Assembly (NCBI RefSeq): GCF_016903815.1
Contig: NZ_CP069973.1
DNA from: Escherichia coli
GTDB taxonomy: Bacteria > Pseudomonadota > Gammaproteobacteria > Enterobacterales > Enterobacteriaceae
DNA: 64,000 bases
Direction: 5' to 3' (one strand)
Shown here piece after piece: positions 1-64,000 of this stretch. Position 1 is the stretch's first letter. Each line of letters begins with the position of its first letter. The translations under genes and the position numbers were made by a program. Under the pieces are notes generated by a model. It saw only the letters and a list, made by a program, of their open reading frames with translations. It was not told the origin of the DNA and searched no databases.

Positions 1-1331
1 TCGATCCAGTGTTTTTTCTTCGCCGCCAGTTCGCTGTTGGTGGCGATTTTCACCGTCGGTACAAAGCCGCCGTATGGCGTGCCGCGACCAGTACTGAACA
101 GCACCATATGGCAGCCCGCACCCGCCAGGGCGCTGGTCGCTACGGCATCGTTACCTGGCGCACTTAACAAGTTCAGCCCCGGCGTTTTCAGACGCTCGCC
201 GTAACGCAGCACGTCAACCACGACACTGGAACCGGCTTTCTGGGTACAGCCAAGTGATTTGTCTTCCAGCGTGGTGATACCACCCGCTTTGTTCCCCGGT
301 GATGGGTTTTCGTAAATCGGCTGGTCATGGGCAATAAAGTACTGCTTGAAGTCATTGACCATGGTGACCAGTTTTTCAAACGTTGCTTCGTCACGACAAT
401 GGTCCATCAGCAACTGCTCTGCGCCAAACATCTCCGGCACTTCGGTCAGTACGGTAGTACCGCCGTTAGCAATCACGTAGTCAGAGAAACGCCCCAGCAT
501 CGGGTTAGCAGTAATACCAGAAAGACCGTCAGAACCACCGCACTCCAGACCAAACTTCAGTTCGCTGAGTTTGCCTGGCTCGCGCTTGTCGTTGCGCATC
601 ACGTTATACAGCTGATGCAGATGCTCGATCCCGGCTTCGATCTCATCATCCTGCTGTTGGCAGATCATGAAATGAACGCGTTCAGGATCGATATCGCCCA
701 GCGTTTCACGGAATGCGGCAACCTGGTTGTTTTCACAACCCAGGCCAATCACCAGCACTGCGCCCGCGTTCGGGTGGCGCACCATATTTTGCAGCATGGT
801 GCGGGTATTGATGTGATCGTCGCCCAGCTGCGAGCAGCCGTAGGTGTGGCTGAAGAGGAATACGCCGTCAGTACCTTCGGCGTTGTTGGTCTCTTTCAGG
901 AAACGGTTCTGGATCTGCCGCGCGATGCCGTTAACACAGCCCACGGTTGGCAGGATCCAGAGCTCATTGCGCACCCCGACATCGCCGTTAGCGCGACGAT
1001 AGATCTGCACTTCACGATCTGCCGCTTGCGCAGGCAGATCCTGAAAATCAGGTTGATAGCGATACTGATCCAAATCGCTCAGATTCGTGCGCGTATTGTG
1101 GGCGTGGACGTGTTCCCCCGCCGCAATATCCGCCAATGCATAACCAATCGGCAGGCCATATTTGATGACGTTGGCCCCTTTTGCGATATCCGTTAACGCA
1201 AATTTATGTCCACGAGCAACATCCTGGCGCAGCGTAACAGTCTGGTTATCGACACTGACTTCTGTGCCTTCAGCCAAATCCGCTAAAGCGACCGCGACGT
1301 TATCCAGCGCATGGATCTTGATGTATTGCAT
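1..1331 (-). CDS. uxaA: altronate dehydratase (partial; C-terminal end beyond window start)
   Basis: Minus-strand frame open from ATG at 1329-1331 to window edge; translation begins MQYIKIHALDNVAVALADLAEG..., recognised as UxaA; not in ORF track because no stop in window. Confidence 0.9.
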   Translation of the reverse strand, partial: MQYIKIHALDNVAVALADLAEGTEVSVDNQTVTLRQDVARGHKFALTDIAKGANVIKYGLPIGYALADIAAGEHVHAHNTRTNLSDLDQYRYQPDFQDLPAQAADREVQIYRRANGDVGVRNELWILPTVGCVNGIARQIQNRFLKETNNAEGTDGVFLFSHTYGCSQLGDDHINTRTMLQNMVRHPNAGAVLVIGLGCENNQVAAFRETLGDIDPERVHFMICQQQDDEIEAGIEHLHQLYNVMRNDKREPGKLSELKFGLECGGSDGLSGITANPMLGRFSDYVIANGGTTVLTEVPEMFGAEQLLMDHCRDEATFEKLVTMVNDFKQYFIAHDQPIYENPSPGNKAGGITTLEDKSLGCTQKAGSSVVVDVLRYGERLKTPGLNLLSAPGNDAVATSALAGAGCHMVLFSTGRGTPYGGFVPTVKIATNSELAAKKKHWI

Positions 1332-1345
1332 ATCAACCCCAGACC

Positions 1346-2860
<1,515 letters not shown>

Positions 2861-3240
2861 TCAATAAACGTAGTTAAAAAAATTACTCTCAAAGTGGTAA
2901 ATCTCGCTGCAGGCCGCGCCAGTACTGGCCTCGCTGTCGTCAGGTAATGTCCCTACAAATATTCCCACATTTGTGATGGCTCTCACCTTTTAAAGTTGTA
3001 TGACAAGTTATCTTTCTGCCGTCGCAAATCATAAGTCGACGGAATGCAAATTGCCGATTCATTCATTTGTTAGATGAATCGGGTTAACCGGTACGGAAGC
3101 CGAATTAGCACGAAACTTTCATGGCAACGTTCGGGGCGTGCCGGTTTTTTTTCGGTTACCCGGTCGTAACTAACATCTTCAGCCTCTGGCGGGATGATGG
3201 CCGCGCTTCCTGCGGATATAACAAAACGATGAGGTTTTAC

Positions 3241-4539
3241 ATGCGTAAAATTAAAGGGTTACGTTGGTATATGATCGCACTGGTGACGCTCGGCACCGTG
3301 CTTGGTTACCTGACGCGTAACACTGTGGCGGCAGCTGCGCCAACTCTGATGGAAGAGTTAAACATCTCCACCCAACAGTATTCCTATATCATCGCAGCCT
3401 ATTCTGCTGCTTATACGGTCATGCAACCGGTAGCAGGTTATGTACTGGATGTGCTGGGTACGAAAATCGGTTATGCAATGTTTGCTGTGCTGTGGGCCGT
3501 GTTCTGTGGTGCAACCGCGCTGGCAGGTAGCTGGGGCGGCCTGGCTGTTGCTCGTGGTGCGGTCGGTGCCGCGGAAGCAGCGATGATCCCGGCGGGTCTG
3601 AAAGCCAGCTCCGAATGGTTCCCGGCGAAAGAGCGTTCCATCGCGGTAGGTTACTTTAACGTAGGTTCTTCTATTGGTGCGATGATTGCACCGCCGCTGG
3701 TGGTATGGGCAATCGTAATGCACAGCTGGCAGATGGCATTTATCATCTCCGGTGCGTTGAGCTTTATCTGGGCAATGGCATGGCTGATTTTCTATAAACA
3801 TCCGCGCGACCAGAAGCATCTGACCGATGAAGAACGCGACTACATTATTAATGGTCAGGAAGCCCAGCACCAGGTTGACACAGCGAAGAAAATGTCCGTT
3901 GGTCAGATCCTGCGTAACCGTCAGTTCTGGGGTATCGCGCTGCCGCGCTTCCTGGCAGAACCGGCATGGGGTACTTTTAACGCGTGGATCCCGCTGTTCA
4001 TGTTTAAAGTTTACGGCTTTAACCTGAAAGAGATCGCGATGTTTGCCTGGATGCCGATGCTATTTGCTGACCTCGGTTGTATCCTCGGTGGTTACCTGCC
4101 GCCGCTGTTCCAGCGTTGGTTTGGTGTGAACCTGATCGTTTCCCGTAAGATGGTCGTAACGCTGGGTGCTGTGCTGATGATTGGCCCGGGTATGATCGGT
4201 CTGTTCACCAACCCGTATGTCGCGATTATGCTGCTGTGTATCGGTGGTTTTGCTCACCAGGCACTGTCTGGCGCGCTGATTACGCTCTCTTCTGACGTGT
4301 TCGGTCGTAACGAAGTGGCGACGGCGAACGGTTTAACCGGGATGTCCGCATGGCTGGCAAGTACGCTGTTTGCACTGGTAGTCGGTGCACTGGCTGACAC
4401 CATCGGCTTCAGCCCGCTGTTCGCAGTTCTGGCAGTGTTCGACCTGTTAGGTGCACTGGTTATCTGGACCGTGTTGCAGAACAAACCGGCGATTGAGGTG
4501 GCGCAGGAATCACATAACGATCCCGCACCGCAACATTAA
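3241..4539 (+). CDS. exuT: hexuronate (aldohexuronate) MFS transporter
   Basis: ORF 3121..4539; 432-aa product from MRKIKGLRWYMIALVTLG...; multi-TM MFS protein recognised as ExuT. Confidence 0.9.
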   Translation: MRKIKGLRWYMIALVTLGTVLGYLTRNTVAAAAPTLMEELNISTQQYSYIIAAYSAAYTVMQPVAGYVLDVLGTKIGYAMFAVLWAVFCGATALAGSWGGLAVARGAVGAAEAAMIPAGLKASSEWFPAKERSIAVGYFNVGSSIGAMIAPPLVVWAIVMHSWQMAFIISGALSFIWAMAWLIFYKHPRDQKHLTDEERDYIINGQEAQHQVDTAKKMSVGQILRNRQFWGIALPRFLAEPAWGTFNAWIPLFMFKVYGFNLKEIAMFAWMPMLFADLGCILGGYLPPLFQRWFGVNLIVSRKMVVTLGAVLMIGPGMIGLFTNPYVAIMLLCIGGFAHQALSGALITLSSDVFGRNEVATANGLTGMSAWLASTLFALVVGALADTIGFSPLFAVLAVFDLLGALVIWTVLQNKPAIEVAQESHNDPAPQH

Positions 4540-4668
4540 GGCTTCGTGTAAGTTTTAGTTTCCCTTCAAAGCCGCCTTCTCAGGCGGCTTTTTCATCACT
4601 GTGAGTAGAGCTAAACTCGCAAAAGTGGTATAACAAATATAGTCTGCCGTATCATGCCTGGAGCGCAT

Positions 4669-5445
4669 ATGGAAATCACTGAACCACGCCGTTTGTATCA
4701 ACAACTTGCCGCTGATCTGAAAGAGCGCATCGAACAGGGCGTCTATCTGGTGGGTGATAAACTGCCTGCTGAGCGCTTTATTGCCGATGAAAAAAACGTC
4801 AGCCGCACCGTGGTTCGTGAAGCCATCATCATGCTGGAAGTTGAAGGCTATGTCGAAGTGCGTAAAGGTTCAGGTATTCATGTGGTTTCCAACCAGCCGC
4901 GCCATCAGCAGGCGGCTGACAATAATATGGAATTCGCCAATTACGGTCCGTTTGAGTTGCTTCAGGCTCGCCAGCTCATCGAAAGTAATATTGCCGAATT
5001 CGCGGCAACTCAGGTAACGAAACAGGACATCATGAAACTGATGGCCATCCAGGAGCAGGCGCGCGGCGAACAATGCTTCCGTGATTCCGAGTGGGATTTG
5101 CAGTTCCACATTCAGGTAGCCCTGGCGACGCAGAACTCCGCCCTGGCGGCTATCGTTGAAAAAATGTGGACCCAGCGTAGTCATAACCCGTACTGGAAAA
5201 AACTGCACGAACACATTGATGCCCGTACCGTCGATAACTGGTGTGATGACCACGATCAAATCCTCAAGGCGCTGATTCGCAAAGATCCTCATGCTGCTAA
5301 GCTGGCAATGTGGCAGCATCTGGAAAACACCAAAATCATGTTATTTAACGAAACCAGCGACGATTTCGAGTTCAATGCCGACCGCTATCTGTTCGCAGAA
5401 AACCCGGTTGTGCATCTCGATACGGCCACCAGCGGCAGCAAATGA
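4669..5445 (+). CDS. exuR: GntR-family repressor of hexuronate regulon
   Basis: ORF 4654..5445; [24 protein letters not shown]... (258 aa) recognised as ExuR. Confidence 0.9.
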
Positions 5446-5457
5446 AATTTCCATCCG

Positions 5458-5486
5458 ACAGGCGCTGCAATGCGCCTGTTTGCTTC
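5458..5486 (+). terminator. putative intrinsic terminator downstream of exuR
   Basis: Inverted repeat acaggcgc/gcgcctgt followed by T-rich tract directly after exuR stop. Confidence 0.45.
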
Positions 5487-5789
5487 GTCGGTAAGCGAAA
5501 AGTATAAAGTGTCAGCCTGTGTAAATCCTCTCGCCACCCTCCCCTGCAATCAGCAAAATCAGACTCTACGGACATGTAATTTTGATAACGAACAACGTTG
5601 ACCTTTGTTACAATTAGATTCAATTTGAATTTATGCTTTTGAATGCTTTCTTATCTCACGATTTAACAGGGAATAGTTCAGGCTGTGTTGATGTATCAAA
5701 CCCGCAAAACATACCAAAACAGCAATAACATTGCGGTAGTGCATCTTTTAAAACCAGCGTGGCGTTAACCGATTCACCAGGAATAATGA

Positions 5790-6452
5790 ATGGAACTTTT
5801 GACCCAATTGCTGCAAGCCCTGTGGGCGCAGGATTTTGAAACCCTGGCCAATCCGTCGATGATTGGCATGTTGTATTTTGTCTTGTTTGTAATTTTGTTC
5901 CTTGAAAACGGCTTGCTTCCGGCGGCCTTTTTACCGGGCGACAGTTTACTGGTGTTGGTCGGCGTATTGATTGCGAAAGGCGCGATGGGCTATCCGCAAA
6001 CGATTCTGCTGCTGACCGTTGCCGCCAGCCTCGGTTGCTGGGTCAGCTATATTCAGGGGCGATGGCTGGGCAATACCCGCACAGTACAAAACTGGCTATC
6101 TCATTTACCCGCGCATTATCATCAACGCGCACACCATCTTTTTCATAAACACGGTTTATCGGCGCTGTTAATTGGTCGCTTTATTGCATTTGTCAGAACA
6201 CTACTGCCGACGATTGCCGGATTATCAGGGCTGAATAACGCGCGCTTTCAGTTCTTCAACTGGATGAGCGGTCTGCTGTGGGTATTGATCCTGACAACTC
6301 TGGGTTACATGCTCGGCAAAACGCCGGTATTTTTAAAGTACGAGGACCAGCTGATGTCATGCCTGATGCTGCTCCCGGTGGTGCTGCTGGTGTTTGGCCT
6401 GGCAGGTTCTCTGGTCGTGTTATGGAAAAAGAAATATGGAAATCGGGGGTAA
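5790..6452 (+). CDS. yqjA: DedA-family inner membrane protein
   Basis: 220-aa hydrophobic [25 protein letters not shown]... recognised as YqjA. Confidence 0.9.
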
Positions 6453-6455
6453 GGG

Positions 6456-6839
6456 ATGCAAATACCTCGCATGTCGCTTCGCCAGCTAGCCTGGTCCGGC
6501 GCTGTTTTACTTCTGGTCGGCACACTGTTGCTGGCCTGGTCCGCGGTTCGCCAGCAAGAGTCTACGCTGGCGATTCGTGCCGTTCATCAAGGGACAACGA
6601 TGCCAGACGGTTTTTCAATCTGGCATCACCTTGACGCTCACGGCATTCCTTTCAAAAGTATCACCCCCAAAAATGACACTCTGTTAATTACCTTTGACTC
6701 CAGCGACCAGAGTGCCGCCGCAAAAGCGGTCCTCGACAGAACATTGCCCCATGGCTACATCATCGCGCAGCAGGACAATAATAGTCAGGCTATGCAGTGG
6801 CTGACCCGGTTGCGGGATAACTCTCATCGCTTCGGATAA
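6456..6839 (+). CDS. mzrA: modulator of EnvZ/OmpR two-component system
   Basis: 127-aa [25 protein letters not shown]... recognised as MzrA (YqjB); 3-bp spacing to yqjA. Confidence 0.88.
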
Positions 6840-6985
6840 CTTCCTGTTATCCGAAACATATCACTGACTTTGGTGATTTCACCGTAACTGTCTATGATTA
6901 ATGAGGCGGTGGTTAACACTACCGCTTCGTTGTCTGGACAATCGTTCCTTTGTAATAGGTCCGAATCACAATGGAAGGTTCAAGA

Positions 6986-7354
6986 ATGAAATACCGCATC
7001 GCTTTAGCTGTTTCTCTCTTTGCTCTTAGTGCCGGTAGTTATGCCACTACCCTGTGTCAGGAAAAGGAGCAAAATATCCTTAAGGAGATCAGCTATGCCG
7101 AAAAACACCAAAACCAGAATCGTATTGACGGTCTGAATAAAGCCCTGAGTGAAGTCCGGGCCAACTGTTCAGATAGCCAGCTGCGTGCCGATCATCAGAA
7201 GAAAATCGCAAAGCAGAAAGATGAGGTGGCGGAACGCCAGCAAGATTTAACCGAGGCGAAGCAAAAAGGCGATGCCGATAAGATTGCCAAACGCGAACGG
7301 AAACTGGCAGAAGCGCAGGAAGAGCTGAAAAAGCTGGAAGCGCGCGACTACTAA
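6986..7354 (+). CDS. yqjC: DUF1090 periplasmic coiled-coil protein
   Basis: ORF 6971..7354; signal peptide MKYRIALAVSLFALSAGSYA then charged coiled-coil; matches YqjC (122 aa). Confidence 0.85.
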   Translation: MKYRIALAVSLFALSAGSYATTLCQEKEQNILKEISYAEKHQNQNRIDGLNKALSEVRANCSDSQLRADHQKKIAKQKDEVAERQQDLTEAKQKGDADKIAKRERKLAEAQEELKKLEARDY

Positions 7355-7391
7355 CTCACAATAGTCACTACTTACTCACCTGGAGAAAACT

Positions 7392-7697
7392 ATGTCGAAA
7401 GAACACACTACGGAACATCTGCGTGCTGAGTTGAAATCCCTTTCCGATACGCTGGAAGAGGTGCTTAGCTCATCTGGCGAGAAGTCGAAAGAAGAGTTGA
7501 GTAAGATTCGTAGCAAAGCGGAGCAGGCACTGAAACAGAGCCGTTATCGCCTGGGTGAAACCGGTGATGCCATCGCCAAACAAACCCGTGTCGCGGCGGC
7601 GCGTGCCGATGAGTATGTGCGTGAAAATCCATGGACGGGCGTGGGCATTGGCGCTGCAATCGGTGTAGTGCTCGGCGTTCTGCTATCGCGTCGTTAA
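7392..7697 (+). CDS. yqjD: membrane-anchored ribosome-binding protein (ElaB/YgaM/YqjD family)
   Basis: 101-aa ORF MSKEHTTEHLRAELKSLSDTLEEV... with C-terminal TM helix; recognised as YqjD. Confidence 0.9.
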   Translation: MSKEHTTEHLRAELKSLSDTLEEVLSSSGEKSKEELSKIRSKAEQALKQSRYRLGETGDAIAKQTRVAAARADEYVRENPWTGVGIGAAIGVVLGVLLSRR

Positions 7698-7699
7698 TT

Positions 7700-8104
7700 A
7701 TGGCGGACACTCATCACGCGCAAGGGCCCGGTAAAAGCGTTCTGGGCATCGGGCAGCGAATTGTTTCCATCATGGTTGAAATGGTGGAAACACGTCTGCG
7801 GCTGGCGGTGGTGGAGCTGGAAGAGGAAAAAGCGAATCTCTTTCAACTTTTACTGATGCTGGGCCTGACGATGCTTTTCGCTGCATTTGGTCTTATGAGC
7901 CTGATGGTGCTGATTATTTGGGCGGTTGATCCGCAATATCGCCTGAATGCGATGATTGCCACCACCGTGGTGTTGCTGCTACTGGCACTGATTGGCGGTA
8001 TCTGGACGTTACGTAAATCGCGTAAATCCACCTTGCTGCGCCATACACGCCATGAGCTGGCAAACGATCGGCAGCTGCTCGAGGAGGAGTCCCGTGAGCA
8101 GTAA
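7700..8104 (+). CDS. yqjE: inner membrane protein (DUF1469)
   Basis: ORF 7631..8104; MADTHHAQGPGKSVLGIGQRIV... (134 aa) from ATG at 7700, 2 nt after yqjD stop. Confidence 0.85.
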   Translation: MADTHHAQGPGKSVLGIGQRIVSIMVEMVETRLRLAVVELEEEKANLFQLLLMLGLTMLFAAFGLMSLMVLIIWAVDPQYRLNAMIATTVVLLLLALIGGIWTLRKSRKSTLLRHTRHELANDRQLLEEESREQ

Positions 8105-8393
8105 AGTCGAACGTGAACGACGTAAGGCGCAACTGCTTAGCCAGATCCAGCAACAACGGCTGGATCTTTCTGCCAGTCGTCGTGAATGGCTGGAGGCAAC
8201 AGGCGCTTACGATCGTCGCTGGAATATGCTGCTAAGTCTGCGCTCCTGGGCGCTGGTTGGCAGTAGCGTGATGGCGATCTGGACGATTCGCCATCCTAAT
8301 ATGCTGGTCCGCTGGGCCAGACGCGGTTTTGGCTTATGGAGCGCCTGGCGTCTGGTTAAAACGACCCTCAAGCAGCAACAGCTTCGCGGTTAA
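8094..8393 (+). CDS. yqjK: small membrane protein YqjK
   Basis: ORF 7992..8393; 99-aa product from GTG at 8094 (VSSKVERERRKAQLLSQIQQ...) overlapping yqjE end by 11 nt. Confidence 0.75.
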   Translation: MSSKVERERRKAQLLSQIQQQRLDLSASRREWLEATGAYDRRWNMLLSLRSWALVGSSVMAIWTIRHPNMLVRWARRGFGLWSAWRLVKTTLKQQQLRG

Positions 8394-8576
8394 TAACCTC
8401 TCTGGCCGGAGCCATTCCGGCCTTATCCCTCAAATTTTTTGAAGATTTTTGACAGTTTTCCTTGCTAACAATCATCATTCACCACGTTTATGATTCTCTC
8501 CATCGACAGCAACGACGCTAATACCGCGCCCTTGCACAAAAAAACAATCAGCAGCCTGAGTGGCGCAGTGGAGAGT

Positions 8577-8972
8577 ATGATGAAAAAATTAGAAGATGTT
8601 GGTGTACTGGTAGCGCGCATTTTAATGCCGATTCTGTTTATTACCGCAGGCTGGGGAAAAATTACTGGCTACGCGGGTACCCAACAATATATGGAAGCGA
8701 TGGGTGTCCCAGGCTTTATGCTGCCGCTGGTGATTCTGCTTGAGTTTGGTGGTGGTCTGGCAATCCTGTTCGGTTTCCTGACTCGCACCACAGCCCTGTT
8801 TACTGCGGGCTTTACGCTGCTGACGGCATTTTTATTTCACAGCAACTTTGCTGAAGGCGTCAACTCGCTGATGTTCATGAAAAACCTGACAATTTCTGGC
8901 GGATTCCTGCTGCTGGCAATTACCGGTCCGGGCGCGTATAGCATCGACCGCCTGCTGAATAAAAAGTGGTAA
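8577..8972 (+). CDS. yqjF: DoxX-family inner membrane protein
   Basis: ORF 8490..8972; MMKKLEDVGVLVARILMPILF... recognised as YqjF; start may be 8580. Confidence 0.85.
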   Translation: MMKKLEDVGVLVARILMPILFITAGWGKITGYAGTQQYMEAMGVPGFMLPLVILLEFGGGLAILFGFLTRTTALFTAGFTLLTAFLFHSNFAEGVNSLMFMKNLTISGGFLLLAITGPGAYSIDRLLNKKW

Positions 8973-9041
8973 GCACGCGCTATACTTAACGATAAAAAAC
9001 GAGGAGGAAGCTCCTCGTTTTTGCTATTGGAGGAGAGAAAT

Positions 9042-10028
9042 ATGGGTCAACTGATTGACGGCGTCTGGCATGACACCTGGTACGATACCAAATCTACCGG
9101 CGGTAAATTTCAACGTTCAGCTTCCGCATTTCGTAACTGGCTCACTGCCGATGGCGCGCCAGGCCCCACTGGCACAGGCGGTTTTATCGCAGAGAAAGAT
9201 CGTTATCATCTCTATGTTTCACTCGCCTGCCCGTGGGCGCACCGCACGCTGATCATGCGTAAACTCAAAGGACTGGAACCGTTTATTTCCGTTTCCGTAG
9301 TGAACCCGCTGATGCTGGAAAACGGCTGGACCTTTGATGACAGTTTTCCGGGTGCAACCGGCGATACACTCTATCAACATGAATTTCTGTATCAGCTTTA
9401 TCTCCACGCCGATCCACACTACAGCGGACGAGTTACTGTTCCCGTACTCTGGGACAAAAAGAACCACACCATCGTCAGCAACGAATCAGCGGAAATCATC
9501 CGCATGTTCAATACCGCGTTTGATGCGCTGGGCGCGAAAGCGGGTGATTACTACCCACCAGCCCTGCAAACGAAAATTGACGAACTTAACGGCTGGATTT
9601 ATGACACCGTTAACAATGGCGTGTATAAAGCCGGTTTTGCCACCAGCCAGCAAGCCTACGACGAGGCGGTAGTGAAAGTGTTTGAATCGCTGGCGCGACT
9701 GGAGCAGATTTTAGGCCAGCATCGTTACCTGACCGGCAACCAGCTAACCGAAGCCGATATTCGCCTGTGGACCACGCTGGTGCGTTTTGATCCGGTGTAT
9801 GTCACCCACTTCAAGTGTGATAAGCACCGCATCAGCGATTACCTGAATCTGTATGGCTTCCTGCGCGATATCTACCAGATGCCGGGGATCGCCGAAACAG
9901 TCAATTTCGATCACATCCGTAATCACTACTTCCGCAGCCATAAGACCATCAACCCTACGGGGATTATTTCAATTGGTCCGTGGCAGGATCTCGATGAACC
10001 GCATGGTCGAGATGTTCGCTTCGGTTAA
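9042..10028 (+). CDS. yqjG: glutathionyl-hydroquinone reductase (Xi-class GST)
   Basis: ORF 9021..10028; MGQLIDGVWHDTWYDTKSTGG... (328 aa), CPWAHR motif; recognised as YqjG. Confidence 0.9.
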   Translation: MGQLIDGVWHDTWYDTKSTGGKFQRSASAFRNWLTADGAPGPTGTGGFIAEKDRYHLYVSLACPWAHRTLIMRKLKGLEPFISVSVVNPLMLENGWTFDDSFPGATGDTLYQHEFLYQLYLHADPHYSGRVTVPVLWDKKNHTIVSNESAEIIRMFNTAFDALGAKAGDYYPPALQTKIDELNGWIYDTVNNGVYKAGFATSQQAYDEAVVKVFESLARLEQILGQHRYLTGNQLTEADIRLWTTLVRFDPVYVTHFKCDKHRISDYLNLYGFLRDIYQMPGIAETVNFDHIRNHYFRSHKTINPTGIISIGPWQDLDEPHGRDVRFG

Positions 10029-10033
10029 AAAAA

Positions 10034-10051
10034 GGCACCTTACGAGGTGCC
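10034..10051 (+). terminator. putative terminator hairpin after yqjG
   Basis: ggcacct-tacg-aggtgcc perfect hairpin preceded by A-run, just after yqjG stop; T-run weak on plus strand. Confidence 0.4.
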
Positions 10052-10079
10052 TCTGATAATTAGCTAAGTGCATGTTGTT

Positions 10080-10185
10080 CATGTCGGATGCGGCGTGAAC
10101 GCCTTATTAAACCCACAAAACGTTTATATTCAATATGTTACAATGACCGCGTAGGCCAGATAAGCGTAGCGCATCTGGCGATTTT
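10080..10185. repeat. REP-like palindromic elements (degenerate)
   Basis: tgtcggatgcggcgtgaacgcctta and gtaggccagataagcgtagcgcatctggcg resemble REP consensus. Confidence 0.5.
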
Positions 10186-10346
10186 GCGCTTGCCCTTATC
10201 CTTCACAGCGCCTTATTAATTCATCGCGATAATATTTACTGCCATTTCATTCACGTCTATTCTTAATTTGCTGCTTTAAAAACAAGTGATTGAGCAAAAT
10301 TGAGGCAAAAATGGACTGGTATCTGAAAGTACTAAAAAATTATGTC

Positions 10347-10354
10347 GGTTTCCG
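10347..10354. repeat. IS1 target-site duplication, left copy (ggtttccg)
   Basis: Identical 8-mer flanks both IS1 ends; a 9th base is ambiguous. Confidence 0.8.
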
Positions 10355-10409
10355 GGTAATGCTGCCAACTTACTGATTTAGTGTATGATGGTGATTTTAA
10401 GGTGCTTGC

Positions 10410-10685
10410 GTGGCTTCCATTTCCATCAGATGTCCTTCCTGCTCCGCTACTGAAGGCGTGGTGCGTAACGGCAAAAGCACTGCCGGACATCAGCGCTATC
10501 TCTGCTCTCATTGCCGTAAAACATGGCAACTACAGTTCACTTACACCGCCTCTCAGCCCGGTACGCACCAGAAAATCATTGATATGGCCATGAATGGCGT
10601 CGGATGTCGCGCCAGTGCACGCATTATGGGCGTTGGCCTCAACACGGTTTTACGTCACTTAAAAAACTCAGGCCGCAGTCGGTAA
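10410..10685 (+). CDS. insA: IS1 InsA (DNA-binding repressor)
   Basis: 91-aa [40 protein letters not shown]... zinc-finger protein of IS1. Confidence 0.93.
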
Positions 10686-11107
10686 CCTCGCGCATACAAC
10701 CGGGCAGTGATGTGATTGTCTGCGCTGAAATGGACGAACAGTGGGGCTACGTCGGTGCTAAATCACGTCAGCGCTGGCTGTTTTACGCGTATGACAGGAT
10801 ACGGAGGACGGTTGTGGCGCACGTCTTCGGTGAACGCACTCTGGCCACACTGGAGCGTCTTCTGAGCCTGCTGTCGGCCTTTGAGGTCGTGGTATGGATG
10901 ACGGATGGCTGGCCGCTGTATGAATCACGCCTGAAGGGAAAGCTGCACGTTATCAGCAAGCGTTACACTCAGCGCATTGAGCGACATAATCTGAATCTGA
11001 GACAACATCTGGCAAGGCTGGGACGGAAGTCACTGTCGTTCTCAAAATCGGTGGAGCTGCATGACAAGGTCATCGGGCATTATCTGAACATAAAACACTA
11101 TCAGTAA
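10604..11107 (+). CDS. insB: IS1 InsB frame (transposase catalytic part, expressed as InsAB' fusion)
   Basis: 167-aa ORF in -1 frame relative to insA; ...[32 protein letters not shown]... Confidence 0.9.
10652..10658 (+). other. IS1 programmed -1 ribosomal frameshift motif (A6C)
   Basis: ttAAAAAACtc near the 3' end of insA where the insB frame overlaps; known site producing InsAB' transposase. Confidence 0.8.
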
Positions 11108-11122
11108 GTTGGAGTCATTACC

Positions 11123-11130
11123 GGTTTCCG
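11123..11130. repeat. IS1 target-site duplication, right copy (ggtttccg)
   Basis: Matches 10347-10354. Confidence 0.8.
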
Positions 11131-11464
11131 GGGTCGTGCGCGGCGCAAAGAGTACTGGATGTTTATTCTGGTCAACATCATCTTTACGTTCGTGCTGGGG
11201 CTACTGGATAAAATGTTAGGCTGGCAACGTGCCGGTGGCGAAGGCATCCTGACGACAATCTACGGTATTCTGGTGTTTTTACCATGGTGGGCAGTTCAGT
11301 TCCGCCGCCTGCACGACACCGACCGCTCGGCGTGGTGGGCACTGCTATTCTTAATCCCGTTTATCGGCTGGCTTATTATCATCGTCTTTAACTGCCAGGC
11401 GGGTACGCCAGGCGAAAACCGCTTTGGACCTGATCCAAAACTGGAACCTTAAAACAAATCTACT

Positions 11465-11494
11465 CGCCGGATGTCTGACTCATCCGGCTTTTAT
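11465..11494 (+). terminator. intrinsic terminator after yhaH
   Basis: gccggatg-tctgactc-atccggc hairpin followed by ttttatc. Confidence 0.7.
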
Positions 11495-11693
11495 CATTAT
11501 GTTGATGAATGAATAATTTACTAATGTTTATTTAAAATATTTCAATGTCGTTATATAAATTACATATAAAAAATAACCATGTATTTATCTTAAATATCAA
11601 AACCTTTATAACATCCGAAAAAGAAAGATACGAATAGCATTTACACAATACCCGGAATAAACTTTCGTCACTTTTAATTAAAGGGATGTTTTT

Positions 11694-12050
11694 ATGCAGT
11701 GGTATTTATCCGTATTAAAAAATTATGTTGGTTTCTCTGGTCGCGCACGTCGTAAAGAGTACTGGATGTTTACTCTGATTAACGCCATCGTCGGCGCTAT
11801 TATCAATGTCATTCAATTGATTTTAGGTTTAGAGTTTCCGTTCCTTTCTCTCATTTACCTGGCAGCAACAATCATTCCGGTCATTGCTCTGTGCGTTCGT
11901 CGTCTGCATGATACTGACCGTTCAGGTGCGTGGGCGCTTCTCTATCTGGTACCGATCATTGGCTGGTTAGTTCTGTTTGTATTTGCCTGTTTAGAGGGCA
12001 ATTCTGGCAGCAATCGTTACGGAAACGATCCGAAGTTTGGTTCAAATTAA
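11694..12050 (+). CDS. yhaI: DUF805 inner membrane protein (paralog of yhaH)
   Basis: 118-aa ORF MQWYLSVLKNYVGFSGRARRKEYWMF...RRLHDTDRSGAWALL; shares N-terminal and RRLHDTDRS motifs with yhaH. Confidence 0.9.
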   Translation: MQWYLSVLKNYVGFSGRARRKEYWMFTLINAIVGAIINVIQLILGLEFPFLSLIYLAATIIPVIALCVRRLHDTDRSGAWALLYLVPIIGWLVLFVFACLEGNSGSNRYGNDPKFGSN

Positions 12051-12056
12051 TCTTAA

Positions 12057-12086
12057 AATTGGGGCGATATTTCGCCCCTTTTTATT
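12057..12086 (+). terminator. intrinsic terminator after yhaI
   Basis: ggggcgatatttcgcccc hairpin followed by tttttatt. Confidence 0.75.
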
Positions 12087-12100
12087 AACAATAACAAATA

Positions 12101-12997
12101 TTATTTTCCGCTAAAAAGTTTGGGAATTTCCCGCAGACACCAGGATTTCGCTTCCCCCATACTGTCACGACGCCAGGCCATAATAATATCGATCTCGCTA
12201 GTCGATTCTGGGCTGACGACACGCAACCGCCCTTCCGCGATATCTTTTTCGACCATCGGATACGGCATCGTCGCCACGCCAAGCCCCGCCAGTAATGCCT
12301 GACGTTTATCTTCAATCGTGCTCACCGTTAAACGCGGCTGTTTGTCCAGTAGCTGTACGGTCAATACCGGGCGCTCACGAGCGGTATCCGCCACCGCAAT
12401 TCCACGATATTTCACGCGCGTCACTTCAGATAACGGTTCCGGCTCCTGATGAATCGGGTGATCAGGCGCGGCAACGTAGACGTTCATTAACGTATAGAGC
12501 TTGCGCGAGTTGATCTCCGACGAGGAACGAAAATGCATATCCGGCGCGATAACGATATCCGCCCGCCCCTGCTCCAGTCGTTCCCACGCCCCCGCCAGCA
12601 CTTCGGTGATGATTGCCAGTTGGGTATTGGCTTTTGCCGCCAGTTTGTCAATTAACGGGAAAAAGGCAGGTGTCGGTACCAGCGCTTCGGTCACAATGGT
12701 GAGATGCGTTTCCCAACCGCGCGCGAGAGCTTCCGCATCGGTAGTCAGTTTATCTGCGGCTTCCAGCAAAACGCGCCCTCGCTCCAGCAACATCCTCCCG
12801 ACATTGGTGAATTTGGTGCGATGGCCCGAGCGGTCAAACAGCACCACATCAAGCTCTTCTTCCAGTTTTTGCATGGTGTAGCTAAGTGCGGAAGGCACGC
12901 GTCCCAGCTCATCCGCCGCCGCCGCAAAACTGCCCCGGCGATCGATCGCATCCATAACCCGTAGTGCTTCCAGCGTTAATGCCCTTTCTTTGGCCAT
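12101..12997 (-). CDS. yhaJ: LysR-family transcriptional regulator
   Basis: 298-aa ORF MAKERALTLEALRVMDAIDRRGSFAAAADELGRVPSALSYTMQKLEEEL... HTH plus LysR substrate domain. Confidence 0.92.
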   Translation of the reverse strand: MAKERALTLEALRVMDAIDRRGSFAAAADELGRVPSALSYTMQKLEEELDVVLFDRSGHRTKFTNVGRMLLERGRVLLEAADKLTTDAEALARGWETHLTIVTEALVPTPAFFPLIDKLAAKANTQLAIITEVLAGAWERLEQGRADIVIAPDMHFRSSSEINSRKLYTLMNVYVAAPDHPIHQEPEPLSEVTRVKYRGIAVADTARERPVLTVQLLDKQPRLTVSTIEDKRQALLAGLGVATMPYPMVEKDIAEGRLRVVSPESTSEIDIIMAWRRDSMGEAKSWCLREIPKLFSGK

Positions 12998-13101
12998 TTC
13001 GTTCTCATTCAGGAAATTTGAACATACCGGGCAGAATATCTGGCTAACAATGTAGCGTCCAGCCCCTTACCATAAAAGGAAGTAAAGAGAGGTCAAGAAT
13101 T

Positions 13102-13803
13102 ATGATTACTACCCGAACTGCCAGGCAGTGTGGACAAGCAGACTACGGATGGTTGCAGGCCCGGTATACTTTTTCCTTTGGACACTACTTCGACCCGAAA
13201 TTGTTAGGCTATGCCTCCCTGCGCGTGCTTAACCAGGAAGTGCTGGCCCCAGGTGCCGCCTTTCAGCCGCGAACCTATCCCAAAGTCGATATTTTAAATG
13301 TGATTCTGGATGGAGAAGCTGAGTATCGCGACAGCGAAGGCAATCATGTTCAGACCAGCACTGGTGAGGTGTTGCTGCTCTCTACCCAGCCGGGTGTCAG
13401 CTATAGCGAACACAATCTCAGCAAAGACAAACCGTTAACGCGAATGCAGCTTTGGCTGGATGCCTGCCCACAACGAGAGAATCCGCTGATTCAAAAACTG
13501 GCGCTTAATATGAGCAAGCAGCAATTAATCGCCTCGCCAGAAGGTGGGATGGGAAGCCTGCAATTGCGCCAGCAAGTGTGGCTGCACCATATCGTGCTCG
13601 ACAAAGGCGAAAGTGCGAATTTCCAGTTGCATGGGCCACGCGCGTATTTGCAATCGATTCACGGGAAATTTCATGCGCTTACGCATTATGAAGAGAAAGC
13701 GGCGCTGACCTGCGGTGATGGGGCGTTTATTCGTGACGAGGCTAACATTACGCTGGTTGCCGATTCCCCACTGCGCGCTTTGCTGATAGATTTGCCTGTC
13801 TAG
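13102..13803 (+). CDS. yhaK: pirin-like bicupin protein
   Basis: 233-aa ORF MITTRTARQCGQADYGWLQARYTFSFGHYFDPK... recognised as YhaK. Confidence 0.9.
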   Translation: MITTRTARQCGQADYGWLQARYTFSFGHYFDPKLLGYASLRVLNQEVLAPGAAFQPRTYPKVDILNVILDGEAEYRDSEGNHVQTSTGEVLLLSTQPGVSYSEHNLSKDKPLTRMQLWLDACPQRENPLIQKLALNMSKQQLIASPEGGMGSLQLRQQVWLHHIVLDKGESANFQLHGPRAYLQSIHGKFHALTHYEEKAALTCGDGAFIRDEANITLVADSPLRALLIDLPV

Positions 13804-13825
13804 TTGTTTTTACAGGGAGATGATG

Positions 13826-13990
13826 ATGAGTAAAAAATCGGCCAAAAAGCGTCAGCCAGTGAAGCCCGTGGTGGCGAAAGAACCTGCTCGCACCGCCAAT
13901 AATTTTGGCTATGAAGAGATGTTGAGCGAGCTGGAAGCCATCGTCGCGGATGCTGAAACGCGTTTAGCCGAGGATGAAGCTACCGCGTAA
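13826..13990 (+). CDS. yhaL: small protein YhaL (about 54 aa)
   Basis: Short ORF below track threshold: MSKKSAKKRQPVKPVVAKEPARTANNFGYEEMLSELEAIVADAETRLAEDEATA; triple ATG at 13820-13828 makes exact start uncertain. Confidence 0.6.
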   Translation: MSKKSAKKRQPVKPVVAKEPARTANNFGYEEMLSELEAIVADAETRLAEDEATA

Positions 13991-14112
<122 letters not shown>

Positions 14113-14122
14113 AACCTGGCGT

Positions 14123-15433
14123 TTATCTGGCCTTGCTCGCCATAATCTCGATAATCTGCCGATCCGTTTGCTGCATCGAATGGCTTGCTAACGCACACAG
14201 GTTGGCAATCGACTGCTCAACATCATGCGCCACAATCCCTTCATTGCCGGTCACTGCGGTATCATCCAGCGCCATTAACACCGCTTTCCACGCAGCCGAA
14301 GCACTGGTCGAAACCTTCATCGCGCAGCTGTTCGACGCTCCATCGCAAATCATGCCGCTGACATCGCCGATCATACTGCTGATCGCCATCGAAATGGTTT
14401 CATAACGCCCATCCACCAGCCATGCCATCCCGGCGGCGGCCCCCATTGCTGCGGTCGTTGCGGCACAAAGCGCAGACAAACGCGGTAACTGGTTATGGAT
14501 GTAAATCGCGCTCAAATGCGAAAGCATCAGCGCACGCGCCAGCCGTTCATCATCGGCCCCGAAGTGTTCTGCTACCACCACCACAGGCATTGTTGCAGTG
14601 ATCCCCTGGTTACCCGAGCCTGAATTACTCATCGCCGGAAGCGTAGCACCGCCCATACGCGCATCGGATGCCGCGCTGGTACGAATCACAATGGATGAAG
14701 AGAGATCTTTCGCCAGCAAACCGCGCGCGCACTGTTTTTCCAGCGTCGCACCAATATGCAGCCCCCAGTTACCGCTCAAACCTTCCTGCGATAACGCACA
14801 ATTTAACTTCGCAGAATCGAGAATAAAGCGGATCGCCGCAAACGGGACTTCATTGACGAACTTCAGGATCTCAGCCAGCGTCGTCCTGGAAAGCACCGTC
14901 AGCGGCGACTCTTGCTCGCCCTCTGTCACACACGCCTGCTGGGTAAACACCACACCATTGTGCGTCTCAATATGCACAATGTTGGTATGCCCGCCGACAA
15001 TGGTGACACACGCCCACTTCTCACCGTTCCAGACTTTGGCGCGTGAGAAGAGGATTTCATCGCAAGGTTCCTGGATCTTAACTGAGACTTTCCCCGCCGC
15101 CAGCAGTGCTTTGGCATCGGCAATTGCCTGCGCAGTTGCATCTTTCAGCACTTCCAGCCCGGCGTTAGCATTTCCACCTAACGCTCCCAGCGCCGCCGCA
15201 ATCGGCAGCCCCACCATTCCCGTGCCGGGAACGGTGACGCCCAGACCGTTCTTCATCAGATTTGGCGAAACCCAGGCTTCTACACGTTCAACCGGACCTT
15301 CCAGTTCTGCCGCAGCAACCGCCGCCGCCAGCGCCAGTGAAATCGGTTCAGTACACCCCAGCGCCGGTTTTACCTCCTCCTGAACGGCGAGGATGTAACG
15401 CTGCCATAACGGATTTAAAGTCGAATCAAACAT
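14123..15433 (-). CDS. cyuA: L-cysteine desulfidase
   Basis: 436-aa [45 protein letters not shown]... recognised as YhaM/CyuA. Confidence 0.9.
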
Positions 15434-15460
15434 ATTAAAAACCTTAAAATTTCAGGTAAA

Positions 15461-16792
15461 TCAAGAAAATGCCAGGAACGGAGAAACACAAAGCAACAAA
15501 CCAGTGACGATAATCAGGTACAGAGACATCCCTTTGTATTTGTGCAATGCCGGTACTTTGTAAACCAGCCACGCCGGGATCAGGCACCCTACCATGCCGA
15601 AAATCGGGCTACAGATAGAGGTGAAGCTCAACACCGGGGCGTTCAGTACGATGGCGCTCCAGGCCAGCAAAATGGCGAAAATCATGATGCCGCGCTGAAC
15701 GAGATTTTCGTTAATCTTCTCGGCAGGTATCTTGCGACGCAGGATGTTCATTACGATCCCTTGCGTTGCTTCGCGAAAGCCTAAATAGACGCCAAAGAAT
15801 GCAGTCATGACAGCAAAGATATTGAGAATGACGCTGACCACTTTCACCCACGCTGCGCCGTCACCGCTAATAAACTGTGCGGCAATCGCCAACGCGGAAA
15901 TATTCTGCTCGTAGGCTTTTACCGCTTCGTCATGTCCCATCGCCAGCGTGAACGACACGGCGTAGAAAAAGACGGTGACAAACAAAATGCCAAACGCGAT
16001 ATTCATTGCCCGCAATGCTTTATGCCGCGCCACTTCAATTGATTTTTCCCGCGAGCGATAAGAGATCACCATCGGGCTTAACGTCTGGATAAACAGAATC
16101 GACGTCAGGGTAAACGGCAGCGTAATAATGGCGTTTTTCACCAGCAGCCCCAGCGGCGGTAGCGAACCGACGTTATACAGATGCCACATTCCCACCATCG
16201 ACACGCCCAGCGCCGCGACCACCAGCAGCTTGGTCAGCACCATGCCGGTCGAAATTTTAAATAACAATTTCTCGCCGCGTGAGGAGATCGCCACCAGAAT
16301 GCAAATCAGTACCAGACCATAAAAGGGACTGTCTGACAGCAACCCTTCCGTCACGCCGAAGGTATGCAGGTAGGAAGCACTATCGTTGGTGATGGCGGTG
16401 GAATAGACGAACATCCAAATCACCAGCATTACGAAATAGAGCGCACCTAACAGGATGCCCCAGTTTTTACCTAAATAACCGCTAATGACACTCGGGTAAT
16501 CTTTACATTCTGGTGATTCTGCCAGCGTATTAATAAACAATCGCTGAAACAGATACATTGCCGGGTAACCAATCACCGATGAGAGCAAAAATACCCACAA
16601 TCCCATCAAACCGACCTGCACCGGGAGAAAAACAATCCCCGCGCCAATCGCCATCCCGATACTCATAATCACCCAGCCGGTGTCAGTACTGTCGAATTTG
16701 ATCGCTTCTCGCCACTCGCTCTCACTCATTCCAGCACGACCCGCCGGGGTCGAAGCGTCTGCAATGACGCCTTTATTCGATGCAATTTCCAT
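15461..16792 (-). CDS. cyuP: cysteine/serine transporter (HAAAP family)
   Basis: 443-aa polytopic ORF MEIASNKGVIADASTPAGRAGMSESEWREAIKFDSTDTGWVIMSIGMAIGAG... recognised as YhaO/CyuP; 27-bp spacing to cyuA. Confidence 0.9.
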   Translation of the reverse strand: MEIASNKGVIADASTPAGRAGMSESEWREAIKFDSTDTGWVIMSIGMAIGAGIVFLPVQVGLMGLWVFLLSSVIGYPAMYLFQRLFINTLAESPECKDYPSVISGYLGKNWGILLGALYFVMLVIWMFVYSTAITNDSASYLHTFGVTEGLLSDSPFYGLVLICILVAISSRGEKLLFKISTGMVLTKLLVVAALGVSMVGMWHLYNVGSLPPLGLLVKNAIITLPFTLTSILFIQTLSPMVISYRSREKSIEVARHKALRAMNIAFGILFVTVFFYAVSFTLAMGHDEAVKAYEQNISALAIAAQFISGDGAAWVKVVSVILNIFAVMTAFFGVYLGFREATQGIVMNILRRKIPAEKINENLVQRGIMIFAILLAWSAIVLNAPVLSFTSICSPIFGMVGCLIPAWLVYKVPALHKYKGMSLYLIIVTGLLLCVSPFLAFS

Positions 16793-17014
16793 AATTTCTC
16801 GCTCAATATTTTGTAGGGCTTATTATTTTTTTCCGAGCCGCATCAAGGCGATATGCGGTCTACGTTTTTGCAGGCGAGTTATTAGAATAAAGAAATGATA
16901 CGCGCGAGGTCAGAGAAAATCTTCACAATCAAGACTTTGAAATAACGGAGATGGATAAGAATTTTCTACTAAATTAATCACAAGAGAATATTCATTCTCT
17001 ATTTGCGGCAGATC

Positions 17015-17041
17015 ACAAAAAAAAGGTGCACATTTGTGCAC
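17015..17041 (-). terminator. intrinsic terminator downstream of tdcG
   Basis: ggtgcacaaatgtgcacc hairpin on minus strand followed by nine T. Confidence 0.8.
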
Positions 17042-17066
17042 CCAAGGATGAAAGCTGACAGTAATG

Positions 17067-18431
17067 TCAGCCGCAGACCACTTTAATGGCCAGTCCTCCG
17101 CGTGATGTTTCGCGGTATTTATCGTTCATATCTTTGCCGGTTTCATACATCGTCTCGATCACTTTATCGAGTGAAACACGTGGTGCCGAGGTGCGGCGCA
17201 TCGCCATCCGTGCGGCATTTACTGCTTTCACGGCATTAATGGCATTACGTTCAATGCACGGGATTTGTACCTGTCCGGCAACCGGATCGCAGGTCAGCCC
17301 AAGGTTATGCTCCATCGCGATTTCCGCCGCATTGCATACCTGCGCCGGACTGCCGCCCAGTAGTTCAGTTAACCCTGCCGCCGCCATTGAACAGGCCACG
17401 CCAATCTCCCCCTGACAGCCGACTTCCGCGCCAGAGATGGAGGCGTTCATTTTATACAGCGCGCCAATAGCTCCCGCGGCCAGAAAATAGCGGGCAATTG
17501 ACCGCTCGTTTACCGGACGACGGAACTTATCGTAATAAGCCAGCACTGCCGGAATAATGCCGCACGCACCGTTAGTCGGTGCCGTTACCACACGCCCGCC
17601 AGCTGCGTTTTCTTCACTAACCGCCAGCGCGTACATATTGATCCAGTCGATGACATTCATCGGATCGTTAGAGATGTTATCGCTGGAAACCAGCTGACGA
17701 CGCAGCGCTACGGCACGACGCGGCACATTGAGCGGACCAGGCAGCACGCCTTCAGTGTTCATCCCGCGTTCAATACCGTCATGCATCACTTGCCAGATAC
17801 GGGCAAACCCTGCGTCAATTTCCGCTTTGCTGCGCAGCGCCAGCTCGTTGTGCATCATCAGACCAGATATAGACAGGCCGTTGTAATCACACATTTTCAG
17901 CAGTTCACCTGCTGAGTGGAAATCGTAAGGTACGGACGTTTCGACATCGTGCGACAGGCCGAAGTGTTCTTCTTCGACAATAAACCCGCCGCCGACAGAG
18001 TAATAGGTTTTACTTAATAGCGCTTCCTGTCCCTTCCAGGCAGTGATCCGCATTCCGTTCTCATGGCGAGGCAACATTTCGGGATGGAAGATAATGTTCT
18101 TTGCTACAGGAAAATCAACAATATGCGCACCAGATGCCACTGGCAGCCGCCCGCTGCGCGTTACTAACTCTATAAATGCAGGGATCTCATCAATGACAAC
18201 ATCCTGCGGACTGTTTCCTGCCAGTCCCATGATGATGGCGACATCCGTGGCATGGCCTTTGCCCGTCAGTGACAACGACCCGTACAGATCGACCACAATA
18301 TGGCTCGTCGCGGTTAATAAGCCGCTACTTTCCAGCCGATCAATAAAACTTTTTCCGGCATTCATTGGCCCCACGGTATGCGAACTGGAGGGACCAATCC
18401 CAATTTTGAAAATATCGAATGCACTAATCAT
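17067..18431 (-). CDS. tdcG: L-serine dehydratase (Fe-S dependent)
   Basis: ORF 17067..18437; [23 protein letters not shown]... (454 aa) recognised as TdcG. Confidence 0.92.
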
Positions 18432-18502
18432 ATCCACACCCTCGGATTGCCGTTCAGTGAAGTGGAGCGGAACGACCTTGCGACCGTCCCGCTCACGAGG
18501 CT

Positions 18503-18892
18503 TTACGCACTACGTACTGCGATGGCTTCAATTTCCAGCTTCACATCTTTCGGCAAACGCGCGACCTGTACACAGCTCCGGGTCGGGTAGGTCGCCTGAT
18601 GCTCATCGAAGAACTGCTTATAGACTTCGTTGATGGTGGCAAAATCATTCAGATCGGTGATGAACACGGTCATCTTGATGATATCGCCCACGCTCAGCCC
18701 GGCAGCAACCACGATCGCTTTGACGTTTTCGAGGCTTAAACGCGCCTGATCTTGCACATCAGCCGGGATCTCACCGGTCTGTGGGCAAACCGGAATTTGC
18801 CCGGAGGTGAAGACCATGCTGCCTAAATCAACGCCCTGAACATAAGGGCCGATTGCGCCTGGGGCACGTTGCGTTTCGATAATCTTTTTCAT
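18503..18892 (-). CDS. tdcF: RidA-family enamine/imine deaminase
   Basis: ORF 18503..18955; MKKIIETQRAPGAIGPYVQGVDLGSMVFTSGQIP... (129 aa) recognised as TdcF. Confidence 0.92.
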   Translation of the reverse strand: MKKIIETQRAPGAIGPYVQGVDLGSMVFTSGQIPVCPQTGEIPADVQDQARLSLENVKAIVVAAGLSVGDIIKMTVFITDLNDFATINEVYKQFFDEHQATYPTRSCVQVARLPKDVKLEIEAIAVRSA

Positions 18893-18905
18893 ACATCCTC
18901 CGGCG

Positions 18906-21200
18906 TCAGAGCGCCTGGGTAAAAGTACGTGAAATAACATCCTGTTGCTGTTCACGGGTCAGTGCGTTGAAGCGCACGGCGTAGCCAGAGACACGGATTG
19001 TCAGGTTAGGATATTTTTCCGGGTGCTCGATGGCATCCAGCAGCATTTCCCTATTCATTACGTTGACGTTGAGGTGTTGACCGCCTTCGACATCCGCTTC
19101 GTGGTGGAAATACCCATCCAGCAGGCCGACAAGGTTGGTTTTACGTACTGGATCTTCTTTGCCCAGCGCCGCAGGCACGATCGAGAAGGTGTACGAGATC
19201 CCGTCTTTGGCGTAGGTGAACGGCAGTTTCGCCACCGACGTCAGCGAGGCTACCGCACCTTTGCGGTCACGACCGTGCATCGGGTTAGCGCCCGGCGCGA
19301 ACGGTGTTCCGGCGCGACGACCGTCCGGCGTATTACCGGTTTTCTGGCCGTACACCACGTTAGAAGTGATAGTCAGAATCGACTGGGTAGGGACGGCGTT
19401 GCGATAGGTTGGCAGCGCTTTAATTTTCTTCATAAAGCGTTCAACCAGATCGCAGGCAATGCTGTCTACGCGCTCGTCGTTGTTACCGTACTGCGGATAT
19501 TCGCCGTCGATTTCAAAGTCCACCGCCAGGCCGTTTTCGTCACGGATTGGTTTCACGCGGGCATATTTGATGGCAGACAGGGAGTCCGTCGCCACCGACA
19601 GGCCCGCGATGCCGCATGCCATAGTGCGATAGACATCACGATCGTGCAGCGCCATCAGCGAAGCTTCGTAGCTGTACTTGTCGTGCATGTAGTGAATGAT
19701 ATTCAGCGCACTGATGTACTGCACCGCCAGCCAGTCCATGAAGTGATCGAGACTGTCCATCACTTTGTCGTAATCCAGCACGTCGTCCATCAGCGGTGCC
19801 GTTTTCGGACCGACCTGAATCTTCAGCTTCTCATCCACCCCGCCGTTAATTGCGTACAGCAGCGTTTTCGCCAGGTTAGCGCGTGCACCAAAGAACTGCA
19901 TTTGCTTACCAATCACCATTGGGCTGACGCAGCAGGCAATCGCGTAATCGTCGCTGTTGAAGTCAGTACGCATCAGATCGTCGTTTTCATACTGCAAGGA
20001 AGAGGTGACGATCGACACCTGCGCGGCATATTTTTTGAAGGCAATCGGTAATTCTTCCGACCAAAGAATGGTCAGGTTAGGTTCCGGTGCCGGCCCCATA
20101 GTGTGCAGGGTGTGCAAATAGCGGAAGGAGTTTTTGGTCACCAGCGTACGACCGTCCAGCCCCATCCCGCCGATCACTTCCGTCGCCCAGATTGGGTCGC
20201 CGGAGAACAGCGAATCAAATTCCGGTGTACGCAGGAAGCGTACCATACGGATCTTCATGATGAAGTGATCGATCAGTTCCTGTGCCTGCTGCTCATTGAG
20301 TACGCCAGCTTTAAAGTCGCGCTCAATGTAGATATCGAGGAACGATGCCGTGCGCCCCAGCGACATCGCGCCGCCATTTTGCGATTTCACTGCCGCCAGA
20401 TAAGCGAAGTAGAGCCACTGCACCGCTTCCTGCGCATTCTGCGCCGGGCGAGAGATATCAAAGCCATATTTCGCCGCCATTTCCTGAATCTGCAACAGCG
20501 CATGACGATGCTCTGCCAGCTCCTCACGCAGACGGATAGTGGCTTCCAGATCCTCGCCTTTTTCCAGACGGGACTGGAGATCGGCAAATTGCAGTTCGCG
20601 TTCACGTACCAGATAACGAATGCCATACAGCGCCACGCGGCGGTAGTCACCAATAATGCGCCCACGGCCATAACCATCTGGCAAACCGGTCAGTACGCCA
20701 GATTTACGGCAGCGCAGCATATCCGGTGAGTAAACATCAAATACGCCCTGATTATGGGTTTTACGCAGATCGGTAAACAGATATTCAAATTCACTGTCCA
20801 TTTCACGGCCATAGGCGTGGAATGAACTTTTAATCATATTAATGCCACCGAACGGATGCAGCGCACGCTTTAATGGCGCATCCGTTTGCAGGCCCACTAT
20901 TTTTTCCAGCGGCTGGTTAATATATCCCGCATCATGAGCGGTAATGGTGGTAGCAATATTAGTATCGAAATCAACCGGCGCGTGGGTTGCGTTTTCGATA
21001 CGAATGCCTTCCATCACCTTTTCCCACAATTCCGTGGTGGCTGGCGTCGCTTCGGCGAGAAAAGATTCATCACCTTCATACGGTGTATAGTTATGTTGAA
21101 TAAAATCGCGGACATTAATTTCGTTTTTCCAGTCCGTACCTTTAAAGCCAAGCCATGCGTCGGCGTACAGCTTATCGCTGGTATCAATATCTACCTTCAT
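18906..21200 (-). CDS. tdcE: 2-ketobutyrate/pyruvate formate-lyase (glycyl radical enzyme)
   Basis: 764-aa [31 protein letters not shown]... with C-terminal RVSGYAVRF glycyl-radical motif. Confidence 0.93.
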
Positions 21201-21233
21201 GAAAAATAATCTCTCTACAATACTTCAACTAAA

Positions 21234-22442
21234 TTATGCAAATTCTGCGGGCGCGTTCACTTTGCCTAAATGAATGGCATCCAAAGCAATCATTTTTTCT
21301 TCGTTGGTTGGGATAACGGCGCAAATGACACGCGCATTTTCACTGGAAACAATTCGCTCTCCACAGGAGTTAGAGCGATTATTCATTTCTGTATCAATCT
21401 CTACGCCTAATACAGCCAAATGTTCCATGACCAGACGACGAATTAAACTTGAATTTTCTCCTATTCCGCCGGTGAATATAATTCCATCCAGGCGACGTAA
21501 TGAGGCTGCGTGTCCGGCAATATGACGGGCAATTCGGTGAACAAAGGTTTTAATTGCCAGTTGCGCGCGTTCGTGACCTTCATGCCAGGCTTTTTCCAGA
21601 ACACGTAAATCCGAAGAAAGACCGGAAATACCTAATAATCCCGACTCTTTATTCACTACGCGTTCCAGGTCACCCAGGCTCTGGTTGGTTTGGCTGGCGA
21701 CCCAGGACATCGCCCCGAAGTCGACATCACCACTGCGGGTACCCATCATCAAGCCTTCCAGCGGCGTCATTCCCATTGAGGTATCAACACTCTGACCGTT
21801 GCGAACTGCGCAGATTGACGCGCCATTGCCAAGATGCGCCACAACCAGGCCGGAGTCATCTTCCGCCAGATTCAGCAAAGAATGCGCGCGCTGGGAAACA
21901 TAGCGGTGCGACGTGCCGTGGAAACCATAACGGCGTACACCTAACTCTTCATAATATTTCCACGGCAGGCCGTATAAATAAGCTTCCGGAGCCATCGTCT
22001 GGTGGAAACTGGTATCAAATACCGCTACCTGAGTTACGCCAGGAAATAATTGCTGCGCCGATTCAATACCACTTAAATTGGCGTAATTATGCAGGGGTGC
22101 CAGTGGAGAAACGCGACGGATATTATCAATGACTTCATCGGTAATAATGGCGGACTCGGTAAAAATACTGCCGCCGTGAGCGATGCGGTGGCCAATTAAG
22201 GCCACACTGTCATTTAAATTCCGTTTTTCCAGTTCAAATGCAATTGCCTTCAATGCACCTTCGTAGCTGTGGTGAGCCAGCGGTGCTGGCTCTCCCCCAT
22301 TTACGGATAAGAATGCATTTTCCGAGTTAATACCGTCGGCAATACCTGACATTAATACTTCACAGTCGCTAGCATCGAGCACGGAGAACTTAATCGAAGA
22401 CGAACCACAGTTAATAACCAAAACAACCGGAAATTCATTCAT
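21234..22442 (-). CDS. tdcD: propionate/acetate kinase
   Basis: ORF 21234..22454; [24 protein letters not shown]... (402 aa) acetokinase family. Confidence 0.92.
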
Positions 22443-22467
22443 CTCTTTTCTCATCCTGAGTTACGGA

Positions 22468-23802
<1,335 letters not shown>

Positions 23803-23820
23803 CTATCCTCAACGAATTAA

Positions 23821-24810
23821 TTAAGCGTCAACGAAACCGGTGATTTGAGAGACGCGAGAAAGATCGATATTGCCGCCGGAAATAATACTGACGGTTTTTC
23901 TGTTTTGAATATATTGGTCTAATTTACCGCTTAATAATGCAGCACATGCCAGAGCGCCTGCGCCTTCGGTGACGACTTTATTGCGCTGAATTAAGGCAAT
24001 CATACTGTTTCTGATTTCATCTTCGCTGACCAGCACGATGTCATCGACTAATTCACGAACGATTTCGTAAGTTAAATTACCCGGGCGGGAGACATCACAA
24101 CCATCCGCCAGGGTGCCGGTAGTTCGGTGCGTGGTTATTTCTCCGGAGTGGAAAGAAGCCGCCATGCCGTGAACGTTTTCTGACTGTACGCCAATAACAC
24201 GAATGGTCGGGTTAATAGATTTTATTGCCACCGCAATACCAGCAATTAAACCGCCACCACCAATTGGCACAATCACATTATCGACATCATAGAGATCTTC
24301 CATAATTTCCAGACCAATCGTTCCCTGGCCAGCAATCACTTTCGGATCATCATAAGGTGGGATAAAAATACGGCCTTCCATTTCGACAATTTCGCTCACT
24401 TTAGCGATAGTGTCGTTGAAGTTATCACCATGCAGAACGACTTCTGCAGAGTAGTCGCACGTTGCCGCTACTTTGGATTTCGGCGCGCCTTTTGGCATCA
24501 CCACTTTACCGTCGATACCCAGCATCGCGCAGGAGAGCGAAACCCCTTGCGCATGGTTGCCCGCAGAGCAGGCCACTACACCTTTACGTTTTTCCGCATC
24601 GGTCAGTGAACTTAATTTATTAAATGCGCCACGAATTTTAAATGAACCGGTACGCTGCATGTTTTCGAATTTGAGGAATATTTCACCTTTGCAACGTTCA
24701 CTAAAATAGTTGGAGCGAGGCATGCCTGTTTTATAAATTCGCCCAGCCAGTCGTTGTTTTGCTTCAATGATGTCATCAATAGCAACCGGGAGATCGTATG
24801 TAATATGCAT
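23821..24810 (-). CDS. tdcB: catabolic threonine dehydratase (PLP)
   Basis: 329-aa [65 protein letters not shown]... Confidence 0.93.
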
Positions 24811-24908
24811 TATAAAACCTCTTAGTCTGAATTAAATATGTAGGTAACCGTAACCGACACCTGCAAAACAGACAGGTGGATTATTTATGTTTAAATAAAA
24901 ACAAATAA

Positions 24909-36360: not shown

Positions 36361-36414
36361 TGGTGTTCACAATGCCCGCCGAACGCATTCGTGTTGACCA
36401 GCGGGCACCCTTTC

Positions 36415-37224
36415 TCACTCCCCGACCAGAATCACTTCAACCCCAGCCTTTCGCAGCCCTTCCAGGCTATCCGCAGGAATGCCTTCATCAACAATGATCA
36501 TGTCGATACGTTGAGTATCAATGATCTTATGTAAACTGGAACGATTGAATTTACTGGAATCGGTGACCACGATGATCCGTTCCGCAACTTCGCACATCCG
36601 GCGGTTTAAACGGGCTTCATCTTCATTATGCGTACTGACGCCGCGCTCCAGATCGATCGCATCTACGCCAAGAAACAGCATATCGAAGTGGTAATTTTGC
36701 AGCGATTGTTCAGCCTGATCGCCGTAAAAAGATTGCGACTGACGGCGCAAATGCCCGCCGGTCATCAGCAGCTCAACGCCTTCCGCTTCCAGCAACGCAT
36801 TAGCCACGTTCATACCGTTGGTCATCGCAATTACGTCAGTGTGCTTGCGCATCAGACGAGCAATCTCAAAAGTGGTGGTCCCGGAATCGAGGATCACCCG
36901 ATGACCTGGCTGAATCAACTCAACGGCAGCTTTCGCAACGCTGCGTTTCATCGCGGTGTTCAGCGCGCTTTTATCTTCCACTGATGGCTCGACTGACGGC
37001 GTGGTGCTATCGCAGATCAACGCGCCGCCATAGGCACGCACAGCGATCCCCTGCTTTTCCAGAAACGCCAGATCGTTGCGGATCGTCACAGTAGATACGC
37101 CATACAATGCCGACAGATCGTTAACCTGCACACTCCCTTGCTGTCGCAGACGCTGAATGATCTGTTCTCGTCGCTCGCTGGTGCCTGTCATTCGCTTCTC
37201 ACCTGAAGCGTCGGTATTACTCAT
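36415..37224 (-). CDS. agaR: DeoR-family repressor of aga genes
   Basis: 269-aa [62 protein letters not shown]... Confidence 0.92.
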
Positions 37225-37472
37225 AGTAAGTCCTTTCGTAAAACTTTCGTTTCATTTCGTTTTGCCTATTAACGCCTTTCTATTAAGCAAATGCAAGCCC
37301 ACCTTACCCATTGGCGCAAGCTACTCTCGTTTCAGTGGCTTTCATTATGTTTCTTTTGTGAATCAGATCAGAAAACTATTATCTTTCGTTTTATTTTTAT
37401 CTCACCATGGCGCAGTATCAACTGAAACAAAACGAAAGATTAATATCGCAGTAATCTGAACTGGAGAGGAAA
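37225..37472. promoter_or_regulatory. agaR/kbaZ divergent control region with repeated AgaR-type operator motifs
   Basis: Repeated tttcgtttcatttcgtttt, tctttcgttttattttt and aaacaaaacgaaagatt blocks resembling the remembered AgaR site pattern (TTTCRTTTYRTTTY). Confidence 0.65.
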
Positions 37473-38753
37473 GTGAAACATCTGACAGAAATGGTGAGAC
37501 AGCACAAAGAGGGCAAAACAAATGGGATTTATGCCGTTTGTTCCGCACATCCGCTGGTGCTGGAAGCTGCAATCCGCTACGCCAGTGCAAACCAAACGCC
37601 GTTACTGATTGAAGCAACCTCCAATCAGGTAGACCAGTTCGGCGGTTATACCGGAATGACGCCCGCCGATTTTCGCGGCTTTGTTTGTCAGCTCGCCGAC
37701 TCGTTGAATTTCCCACAGGATGCGTTGATTCTGGGTGGCGACCATCTGGGTCCAAACCGCTGGCAAAGCCTGCCTGCCGCTCAGGCAATGGCCAATGCCG
37801 ATGATTTGATTAAAAGCTACGTGGCGGCAGGATTCAAAAAAATTCACCTTGATTGCAGCATGTCCTGTCAGGACGATCCAATTCCCTTAACTGATGACAT
37901 CGTGGCTGAACGCGCCGCACGTCTGGCGAAAGTGGCGGAAGAAACCTGTCTTGAACACTTTGGCGAAGCCGATCTGGAGTATGTCATTGGTACCGAAGTA
38001 CCGGTACCTGGCGGCGCGCATGAAACCTTAAGCGAGCTGGCGGTCACCACGCCGGATGCCGCCCGCGCCACGCTGGAAGCCCATCGTCACGCCTTTGAAA
38101 AGCAAGGTTTGAATGCCATCTGGTCACGCATCATTGCCCTGGTGGTTCAACCCGGCGTCGAATTCGATCACACCAACGTTATTGATTATCAGCCCGCCAA
38201 AGCGAGCGCCTTAAGCCAGATGGTCGAAAACTACGAAACGCTGATTTTCGAAGCGCACTCTACCGATTATCAAACGCCGCAATCGCTGCGCCAGCTGGTG
38301 ATTGACCACTTTGCCATTCTGAAAGTTGGCCCGGCGCTGACCTTCGCCCTGCGTGAAGCTCTGTTCTCTCTGGCGGCGATTGAAGAAGAACTGGTACCAG
38401 CGAAAGCCTGTTCCGGTCTGCGTCAGGTGCTGGAAAACGTGATGCTCGACCGCCCGGAATACTGGCAAAGCCACTACCACGGTGACGGCAACGCACGTCG
38501 CCTGGCGCGTGGTTATAGCTACTCGGATCGCGTGCGCTATTACTGGCCGGACAGCCAGATTGATGACGCTTTCGCTCATCTGGTTCGTAATCTGGCGGAT
38601 TCACCAATTCCGCTACCGCTCATCAGCCAGTATCTGCCGCTGCAATACGTGAAAGTTCGCTCCGGCAAGCTGCAACCGACGCCACGGGAACTCATTATCA
38701 ACCATATTCAGGACATCCTGGCGCAGTACCACACAGCCTGTGAAGGCCAATAA
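37473..38753 (+). CDS. kbaZ: tagatose-1,6-bisphosphate aldolase accessory subunit
   Basis: 426-aa ORF from GTG; [62 protein letters not shown]... Confidence 0.9.
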
Positions 38754-38775
38754 GCAAAACAAAGAGGAACACGCT

Positions 38776-39249
38776 ATGCCAAATATTGTTTTAAGCCGGA
38801 TTGATGAACGCTTGATTCACGGTCAGGTCGGCGTTCAGTGGGTCGGATTTGCGGGGGCAAATCTGGTGCTGGTAGCCAACGATGAGGTTGCCGAAGATCC
38901 GGTACAACAAAACCTGATGGAAATGGTACTGGCAGAAGGGATCGCCGTACGTTTCTGGACGCTGCAAAAAGTCATCGACAACATTCATCGCGCCGCCGAT
39001 CGACAGAAAATCCTGCTGGTTTGTAAAACACCTGCCGATTTCCTGACGCTGGTGAAAGGTGGCGTTCCGGTGAATCGCATTAACGTTGGCAATATGCACT
39101 ACGCCAATGGCAAGCAACAAATCGCCAAAACGGTTTCTGTGGATGCGGGCGATATCGCAGCATTTAACGACCTGAAAGCCGCTGGGGTGGAATGCTTCGT
39201 TCAGGGCGTCCCGACAGAGCCTGCTGTGGACCTCTTTAAATTACTTTGA
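38776..39249 (+). CDS. agaV: PTS N-acetylgalactosamine-specific EIIB
   Basis: ORF 38740..39249; MPNIVLSRIDERLIHGQVGVQWVGFAGANLVLVAND... (157 aa). Confidence 0.9.
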   Translation: MPNIVLSRIDERLIHGQVGVQWVGFAGANLVLVANDEVAEDPVQQNLMEMVLAEGIAVRFWTLQKVIDNIHRAADRQKILLVCKTPADFLTLVKGGVPVNRINVGNMHYANGKQQIAKTVSVDAGDIAAFNDLKAAGVECFVQGVPTEPAVDLFKLL

Positions 39250-39259
39250 GGGATTCATC

Positions 39260-40039
39260 ATGGAAATCAGTCTGTTGCAGGCATTCGCGTTGGGCATTAT
39301 CGCCTTTATCGCTGGCCTGGATATGTTTAACGGCTTAACCCATATGCACCGCCCGGTGGTCCTCGGCCCATTGGTCGGGCTGGTACTTGGCGATCTGCAT
39401 ACCGGTATTTTAACCGGCGGTACGCTGGAACTGGTGTGGATGGGGCTGGCCCCGCTGGCAGGCGCACAACCGCCTAACGTGATTATCGGTACTATCGTCG
39501 GCACGGCGTTTGCCATTACTACTGGCGTGAAACCCGATGTCGCGGTCGGTGTCGCCGTACCTTTCGCTGTCGCAGTACAGATGGGGATTACCTTCCTGTT
39601 CTCGGTGATGTCTGGCGTGATGTCCCGCTGCGACCGGATGGCGGAGAACGCCGATACACGCGGCATTGAACGCGTGAACTATCTGGCATTGCTGGCACTC
39701 GGCACTTTCTATTTTCTCTGCGCTTTCCTGCCTATCTACTTCGGCGCAGAACATGCCAAAACCATCATTGATGTCCTGCCGCAACGATTAATCGACGGCC
39801 TCGGCGTCGCGGGCGGCATCATGCCAGCAATCGGTTTTGCCGTGCTGCTGAAAATCATGATGAAAAACGTCTACATCCCCTACTTCATCCTGGGCTTTGT
39901 TGCCGCAGCCTGGCTCAAGTTACCTGTGCTGGCTATTGCTGCCGCCGCGCTGGCGATGGCGCTGATCGACCTGCTGCGTAAATCTCCTGAACCGACTCAA
40001 CCTGCGGCACAGAAAGAGGAATTTGAAGATGGCATCTAA
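39260..40039 (+). CDS. agaW: PTS N-acetylgalactosamine-specific EIIC (full length)
   Basis: 259-aa ORF MEISLLQAFALGIIAFIAGLDMFNGLTHMHRPVVLGPLVGLVLGD...; mannose-family IIC. Confidence 0.88.
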   Translation: MEISLLQAFALGIIAFIAGLDMFNGLTHMHRPVVLGPLVGLVLGDLHTGILTGGTLELVWMGLAPLAGAQPPNVIIGTIVGTAFAITTGVKPDVAVGVAVPFAVAVQMGITFLFSVMSGVMSRCDRMAENADTRGIERVNYLALLALGTFYFLCAFLPIYFGAEHAKTIIDVLPQRLIDGLGVAGGIMPAIGFAVLLKIMMKNVYIPYFILGFVAAAWLKLPVLAIAAAALAMALIDLLRKSPEPTQPAAQKEEFEDGI

Positions 40040-40907
40040 TCAAACCACCCTGCCGAACGTCAGTGAAAACGAAGAAACACTGCTGACTGGCGTCAATGAA
40101 AACGTGTATGAAGATCAGAGCATTGGCGCGGAGCTGACGAAAAAAGATATCAACCGCGTCGCCTGGCGTTCCATGCTGTTACAAGCGTCTTTTAACTACG
40201 AACGTATGCAGGCTTCTGGCTGGTTGTACGGTCTGCTGCCTGCTCTGAAAAAGATCCACACTAATAAACGCGACCTGGCGCGCGCCATGAAAGGGCATAT
40301 GGGTTTCTTCAATACCCATCCGTTTCTGGTGACGTTTGTTATCGGCATTATCCTTGCGATGGAGCGTTCTAAGCAGGACGTTAACAGTATTCAGAGCACC
40401 AAAATTGCCGTCGGTGCGCCGCTCGGCGGGATTGGCGATGCGATGTTCTGGCTAACGCTACTGCCGATTTGTGGCGGGATAGGCGCAAGCCTCGCGCTAC
40501 AAGGCTCTATTCTTGGCGCTGTCGTCTTTATTGTGCTGTTCAACGTGGTGCACCTGGGGCTGCGTTTTGGTCTGGCGCATTATGCTTACCGCATGGGCGT
40601 GGCGGCGATTCCACTCATTAAAGCAAATACCAAAAAAGTCGGCCATGCGGCATCTATCGTTGGGATGACGGTAATCGGCGCGCTGGTGGCAACCTATGTT
40701 CGTTTAAGCACCACGCTGGAAATCACCGCGGGCGACGCAGTGGTTAAGTTACAGGCTGATGTTATCGACAAACTGATGCCAGCCTTCTTACCGCTGGTCT
40801 ACACCCTGACCATGTTCTGGCTGGTACGCCGCGGCTGGAGTCCGCTGCGCCTGATTGCGATTACCGTGGTTCTCGGCATCGTCGGTAAATTCTGCCATTT
40901 CCTTTAA
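40029..40907 (+). CDS. agaE: PTS N-acetylgalactosamine-specific EIID
   Basis: ORF 40023..40907; MASNQTTLPNVSENEETLLTG... mannose-family IID; overlaps agaW end. Confidence 0.88.
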   Translation: MASNQTTLPNVSENEETLLTGVNENVYEDQSIGAELTKKDINRVAWRSMLLQASFNYERMQASGWLYGLLPALKKIHTNKRDLARAMKGHMGFFNTHPFLVTFVIGIILAMERSKQDVNSIQSTKIAVGAPLGGIGDAMFWLTLLPICGGIGASLALQGSILGAVVFIVLFNVVHLGLRFGLAHYAYRMGVAAIPLIKANTKKVGHAASIVGMTVIGALVATYVRLSTTLEITAGDAVVKLQADVIDKLMPAFLPLVYTLTMFWLVRRGWSPLRLIAITVVLGIVGKFCHFL

Positions 40908-40924
40908 ATACAATGAGGTATTAG

Positions 40925-41359
40925 ATGTTAAGTATTATTTTGACAGGGCATGGCGGATTTGCCAGCGGCATGGAAAAAGCAATGAAGCAAATCCTCGGCG
41001 AGCAATCGCAGTTTATTGCCATCGATTTTCCCGAAACCTCAAGCACCGCGCTGCTTACATCGCAGCTTGAAGAGGCCATCGCCCAACTCGATTGTGAAGA
41101 CGGCATTGTTTTTCTGACGGATTTGCTGGGCGGCACGCCGTTTCGCGTAGCTTCAACGCTGGCGATGCAAAAACCGGGCTGTGAAGTGATCACCGGCACC
41201 AATTTGCAACTGCTACTGGAGATGGTGCTGGAGCGCGAAGGGTTAAGCGGTGAAGAGTTCCGTGTGCAGGCGCTGGAGTGTGGACATCGTGGGCTGACCA
41301 GTCTGGTGGACGAGTTAGGCCGCTGCCATGAAGAATGTCCGGTCGAGGAAGGAATATGA
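40925..41359 (+). CDS. agaF: PTS EIIA component (mannose family)
   Basis: 144-aa ORF MLSIILTGHGGFASGMEKAMKQILGEQSQFIAIDFPETSS... Confidence 0.88.
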   Translation: MLSIILTGHGGFASGMEKAMKQILGEQSQFIAIDFPETSSTALLTSQLEEAIAQLDCEDGIVFLTDLLGGTPFRVASTLAMQKPGCEVITGTNLQLLLEMVLEREGLSGEEFRVQALECGHRGLTSLVDELGRCHEECPVEEGI

Positions 41360-42489
41360 CACACGTTCTGCGCGCCAGAAGGCTGCTGACTGAAGAGGGA
41401 TGGCTCGATGACCATCAGTTGCGTATTGCTGACGGTGTAATCGCAGCAATCGAACCGATTCCAGTGGGCGTGACTGAACGCGATGCGGAACTGCTCTGCC
41501 CCGCTTACATCGACACCCATGTACATGGTGGTGCGGGCGTTGATGTAATGGATGACGCGCCGGATGTGCTCGACAAGCTGGCAATGCACAAAGCACGCGA
41601 AGGTGTCGGCAGTTGGTTACCGACCACCGTAACCGCGCCGCTTAATACCATTCATGCGGCGCTGAAACGTATTGCTCAACGTTGCCAACGCGGCGGACCT
41701 GGTGCGCAAGTGCTGGGGAGTTATCTCGAAGGACCGTACTTCACGCCGCAGAATAAAGGCGCGCATCCGCCGGAGCTGTTTCGCGAGCTGGAAATTGCCG
41801 AGCAGGATCAATTGATTGCCGTTTCTCAGCACACCTTGCGCGTGGTAGCGCTGGCACCGGAAAAAGAAGGGGCATTGCAGGCCATCCGCCATCTTAAACA
41901 GCAAAACGTACGGGTGATGCTGGGGCATAGCGCGGCGACCTGGCAACAAACCCGTGCCGCGTTTGACGCTGGTGCCGACGGCCTGGTGCATTGCTATAAC
42001 GGGATGACAGGTTTACATCACCGCGAACCGGGAATGGTTGGCGCGGGATTAACGGACAAGCGCGCCTGGCTGGAACTGATAGCCGATGGTCATCATGTGC
42101 ATCCGGCGGCGATGTCGCTGTGTTGTTGCTGTGCGAAAGAGAGAATCGTGCTGATCACCGACGCGATGCAGGCAGCCGGGATGCCGGATGGTCGCTATAC
42201 GTTATGTGGCGAAGAAGTGCAGATGCACGGTGGCGTTGTCCGTACCGCGTCCGGTGGACTGGCGGGCAGTACGCTGTCTGTTGATGCGGCAGTGCGCAAT
42301 ATGGTCGAGTTGACGGACGTAACGCCTGCGGAAGCCATCCATATGGCGTCGCTGCATCCGGCGCGTATGCTGGGTGTTGATGATGTTCTGGGATCGCTTA
42401 AACCGGGCAAACGCGCCAGCGTCGTTGCGCTGGATAGCGGGCTGCATGTGCAACAAATCTGGATTCAGGGTCAATTAGCTTCGTTTTGA
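41356..42489 (+). CDS. agaA: N-acetylgalactosamine-6-phosphate deacetylase (full length)
   Basis: ORF 41335..42489; MTHVLRARRLLTEEGWLDDHQLRIADGVIAAIEP... (377 aa), NagA-like; start overlaps agaF stop (ATGA). Confidence 0.88.
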   Translation: MTHVLRARRLLTEEGWLDDHQLRIADGVIAAIEPIPVGVTERDAELLCPAYIDTHVHGGAGVDVMDDAPDVLDKLAMHKAREGVGSWLPTTVTAPLNTIHAALKRIAQRCQRGGPGAQVLGSYLEGPYFTPQNKGAHPPELFRELEIAEQDQLIAVSQHTLRVVALAPEKEGALQAIRHLKQQNVRVMLGHSAATWQQTRAAFDAGADGLVHCYNGMTGLHHREPGMVGAGLTDKRAWLELIADGHHVHPAAMSLCCCCAKERIVLITDAMQAAGMPDGRYTLCGEEVQMHGGVVRTASGGLAGSTLSVDAAVRNMVELTDVTPAEAIHMASLHPARMLGVDDVLGSLKPGKRASVVALDSGLHVQQIWIQGQLASF

Positions 42490-42562
42490 TGGTTTGCTCC
42501 TTTATTGGGCCTTCACTTCCCCCGTAAGGCCTTTCTTTTTCTTTCTTTTTGATCTGTGCAGC

Positions 42563-42620
42563 GGTGTCGGATGCGACGCTGACGCGTCTTATGCGACCTA
42601 CGGTACGCCGCATCCGGCAA
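42563..42620. repeat. REP palindromic element
   Basis: gtcggatgcgacgctgacgcgtcttatgcgacctacggtacgccgcatccggca. Confidence 0.75.
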
Positions 42621-42649
42621 TCGGTGCACATAGCAACGTCATCATGCAA

Positions 42650-42839
42650 TTCTTTAATCTTCCCTTGTCTTTTCTTTCAACGATCACAAATTTCGTTTTA
42701 TTTCTTTTTTCTCCATTGAACTTTCAGTTTCTTTTCTATAGATTTTAATCAACGAAAGACATCACCAAATGAAATGAAACGAAAGGTAAGCGAAAGCGAC
42801 AACGCCCGACGTCAAGTTCATCAGACTAAGGATTGAGTT
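42650..42839. promoter_or_regulatory. agaS promoter region with AgaR-type operator repeats
   Basis: aaatttcgttttatttctttt and inverted tttcgtttcatttcatttggtg blocks upstream of agaS. Confidence 0.65.
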
Positions 42840-43994
42840 ATGCCAGAAAATTACACCCCTGCTGCTGCCGCAACCGGTACATGGACTGAAGAAGAGATCC
42901 GCCATCAGCCTCGCGCATGGATCCGTTCACTCACCAACATCGACGCGCTACGTTCCGCGCTCAATAACTTCCTTGAACCGTTACTGCGCAAAGAGAATCT
43001 GCGGGTAATCCTGACCGGAGCCGGAACCTCGGCATTTATCGGTGACATCATCGCGCCGTGGCTCGCCAGCCATACCGATAAAAACTTCAGCGCCGTACCG
43101 ACCACCGATCTGGTCACCAATCCGATGGACTACCTGAATCCAGCTCATCCACTGCTGTTGATCTCCTTCGGTCGATCCGGCAACAGCCCGGAAAGCGTCG
43201 CCGCCGTGGAACTGGCAAATCAATTTGTACCCGAGTGCTATCACCTGCCGATCACCTGCAACGAAGCGGGCGCTCTTTACCAAAACGCGATCAACAGCGA
43301 CAACGCGTTTGCCCTGCTGATGCCCGCAGAAACGCACGATCGCGGCTTTGCGATGACCAGCAGCATTACCACCATGATGGCCAGCTGCCTCGCGGTTTTC
43401 GCACCTGAGACGATCAACAGCCAGAGCTTCCGCGACGTGGCGGATCGTTGCCAGGCGATCCTGACCTCACTGGGCGATTTCAGCGAAGGTGTGTTTGGTT
43501 ACGCACCGTGGAAACGGATCGTTTATCTCGGCAGCGGTGGCTTACAGGGCGCAGCACGCGAGTCGGCGCTGAAAGTACTGGAACTGACGGCGGGTAAACT
43601 GGCGGCCTTTTATGATTCCCCGACCGGATTCCGTCATGGCCCGAAATCGCTGGTCGATAACGAAACGCTGGTGGTGGTATTTGTCTCCAGCCACCCTTAC
43701 ACCCGCCAGTATGATCTTGATCTGCTGGCTGAACTTCGTCGTGACAACCAGGCAATGCGCGTAATCGCTATCGCCGCGGAAAGCAACGACGTTATTACCG
43801 CCGGTCCACATATCATCCTGCCGCCGTCACGTCACTTTATCGACGTTGAGCAGGCATTTTGCTTCCTGATGTACGCCCAGACGTTTGCACTGATGCAGTC
43901 GCTGCACATGGGCAATACGCCGGATACCCCATCAGCCAGTGGCACCGTTAACCGCGTGGTGCAAGGCGTAATCATTCATCCGTGGCAGGCATAA
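42840..43994 (+). CDS. agaS: galactosamine-6-phosphate deaminase/isomerase (SIS domains)
   Basis: 384-aa ORF MPENYTPAAAATGTWTEEEIRHQPRAWIRSLTNIDALRSALNNFLEP... Confidence 0.9.
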   Translation: MPENYTPAAAATGTWTEEEIRHQPRAWIRSLTNIDALRSALNNFLEPLLRKENLRVILTGAGTSAFIGDIIAPWLASHTDKNFSAVPTTDLVTNPMDYLNPAHPLLLISFGRSGNSPESVAAVELANQFVPECYHLPITCNEAGALYQNAINSDNAFALLMPAETHDRGFAMTSSITTMMASCLAVFAPETINSQSFRDVADRCQAILTSLGDFSEGVFGYAPWKRIVYLGSGGLQGAARESALKVLELTAGKLAAFYDSPTGFRHGPKSLVDNETLVVVFVSSHPYTRQYDLDLLAELRRDNQAMRVIAIAAESNDVITAGPHIILPPSRHFIDVEQAFCFLMYAQTFALMQSLHMGNTPDTPSASGTVNRVVQGVIIHPWQA

Positions 43995-44867
<873 letters not shown>

Positions 44868-45033
44868 TCATTAGTTTTTTATGATTTATCCCAATGTACT
44901 TCCCGATTAATATCGGGGAGTGCCTTAATGGTAAAGGAGATAACTAAACCTTAATAAATACATCAGTACAATACCGCAACAATAATATATTTAAAAAGAT
45001 TATATTATTCAACTTTATGGTGAGGATTACACA

Positions 45034-45510
45034 ATGAGCAGTCCAAATATTCTCTTAACCCGTATTGATAACCGTCTGGTTCACGGTCAGGTTGGCGTGA
45101 CCTGGACATCCACCATCGGTGCGAATCTGCTGGTAGTCGTGGATGATGTTGTCGCTAACGATGATATTCAACAGAAATTAATGGGTATTACCGCAGAAAC
45201 CTACGGCTTTGGCATTCGTTTCTTTACTATCGAAAAAACCATTAACGTCATCGGCAAAGCTGCACCGCATCAGAAGATCTTCCTGATTTGCCGCACGCCA
45301 CAAACGGTACGTAAATTGGTAGAAGGTGGCATTGACCTGAAAGATGTCAACGTCGGCAATATGCATTTCTCGGAAGGGAAAAAGCAAATCAGCAGTAAAG
45401 TTTATGTCGATGACCAGGATCTCACGGACTTACGTTTTATTAAACAACGTGGCGTGAATGTTTTCATTCAGGACGTCCCTGGCGATCAAAAAGAACAAAT
45501 CCCTGACTAA
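45034..45510 (+). CDS. agaB: PTS galactosamine-specific EIIB
   Basis: 158-aa ORF MSSPNILLTRIDNRLVHGQVGVTWTSTIGANLLVVVDD... Confidence 0.9.
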   Translation: MSSPNILLTRIDNRLVHGQVGVTWTSTIGANLLVVVDDVVANDDIQQKLMGITAETYGFGIRFFTIEKTINVIGKAAPHQKIFLICRTPQTVRKLVEGGIDLKDVNVGNMHFSEGKKQISSKVYVDDQDLTDLRFIKQRGVNVFIQDVPGDQKEQIPD

Positions 45511-45548
45511 ATCTAAAATCGCCTTAATATTGGTTTGAGGTAATAAAA

Positions 45549-46352
45549 ATGCATGAAATAACCCTACTTCAGGGATTATCCCTGGCGGCGTTAGTTTTCG
45601 TTCTGGGGATTGATTTTTGGCTGGAAGCCTTATTTTTATTCCGCCCGATAATCGTTTGTACCCTAACTGGCGCTATTCTCGGTGATATTCAGACTGGCTT
45701 AATTACCGGTGGTCTGACAGAGTTGGCTTTCGCCGGATTAACCCCTGCAGGTGGTGTTCAGCCGCCCAACCCGATTATGGCGGGTCTGATGACCACTGTC
45801 ATTGCATGGTCTACGGGCGTTGATGCCAAAACGGCAATTGGTCTTGGCCTGCCGTTTAGTTTGTTAATGCAGTACGTCATTCTGTTCTTCTATTCCGCTT
45901 TCTCATTATTTATGACCAAAGCCGATAAATGCGCAAAAGAGGCGGATACGGCAGCGTTTTCCCGACTTAACTGGACAACGATGCTCATCGTCGCTTCAGC
46001 GTATGCGGTGATTGCTTTCCTCTGTACTTACCTGGCACAGGGGGCGATGCAGGCGCTGGTGAAAGCGATGCCCGCCTGGCTGACCCACGGCTTTGAAGTG
46101 GCTGGCGGTATTCTGCCTGCCGTTGGTTTTGGCTTGCTGCTGCGCGTGATGTTCAAAGCGCAATATATCCCTTACCTGATCGCCGGTTTCCTGTTTGTTT
46201 GCTACATCCAGGTCAGCAACCTGTTGCCGGTTGCCGTACTGGGCGCAGGCTTTGCGGTGTATGAGTTTTTCAATGCGAAATCCCGGCAGCAAGCGCAACC
46301 GCAGCCCGTTGCCAGTAAAAATGAAGAAGAGGACTACAGCAATGGGATCTGA
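45549..46352 (+). CDS. agaC: PTS galactosamine-specific EIIC
   Basis: 267-aa ORF MHEITLLQGLSLAALVFVLGIDFWLEALFLFRPIIVCTLTGAILGD... Confidence 0.9.
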   Translation: MHEITLLQGLSLAALVFVLGIDFWLEALFLFRPIIVCTLTGAILGDIQTGLITGGLTELAFAGLTPAGGVQPPNPIMAGLMTTVIAWSTGVDAKTAIGLGLPFSLLMQYVILFFYSAFSLFMTKADKCAKEADTAAFSRLNWTTMLIVASAYAVIAFLCTYLAQGAMQALVKAMPAWLTHGFEVAGGILPAVGFGLLLRVMFKAQYIPYLIAGFLFVCYIQVSNLLPVAVLGAGFAVYEFFNAKSRQQAQPQPVASKNEEEDYSNGI

Positions 46353-47133
46353 AATCAGTAAAAAAGATATCACCCGTCTGGGCTTTCGTTCGTCACTGCT
46401 GCAAGCGAGCTTTAATTACGAAAGGATGCAGGCGGGCGGTTTTACCTGGGCGATGTTGCCGATCCTGAAAAAGATTTATAAGGACGACAAACCGGGCCTA
46501 AGCGCGGCGATGAAAGATAACCTCGAATTTATTAATACCCACCCGAATCTGGTCGGATTCCTGATGGGGTTATTAATTTCGATGGAAGAAAAAGGAGAAA
46601 ACCGCGACACCATTAAAGGCCTCAAAGTAGCACTGTTTGGCCCAATCGCCGGGATTGGCGATGCGATTTTCTGGTTTACCTTATTGCCGATTATGGCGGG
46701 AATTTGCTCATCATTTGCCAGCCAGGGAAACTTGCTGGGGCCGATTCTATTTTTCGCCGTTTACCTGCTTATCTTTTTCCTGCGCGTCGGCTGGACCCAC
46801 GTCGGTTATTCAGTCGGCGTGAAGGCGATCGATAAAGTGCGAGAGAACTCGCAGATGATTGCTCGCTCGGCAACCATCCTCGGGATCACGGTAATCGGCG
46901 GGCTGATCGCTTCGTATGTGCATATTAACGTGGTGACATCGTTTGCCATCGACAGTACCCACAGCGTCGCGCTGCAACAGGATTTCTTCGATAAAGTCTT
47001 CCCGAACATTTTACCGATGGCCTACACCCTGCTGATGTATTACTTTCTGCGGGTGAAAAAAGCGCATCCGGTGCTGTTAATCGGCGTGACTTTTGTGCTC
47101 TCTATTGTTTGTTCCGCATTCGGCATTTTGTAA
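46342..47133 (+). CDS. agaD: PTS galactosamine-specific EIID
   Basis: ORF 46195..47133; MGSEISKKDITRLGFRSSLLQASFNYERMQAGGFTWAMLPILKK... (263 aa); overlaps agaC end. Confidence 0.9.
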   Translation: MGSEISKKDITRLGFRSSLLQASFNYERMQAGGFTWAMLPILKKIYKDDKPGLSAAMKDNLEFINTHPNLVGFLMGLLISMEEKGENRDTIKGLKVALFGPIAGIGDAIFWFTLLPIMAGICSSFASQGNLLGPILFFAVYLLIFFLRVGWTHVGYSVGVKAIDKVRENSQMIARSATILGITVIGGLIASYVHINVVTSFAIDSTHSVALQQDFFDKVFPNILPMAYTLLMYYFLRVKKAHPVLLIGVTFVLSIVCSAFGIL

Positions 47134-47901
47134 ATGGAACGAGGCACTGCGTCTGGTGGTGCCTCTTTACTTAAGGAATTTCATCCTGTGCAAACCCTTC
47201 AGCAAGTTGAAAACTATATGGCGTTAAGTGAACGTGCCAGCGAATATTTATTGGCCGTGATCCGTAGCAAACCGGATGCCGTGATTTGCCTGGCGACCGG
47301 AGCCACGCCATTACTGACGTATCATTATCTGGTAGAAAAAATCCACCAGCAGCAGGTTGATGTCAGCCAGCTCACCTTCGTGAAGCTCGACGAATGGGTG
47401 GATCTGCCATTAACTATGCCTGGTACCTGCGAAACTTTCCTGCAACAGCATATCGTGCAGCCGCTGGGGCTGCGTGAAGACCAGCTCATCAGCTTTCGCT
47501 CCGAAGAGATAAATGAGACAGAGTGCGAACGGGTAACGCACCTGATTGCGCGCAAAGGCGGTCTGGATTTATGCGTTCTCGGGTTGGGGAAAAACGGTCA
47601 TCTTGGGCTGAACGAACCGGGAGAAAGCCTGCAACCGGCCTGCCATATCAGTCAACTTGATGCCAGAACACAGCAACATGAGATGTTAAAAACCGCGGGC
47701 CGTCCCGTGACTCGTGGGATCACCTTAGGCCTGAAGGATATTCTCAATGCCCGCGAAGTTTTGTTACTGGTGACTGGCGAAGGAAAGCAGGATGCGACAG
47801 AACGTTTTCTCACGGCTAAAGTCTCTACCGCTATCCCGGCTTCATTTTTATGGCTGCATAACTATTTCACATGCATGATTGATGAGATGTGTCGTCGTTA
47901 A
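47134..47901 (+). CDS. agaI: putative galactosamine-6-phosphate deaminase/isomerase (NagB-like)
   Basis: 255-aa ORF MERGTASGGASLLKEFHPVQTLQQVENYMALSERASEYLLAVIRSKPDAVICLATGATP... Confidence 0.88.
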   Translation: MERGTASGGASLLKEFHPVQTLQQVENYMALSERASEYLLAVIRSKPDAVICLATGATPLLTYHYLVEKIHQQQVDVSQLTFVKLDEWVDLPLTMPGTCETFLQQHIVQPLGLREDQLISFRSEEINETECERVTHLIARKGGLDLCVLGLGKNGHLGLNEPGESLQPACHISQLDARTQQHEMLKTAGRPVTRGITLGLKDILNAREVLLLVTGEGKQDATERFLTAKVSTAIPASFLWLHNYFTCMIDEMCRR

Positions 47902-47950
47902 CTCGCCTGCTACAGGCGTTGCAACGCTATTCCTGCTGCGACGCCTGTAA

Positions 47951-48814
47951 TCACTCTCCCTGCTGCTCCAGTGCATACTTATACAGCGCATTTTTCTTCA
48001 CGCCGTGAATTTCTGCTGCCAGCGCCGCCGCTTTTTTCAGCGGCAGTTCTGCCTGTAGCAGCGCCAGCGTGCGCAGGGCATCAGCAGGCAGGTCATCTTC
48101 CTGCGCTTTATGGCCTTCGACAATCAGCACCATTTCGCCTTTGCGACGGTTTTCATCTTCTTTGACCCACGCCAGCAGCTCGCCAACGGGCGCGCCGTGA
48201 ATGGTTTCCCAGGTTTTGGTCAGCTCACGCGCCAGAACGACGTAGCGGGATTCGCCTAATACCGCAACGATATCTTCCAGGCTATCTAACAGACGGTGGG
48301 TAGATTCATAAAAAATCAGCGTGCGCGGCTCCGCTTCAATGGCTTTTAGCGCATCACGGCGGCCTTTTGATTTGGCAGGTAAAAAGCCTTCATAACAAAA
48401 ACGATCGGATGGTAAACCCGCGGCGCTTAACGCAGTGATAGCAGCACACGGCCCGGGTAGCGGCACCACGCGAATCCCCGCTTCACGGCAGGTACGCACC
48501 AGATGGTAGCCAGGATCGTTAATTAGCGGCGTTCCGGCATCGGAAACCAGCGCAATGTTTTGCCCCTCTTGCAGCTTCGCCAGCAGCGTTTCGGCTTTTT
48601 GTTGTTCGTTATGGTCGTGCAGCGCAAACAACCGAGCATTAATCCCAAAATGTTGCAGCAATAAACCGGTGTGACGCGTATCCTCGGCGGCAATCAGATC
48701 AACGGCCTGTAATACCTCCAACGCACGCTGGGTGATATCCGCCAGATTGCCGATTGGCGTCGGTACAATGTAAAGCTGGCCCTGAGAATTATCCGCCGAT
48801 TGGTGTTGTTTCAT
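47951..48814 (-). CDS. rsmI: 16S rRNA (cytidine1402-2'-O)-methyltransferase
   Basis: 287-aa [53 protein letters not shown]... Confidence 0.92.
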
Positions 48815-48878
48815 TGTGTCGTCCGTATTGCCGATTTAATATTGAGCATTGCGTAAAAAAAATATCACTGGATACATT

Positions 48879-50915
48879 ATGGTACCCTCAACATTTTCTC
48901 GTTTGAAAGCCGCGCGTTGTCTGCCTGTTGTTCTGGCAGCCCTGATTTTCGCCGGTTGTGGCACCCATACTCCCGATCAGTCCACTGCTTATATGCAGGG
49001 CACGGCGCAGGCTGATTCTGCCTTTTACCTGCAACAGATGCAGCAAAGTTCTGATGATACCAGGATCAACTGGCAATTACTCGCCATTCGTGCACTGGTG
49101 AAAGAAGACAAAACCGGGCAGGCGGTTGAGTTGTTTAACCAACTACCGCAAGAACTGAACGATTCTCAGCGTCGCGAGAAAACACTGCTGGCGGCAGAGA
49201 TTAAACTGGCGCAGAAAGATTTTGCTGGCGCGCAAAACTTGCTGGCGAAAATCACACCTGCAGATTTAGAACAAAACCAGCAAGCGCGTTACTGGCAGGC
49301 AAAAATCGATGCCAGCCAGGGGCGTCCTTCCATTGATTTACTGCGCGCGTTAATTGCTCAGGAACCGCTGCTCGGCGCGAAAGAAAAACAGCAGAATATT
49401 GACGCCACCTGGCAGACGCTCTCCTCCATGACTCAGGAACAGGCGAATACGCTGGTGATCAACGCCGACGAAAATATTCTGCAAGGCTGGCTGGATCTGC
49501 AGCGCGTCTGGTTTGATAACCGTAACGATCCCGACATGATGAAAGCCGGGATCGCCGACTGGCAGAAACGTTATCCGAACAACCCGGGCGCGAAAATTCT
49601 GCCAACGCAGTTGGTTAACGTAAAAGCGTTTAAACCAGCCTCGACCAACAAAATCGCCCTGCTGTTGCCGCTGAATGGCCAGGCAGCGGTATTTGGTCGC
49701 ACTATTCAGCAAGGCTTTGAAGCGGCGAAAAATATCGGCACTCAGCCAGTGGCGGCTCAGGTAGCTGCCGCACCTGCCGCAGACGTAGCAGAACAACCTC
49801 AGCCGCAAACCGTGGATGGCGTTGCCAGCCCGGCACAAGCCTCGGTTAGCGATCTGACCGGTGAACAACCTGCGGCCCAGCCGGTGCCTGTAAGCGCCCC
49901 GGCGGCAACCACCGCAGCGGTAAGCGCACCCGCGAATCCATCCGCAGAGCTGAAAATCTACGATACATCATCACAACCACTTAGCCAGATCTTAAGCCAG
50001 GTTCAACAGGATGGCGCGAGTATTGTGGTCGGTCCGTTGCTGAAAAATAACGTTGAAGAGTTGCTGAAGAGCAACACCCCGCTGAACGTGCTGGCACTGA
50101 ACCAGCCGGAGAACATCGAAAACCGCGTCAATATTTGTTACTTCGCGCTTTCACCGGAAGACGAAGCGCGCGATGCAGCGCGTCATATTCGTGACCAGGG
50201 TAAACAAGCGCCGCTGGTGCTGATCCCACGCAGTTCATTGGGCGATCGCGTAGCCAATGCGTTTGCGCAAGAGTGGCAGAAACTGGGTGGCGGCACCGTT
50301 CTGCAACAAAAATTTGGTTCCACCAGCGAATTACGCGCGGGTGTTAACGGCGGTTCTGGTATTGCTTTAACGGGTAGCCCGATTACTCCCAGAGCGACAA
50401 CCGACTCCGGCATGACGACCAACAATCCAACGCTGCAAACCACGCCAACCGATGACCAGTTCACCAATAATGGCGGTCGTGTCGATGCGGTGTACATTGT
50501 GGCAACGCCGGGTGAAATCGCTTTTATCAAACCGATGATCGCCATGCGTAACGGTAGCCAGAGCGGTGCAACGCTGTACGCCAGTTCCCGCAGCGCACAA
50601 GGCACCGCAGGCCCGGATTTCCGTCTGGAGATGGAAGGCTTGCAGTACAGCGAAATCCCGATGCTGGCAGGCGGTAATCTGCCGTTAATGCAGCAGGCGC
50701 TCAGCGCGGTGAACAACGATTATTCGCTGGCTCGCATGTATGCGATGGGCGTCGATGCCTGGTCGTTGGCAAATCATTTCTCACAAATGCGCCAGGTTCA
50801 GGGTTTTGAAATCAACGGTAATACCGGAAGTCTGACGGCTAACCCGGATTGCGTGATTAACAGGAAGTTATCATGGCTACAGTACCAACAAGGTCAAGTA
50901 GTCCCCGCCAGTTAA
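48879..50915 (+). CDS. lpoA: outer-membrane lipoprotein activator of PBP1a
   Basis: ORF 48849..50915; [29 protein letters not shown]... lipobox LIFAGC; 678 aa; internal Pro/Ala-rich low-complexity linker. Confidence 0.9.
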
Positions 50916-51268
50916 CCACCAAACAGACCGGCGATGCGTGGGAAGCACAAGCGCGTCGCTGGCTGGAAGGCAAAGGACTGCGGTTTATCGCCGCTAACGT
51001 GAACGAGCGTGGCGGCGAGATCGATCTGATAATGCGTGAAGGCCGGACCACCGTTTTTGTCGAGGTGCGTTACCGCCGCTCTGCGCTTTATGGCGGCGCG
51101 GCAGCCAGTGTGACCCGCAGCAAACAACACAAATTATTACAGACTGCCCGCTTGTGGCTCGCGCGTCATAATGGGAGTTTTGATACTGTGGATTGCCGGT
51201 TCGATGTGGTAGCCTTCACCGGGAATGAGGTTGAGTGGATTAAGGATGCCTTTAATGACCACTCATAA
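50873..51268 (+). CDS. yraN: UPF0102 protein YraN (endonuclease-like)
   Basis: 131-aa [47 protein letters not shown]...; overlaps lpoA 3' end by 43 nt. Confidence 0.88.
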
Positions 51269-51287
51269 TTAAGGTTTAAGGATTAGC

Positions 51288-51878
51288 GTGCAAGAAAGAA
51301 TTAAAGCTTGCTTCACTGAAAGCATTCAAACTCAAATTGCGGCGGCAGAGGCGCTTCCGGATGCCATCTCGCGTGCAGCCATGACGCTGGTTCAGTCTCT
51401 GCTCAATGGCAACAAAATCCTCTGTTGTGGTAATGGAACTTCCGCTGCCAATGCACAGCATTTTGCTGCCAGCATGATCAACCGTTTCGAAACGGAGCGG
51501 CCCAGCTTACCTGCCATTGCACTAAATACTGATAATGTTGTCTTAACGGCGATTGCCAACGATCGCTTACATGATGAAGTGTATGCAAAACAGGTGCGGG
51601 CGCTGGGTCATGCGGGAGATGTATTGTTAGCCATTTCCACCCGTGGCAACAGCCGCGATATTGTAAAAGCGGTAGAAGCTGCCGTTACGCGTGATATGAC
51701 CATTGTGGCATTAACCGGCTATGACGGCGGTGAACTTGCAGGTTTGTTAGGGCCACAGGATGTGGAGATCCGCATTCCTTCGCATCGTAGTGCTCGCATT
51801 CAGGAAATGCATATGCTGACGGTAAATTGCCTGTGCGATCTGATCGATAACACGCTTTTCCCTCACCAGGATGTTTAA
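51288..51878 (+). CDS. diaA: DnaA initiator-associating protein (SIS domain)
   Basis: 196-aa ORF from GTG; [61 protein letters not shown]... Confidence 0.9.
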
Positions 51879-51887
51879 GGAGAATAC

Positions 51888-52463
51888 ATGAAGGCATTAT
51901 CGCCAATCGCAGTCCTTCTTTCCGCGCTGCTGTTGCAAGGTTGTGTTGCCGCTGCCGTAGTGGGTACCGCTGCTGTAGGTACCAAAGCCGCAACTGACCC
52001 ACGCAGTGTCGGCACCCAGGTGGACGATGGTACCCTGGAAGTGCGCGTAAACAGCGCATTGTCGAAAGACGAACAGATTAAGAAAGAAGCGCGCATTAAT
52101 GTAACGGCCTATCAGGGCAAAGTGCTGCTGGTTGGGCAGTCACCAAACGCTGAACTTTCGGCTCGCGCCAAACAGATTGCTATGGGCGTAGACGGTGCCA
52201 ACGAAGTGTATAACGAGATTCGTCAGGGCCAGCCGATTGGTCTGGGCGAAGCGTCTAACGATACGTGGATCACCACCAAAGTGCGTTCGCAGCTCTTAAC
52301 CAGCGACCTGGTGAAATCGTCCAACGTGAAAGTGACCACCGAAAACGGTGAAGTGTTCCTGATGGGGCTGGTGACTGAACGTGAAGCGAAAGCGGCGGCA
52401 GATATTGCCAGCCGGGTAAGCGGCGTGAAGCGGGTAACCACAGCGTTTACGTTTATTAAATAG
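51888..52463 (+). CDS. dolP: dual-BON-domain outer membrane lipoprotein
   Basis: 191-aa ORF MKALSPIAVLLSALLLQGCVAAAVVGTAAVGTKAATDPRS...; lipobox LLQGC. Confidence 0.9.
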   Translation: MKALSPIAVLLSALLLQGCVAAAVVGTAAVGTKAATDPRSVGTQVDDGTLEVRVNSALSKDEQIKKEARINVTAYQGKVLLVGQSPNAELSARAKQIAMGVDGANEVYNEIRQGQPIGLGEASNDTWITTKVRSQLLTSDLVKSSNVKVTTENGEVFLMGLVTEREAKAAADIASRVSGVKRVTTAFTFIK

Positions 52464-52469
52464 CAGCCC

Positions 52470-52562
52470 TTGTAATGCCTGATGCGACGCTTGCCGCGTC
52501 TTATCAGGCCTACAACGATGCAAACTGTAGGTCGAATAACGCGTTTACGCCGCATCCGACAT
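52470..52562. repeat. REP palindromic elements
   Basis: gcctgatgcgacgcttgccgcgtcttatcaggcctac ... gtaggtcgaataacgcgtttacgccgcatccgaca. Confidence 0.8.
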
Positions 52563-52575
52563 GTTTTCCCTCAAA

Positions 52576-53616
52576 TCAAACCAACAGCGCCAGCCCGCCG
52601 ACAATCACACCTGACACTGCCACCATCGCCCCCGTCAGCCATAAGGCTTTCGCCGGGAACGCTTTACGCAACATAATCAGTGACGGCAAACTCACCGCCG
52701 GGAGCGTCATCAACAATGCCAGCGCCGGAGCGATTCCCATGCCTGCCAGCATCATCGTTTGTACAATTGGAATTTCTGCTGCCGTGGGAATGACAAACAA
52801 GCATCCCGCTACCGCCATCGCAATCACCCACATCAGGCTGTTATCGACAGCACCATCAGCATGGGGGAATAACCAGACGCGAGCGGCACCCAACACCAGT
52901 ACTGCAAGGATGTAAACCGGGATCGTACTCCAGAAAAGCGTCCATAGCGCCCTGCCCCAGCGGCTAAAAAATCCGCCCTGCGCTTCCGGTATGTCAATTT
53001 CGACCGGTGCCTGCGTTTGCGGTGTTTCACGCACCCATTTTTGCACCAGCGTCGCAATCAGCAACACCATCACCAGCCCCGCCACCAGACGAATCGCCGC
53101 AAACCCCCAGCCGAGGACAAACCCCATAAACACCAGCGTCGCCGGGTTTAACAACGGATTCCCCATCCAGAATGCCAGCGCACCGCCCATCGATACCTGT
53201 TGGCGACGCATTCCCGCCGCGACCGGAGCCGCACAGCAGGTACACATCATACCCGGCAGCGAAAACAGCGTTCCCAGCAGCGTGCCGCGAAAGCGCGATT
53301 GCCCAAGCGTACGCAGCAACCAGTCACGCGGGATCAGCACCTGAATCAACGAACCGAGGATCACCCCCAGCACCGCCGCTTTCCATACCGCGAGGAAATA
53401 GATCATCGTGTAATCCAACGCCGCCTGCCACGGATTAGCATCCGCCTGCGCAAGGATAGATTTACCGATACTGTGGGTTTCGGCAGCAGTAAACGCTTTG
53501 CCGTAGTAAGGTTGCCATTTCACATACCAGAGACCAGCAATGACAACGAGAAAGAAAAGCGCGGGTTTCCACCACTGAATGGGCGTTGCCGCCTGAGATG
53601 AAGACTGACCAGTCAT
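52576..53616 (-). CDS. yraQ: putative permease YraQ
   Basis: 346-aa polytopic ORF MTGQSSSQAATPIQWWKPALFFLVVIAGLWYVKWQPYYG... Confidence 0.88.
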   Translation of the reverse strand: MTGQSSSQAATPIQWWKPALFFLVVIAGLWYVKWQPYYGKAFTAAETHSIGKSILAQADANPWQAALDYTMIYFLAVWKAAVLGVILGSLIQVLIPRDWLLRTLGQSRFRGTLLGTLFSLPGMMCTCCAAPVAAGMRRQQVSMGGALAFWMGNPLLNPATLVFMGFVLGWGFAAIRLVAGLVMVLLIATLVQKWVRETPQTQAPVEIDIPEAQGGFFSRWGRALWTLFWSTIPVYILAVLVLGAARVWLFPHADGAVDNSLMWVIAMAVAGCLFVIPTAAEIPIVQTMMLAGMGIAPALALLMTLPAVSLPSLIMLRKAFPAKALWLTGAMVAVSGVIVGGLALLV

Positions 53617-53688
53617 AGCATTCCCCAGGAATAAGATATGATAATTGAGCGCGTGAATATTACGCTCGCTATCAATTCTTGGGAATAA

Positions 53689-54438
<750 letters not shown>

Positions 54439-54439
54439 T

Positions 54440-54949
<510 letters not shown>

Positions 54950-54970
<21 letters not shown>

Positions 54971-55393
54971 GTTACGTAGCCAGATCATTTTTTTACCAAA
55001 GCCCAGCGTGTTGTCGGTGAATTTGATTTCATCAAGCCGGATTTCCCACACCGGGGCCGACAGCATTCTGGCAACCGGAAAGCGACGATTGTACGCCTGG
55101 CGTGCGAGGTCGCTTTCCTCACCTTCAAGCCTGCGGATCTCGCCTTTAAATTGCATGCCGCGAATTAACGCTACCGTTTTCGGCTGACCGTTTACCGTTC
55201 CGGCAACTGCCGCCTGCGGCCCACTCATCTGCGCGTGGCGCGTTTTTTCTTCCGTCAAAATGTAGAAGGCGACTTTCTGCGCATCAAAAAGATAAAAGGC
55301 ATTAGCGCACCAGAGTTCCCCTTCCTGCTGCACACACCAGGTGACAACATGTTGTTTTGCCAGCCAACGGCTGATGGCGGTGAGTGTTTCCAT
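54950..55393 (-). CDS. yhbP: UPF0306 protein YhbP
   Basis: 147-aa [58 protein letters not shown]...; 3' end overlaps yhbO by 21 nt (convergent). Confidence 0.85.
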
Positions 55394-55442
55394 AGCTGTT
55401 CTCTTTTATACTGTGGCCTGACCTTAACATGCGACGCAGACG

Positions 55443-55745
55443 ATGACACCCTGGTTTCTTTACTTGATCCGTACCGCCGACAATAAGCTTTATACCGGGA
55501 TCACCACAGATGTCGAACGCCGCTATCAGCAGCACCAAAGCGGCAAAGGGGCGAAAGCACTGCGCGGGAAAGGAGAACTAACGCTGGCGTTTTCCGCGCC
55601 AGTGGGCGATCGTTCACTGGCACTACGGGCGGAATATCGCGTTAAGAAACTGACCAAACGGCAAAAAGAGCGTCTGGTAGCGGAAGGCGCAGGGTTTGCA
55701 GAGCTGTTGAGCAGCCTGCAAACCCCGGAGATTAAAAGCGATTGA
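55443..55745 (+). CDS. yhbQ: GIY-YIG domain endonuclease-like protein
   Basis: 100-aa [49 protein letters not shown]... Confidence 0.88.
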
Positions 55746-56235
55746 AGTGCTCGTGATACTCAACCAGACCGGTTACGCCGTTCAGCGCGTCATCCGCTAA
55801 ACGATGTACCTGGAAGGCGCTTTCAGTGCCCGGCCAGCAGCAACGCAGATCGTGATGCGCCGCCAGCTCAAAGCCGAAACGACTGTACAGCGCCGGATCG
55901 CCCAGCGTCACCACTGCGGCATAGCCGAACTCATTAAGCGAATCGAGTCCTTCATAGACCAGTTGGCGTGCCAGCCCCTGTCCACGGTATTTTTCATCAA
56001 CCGCCAACGGTGCCATGCCGACCCATTGCAGGTCTTCGCCCTGCACATCAACCGGACTAAATGCCACATAGCCAATGACCTGACCTTCGTCATCTGTCGC
56101 CACCAGCCCCAGCGTCAGAAAGCCATCTTCACGCAGATCGTGAACCAGCTTCGCTTCCGCATCACTTTCGAATGAACGACGCAGCAGGGCATCAATACCC
56201 GGCGCATCAATGGGAATTTCTACTCGAATTAGCAT
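55732..56235 (-). CDS. yhbS: GNAT-family N-acetyltransferase
   Basis: 167-aa [64 protein letters not shown]... Confidence 0.88.
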
Positions 56236-56753
56236 GGTTCACCTACCGATGTCTGTTTGGTTTCAGGCGCGGTTTTCATTCCCGCCTCAACAAAATCCGC
56301 CAGTTGCAGCAGCATCATGCGTAAGGCTTTCGGCATTTGCTCCAGTTCAATGGCGTCCATCAGGTTTTTCACATACAGCCCCAGCTCCGTATCGCCTTCA
56401 ATCGCCAGCCGACGCTGGAAGAAGAGCGTATCCGGATCTTGTTTACGCGCCGCAATCATCAGCAGATCGCTGGCGTCGGCACTAAAACTCACATCAGCTT
56501 GCGCGTTCTGGCTAACGACCAGTTTGCCATTCACCACCGAGGTAAACCATTGCAGGTCAATATCACGCACATGAATACTTAACCAGCGGCCTTCAAGAAA
56601 CTCCAGCTCGCCATCATCCAGCGCCTGACGGAATTGCCAGCTTAAGACCTGCTCAAGAACCTGGCGTTTTAGCGCAAATGGCGTCAGTTTTACCGGTACA
56701 CTCAACAGAGATGGCCCCAAATGCACAATACGGGAACGCAGTTTATCCAACAC
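56229..56753 (-). CDS. ubiT: SCP2-domain accessory protein of O2-independent ubiquinone synthesis
   Basis: ORF 56229..56777 (TTG); likely GTG start at 56753 giving 174 aa MLDKLRSRIVHLGPSLLSVPVKLTPFALKRQ...; overlaps yhbS start. Confidence 0.8.
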   Translation of the reverse strand: MLDKLRSRIVHLGPSLLSVPVKLTPFALKRQVLEQVLSWQFRQALDDGELEFLEGRWLSIHVRDIDLQWFTSVVNGKLVVSQNAQADVSFSADASDLLMIAARKQDPDTLFFQRRLAIEGDTELGLYVKNLMDAIELEQMPKALRMMLLQLADFVEAGMKTAPETKQTSVGEPC

Positions 56754-56961
56754 GAGTTTTACTCCCTGTTTCAACAATCATCCTATTTTGCCATATCAGA
56801 AAAATAACATAGCGGTATAAATCAACAATTCCATATGAAATTGCTGCTACCACCAATACAACTTTAACTGCCTTAAATCAAAAATTGTCGCAGCAAGGTT
56901 AACTAAAATCCCAGTTCGTTAACATTTTTGCGCTTTGATAGCGCAACCTTCAGGAAAAATT

Positions 56962-57957
56962 ATGGAGCTGCTCTGCCCTGCCGGAAATCTCCCGGCGCTT
57001 AAGGCGGCCATCGAAAACGGCGCAGATGCTGTTTATATCGGGCTAAAAGATGATACTAATGCCCGTCACTTCGCCGGCCTTAACTTTACCGAGAAAAAAT
57101 TGCAGGAAGCGGTGAGTTTTGTCCATCAACATCGCCGCAAACTTCACATCGCGATTAACACTTTTGCGCATCCGGACGGTTACGCCCGCTGGCAGCGCGC
57201 CGTGGATATGGCGGCGCAGCTGGGTGCCGACGCGCTGATCCTCGCCGACCTCGCCATGCTGGAGTACGCCGCCGAGCGTTACCCGCATATTGAACGTCAC
57301 GTATCGGTGCAGGCTTCGGCGACCAATGAAGAGGCGATTAACTTTTATCATCGCCATTTTGACGTTGCACGCGTGGTGCTGCCGCGCGTGTTGTCGATTC
57401 ATCAGGTGAAACAACTGGCGCGGGTCACGCCTGTACCACTGGAAGTATTCGCTTTCGGCAGCCTGTGCATTATGTCGGAAGGCCGTTGCTATCTGTCGTC
57501 GTATCTGACGGGTGAGTCGCCCAACACTGTGGGTGCGTGTTCTCCGGCCCGTTTCGTGCGCTGGCAGCAAACGCCGCAGGGGCTGGAATCCCGCCTGAAC
57601 GAAGTGCTGATCGACCGTTATCAGGACGGCGAAAACGCAGGTTATCCGACGCTGTGTAAAGGGCGTTATCTGGTGGACGGCGAGCGCTATCACGCGCTGG
57701 AAGAACCCACCAGTCTCAATACCCTGGAACTGCTGCCGGAGTTAATGGCGGCGAATATCGCTTCGGTGAAAATTGAAGGCCGCCAGCGTAGCCCGGCGTA
57801 TGTCGGCCAGGTGGCAAAAGTCTGGCGTCAGGCTATCGACCGTTGTAAGGCCGATCCGCAAAACTTCATACCGCAAAGCGCGTGGATGGAGACGCTCGGG
57901 TCGATGTCCGAAGGCACGCAGACCACCCTTGGCGCGTATCACCGTAAATGGCAGTGA
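56962..57957 (+). CDS. ubiU: U32-family protein UbiU (O2-independent ubiquinone hydroxylation)
   Basis: ORF 56935..57957; MELLCPAGNLPALKAAIENGADAVYIGLKDDTNARHFAGLNFTEKK... (331 aa); Cys cluster CIMSEGRC...C. Confidence 0.88.
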   Translation: MELLCPAGNLPALKAAIENGADAVYIGLKDDTNARHFAGLNFTEKKLQEAVSFVHQHRRKLHIAINTFAHPDGYARWQRAVDMAAQLGADALILADLAMLEYAAERYPHIERHVSVQASATNEEAINFYHRHFDVARVVLPRVLSIHQVKQLARVTPVPLEVFAFGSLCIMSEGRCYLSSYLTGESPNTVGACSPARFVRWQQTPQGLESRLNEVLIDRYQDGENAGYPTLCKGRYLVDGERYHALEEPTSLNTLELLPELMAANIASVKIEGRQRSPAYVGQVAKVWRQAIDRCKADPQNFIPQSAWMETLGSMSEGTQTTLGAYHRKWQ

Positions 57958-57965
57958 GAAGAGCA

Positions 57966-58844
57966 ATGAAATATTCCTTAGGGCCAGTGCTGTGGTACTG
58001 GCCAAAAGAGACGCTGGAAGAATTTTATCAGCAGGCCGCCACCAGCAGCGCCGACGTGATTTATCTTGGTGAAGCGGTCTGTAGCAAGCGCCGGGCAACC
58101 AAAGTTGGCGACTGGCTGGAGATGGCAAAATCGCTCGCCGGAAGTGGTAAGCAGATTGTGCTCTCCACGCTGGCGCTGGTGCAGGCATCCTCCGAACTGG
58201 GCGAACTGAAACGCTATGTTGAGAACGGTGAGTTTCTGATTGAAGCCAGCGATCTCGGCGTGGTGAATATGTGCGCTGAACGCAAACTGCCGTTCGTCGC
58301 CGGGCACGCGCTGAACTGCTACAACGCGGTGACACTGAAAATATTGCTCAAACAGGGCATGATGCGCTGGTGTATGCCGGTGGAGCTATCCCGCGACTGG
58401 CTGGTGAATCTGCTTAATCAGTGCGATGAGCTGGGCATTCGCAACCAGTTTGAAGTGGAAGTCCTGAGCTACGGTCATCTGCCGCTGGCCTACTCCGCCC
58501 GCTGCTTTACCGCGCGTTCGGAAGACCGCCCGAAAGATGAGTGTGAAACCTGCTGCATTAAGTATCCGAACGGGCGCAACGTGCTATCGCAGGAAAACCA
58601 ACAAGTGTTTGTACTCAATGGCATTCAGACCATGAGCGGCTACGTTTACAACCTCGGTAACGAGCTGACATCCATGCAGGGGCTGGTCGATGTGGTCCGC
58701 CTGTCACCGCAGGGTACTGACACTTTCGCGATGCTCGACGCCTTCCGCGCTAATGAAAATGGCGCGGCACCACTGCCGTTGACGGCAAACAGCGATTGTA
58801 ACGGCTACTGGCGGCGGCTGGCCGGGCTGGAGCTGCAAGCGTAA
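57966..58844 (+). CDS. ubiV: U32-family protein UbiV
   Basis: ORF 57948..58844; MKYSLGPVLWYWPKETLEEFYQQAATSSADVIYLGEAVCSKRR... (292 aa). Confidence 0.88.
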   Translation: MKYSLGPVLWYWPKETLEEFYQQAATSSADVIYLGEAVCSKRRATKVGDWLEMAKSLAGSGKQIVLSTLALVQASSELGELKRYVENGEFLIEASDLGVVNMCAERKLPFVAGHALNCYNAVTLKILLKQGMMRWCMPVELSRDWLVNLLNQCDELGIRNQFEVEVLSYGHLPLAYSARCFTARSEDRPKDECETCCIKYPNGRNVLSQENQQVFVLNGIQTMSGYVYNLGNELTSMQGLVDVVRLSPQGTDTFAMLDAFRANENGAAPLPLTANSDCNGYWRRLAGLELQA

Positions 58845-58850
58845 GTATAT

Positions 58851-58921
58851 AGCTCACTTTGTTAACAACTTTAACTACTCTTTAATGCAGTATTAAAGAT
58901 TAATCGGTAACAAAGTGAGCT
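58851..58921. other. nested inverted repeat (15-16-bp outer arms, 7-bp inner palindrome) in ubiV-yhbW spacer
   Basis: agctcactttgttaac (58851-58866) ... ggtaacaaagtgagct (58906-58921); inner ctttaat-gcagt-attaaag; AT-rich centre. Confidence 0.6.
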
Positions 58922-58924
58922 GTT

Positions 58925-59932
58925 ATGACTGATAAAACCATTCCGTTTTCGCTACTCGATCTGGCCCCTATTCCCGAAGGTTCTTCAGCGCGAGAAGCGT
59001 TCTCCCACTCTCTCGACCTCGCCCGTCTGGCTGAAAAGCGCGGCTATCATCGCTACTGGCTGGCTGAACACCACAATATGACCGGTATTGCCAGTGCTGC
59101 AACATCAGTATTGATTGGCTATCTGGCGGCGAATACCACTACGCTGCATCTGGGGTCTGGCGGCGTGATGTTGCCTAATCACTCACCATTGGTGATCGCC
59201 GAACAGTTCGGCACGCTTAATACGCTCTATCCGGGGCGAATCGATTTGGGGCTGGGTCGTGCTCCGGGTAGTGACCAGCGAACCATGATGGCTCTACGTC
59301 GTCATATGAGCGGCGATATTGATAATTTCCCCCGCGATGTCGCGGAGCTGGTGGACTGGTTTGACGCCCGCGATCCCAATCCGCATGTGCGCCCGGTACC
59401 GGGCTATGGCGAGAAAATCCCCGTGTGGTTGTTAGGCTCCAGCCTTTACAGCGCGCAACTGGCGGCGCAGCTTGGTCTGCCGTTTGCGTTTGCCTCACAC
59501 TTCGCGCCGGATATGTTGTTCCAGGCGCTGCATCTTTATCGCAGCAACTTCAAACCGTCGGCACGGCTGGAAAAACCGTATGCGATGGTGTGCATCAATA
59601 TTATCGCCGCCGACAGCAACCGCGACGCTGAATTTCTCTTTACCTCAATGCAGCAAGCCTTTGTGAAGCTGCGCCGTGGCGAAACCGGGCAACTACCGCC
59701 GCCGATTCAAAATATGGATCAGTTCTGGTCACCGTCCGAGCAGTATGGCGTGCAGCAGGCGCTGAGTATGTCGCTGGTGGGTGATAAAGCGAAAGTGCGT
59801 CATGGCTTGCAGTCGATCCTGCGCGAAACCGACGCCGATGAGATTATGGTTAACGGGCAGATTTTCGACCACCAGGCGCGCCTGCATTCGTTTGAACTGG
59901 CGATGGATGTTAAGGAAGAGTTGTTGGGATAG
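58925..59932 (+). CDS. yhbW: luciferase-like (LLM-class) flavin-dependent monooxygenase
   Basis: 335-aa [64 protein letters not shown]... Confidence 0.9.
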
Positions 59933-59944
59933 TGTGTCTTAACG

Positions 59945-60045
59945 CGGGAAGCCTTATCCGAGCTGGCAACGCTGTCCTACGTAGGACTGATAAGCGAAGC
60001 GCATCAAGCATTGTGTAGGCAGCAGAAATGTCGGATAAGGCACCG
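59945..60045. repeat. REP-like palindromic elements (degenerate)
   Basis: ccttatccgagctggcaacgctgtcctacgtaggactgataagcgaagcgcatc ... gtaggcagcagaaatgtcggataaggc. Confidence 0.6.
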
Positions 60046-60049
60046 CTGA

Positions 60050-64000: not shown

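Follow-up and report, generated by a model that had tools for sequence, protein, structure and literature searches.

It is quite possible, though as yet a tentative reading, that a promoter for yhbW is nested within a fold-back hairpin that caps the ubiUV mRNA and blocks translation of yhbW on read-through RNA. The hairpin fills the spacer between ubiV and yhbW in a 64-kb (64,000-nt) stretch of Escherichia coli DNA, the whole of which was analysed and is referred to here as the window. The two flanking transcription units are differently controlled. Expression of ubiUV is activated by Fnr under anaerobiosis. The yhbW gene is activated by MarA/SoxS/Rob and belongs to the MarA/SoxS/Rob/RamA regulons, and its regulation by this MarA-type activator family has been reported across genera. 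Purified RamA binds and activates the yhbW promoter in Klebsiella (6.9-fold in vitro), and exposure of cells to vanillin raised the YhbW protein 77-fold and the mRNA about 13-fold. A full-text literature search for the arm sequences of the hairpin returned a sole match, namely a published ubiV deletion primer that overlaps the left arm (PMC10470549).

The ubiV-yhbW spacer is an inverted repeat enclosing a second hairpin

The entire spacer (58845-58924, 80 nt) lies between the ubiV stop codon and the yhbW ATG at 58925, and the left stem begins 5 nt past the stop in E. coli. The features of this region are as follows.

58842-58844, + strand: stop codon (TAA) of ubiV (i.e. yhbV), from the ORF list, the sequence and the RefSeq annotation
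58849-58864, + strand: left (5') arm of the outer stem, perfect in 58851-58864, from the repeat search and the fold
58876-58902, + strand: inner palindrome or hairpin, TACTCTTTAAT-GCAGT-ATTAAAGATTA, containing the conserved core TTAATGCAGTATTAA
58908-58923, + strand: right (3') arm of the outer stem, ending 1 nt short of the yhbW AUG, from the repeat search and the fold
58925-59932, + strand: yhbW, luciferase-like monooxygenase (O2- and FMNH2-dependent), a member of the MarA/SoxS/Rob regulon

An inverted-repeat search identified perfect 14-nt arms, i.e. AGCTCACTTTGTTA at 58851-58864 and TAACAAAGTGAGCT at 58908-58921, with 43 nt between them. The outer stem can be extended from these arms to 16 bp and is AU-rich, with 5 G-C pairs among the 16. 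The sequence was as stated in a preliminary description of this DNA, whose 16-mers (15 of 16 complementary) correspond to the perfect arms plus two bases. The 7-bp inner palindrome of that description (CTTTAAT-N5-ATTAAAG) was also borne out, and lies within longer arms of 11 nt (58876-58886 and 58892-58902; 91% complementary). The 64-kb window contains only three inverted repeats with arms of at least 14 nt, at most 120 nt apart, namely the spacer, a REP-like element and the regulatory region of agaR-kbaZ. No T-run is present in the bases 3' of the outer stem, GTTATGACTG (GUUAUGACUG), and a terminator scan of 58400-59300 returned no match, confirming that the structure is not a classic intrinsic terminator.

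Stability of the fold and evidence for pairing

Folding of the spacer RNA gave structures far more stable than those of shuffled controls for both strands, with an MFE of -26.7 kcal/mol for the + strand (z = -5.5; 0 of 200 shuffles as stable) and of -27.2 kcal/mol for the - strand (z = -6.5). The outer stem was retained when folded in 161- and 231-nt contexts and was found by RNAalifold in both the short and long forms of the spacer. Among genera, transitions affecting one side of a stem pair were G.U on the + strand in 12 of 12 cells (representing ~5-7 independent events) and A.C in none. Compensatory changes were observed at one pair (A-U, G.U or G-C) and at the outermost pair (A-U or G-C), and the inner hairpin was kept in the long forms, with a double change of A-U to C-G in Cronobacter and L129. 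Formal covariation was not significant as compared to column shuffles (34/500 for paired cells and 113/500 for the covariation score) and weight was therefore put on the asymmetry between G.U and A.C changes and on the position of the RNA 3' end. What carries the pairing is the conservation of two sequences, each of which may serve a function of its own. Searches of Rfam 15 produced only sub-threshold microRNA-like hairpin matches in the E. coli spacer and no match at 7 orthologous loci.

The element is single-copy and conserved at the orthologous locus

The element was present in 5423 of 5426 E. coli genomes. One locus per genome was found in 5424 E. coli genomes, an apparent second place being a self-complementary match, and no further copy was detected within the 64-kb window. 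Both arms were kept at the orthologous locus in about 15 enterobacterial genera. The homologues listed included no Klebsiella pneumoniae ortholog, and the Klebsiella locus shown to bind RamA lay outside the comparison; a 'K. pneumoniae MAG' hit (L073) was rejected as an ortholog, being a GC-rich paralogue on a mis-binned contig. A metagenome scan with AAAGTGAGCSGTTATG returned mostly chance matches, with six useful loci.

The left arm, GCTCACTTTGTTAAC, is nearly invariant among 17 distinct orthologous sequences and begins 4-7 nt past the ubiV stop in most genera. The 3' arm coincides with the yhbW ribosome-site region in every genus compared, ending 4-5 nt short of the ATG; Providencia, Brenneria and Erwinia, all of which lack the left arm, likewise keep ACAAAGTGAG and the ATG that follows it. 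The arm-to-arm span differs by genus (69, 70, 78, 89, 93, 118, 124, 133-134 or 141-143 nt), is without helical phasing, and complementarity of the arms survives the insertion of about 65 nt between them. A small leader ORF in this long-form insert was considered and rejected, as the start and stop codons were not conserved and the nucleotides were identical rather than varying synonymously.

ERIC, REP and ccdA insertions have all occurred on the upstream side of the left arm, without interrupting the segment that runs from this arm to the ATG. An ERIC insertion sits beside the element in 1423 of 5426 E. coli genomes (26%), and in Tenebrionibacter the ccdA gene lies between ubiV and the element, which stays with yhbW. 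Juxtaposition of the ubiV stop and the left arm is lost, with the arms intact, in Salmonella, some Citrobacter, 26% of E. coli and Tenebrionibacter. Sequences just upstream of the left arm are unrelated between lineages (i.e. ubiV stop, ERIC, REP or ccdA), indicating that there is no conserved upstream promoter.

Transcripts of ubiUV end at the foot of the stem or read through into yhbW

Published transcript ends were compared with the position of the hairpin, and two features of the RNA are relevant.

58926 (K-12 3303449), + strand: mapped 3' end of the ubiUV RNA, 3 nt past the stem base (SMRT-Cappable-seq, PMC6131387)
58934-59037, + strand: start of yhbW, rich in C (35-37%) and poor in G (18-22%), a putative Rho loading region

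In SMRT-Cappable-seq data, a ubiUV transcript extends from a TSS at 3301438 to a 'novelTTS' at K-12 3303449 (Supplementary Data 1, PMC6131387). There were 162 reads from the ubiUV TSS, with 16 ending at the TTS and 53 at most 50 bp downstream, whilst 28 of the 162 were recorded as passing the TTS with a median extension of 76 bp (PMC6131387). Most ubiUV transcripts that pass the hairpin stop within about 50-76 nt. The RegulonDB operon of b3158 and b3159 was extended by the same data to take in b3160 (PMC6131387), indicating read-through into yhbW in vivo. On such RNA, if untranslated, 58934-59037 is a possible Rho loading region. The exact end at 58926 was seen in only 16 of the 162 reads and could be a degradation intermediate. 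Taken with the one-sided changes to G.U on the + strand, the mapped end supports the earlier suggestion of an RNA stem-loop in the ubiV 3'UTR.

The hairpin could serve solely as a stabilising or processing stem-loop for ubiUV, with the yhbW promoter located there by chance and occlusion of the ribosome site unselected. An RNA end 3 nt past the stem is consistent with this explanation, as is the start of the hairpin right behind the ubiV stop in most genera, and stable stem-loops are reportedly a known pattern at the 3' ends of Rho-terminated transcripts (Dar & Sorek 2018). It leaves unexplained, however, why the 3' arm is the yhbW ribosome-site region in every genus and why the arms are still complementary despite about 65 nt having been inserted between them; moreover, where ccdA parts ubiV from the element in Tenebrionibacter, it is with yhbW that the element stays. 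A role confined to the 3' end is unlikely, although it retains some weight.

A candidate promoter for yhbW lies between the arms

The left arm and loop were examined as DNA, giving three putative promoter features; an experimentally supported MarA site is located further upstream.

58852-58866, + strand: marbox-like 15-mer GCTCACTTTGTTAAC, forward, a putative class II MarA/SoxS/Rob site
58867-58881, + strand: constant-length spacer from the left arm to the core, 15 nt in all genera compared, variable in sequence
58888-58896, + strand: putative yhbW -10, either CAGTAT (58888-58893) or TATTAA (58891-58896)
58147-58161, - strand: MarA site inside ubiV, GCACAATCTGCTTAC, from ChIP-seq and in vitro binding (PMC5684230, Table 1)

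Matches to a loose 19-mer marbox consensus were at chance level (136 as compared to 140 expected); this consensus was therefore uninformative and a PWM built from 33 MarA ChIP-seq sites was used instead. The left-arm 15-mer scored 8.4 bits, which is in the top 0.06% of window positions (with ~0.08 chance matches expected in the spacer) and in the weak-to-middle range of true MarA sites; the departures from the motif are a T for A at position 3 and a C for A at position 15. The right arm scored 3.9 bits on the - strand and is a poor marbox. Between genera the length of the loop differs by about 75 nt on the far side of the core, as against a fixed 15 nt from left arm to core, and within the core both CAnTAT and TAyTAr are conserved across genera. 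A strict sigma-70 scan gave no promoter match. The distance from the 15-mer to CAGTAT is 21 nt, and that from the micF 15-mer to TAGAAT is 20 nt. With micF as calibration, the conserved spacing and the -10-like core predict a yhbW TSS at about 58899-58903 and make the left arm a candidate activator site or upstream promoter element. No yhbW TSS was found among the accessible published TSS datasets, and absence of the left arm from the gene's own transcript is hence an inference.

In E. coli H10407, ChIP-seq of MarA placed a peak within ubiV, some 760 bp further upstream, and none at the spacer, in a study whose authors noted that sites preferring SoxS or Rob were missed (PMC5684230). The site within ubiV is probably not the conserved regulatory site of yhbW, as its synonymous positions vary freely in genera outside Escherichia.

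A dimeric regulator site bracketing the yhbW promoter had been proposed for the spacer. The bracketing geometry probably stands, given the constant 15-nt spacer and the -10-like core between the arms, but dimeric contact with both arms is not supported; the span of 69-143 nt without helical phasing excludes an operator with the fixed half-site spacing of a palindromic dimer site. A broader explanation at the DNA level is that a single protein-binding site, recognised by a MarA/SoxS/Rob-type monomer or by an unknown DNA-looping repressor, occurs as two inverted copies (the arms) flanking the yhbW core promoter, with RNA pairing as a by-product. High sequence conservation of both arms alongside non-significant covariation would fit this explanation, as would the marbox score of the left arm, the action of purified RamA on the Klebsiella promoter and the constant distance from left arm to core, which is a DNA-level constraint. 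The variable, unphased span again counts against it, and the right arm, besides matching a marbox poorly, lies downstream of the predicted start and over the ribosome site. Two independent protein sites would not be expected to give one-sided changes that read only as G.U, and in no case as A.C, on the + strand, and an RNA 3' end at the stem foot is likewise unaccounted for. An explanation through DNA alone is improbable.

The right arm covers the ribosome site of yhbW

A Shine-Dalgarno-like AAGUGAG for yhbW (about 58913-58919) is covered by the right arm. The computed cost of opening 58911-58927 was 15.5-16.6 kcal/mol in read-through RNA but 3.5 kcal/mol in RNAs starting at 58897-58903. These energies suggest that the left arm, as RNA, would act as an anti-Shine-Dalgarno strand and that the hairpin would block yhbW translation in read-through RNA; this strand is predicted only in transcripts from ubiUV. 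A separate candidate function for the left arm, as a mimic of the RyhB seed with yhbW as a RyhB target, was rejected since the duplex energy was no better than that of 67% of window tiles.

Transcription of yhbW could alternatively begin upstream of the left arm (e.g. from a promoter served by the ubiV MarA site), such that the whole hairpin would be a cis-acting translational repressor in the yhbW leader, opened by a signal such as temperature, a protein or an sRNA. This proposal draws on the binding of MarA inside ubiV, seen both as a ChIP-seq peak and in vitro, and on precedents for leader hairpins that sequester a Shine-Dalgarno sequence, e.g. IS200 tnpA (PMC4513863). Regulation of yhbW is, however, reported across genera, whereas the ubiV MarA site is unconserved at synonymous positions outside Escherichia and lineages share no related sequence just upstream of the left arm. 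A 77-fold induction of protein on about 13-fold induction of mRNA also sits poorly with a barrier of about 16 kcal/mol, and there is no match to an Rfam family. The proposal is improbable, though a live rival, and a yhbW 5'UTR hairpin, as put forward in the preliminary description, is unlikely as a whole-hairpin element since only the right arm is predicted in yhbW's own mRNA.

Ribosomes that terminate translation of ubiV, only 5 nt short of the stem, might melt the hairpin and thereby expose the yhbW ribosome site. The location of the left arm 4-7 nt past this stop in most genera is compatible with such translational coupling, but from ribosome helicase geometry a terminating ribosome should open only the bottom 2-4 bp of the 16-bp stem. 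Intact arms persist where the juxtaposition with the stop has been lost (Salmonella, some Citrobacter, 26% of E. coli and Tenebrionibacter), and the coupling would tie an O2-dependent enzyme to an anaerobic pathway without obvious logic; it is very improbable. Least credible of all is the suggestion that the spacer is the remnant of a small mobile repeat (MITE-, REP- or ERIC-like), which was rejected despite its shape, with terminal inverted repeats around an AT-rich core, and despite genuine ERIC and REP elements inserted right beside it, because the multiple dispersed copies of such families are absent (one locus in each of 5424 E. coli genomes and none elsewhere in the window) and its orthologous position and sequence are kept across about 15 genera.

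Discussion

In the preferred reading, a promoter nested in a fold-back hairpin, the spacer would be a bifunctional DNA/RNA element. As DNA, it would act as a compact, activator-dependent, stress-inducible yhbW promoter, in which the left arm, at about -49 to -35, would serve as an upstream element resembling a marbox, followed by the 15-nt spacer and by the -10-like CAGTAT/TATTAA in the inner palindrome. Transcription of yhbW would begin near 58900 and its own mRNA would therefore have a roughly 25-nt leader with the right arm only. As RNA, Fnr-activated anaerobic ubiUV transcripts would contain the left and the right arm, and these would pair in a hairpin of about -27 kcal/mol just past the ubiV stop; this hairpin would provide a stable 3' end for the ubiUV mRNA. 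As a U-tract is absent, the end at 58926 would most likely derive from exonucleolytic trimming back to the stem, after termination at diffuse positions, probably through Rho, within the first ~100 nt of yhbW. In read-through RNA the hairpin would bury the yhbW Shine-Dalgarno region, so that anaerobic read-through RNA would not be translated into an O2-requiring monooxygenase, and the untranslated state would expose the C-rich start of yhbW to Rho. In its fullest form, which is conceivable but held loosely, the proposal is that the same bases act in DNA as the marbox-type site of an oxidative/xenobiotic-stress promoter for yhbW and in ubiUV RNA as an anti-Shine-Dalgarno strand, which would switch off YhbW translation, favour early Rho termination and cap the ubiUV mRNA; the element would then be a conserved chromosomal 'promoter-in-a-hairpin' insulator between adjacent, oppositely regulated units in the Enterobacteriaceae.

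The closest parallel is found in IS10 and IS50, in which fold-back reportedly inhibits translation of transposase in read-through transcripts ('protection from outside activation'; Davis, Simons & Kleckner 1985; Schulz & Reznikoff 1991). In these systems, sequence upstream of the gene's own start is complementary to the ribosome-binding region; only outside transcripts hold both strands and hide the ribosome site, whilst transcripts from the gene's own promoter begin within the structure and can be translated, as is predicted for yhbW. The 3' strand of such a structure lies over the Shine-Dalgarno/start region, as does the right arm of the spacer, and in vivo transcripts from an upstream promoter with both strands are represented by the SMRT-Cappable-seq reads beyond 3303449. 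Unlike the insertion sequences, yhbW is a chromosomal housekeeping/stress gene and not a transposase, and its translational effect is a prediction; the 5' strand of the spacer seems to double as a marbox-like activator site, and the mRNA of the upstream operon has its 3' end at the same hairpin. IS200 similarly has a stable stem-loop that hides the Shine-Dalgarno and a gene shielded from outside transcription, but its hairpin is in tnpA's own 5'UTR and a separate bidirectional terminator stops impinging transcription (PMC4513863), whereas one spacer hairpin, outside yhbW's own mRNA, is proposed for both jobs.

Other classes share fewer properties with the spacer. Stem-loops at the 3' ends of Rho-terminated or processed mRNAs (intercistronic stabilisers, or stable hairpins back to which RNA is trimmed) resemble it in having no U-tract, a 3' end a few nt past the stem and diffuse ends further downstream; the spacer stem differs in being AU-rich and unusually long (16 bp), with a nested inner hairpin and a 3' strand that is the next gene's ribosome site. 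An intrinsic terminator likewise places a hairpin at an operon end with an adjoining transcript 3' end, but the spacer has no U-tract, only 5/16 G-C pairs, a 43-nt loop and a 3' end 3 nt from the stem. As DNA, the spacer resembles a class II marbox promoter (e.g. micF) in that yhbW is a regulon member and a forward 15-mer of 8.4 bits is found 21 nt (as compared to 20) from a -10-like hexamer, but MarA occupancy was detected in ubiV and not at the spacer (PMC5684230).

If the preferred reading is correct, it shows how closely packed genes on one strand, the anaerobic, Fnr-driven ubiUV and the stress-induced, aerobic and O2-dependent yhbW, can do without a terminator in the 80 bp between them despite their opposite relations to oxygen. 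Insulation would be post-transcriptional, with the upstream strand of the hairpin recycled from the activator site of the downstream gene. Deletions of ubiV that cut the left arm (PMC10470549) may alter yhbW expression, which matters for the reading of ubiUV phenotypes. The logic of IS10/IS50 fold-back inhibition would be extended to ordinary chromosomal genes, and the many 'novel TTS' hairpins that lack U-tracts in full-length RNA sequencing would gain a concrete explanation open to testing.

A nested inverted repeat fills the ubiV-yhbW spacer

The whole 80-nt spacer between ubiV and yhbW of this E. coli sequence (100% identical to strain 7/2 over the stretch compared) is taken up by an inverted-repeat element with 14-nt perfect arms and an inner palindrome, confirming the nested structure reported in the preliminary description. 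The features of this region were:

58147-58161, - strand: MarA site GCACAATCTGCTTAC inside ubiV, located from PMC5684230
58842-58844, + strand: ubiV stop codon (TAA)
58849-58864 paired with 58908-58923, + strand: 16-bp outer RNA stem, by RNA folding
58851-58864: left arm, 14 nt perfect, AGCTCACTTTGTTA, by inverted-repeat search
58876-58886 / 58892-58902: inner palindrome
58908-58921: right arm, 14 nt perfect, TAACAAAGTGAGCT, by inverted-repeat search
58925, + strand: yhbW start

RNA folding was examined for both strands. The + strand spacer RNA folded at -26.7 kcal/mol (z-score of -5.5 against dinucleotide shuffles) with the inner hairpin nested within the outer stem, and folding of the - strand was equally strong. 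No T-run was observed 3' of the outer stem, as previously described, and simple promoter and terminator scans of the spacer region were empty. Just three inverted repeats in this size class, including this element, were detected across the 64-kb window. Of the other two, a 16-nt inverted repeat (ATCTTTCGTTTTATTT / AAACAAAACGAAAGAT; 37381-37440) between the divergent genes agaR and kbaZ, in their control region, is presumed to be AgaR operator repeats, and a 17-nt repeat (CTTATCCGGCCTACAAA / TTCGTAGGCCGGATAAG; 14019-14079) resembles a REP/BIME element.

An earlier suggestion that the spacer is a small-repeat remnant was not borne out. Of 5426 complete E. coli genomes, 5424 had the 80-mer at a single locus (the second 'place' in each genome being the self-complementary match on the opposite strand), and no further copies of the 14-mer arm were found in the window, excluding a repeat-family remnant. 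Rfam searches returned sub-threshold hairpin noise alone for the E. coli spacer and no match for seven orthologous loci.

Both arms are conserved at variable spacing

Orthologous ubiV-yhbW regions were compared from Escherichia albertii, Citrobacter, Salmonella, Superficieibacter, Pluralibacter, two 'Enterobacter sp.', Cronobacter, Franconibacter, Atlantibacter, Entomohabitans, Mangrovibacter, Buttiauxella, a Cedecea-like 'Klebsiella sp. BIGb0407', Tenebrionibacter and metagenomic relatives. Both arms were retained in these spacers, with a nearly invariant left arm (GCTCACTTTGTTAAC) and a right arm that always ended 4-5 nt 5' of the yhbW ATG. The arm-to-arm span varied from 69 to 143 nt across genera, ruling out a fixed-spacing operator for the dimeric regulator suggested earlier, and helically phased looping. 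In every genus, exactly 15 nt of unconserved sequence separated the left arm from a conserved -10-like core (TTAATGCAGTATTAA); a constant length with free sequence is expected of promoter geometry and is not required by an RNA internal loop.

In many genera, an extra segment of ~65 nt, conserved in itself, separates the core from the right arm. In this long form (comparison loci L004, L009, L087, L090, L095, L098, L110 and L129), the segment lies ~60-130 nt 5' of the yhbW ATG and combines an ACAGC...GCTGT clamp with an invariant GGAAGAAGACCTTCAATCTGATGAC and a G+C-rich hairpin whose sequence varies; Rfam gave no match. As part of the yhbW 5'UTR, it might act as a cis-regulatory RNA not described before, which E. 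coli, Salmonella and Citrobacter would then have lost.

Providencia, Brenneria and Erwinia, all of which lack the left arm, likewise carry the right-arm sequence ACAAAGTGAG with ATG after it. This distribution points to the right arm as the older part, a yhbW translation-initiation region, and to the left arm as an Enterobacteriaceae addition complementary to it. In Providencia (L092/L093, 1470-1500), YhbW shares 85% identity with its E. coli counterpart and the right-arm leader (ATAACAAAGTGAGT) is kept in a different neighbourhood with neither ubiV nor left arm; transfer of yhbW along with its leader is suggested.

Upstream of the left arm, ERIC was inserted in E. albertii and in 1423 of the 5426 complete E. 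coli genomes, Salmonella and some Citrobacter carried REP-like elements, and Tenebrionibacter had a ccdA gene. As all of these lie 5' of the left arm, the left-arm-to-ATG unit travels with yhbW. In the 1423 E. coli genomes, represented by Ecol_517 (L001, 453-577), an ERIC/IRU element of ~125 bp abuts the exact 5' edge of an untouched left arm (window 58850/58851), and E. albertii (L008) has a longer ERIC variant in the same site. REP/BIME-like palindromic units between the ubiV stop and left arm of Salmonella (L084-L086, ~1320-1420) and Citrobacter-like loci (L168, L175) share this insertion 'slot'. In E. coli M19 (L002, 2840-4300), an IS110-family insertion sequence breaks the right arm after GGTAACAAAG (window ~58915) and the yhbW N-terminus is missing, a natural disruption of both hairpin and yhbW.

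ubiUV transcripts end at the stem

SMRT-Cappable-seq of K-12 detected a transcript running from the ubiUV promoter (3301438) to a 'novel TTS' at 3303449 (PMC6131387, Supplementary Data 1, 3, 4). As the yhbW ATG (K-12 3303448) corresponds to window position 58925, this TTS lies at 58926, 3 nt past the last paired base of the stem. The RNA form of the element, one of the possibilities raised initially for the ubiV 3' side, is thus supported by in vivo transcript ends. Of 162 reads from the ubiUV TSS, 16 stopped at the TTS, 53 stopped ≤50 bp downstream and 28 ran on beyond it, by a median of 76 bp; yhbW was added in that study to the RegulonDB operon ubiU-ubiV (PMC6131387). An end near a stem devoid of a U-tract, with diffuse downstream ends, would be the pattern of non-intrinsic termination, probably Rho-dependent, followed by 3'-exonuclease trimming to the hairpin. 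Over its first ~100 nt, yhbW is rich in C (35-37%) and poor in G (18-22%), a composition that would allow Rho to load on RNA that is not translated. A role purely as a 3'-end stabiliser for ubiUV is possible if doubtful, as this leaves unexplained why the 3' strand is always the yhbW ribosome site and why, in Tenebrionibacter, the element has remained next to yhbW.

Across genera, one-sided transitions in the stem all produced G.U on the + strand (12 cells, ~5-7 independent events) and never A.C, an outcome that is equally likely if DNA alone mattered. Two stem pairs exhibited fully compensated changes. A formal covariation test of the orthologous arms against column shuffles was not significant because both arms are highly conserved, and the asymmetry between G.U and A.C is a suggestive, not conclusive, sign of RNA pairing. 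A pair of protein sites acting only as DNA is unlikely, conflicting with this strand asymmetry, the RNA 3' end at the stem, the variable spacing of the arms and the weak score of the right arm as a marbox (MarA/SoxS/Rob binding site).

A predicted yhbW promoter overlaps the left arm

In E. coli, yhbW is a member of the MarA/SoxS/Rob regulon; in Salmonella and Klebsiella, it is a member of the RamA regulon. A yhbW promoter fragment is bound by purified RamA and activated 6.9-fold in vitro (PMC4310594), vanillin raises YhbW 77-fold (PMC6561319) and rob mutants have lowered yhbW (PMC7653855). MarA ChIP-seq in E. coli H10407 identified the site inside ubiV, which was also bound in vitro, and reported no MarA occupancy at the ubiV-yhbW spacer; according to its authors, SoxS- or Rob-preferring sites were missed (PMC5684230). 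The ubiV site is Escherichia-specific and, being free to vary at synonymous positions in other genera, is probably not a conserved yhbW regulatory site; it may belong to an internal or antisense promoter or have no function.

A position weight matrix built from 33 published MarA sites gave the left arm (58852-58866) a score of 8.4 bits, which is reached by just 0.06% of window positions and falls in the lower-middle range of genuine MarA sites. In a sequence of the spacer's length, chance alone would produce ~0.08 hits of this strength. Promoter geometry was calibrated on micF, which has an annotated 5' end and whose 15-mer (-48 to -34) lies 20 nt before the -10 TAGAAT. At yhbW, 21 nt separate the left-arm 15-mer from CAGTAT (58888-58893), whose key positions are conserved as CAnTAT across genera. 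This micF-like spacing and conservation predict a yhbW start near 58900 and a leader of 25 nt containing the right arm alone. No experimental yhbW TSS was found in the published datasets searched. A long yhbW leader enclosing the full hairpin is improbable, as a conserved upstream promoter is missing and the fit with strong protein induction is poor.

The right arm contains a Shine-Dalgarno-like AAGUGAG. Opening of 58911-58927 was computed to require 15.5-16.6 kcal/mol in read-through RNA and ~3.5 kcal/mol in RNAs starting at 58897-58903. A published ubiV Wanner deletion primer has its end within the left arm and loop (window 58845-58860, against K-12 loci L003/L099; PMC10470549). In standard ubiV deletions, the left arm is thus lost or changed, and the yhbW promoter may be as well.

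A model for the element

Fnr activates ubiUV expression when oxygen is absent (PMC10470549), whilst the luciferase-like monooxygenase YhbW requires O2 (PMC6561319); no terminator separates these genes. We propose that ubiUV transcripts would pass through the yhbW promoter region and that the hairpin, folding once the right arm is made, would stabilise the ubiUV 3' end and hide the yhbW ribosome site on read-through RNA, so that the beginning of yhbW would go untranslated and become accessible to Rho. Firing of the internal promoter by SoxS, Rob or MarA would generate an mRNA without the left arm that would be translated. Translational coupling of yhbW to ubiV is highly improbable, since a terminating ribosome would open the bottom few pairs alone and many lineages no longer have the stop codon next to the stem.

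The closest precedent is the fold-back inhibition of IS10 and IS50, in which a strand pairs with the transposase ribosome site only in read-through transcripts. In the related case of IS200, an SD-sequestering hairpin is combined with a separate device that blocks transcription arriving from outside (PMC4513863). The ubiV-yhbW element is real, conserved and functional, the promoter-in-a-hairpin logic proposed for it is coherent, and it would be a variation on known mechanisms and not a new kind of system. If the model is true, the new aspects would be the chromosomal setting, a 5' strand that doubles as an activator site, and the added role of the hairpin in 3'-end formation.
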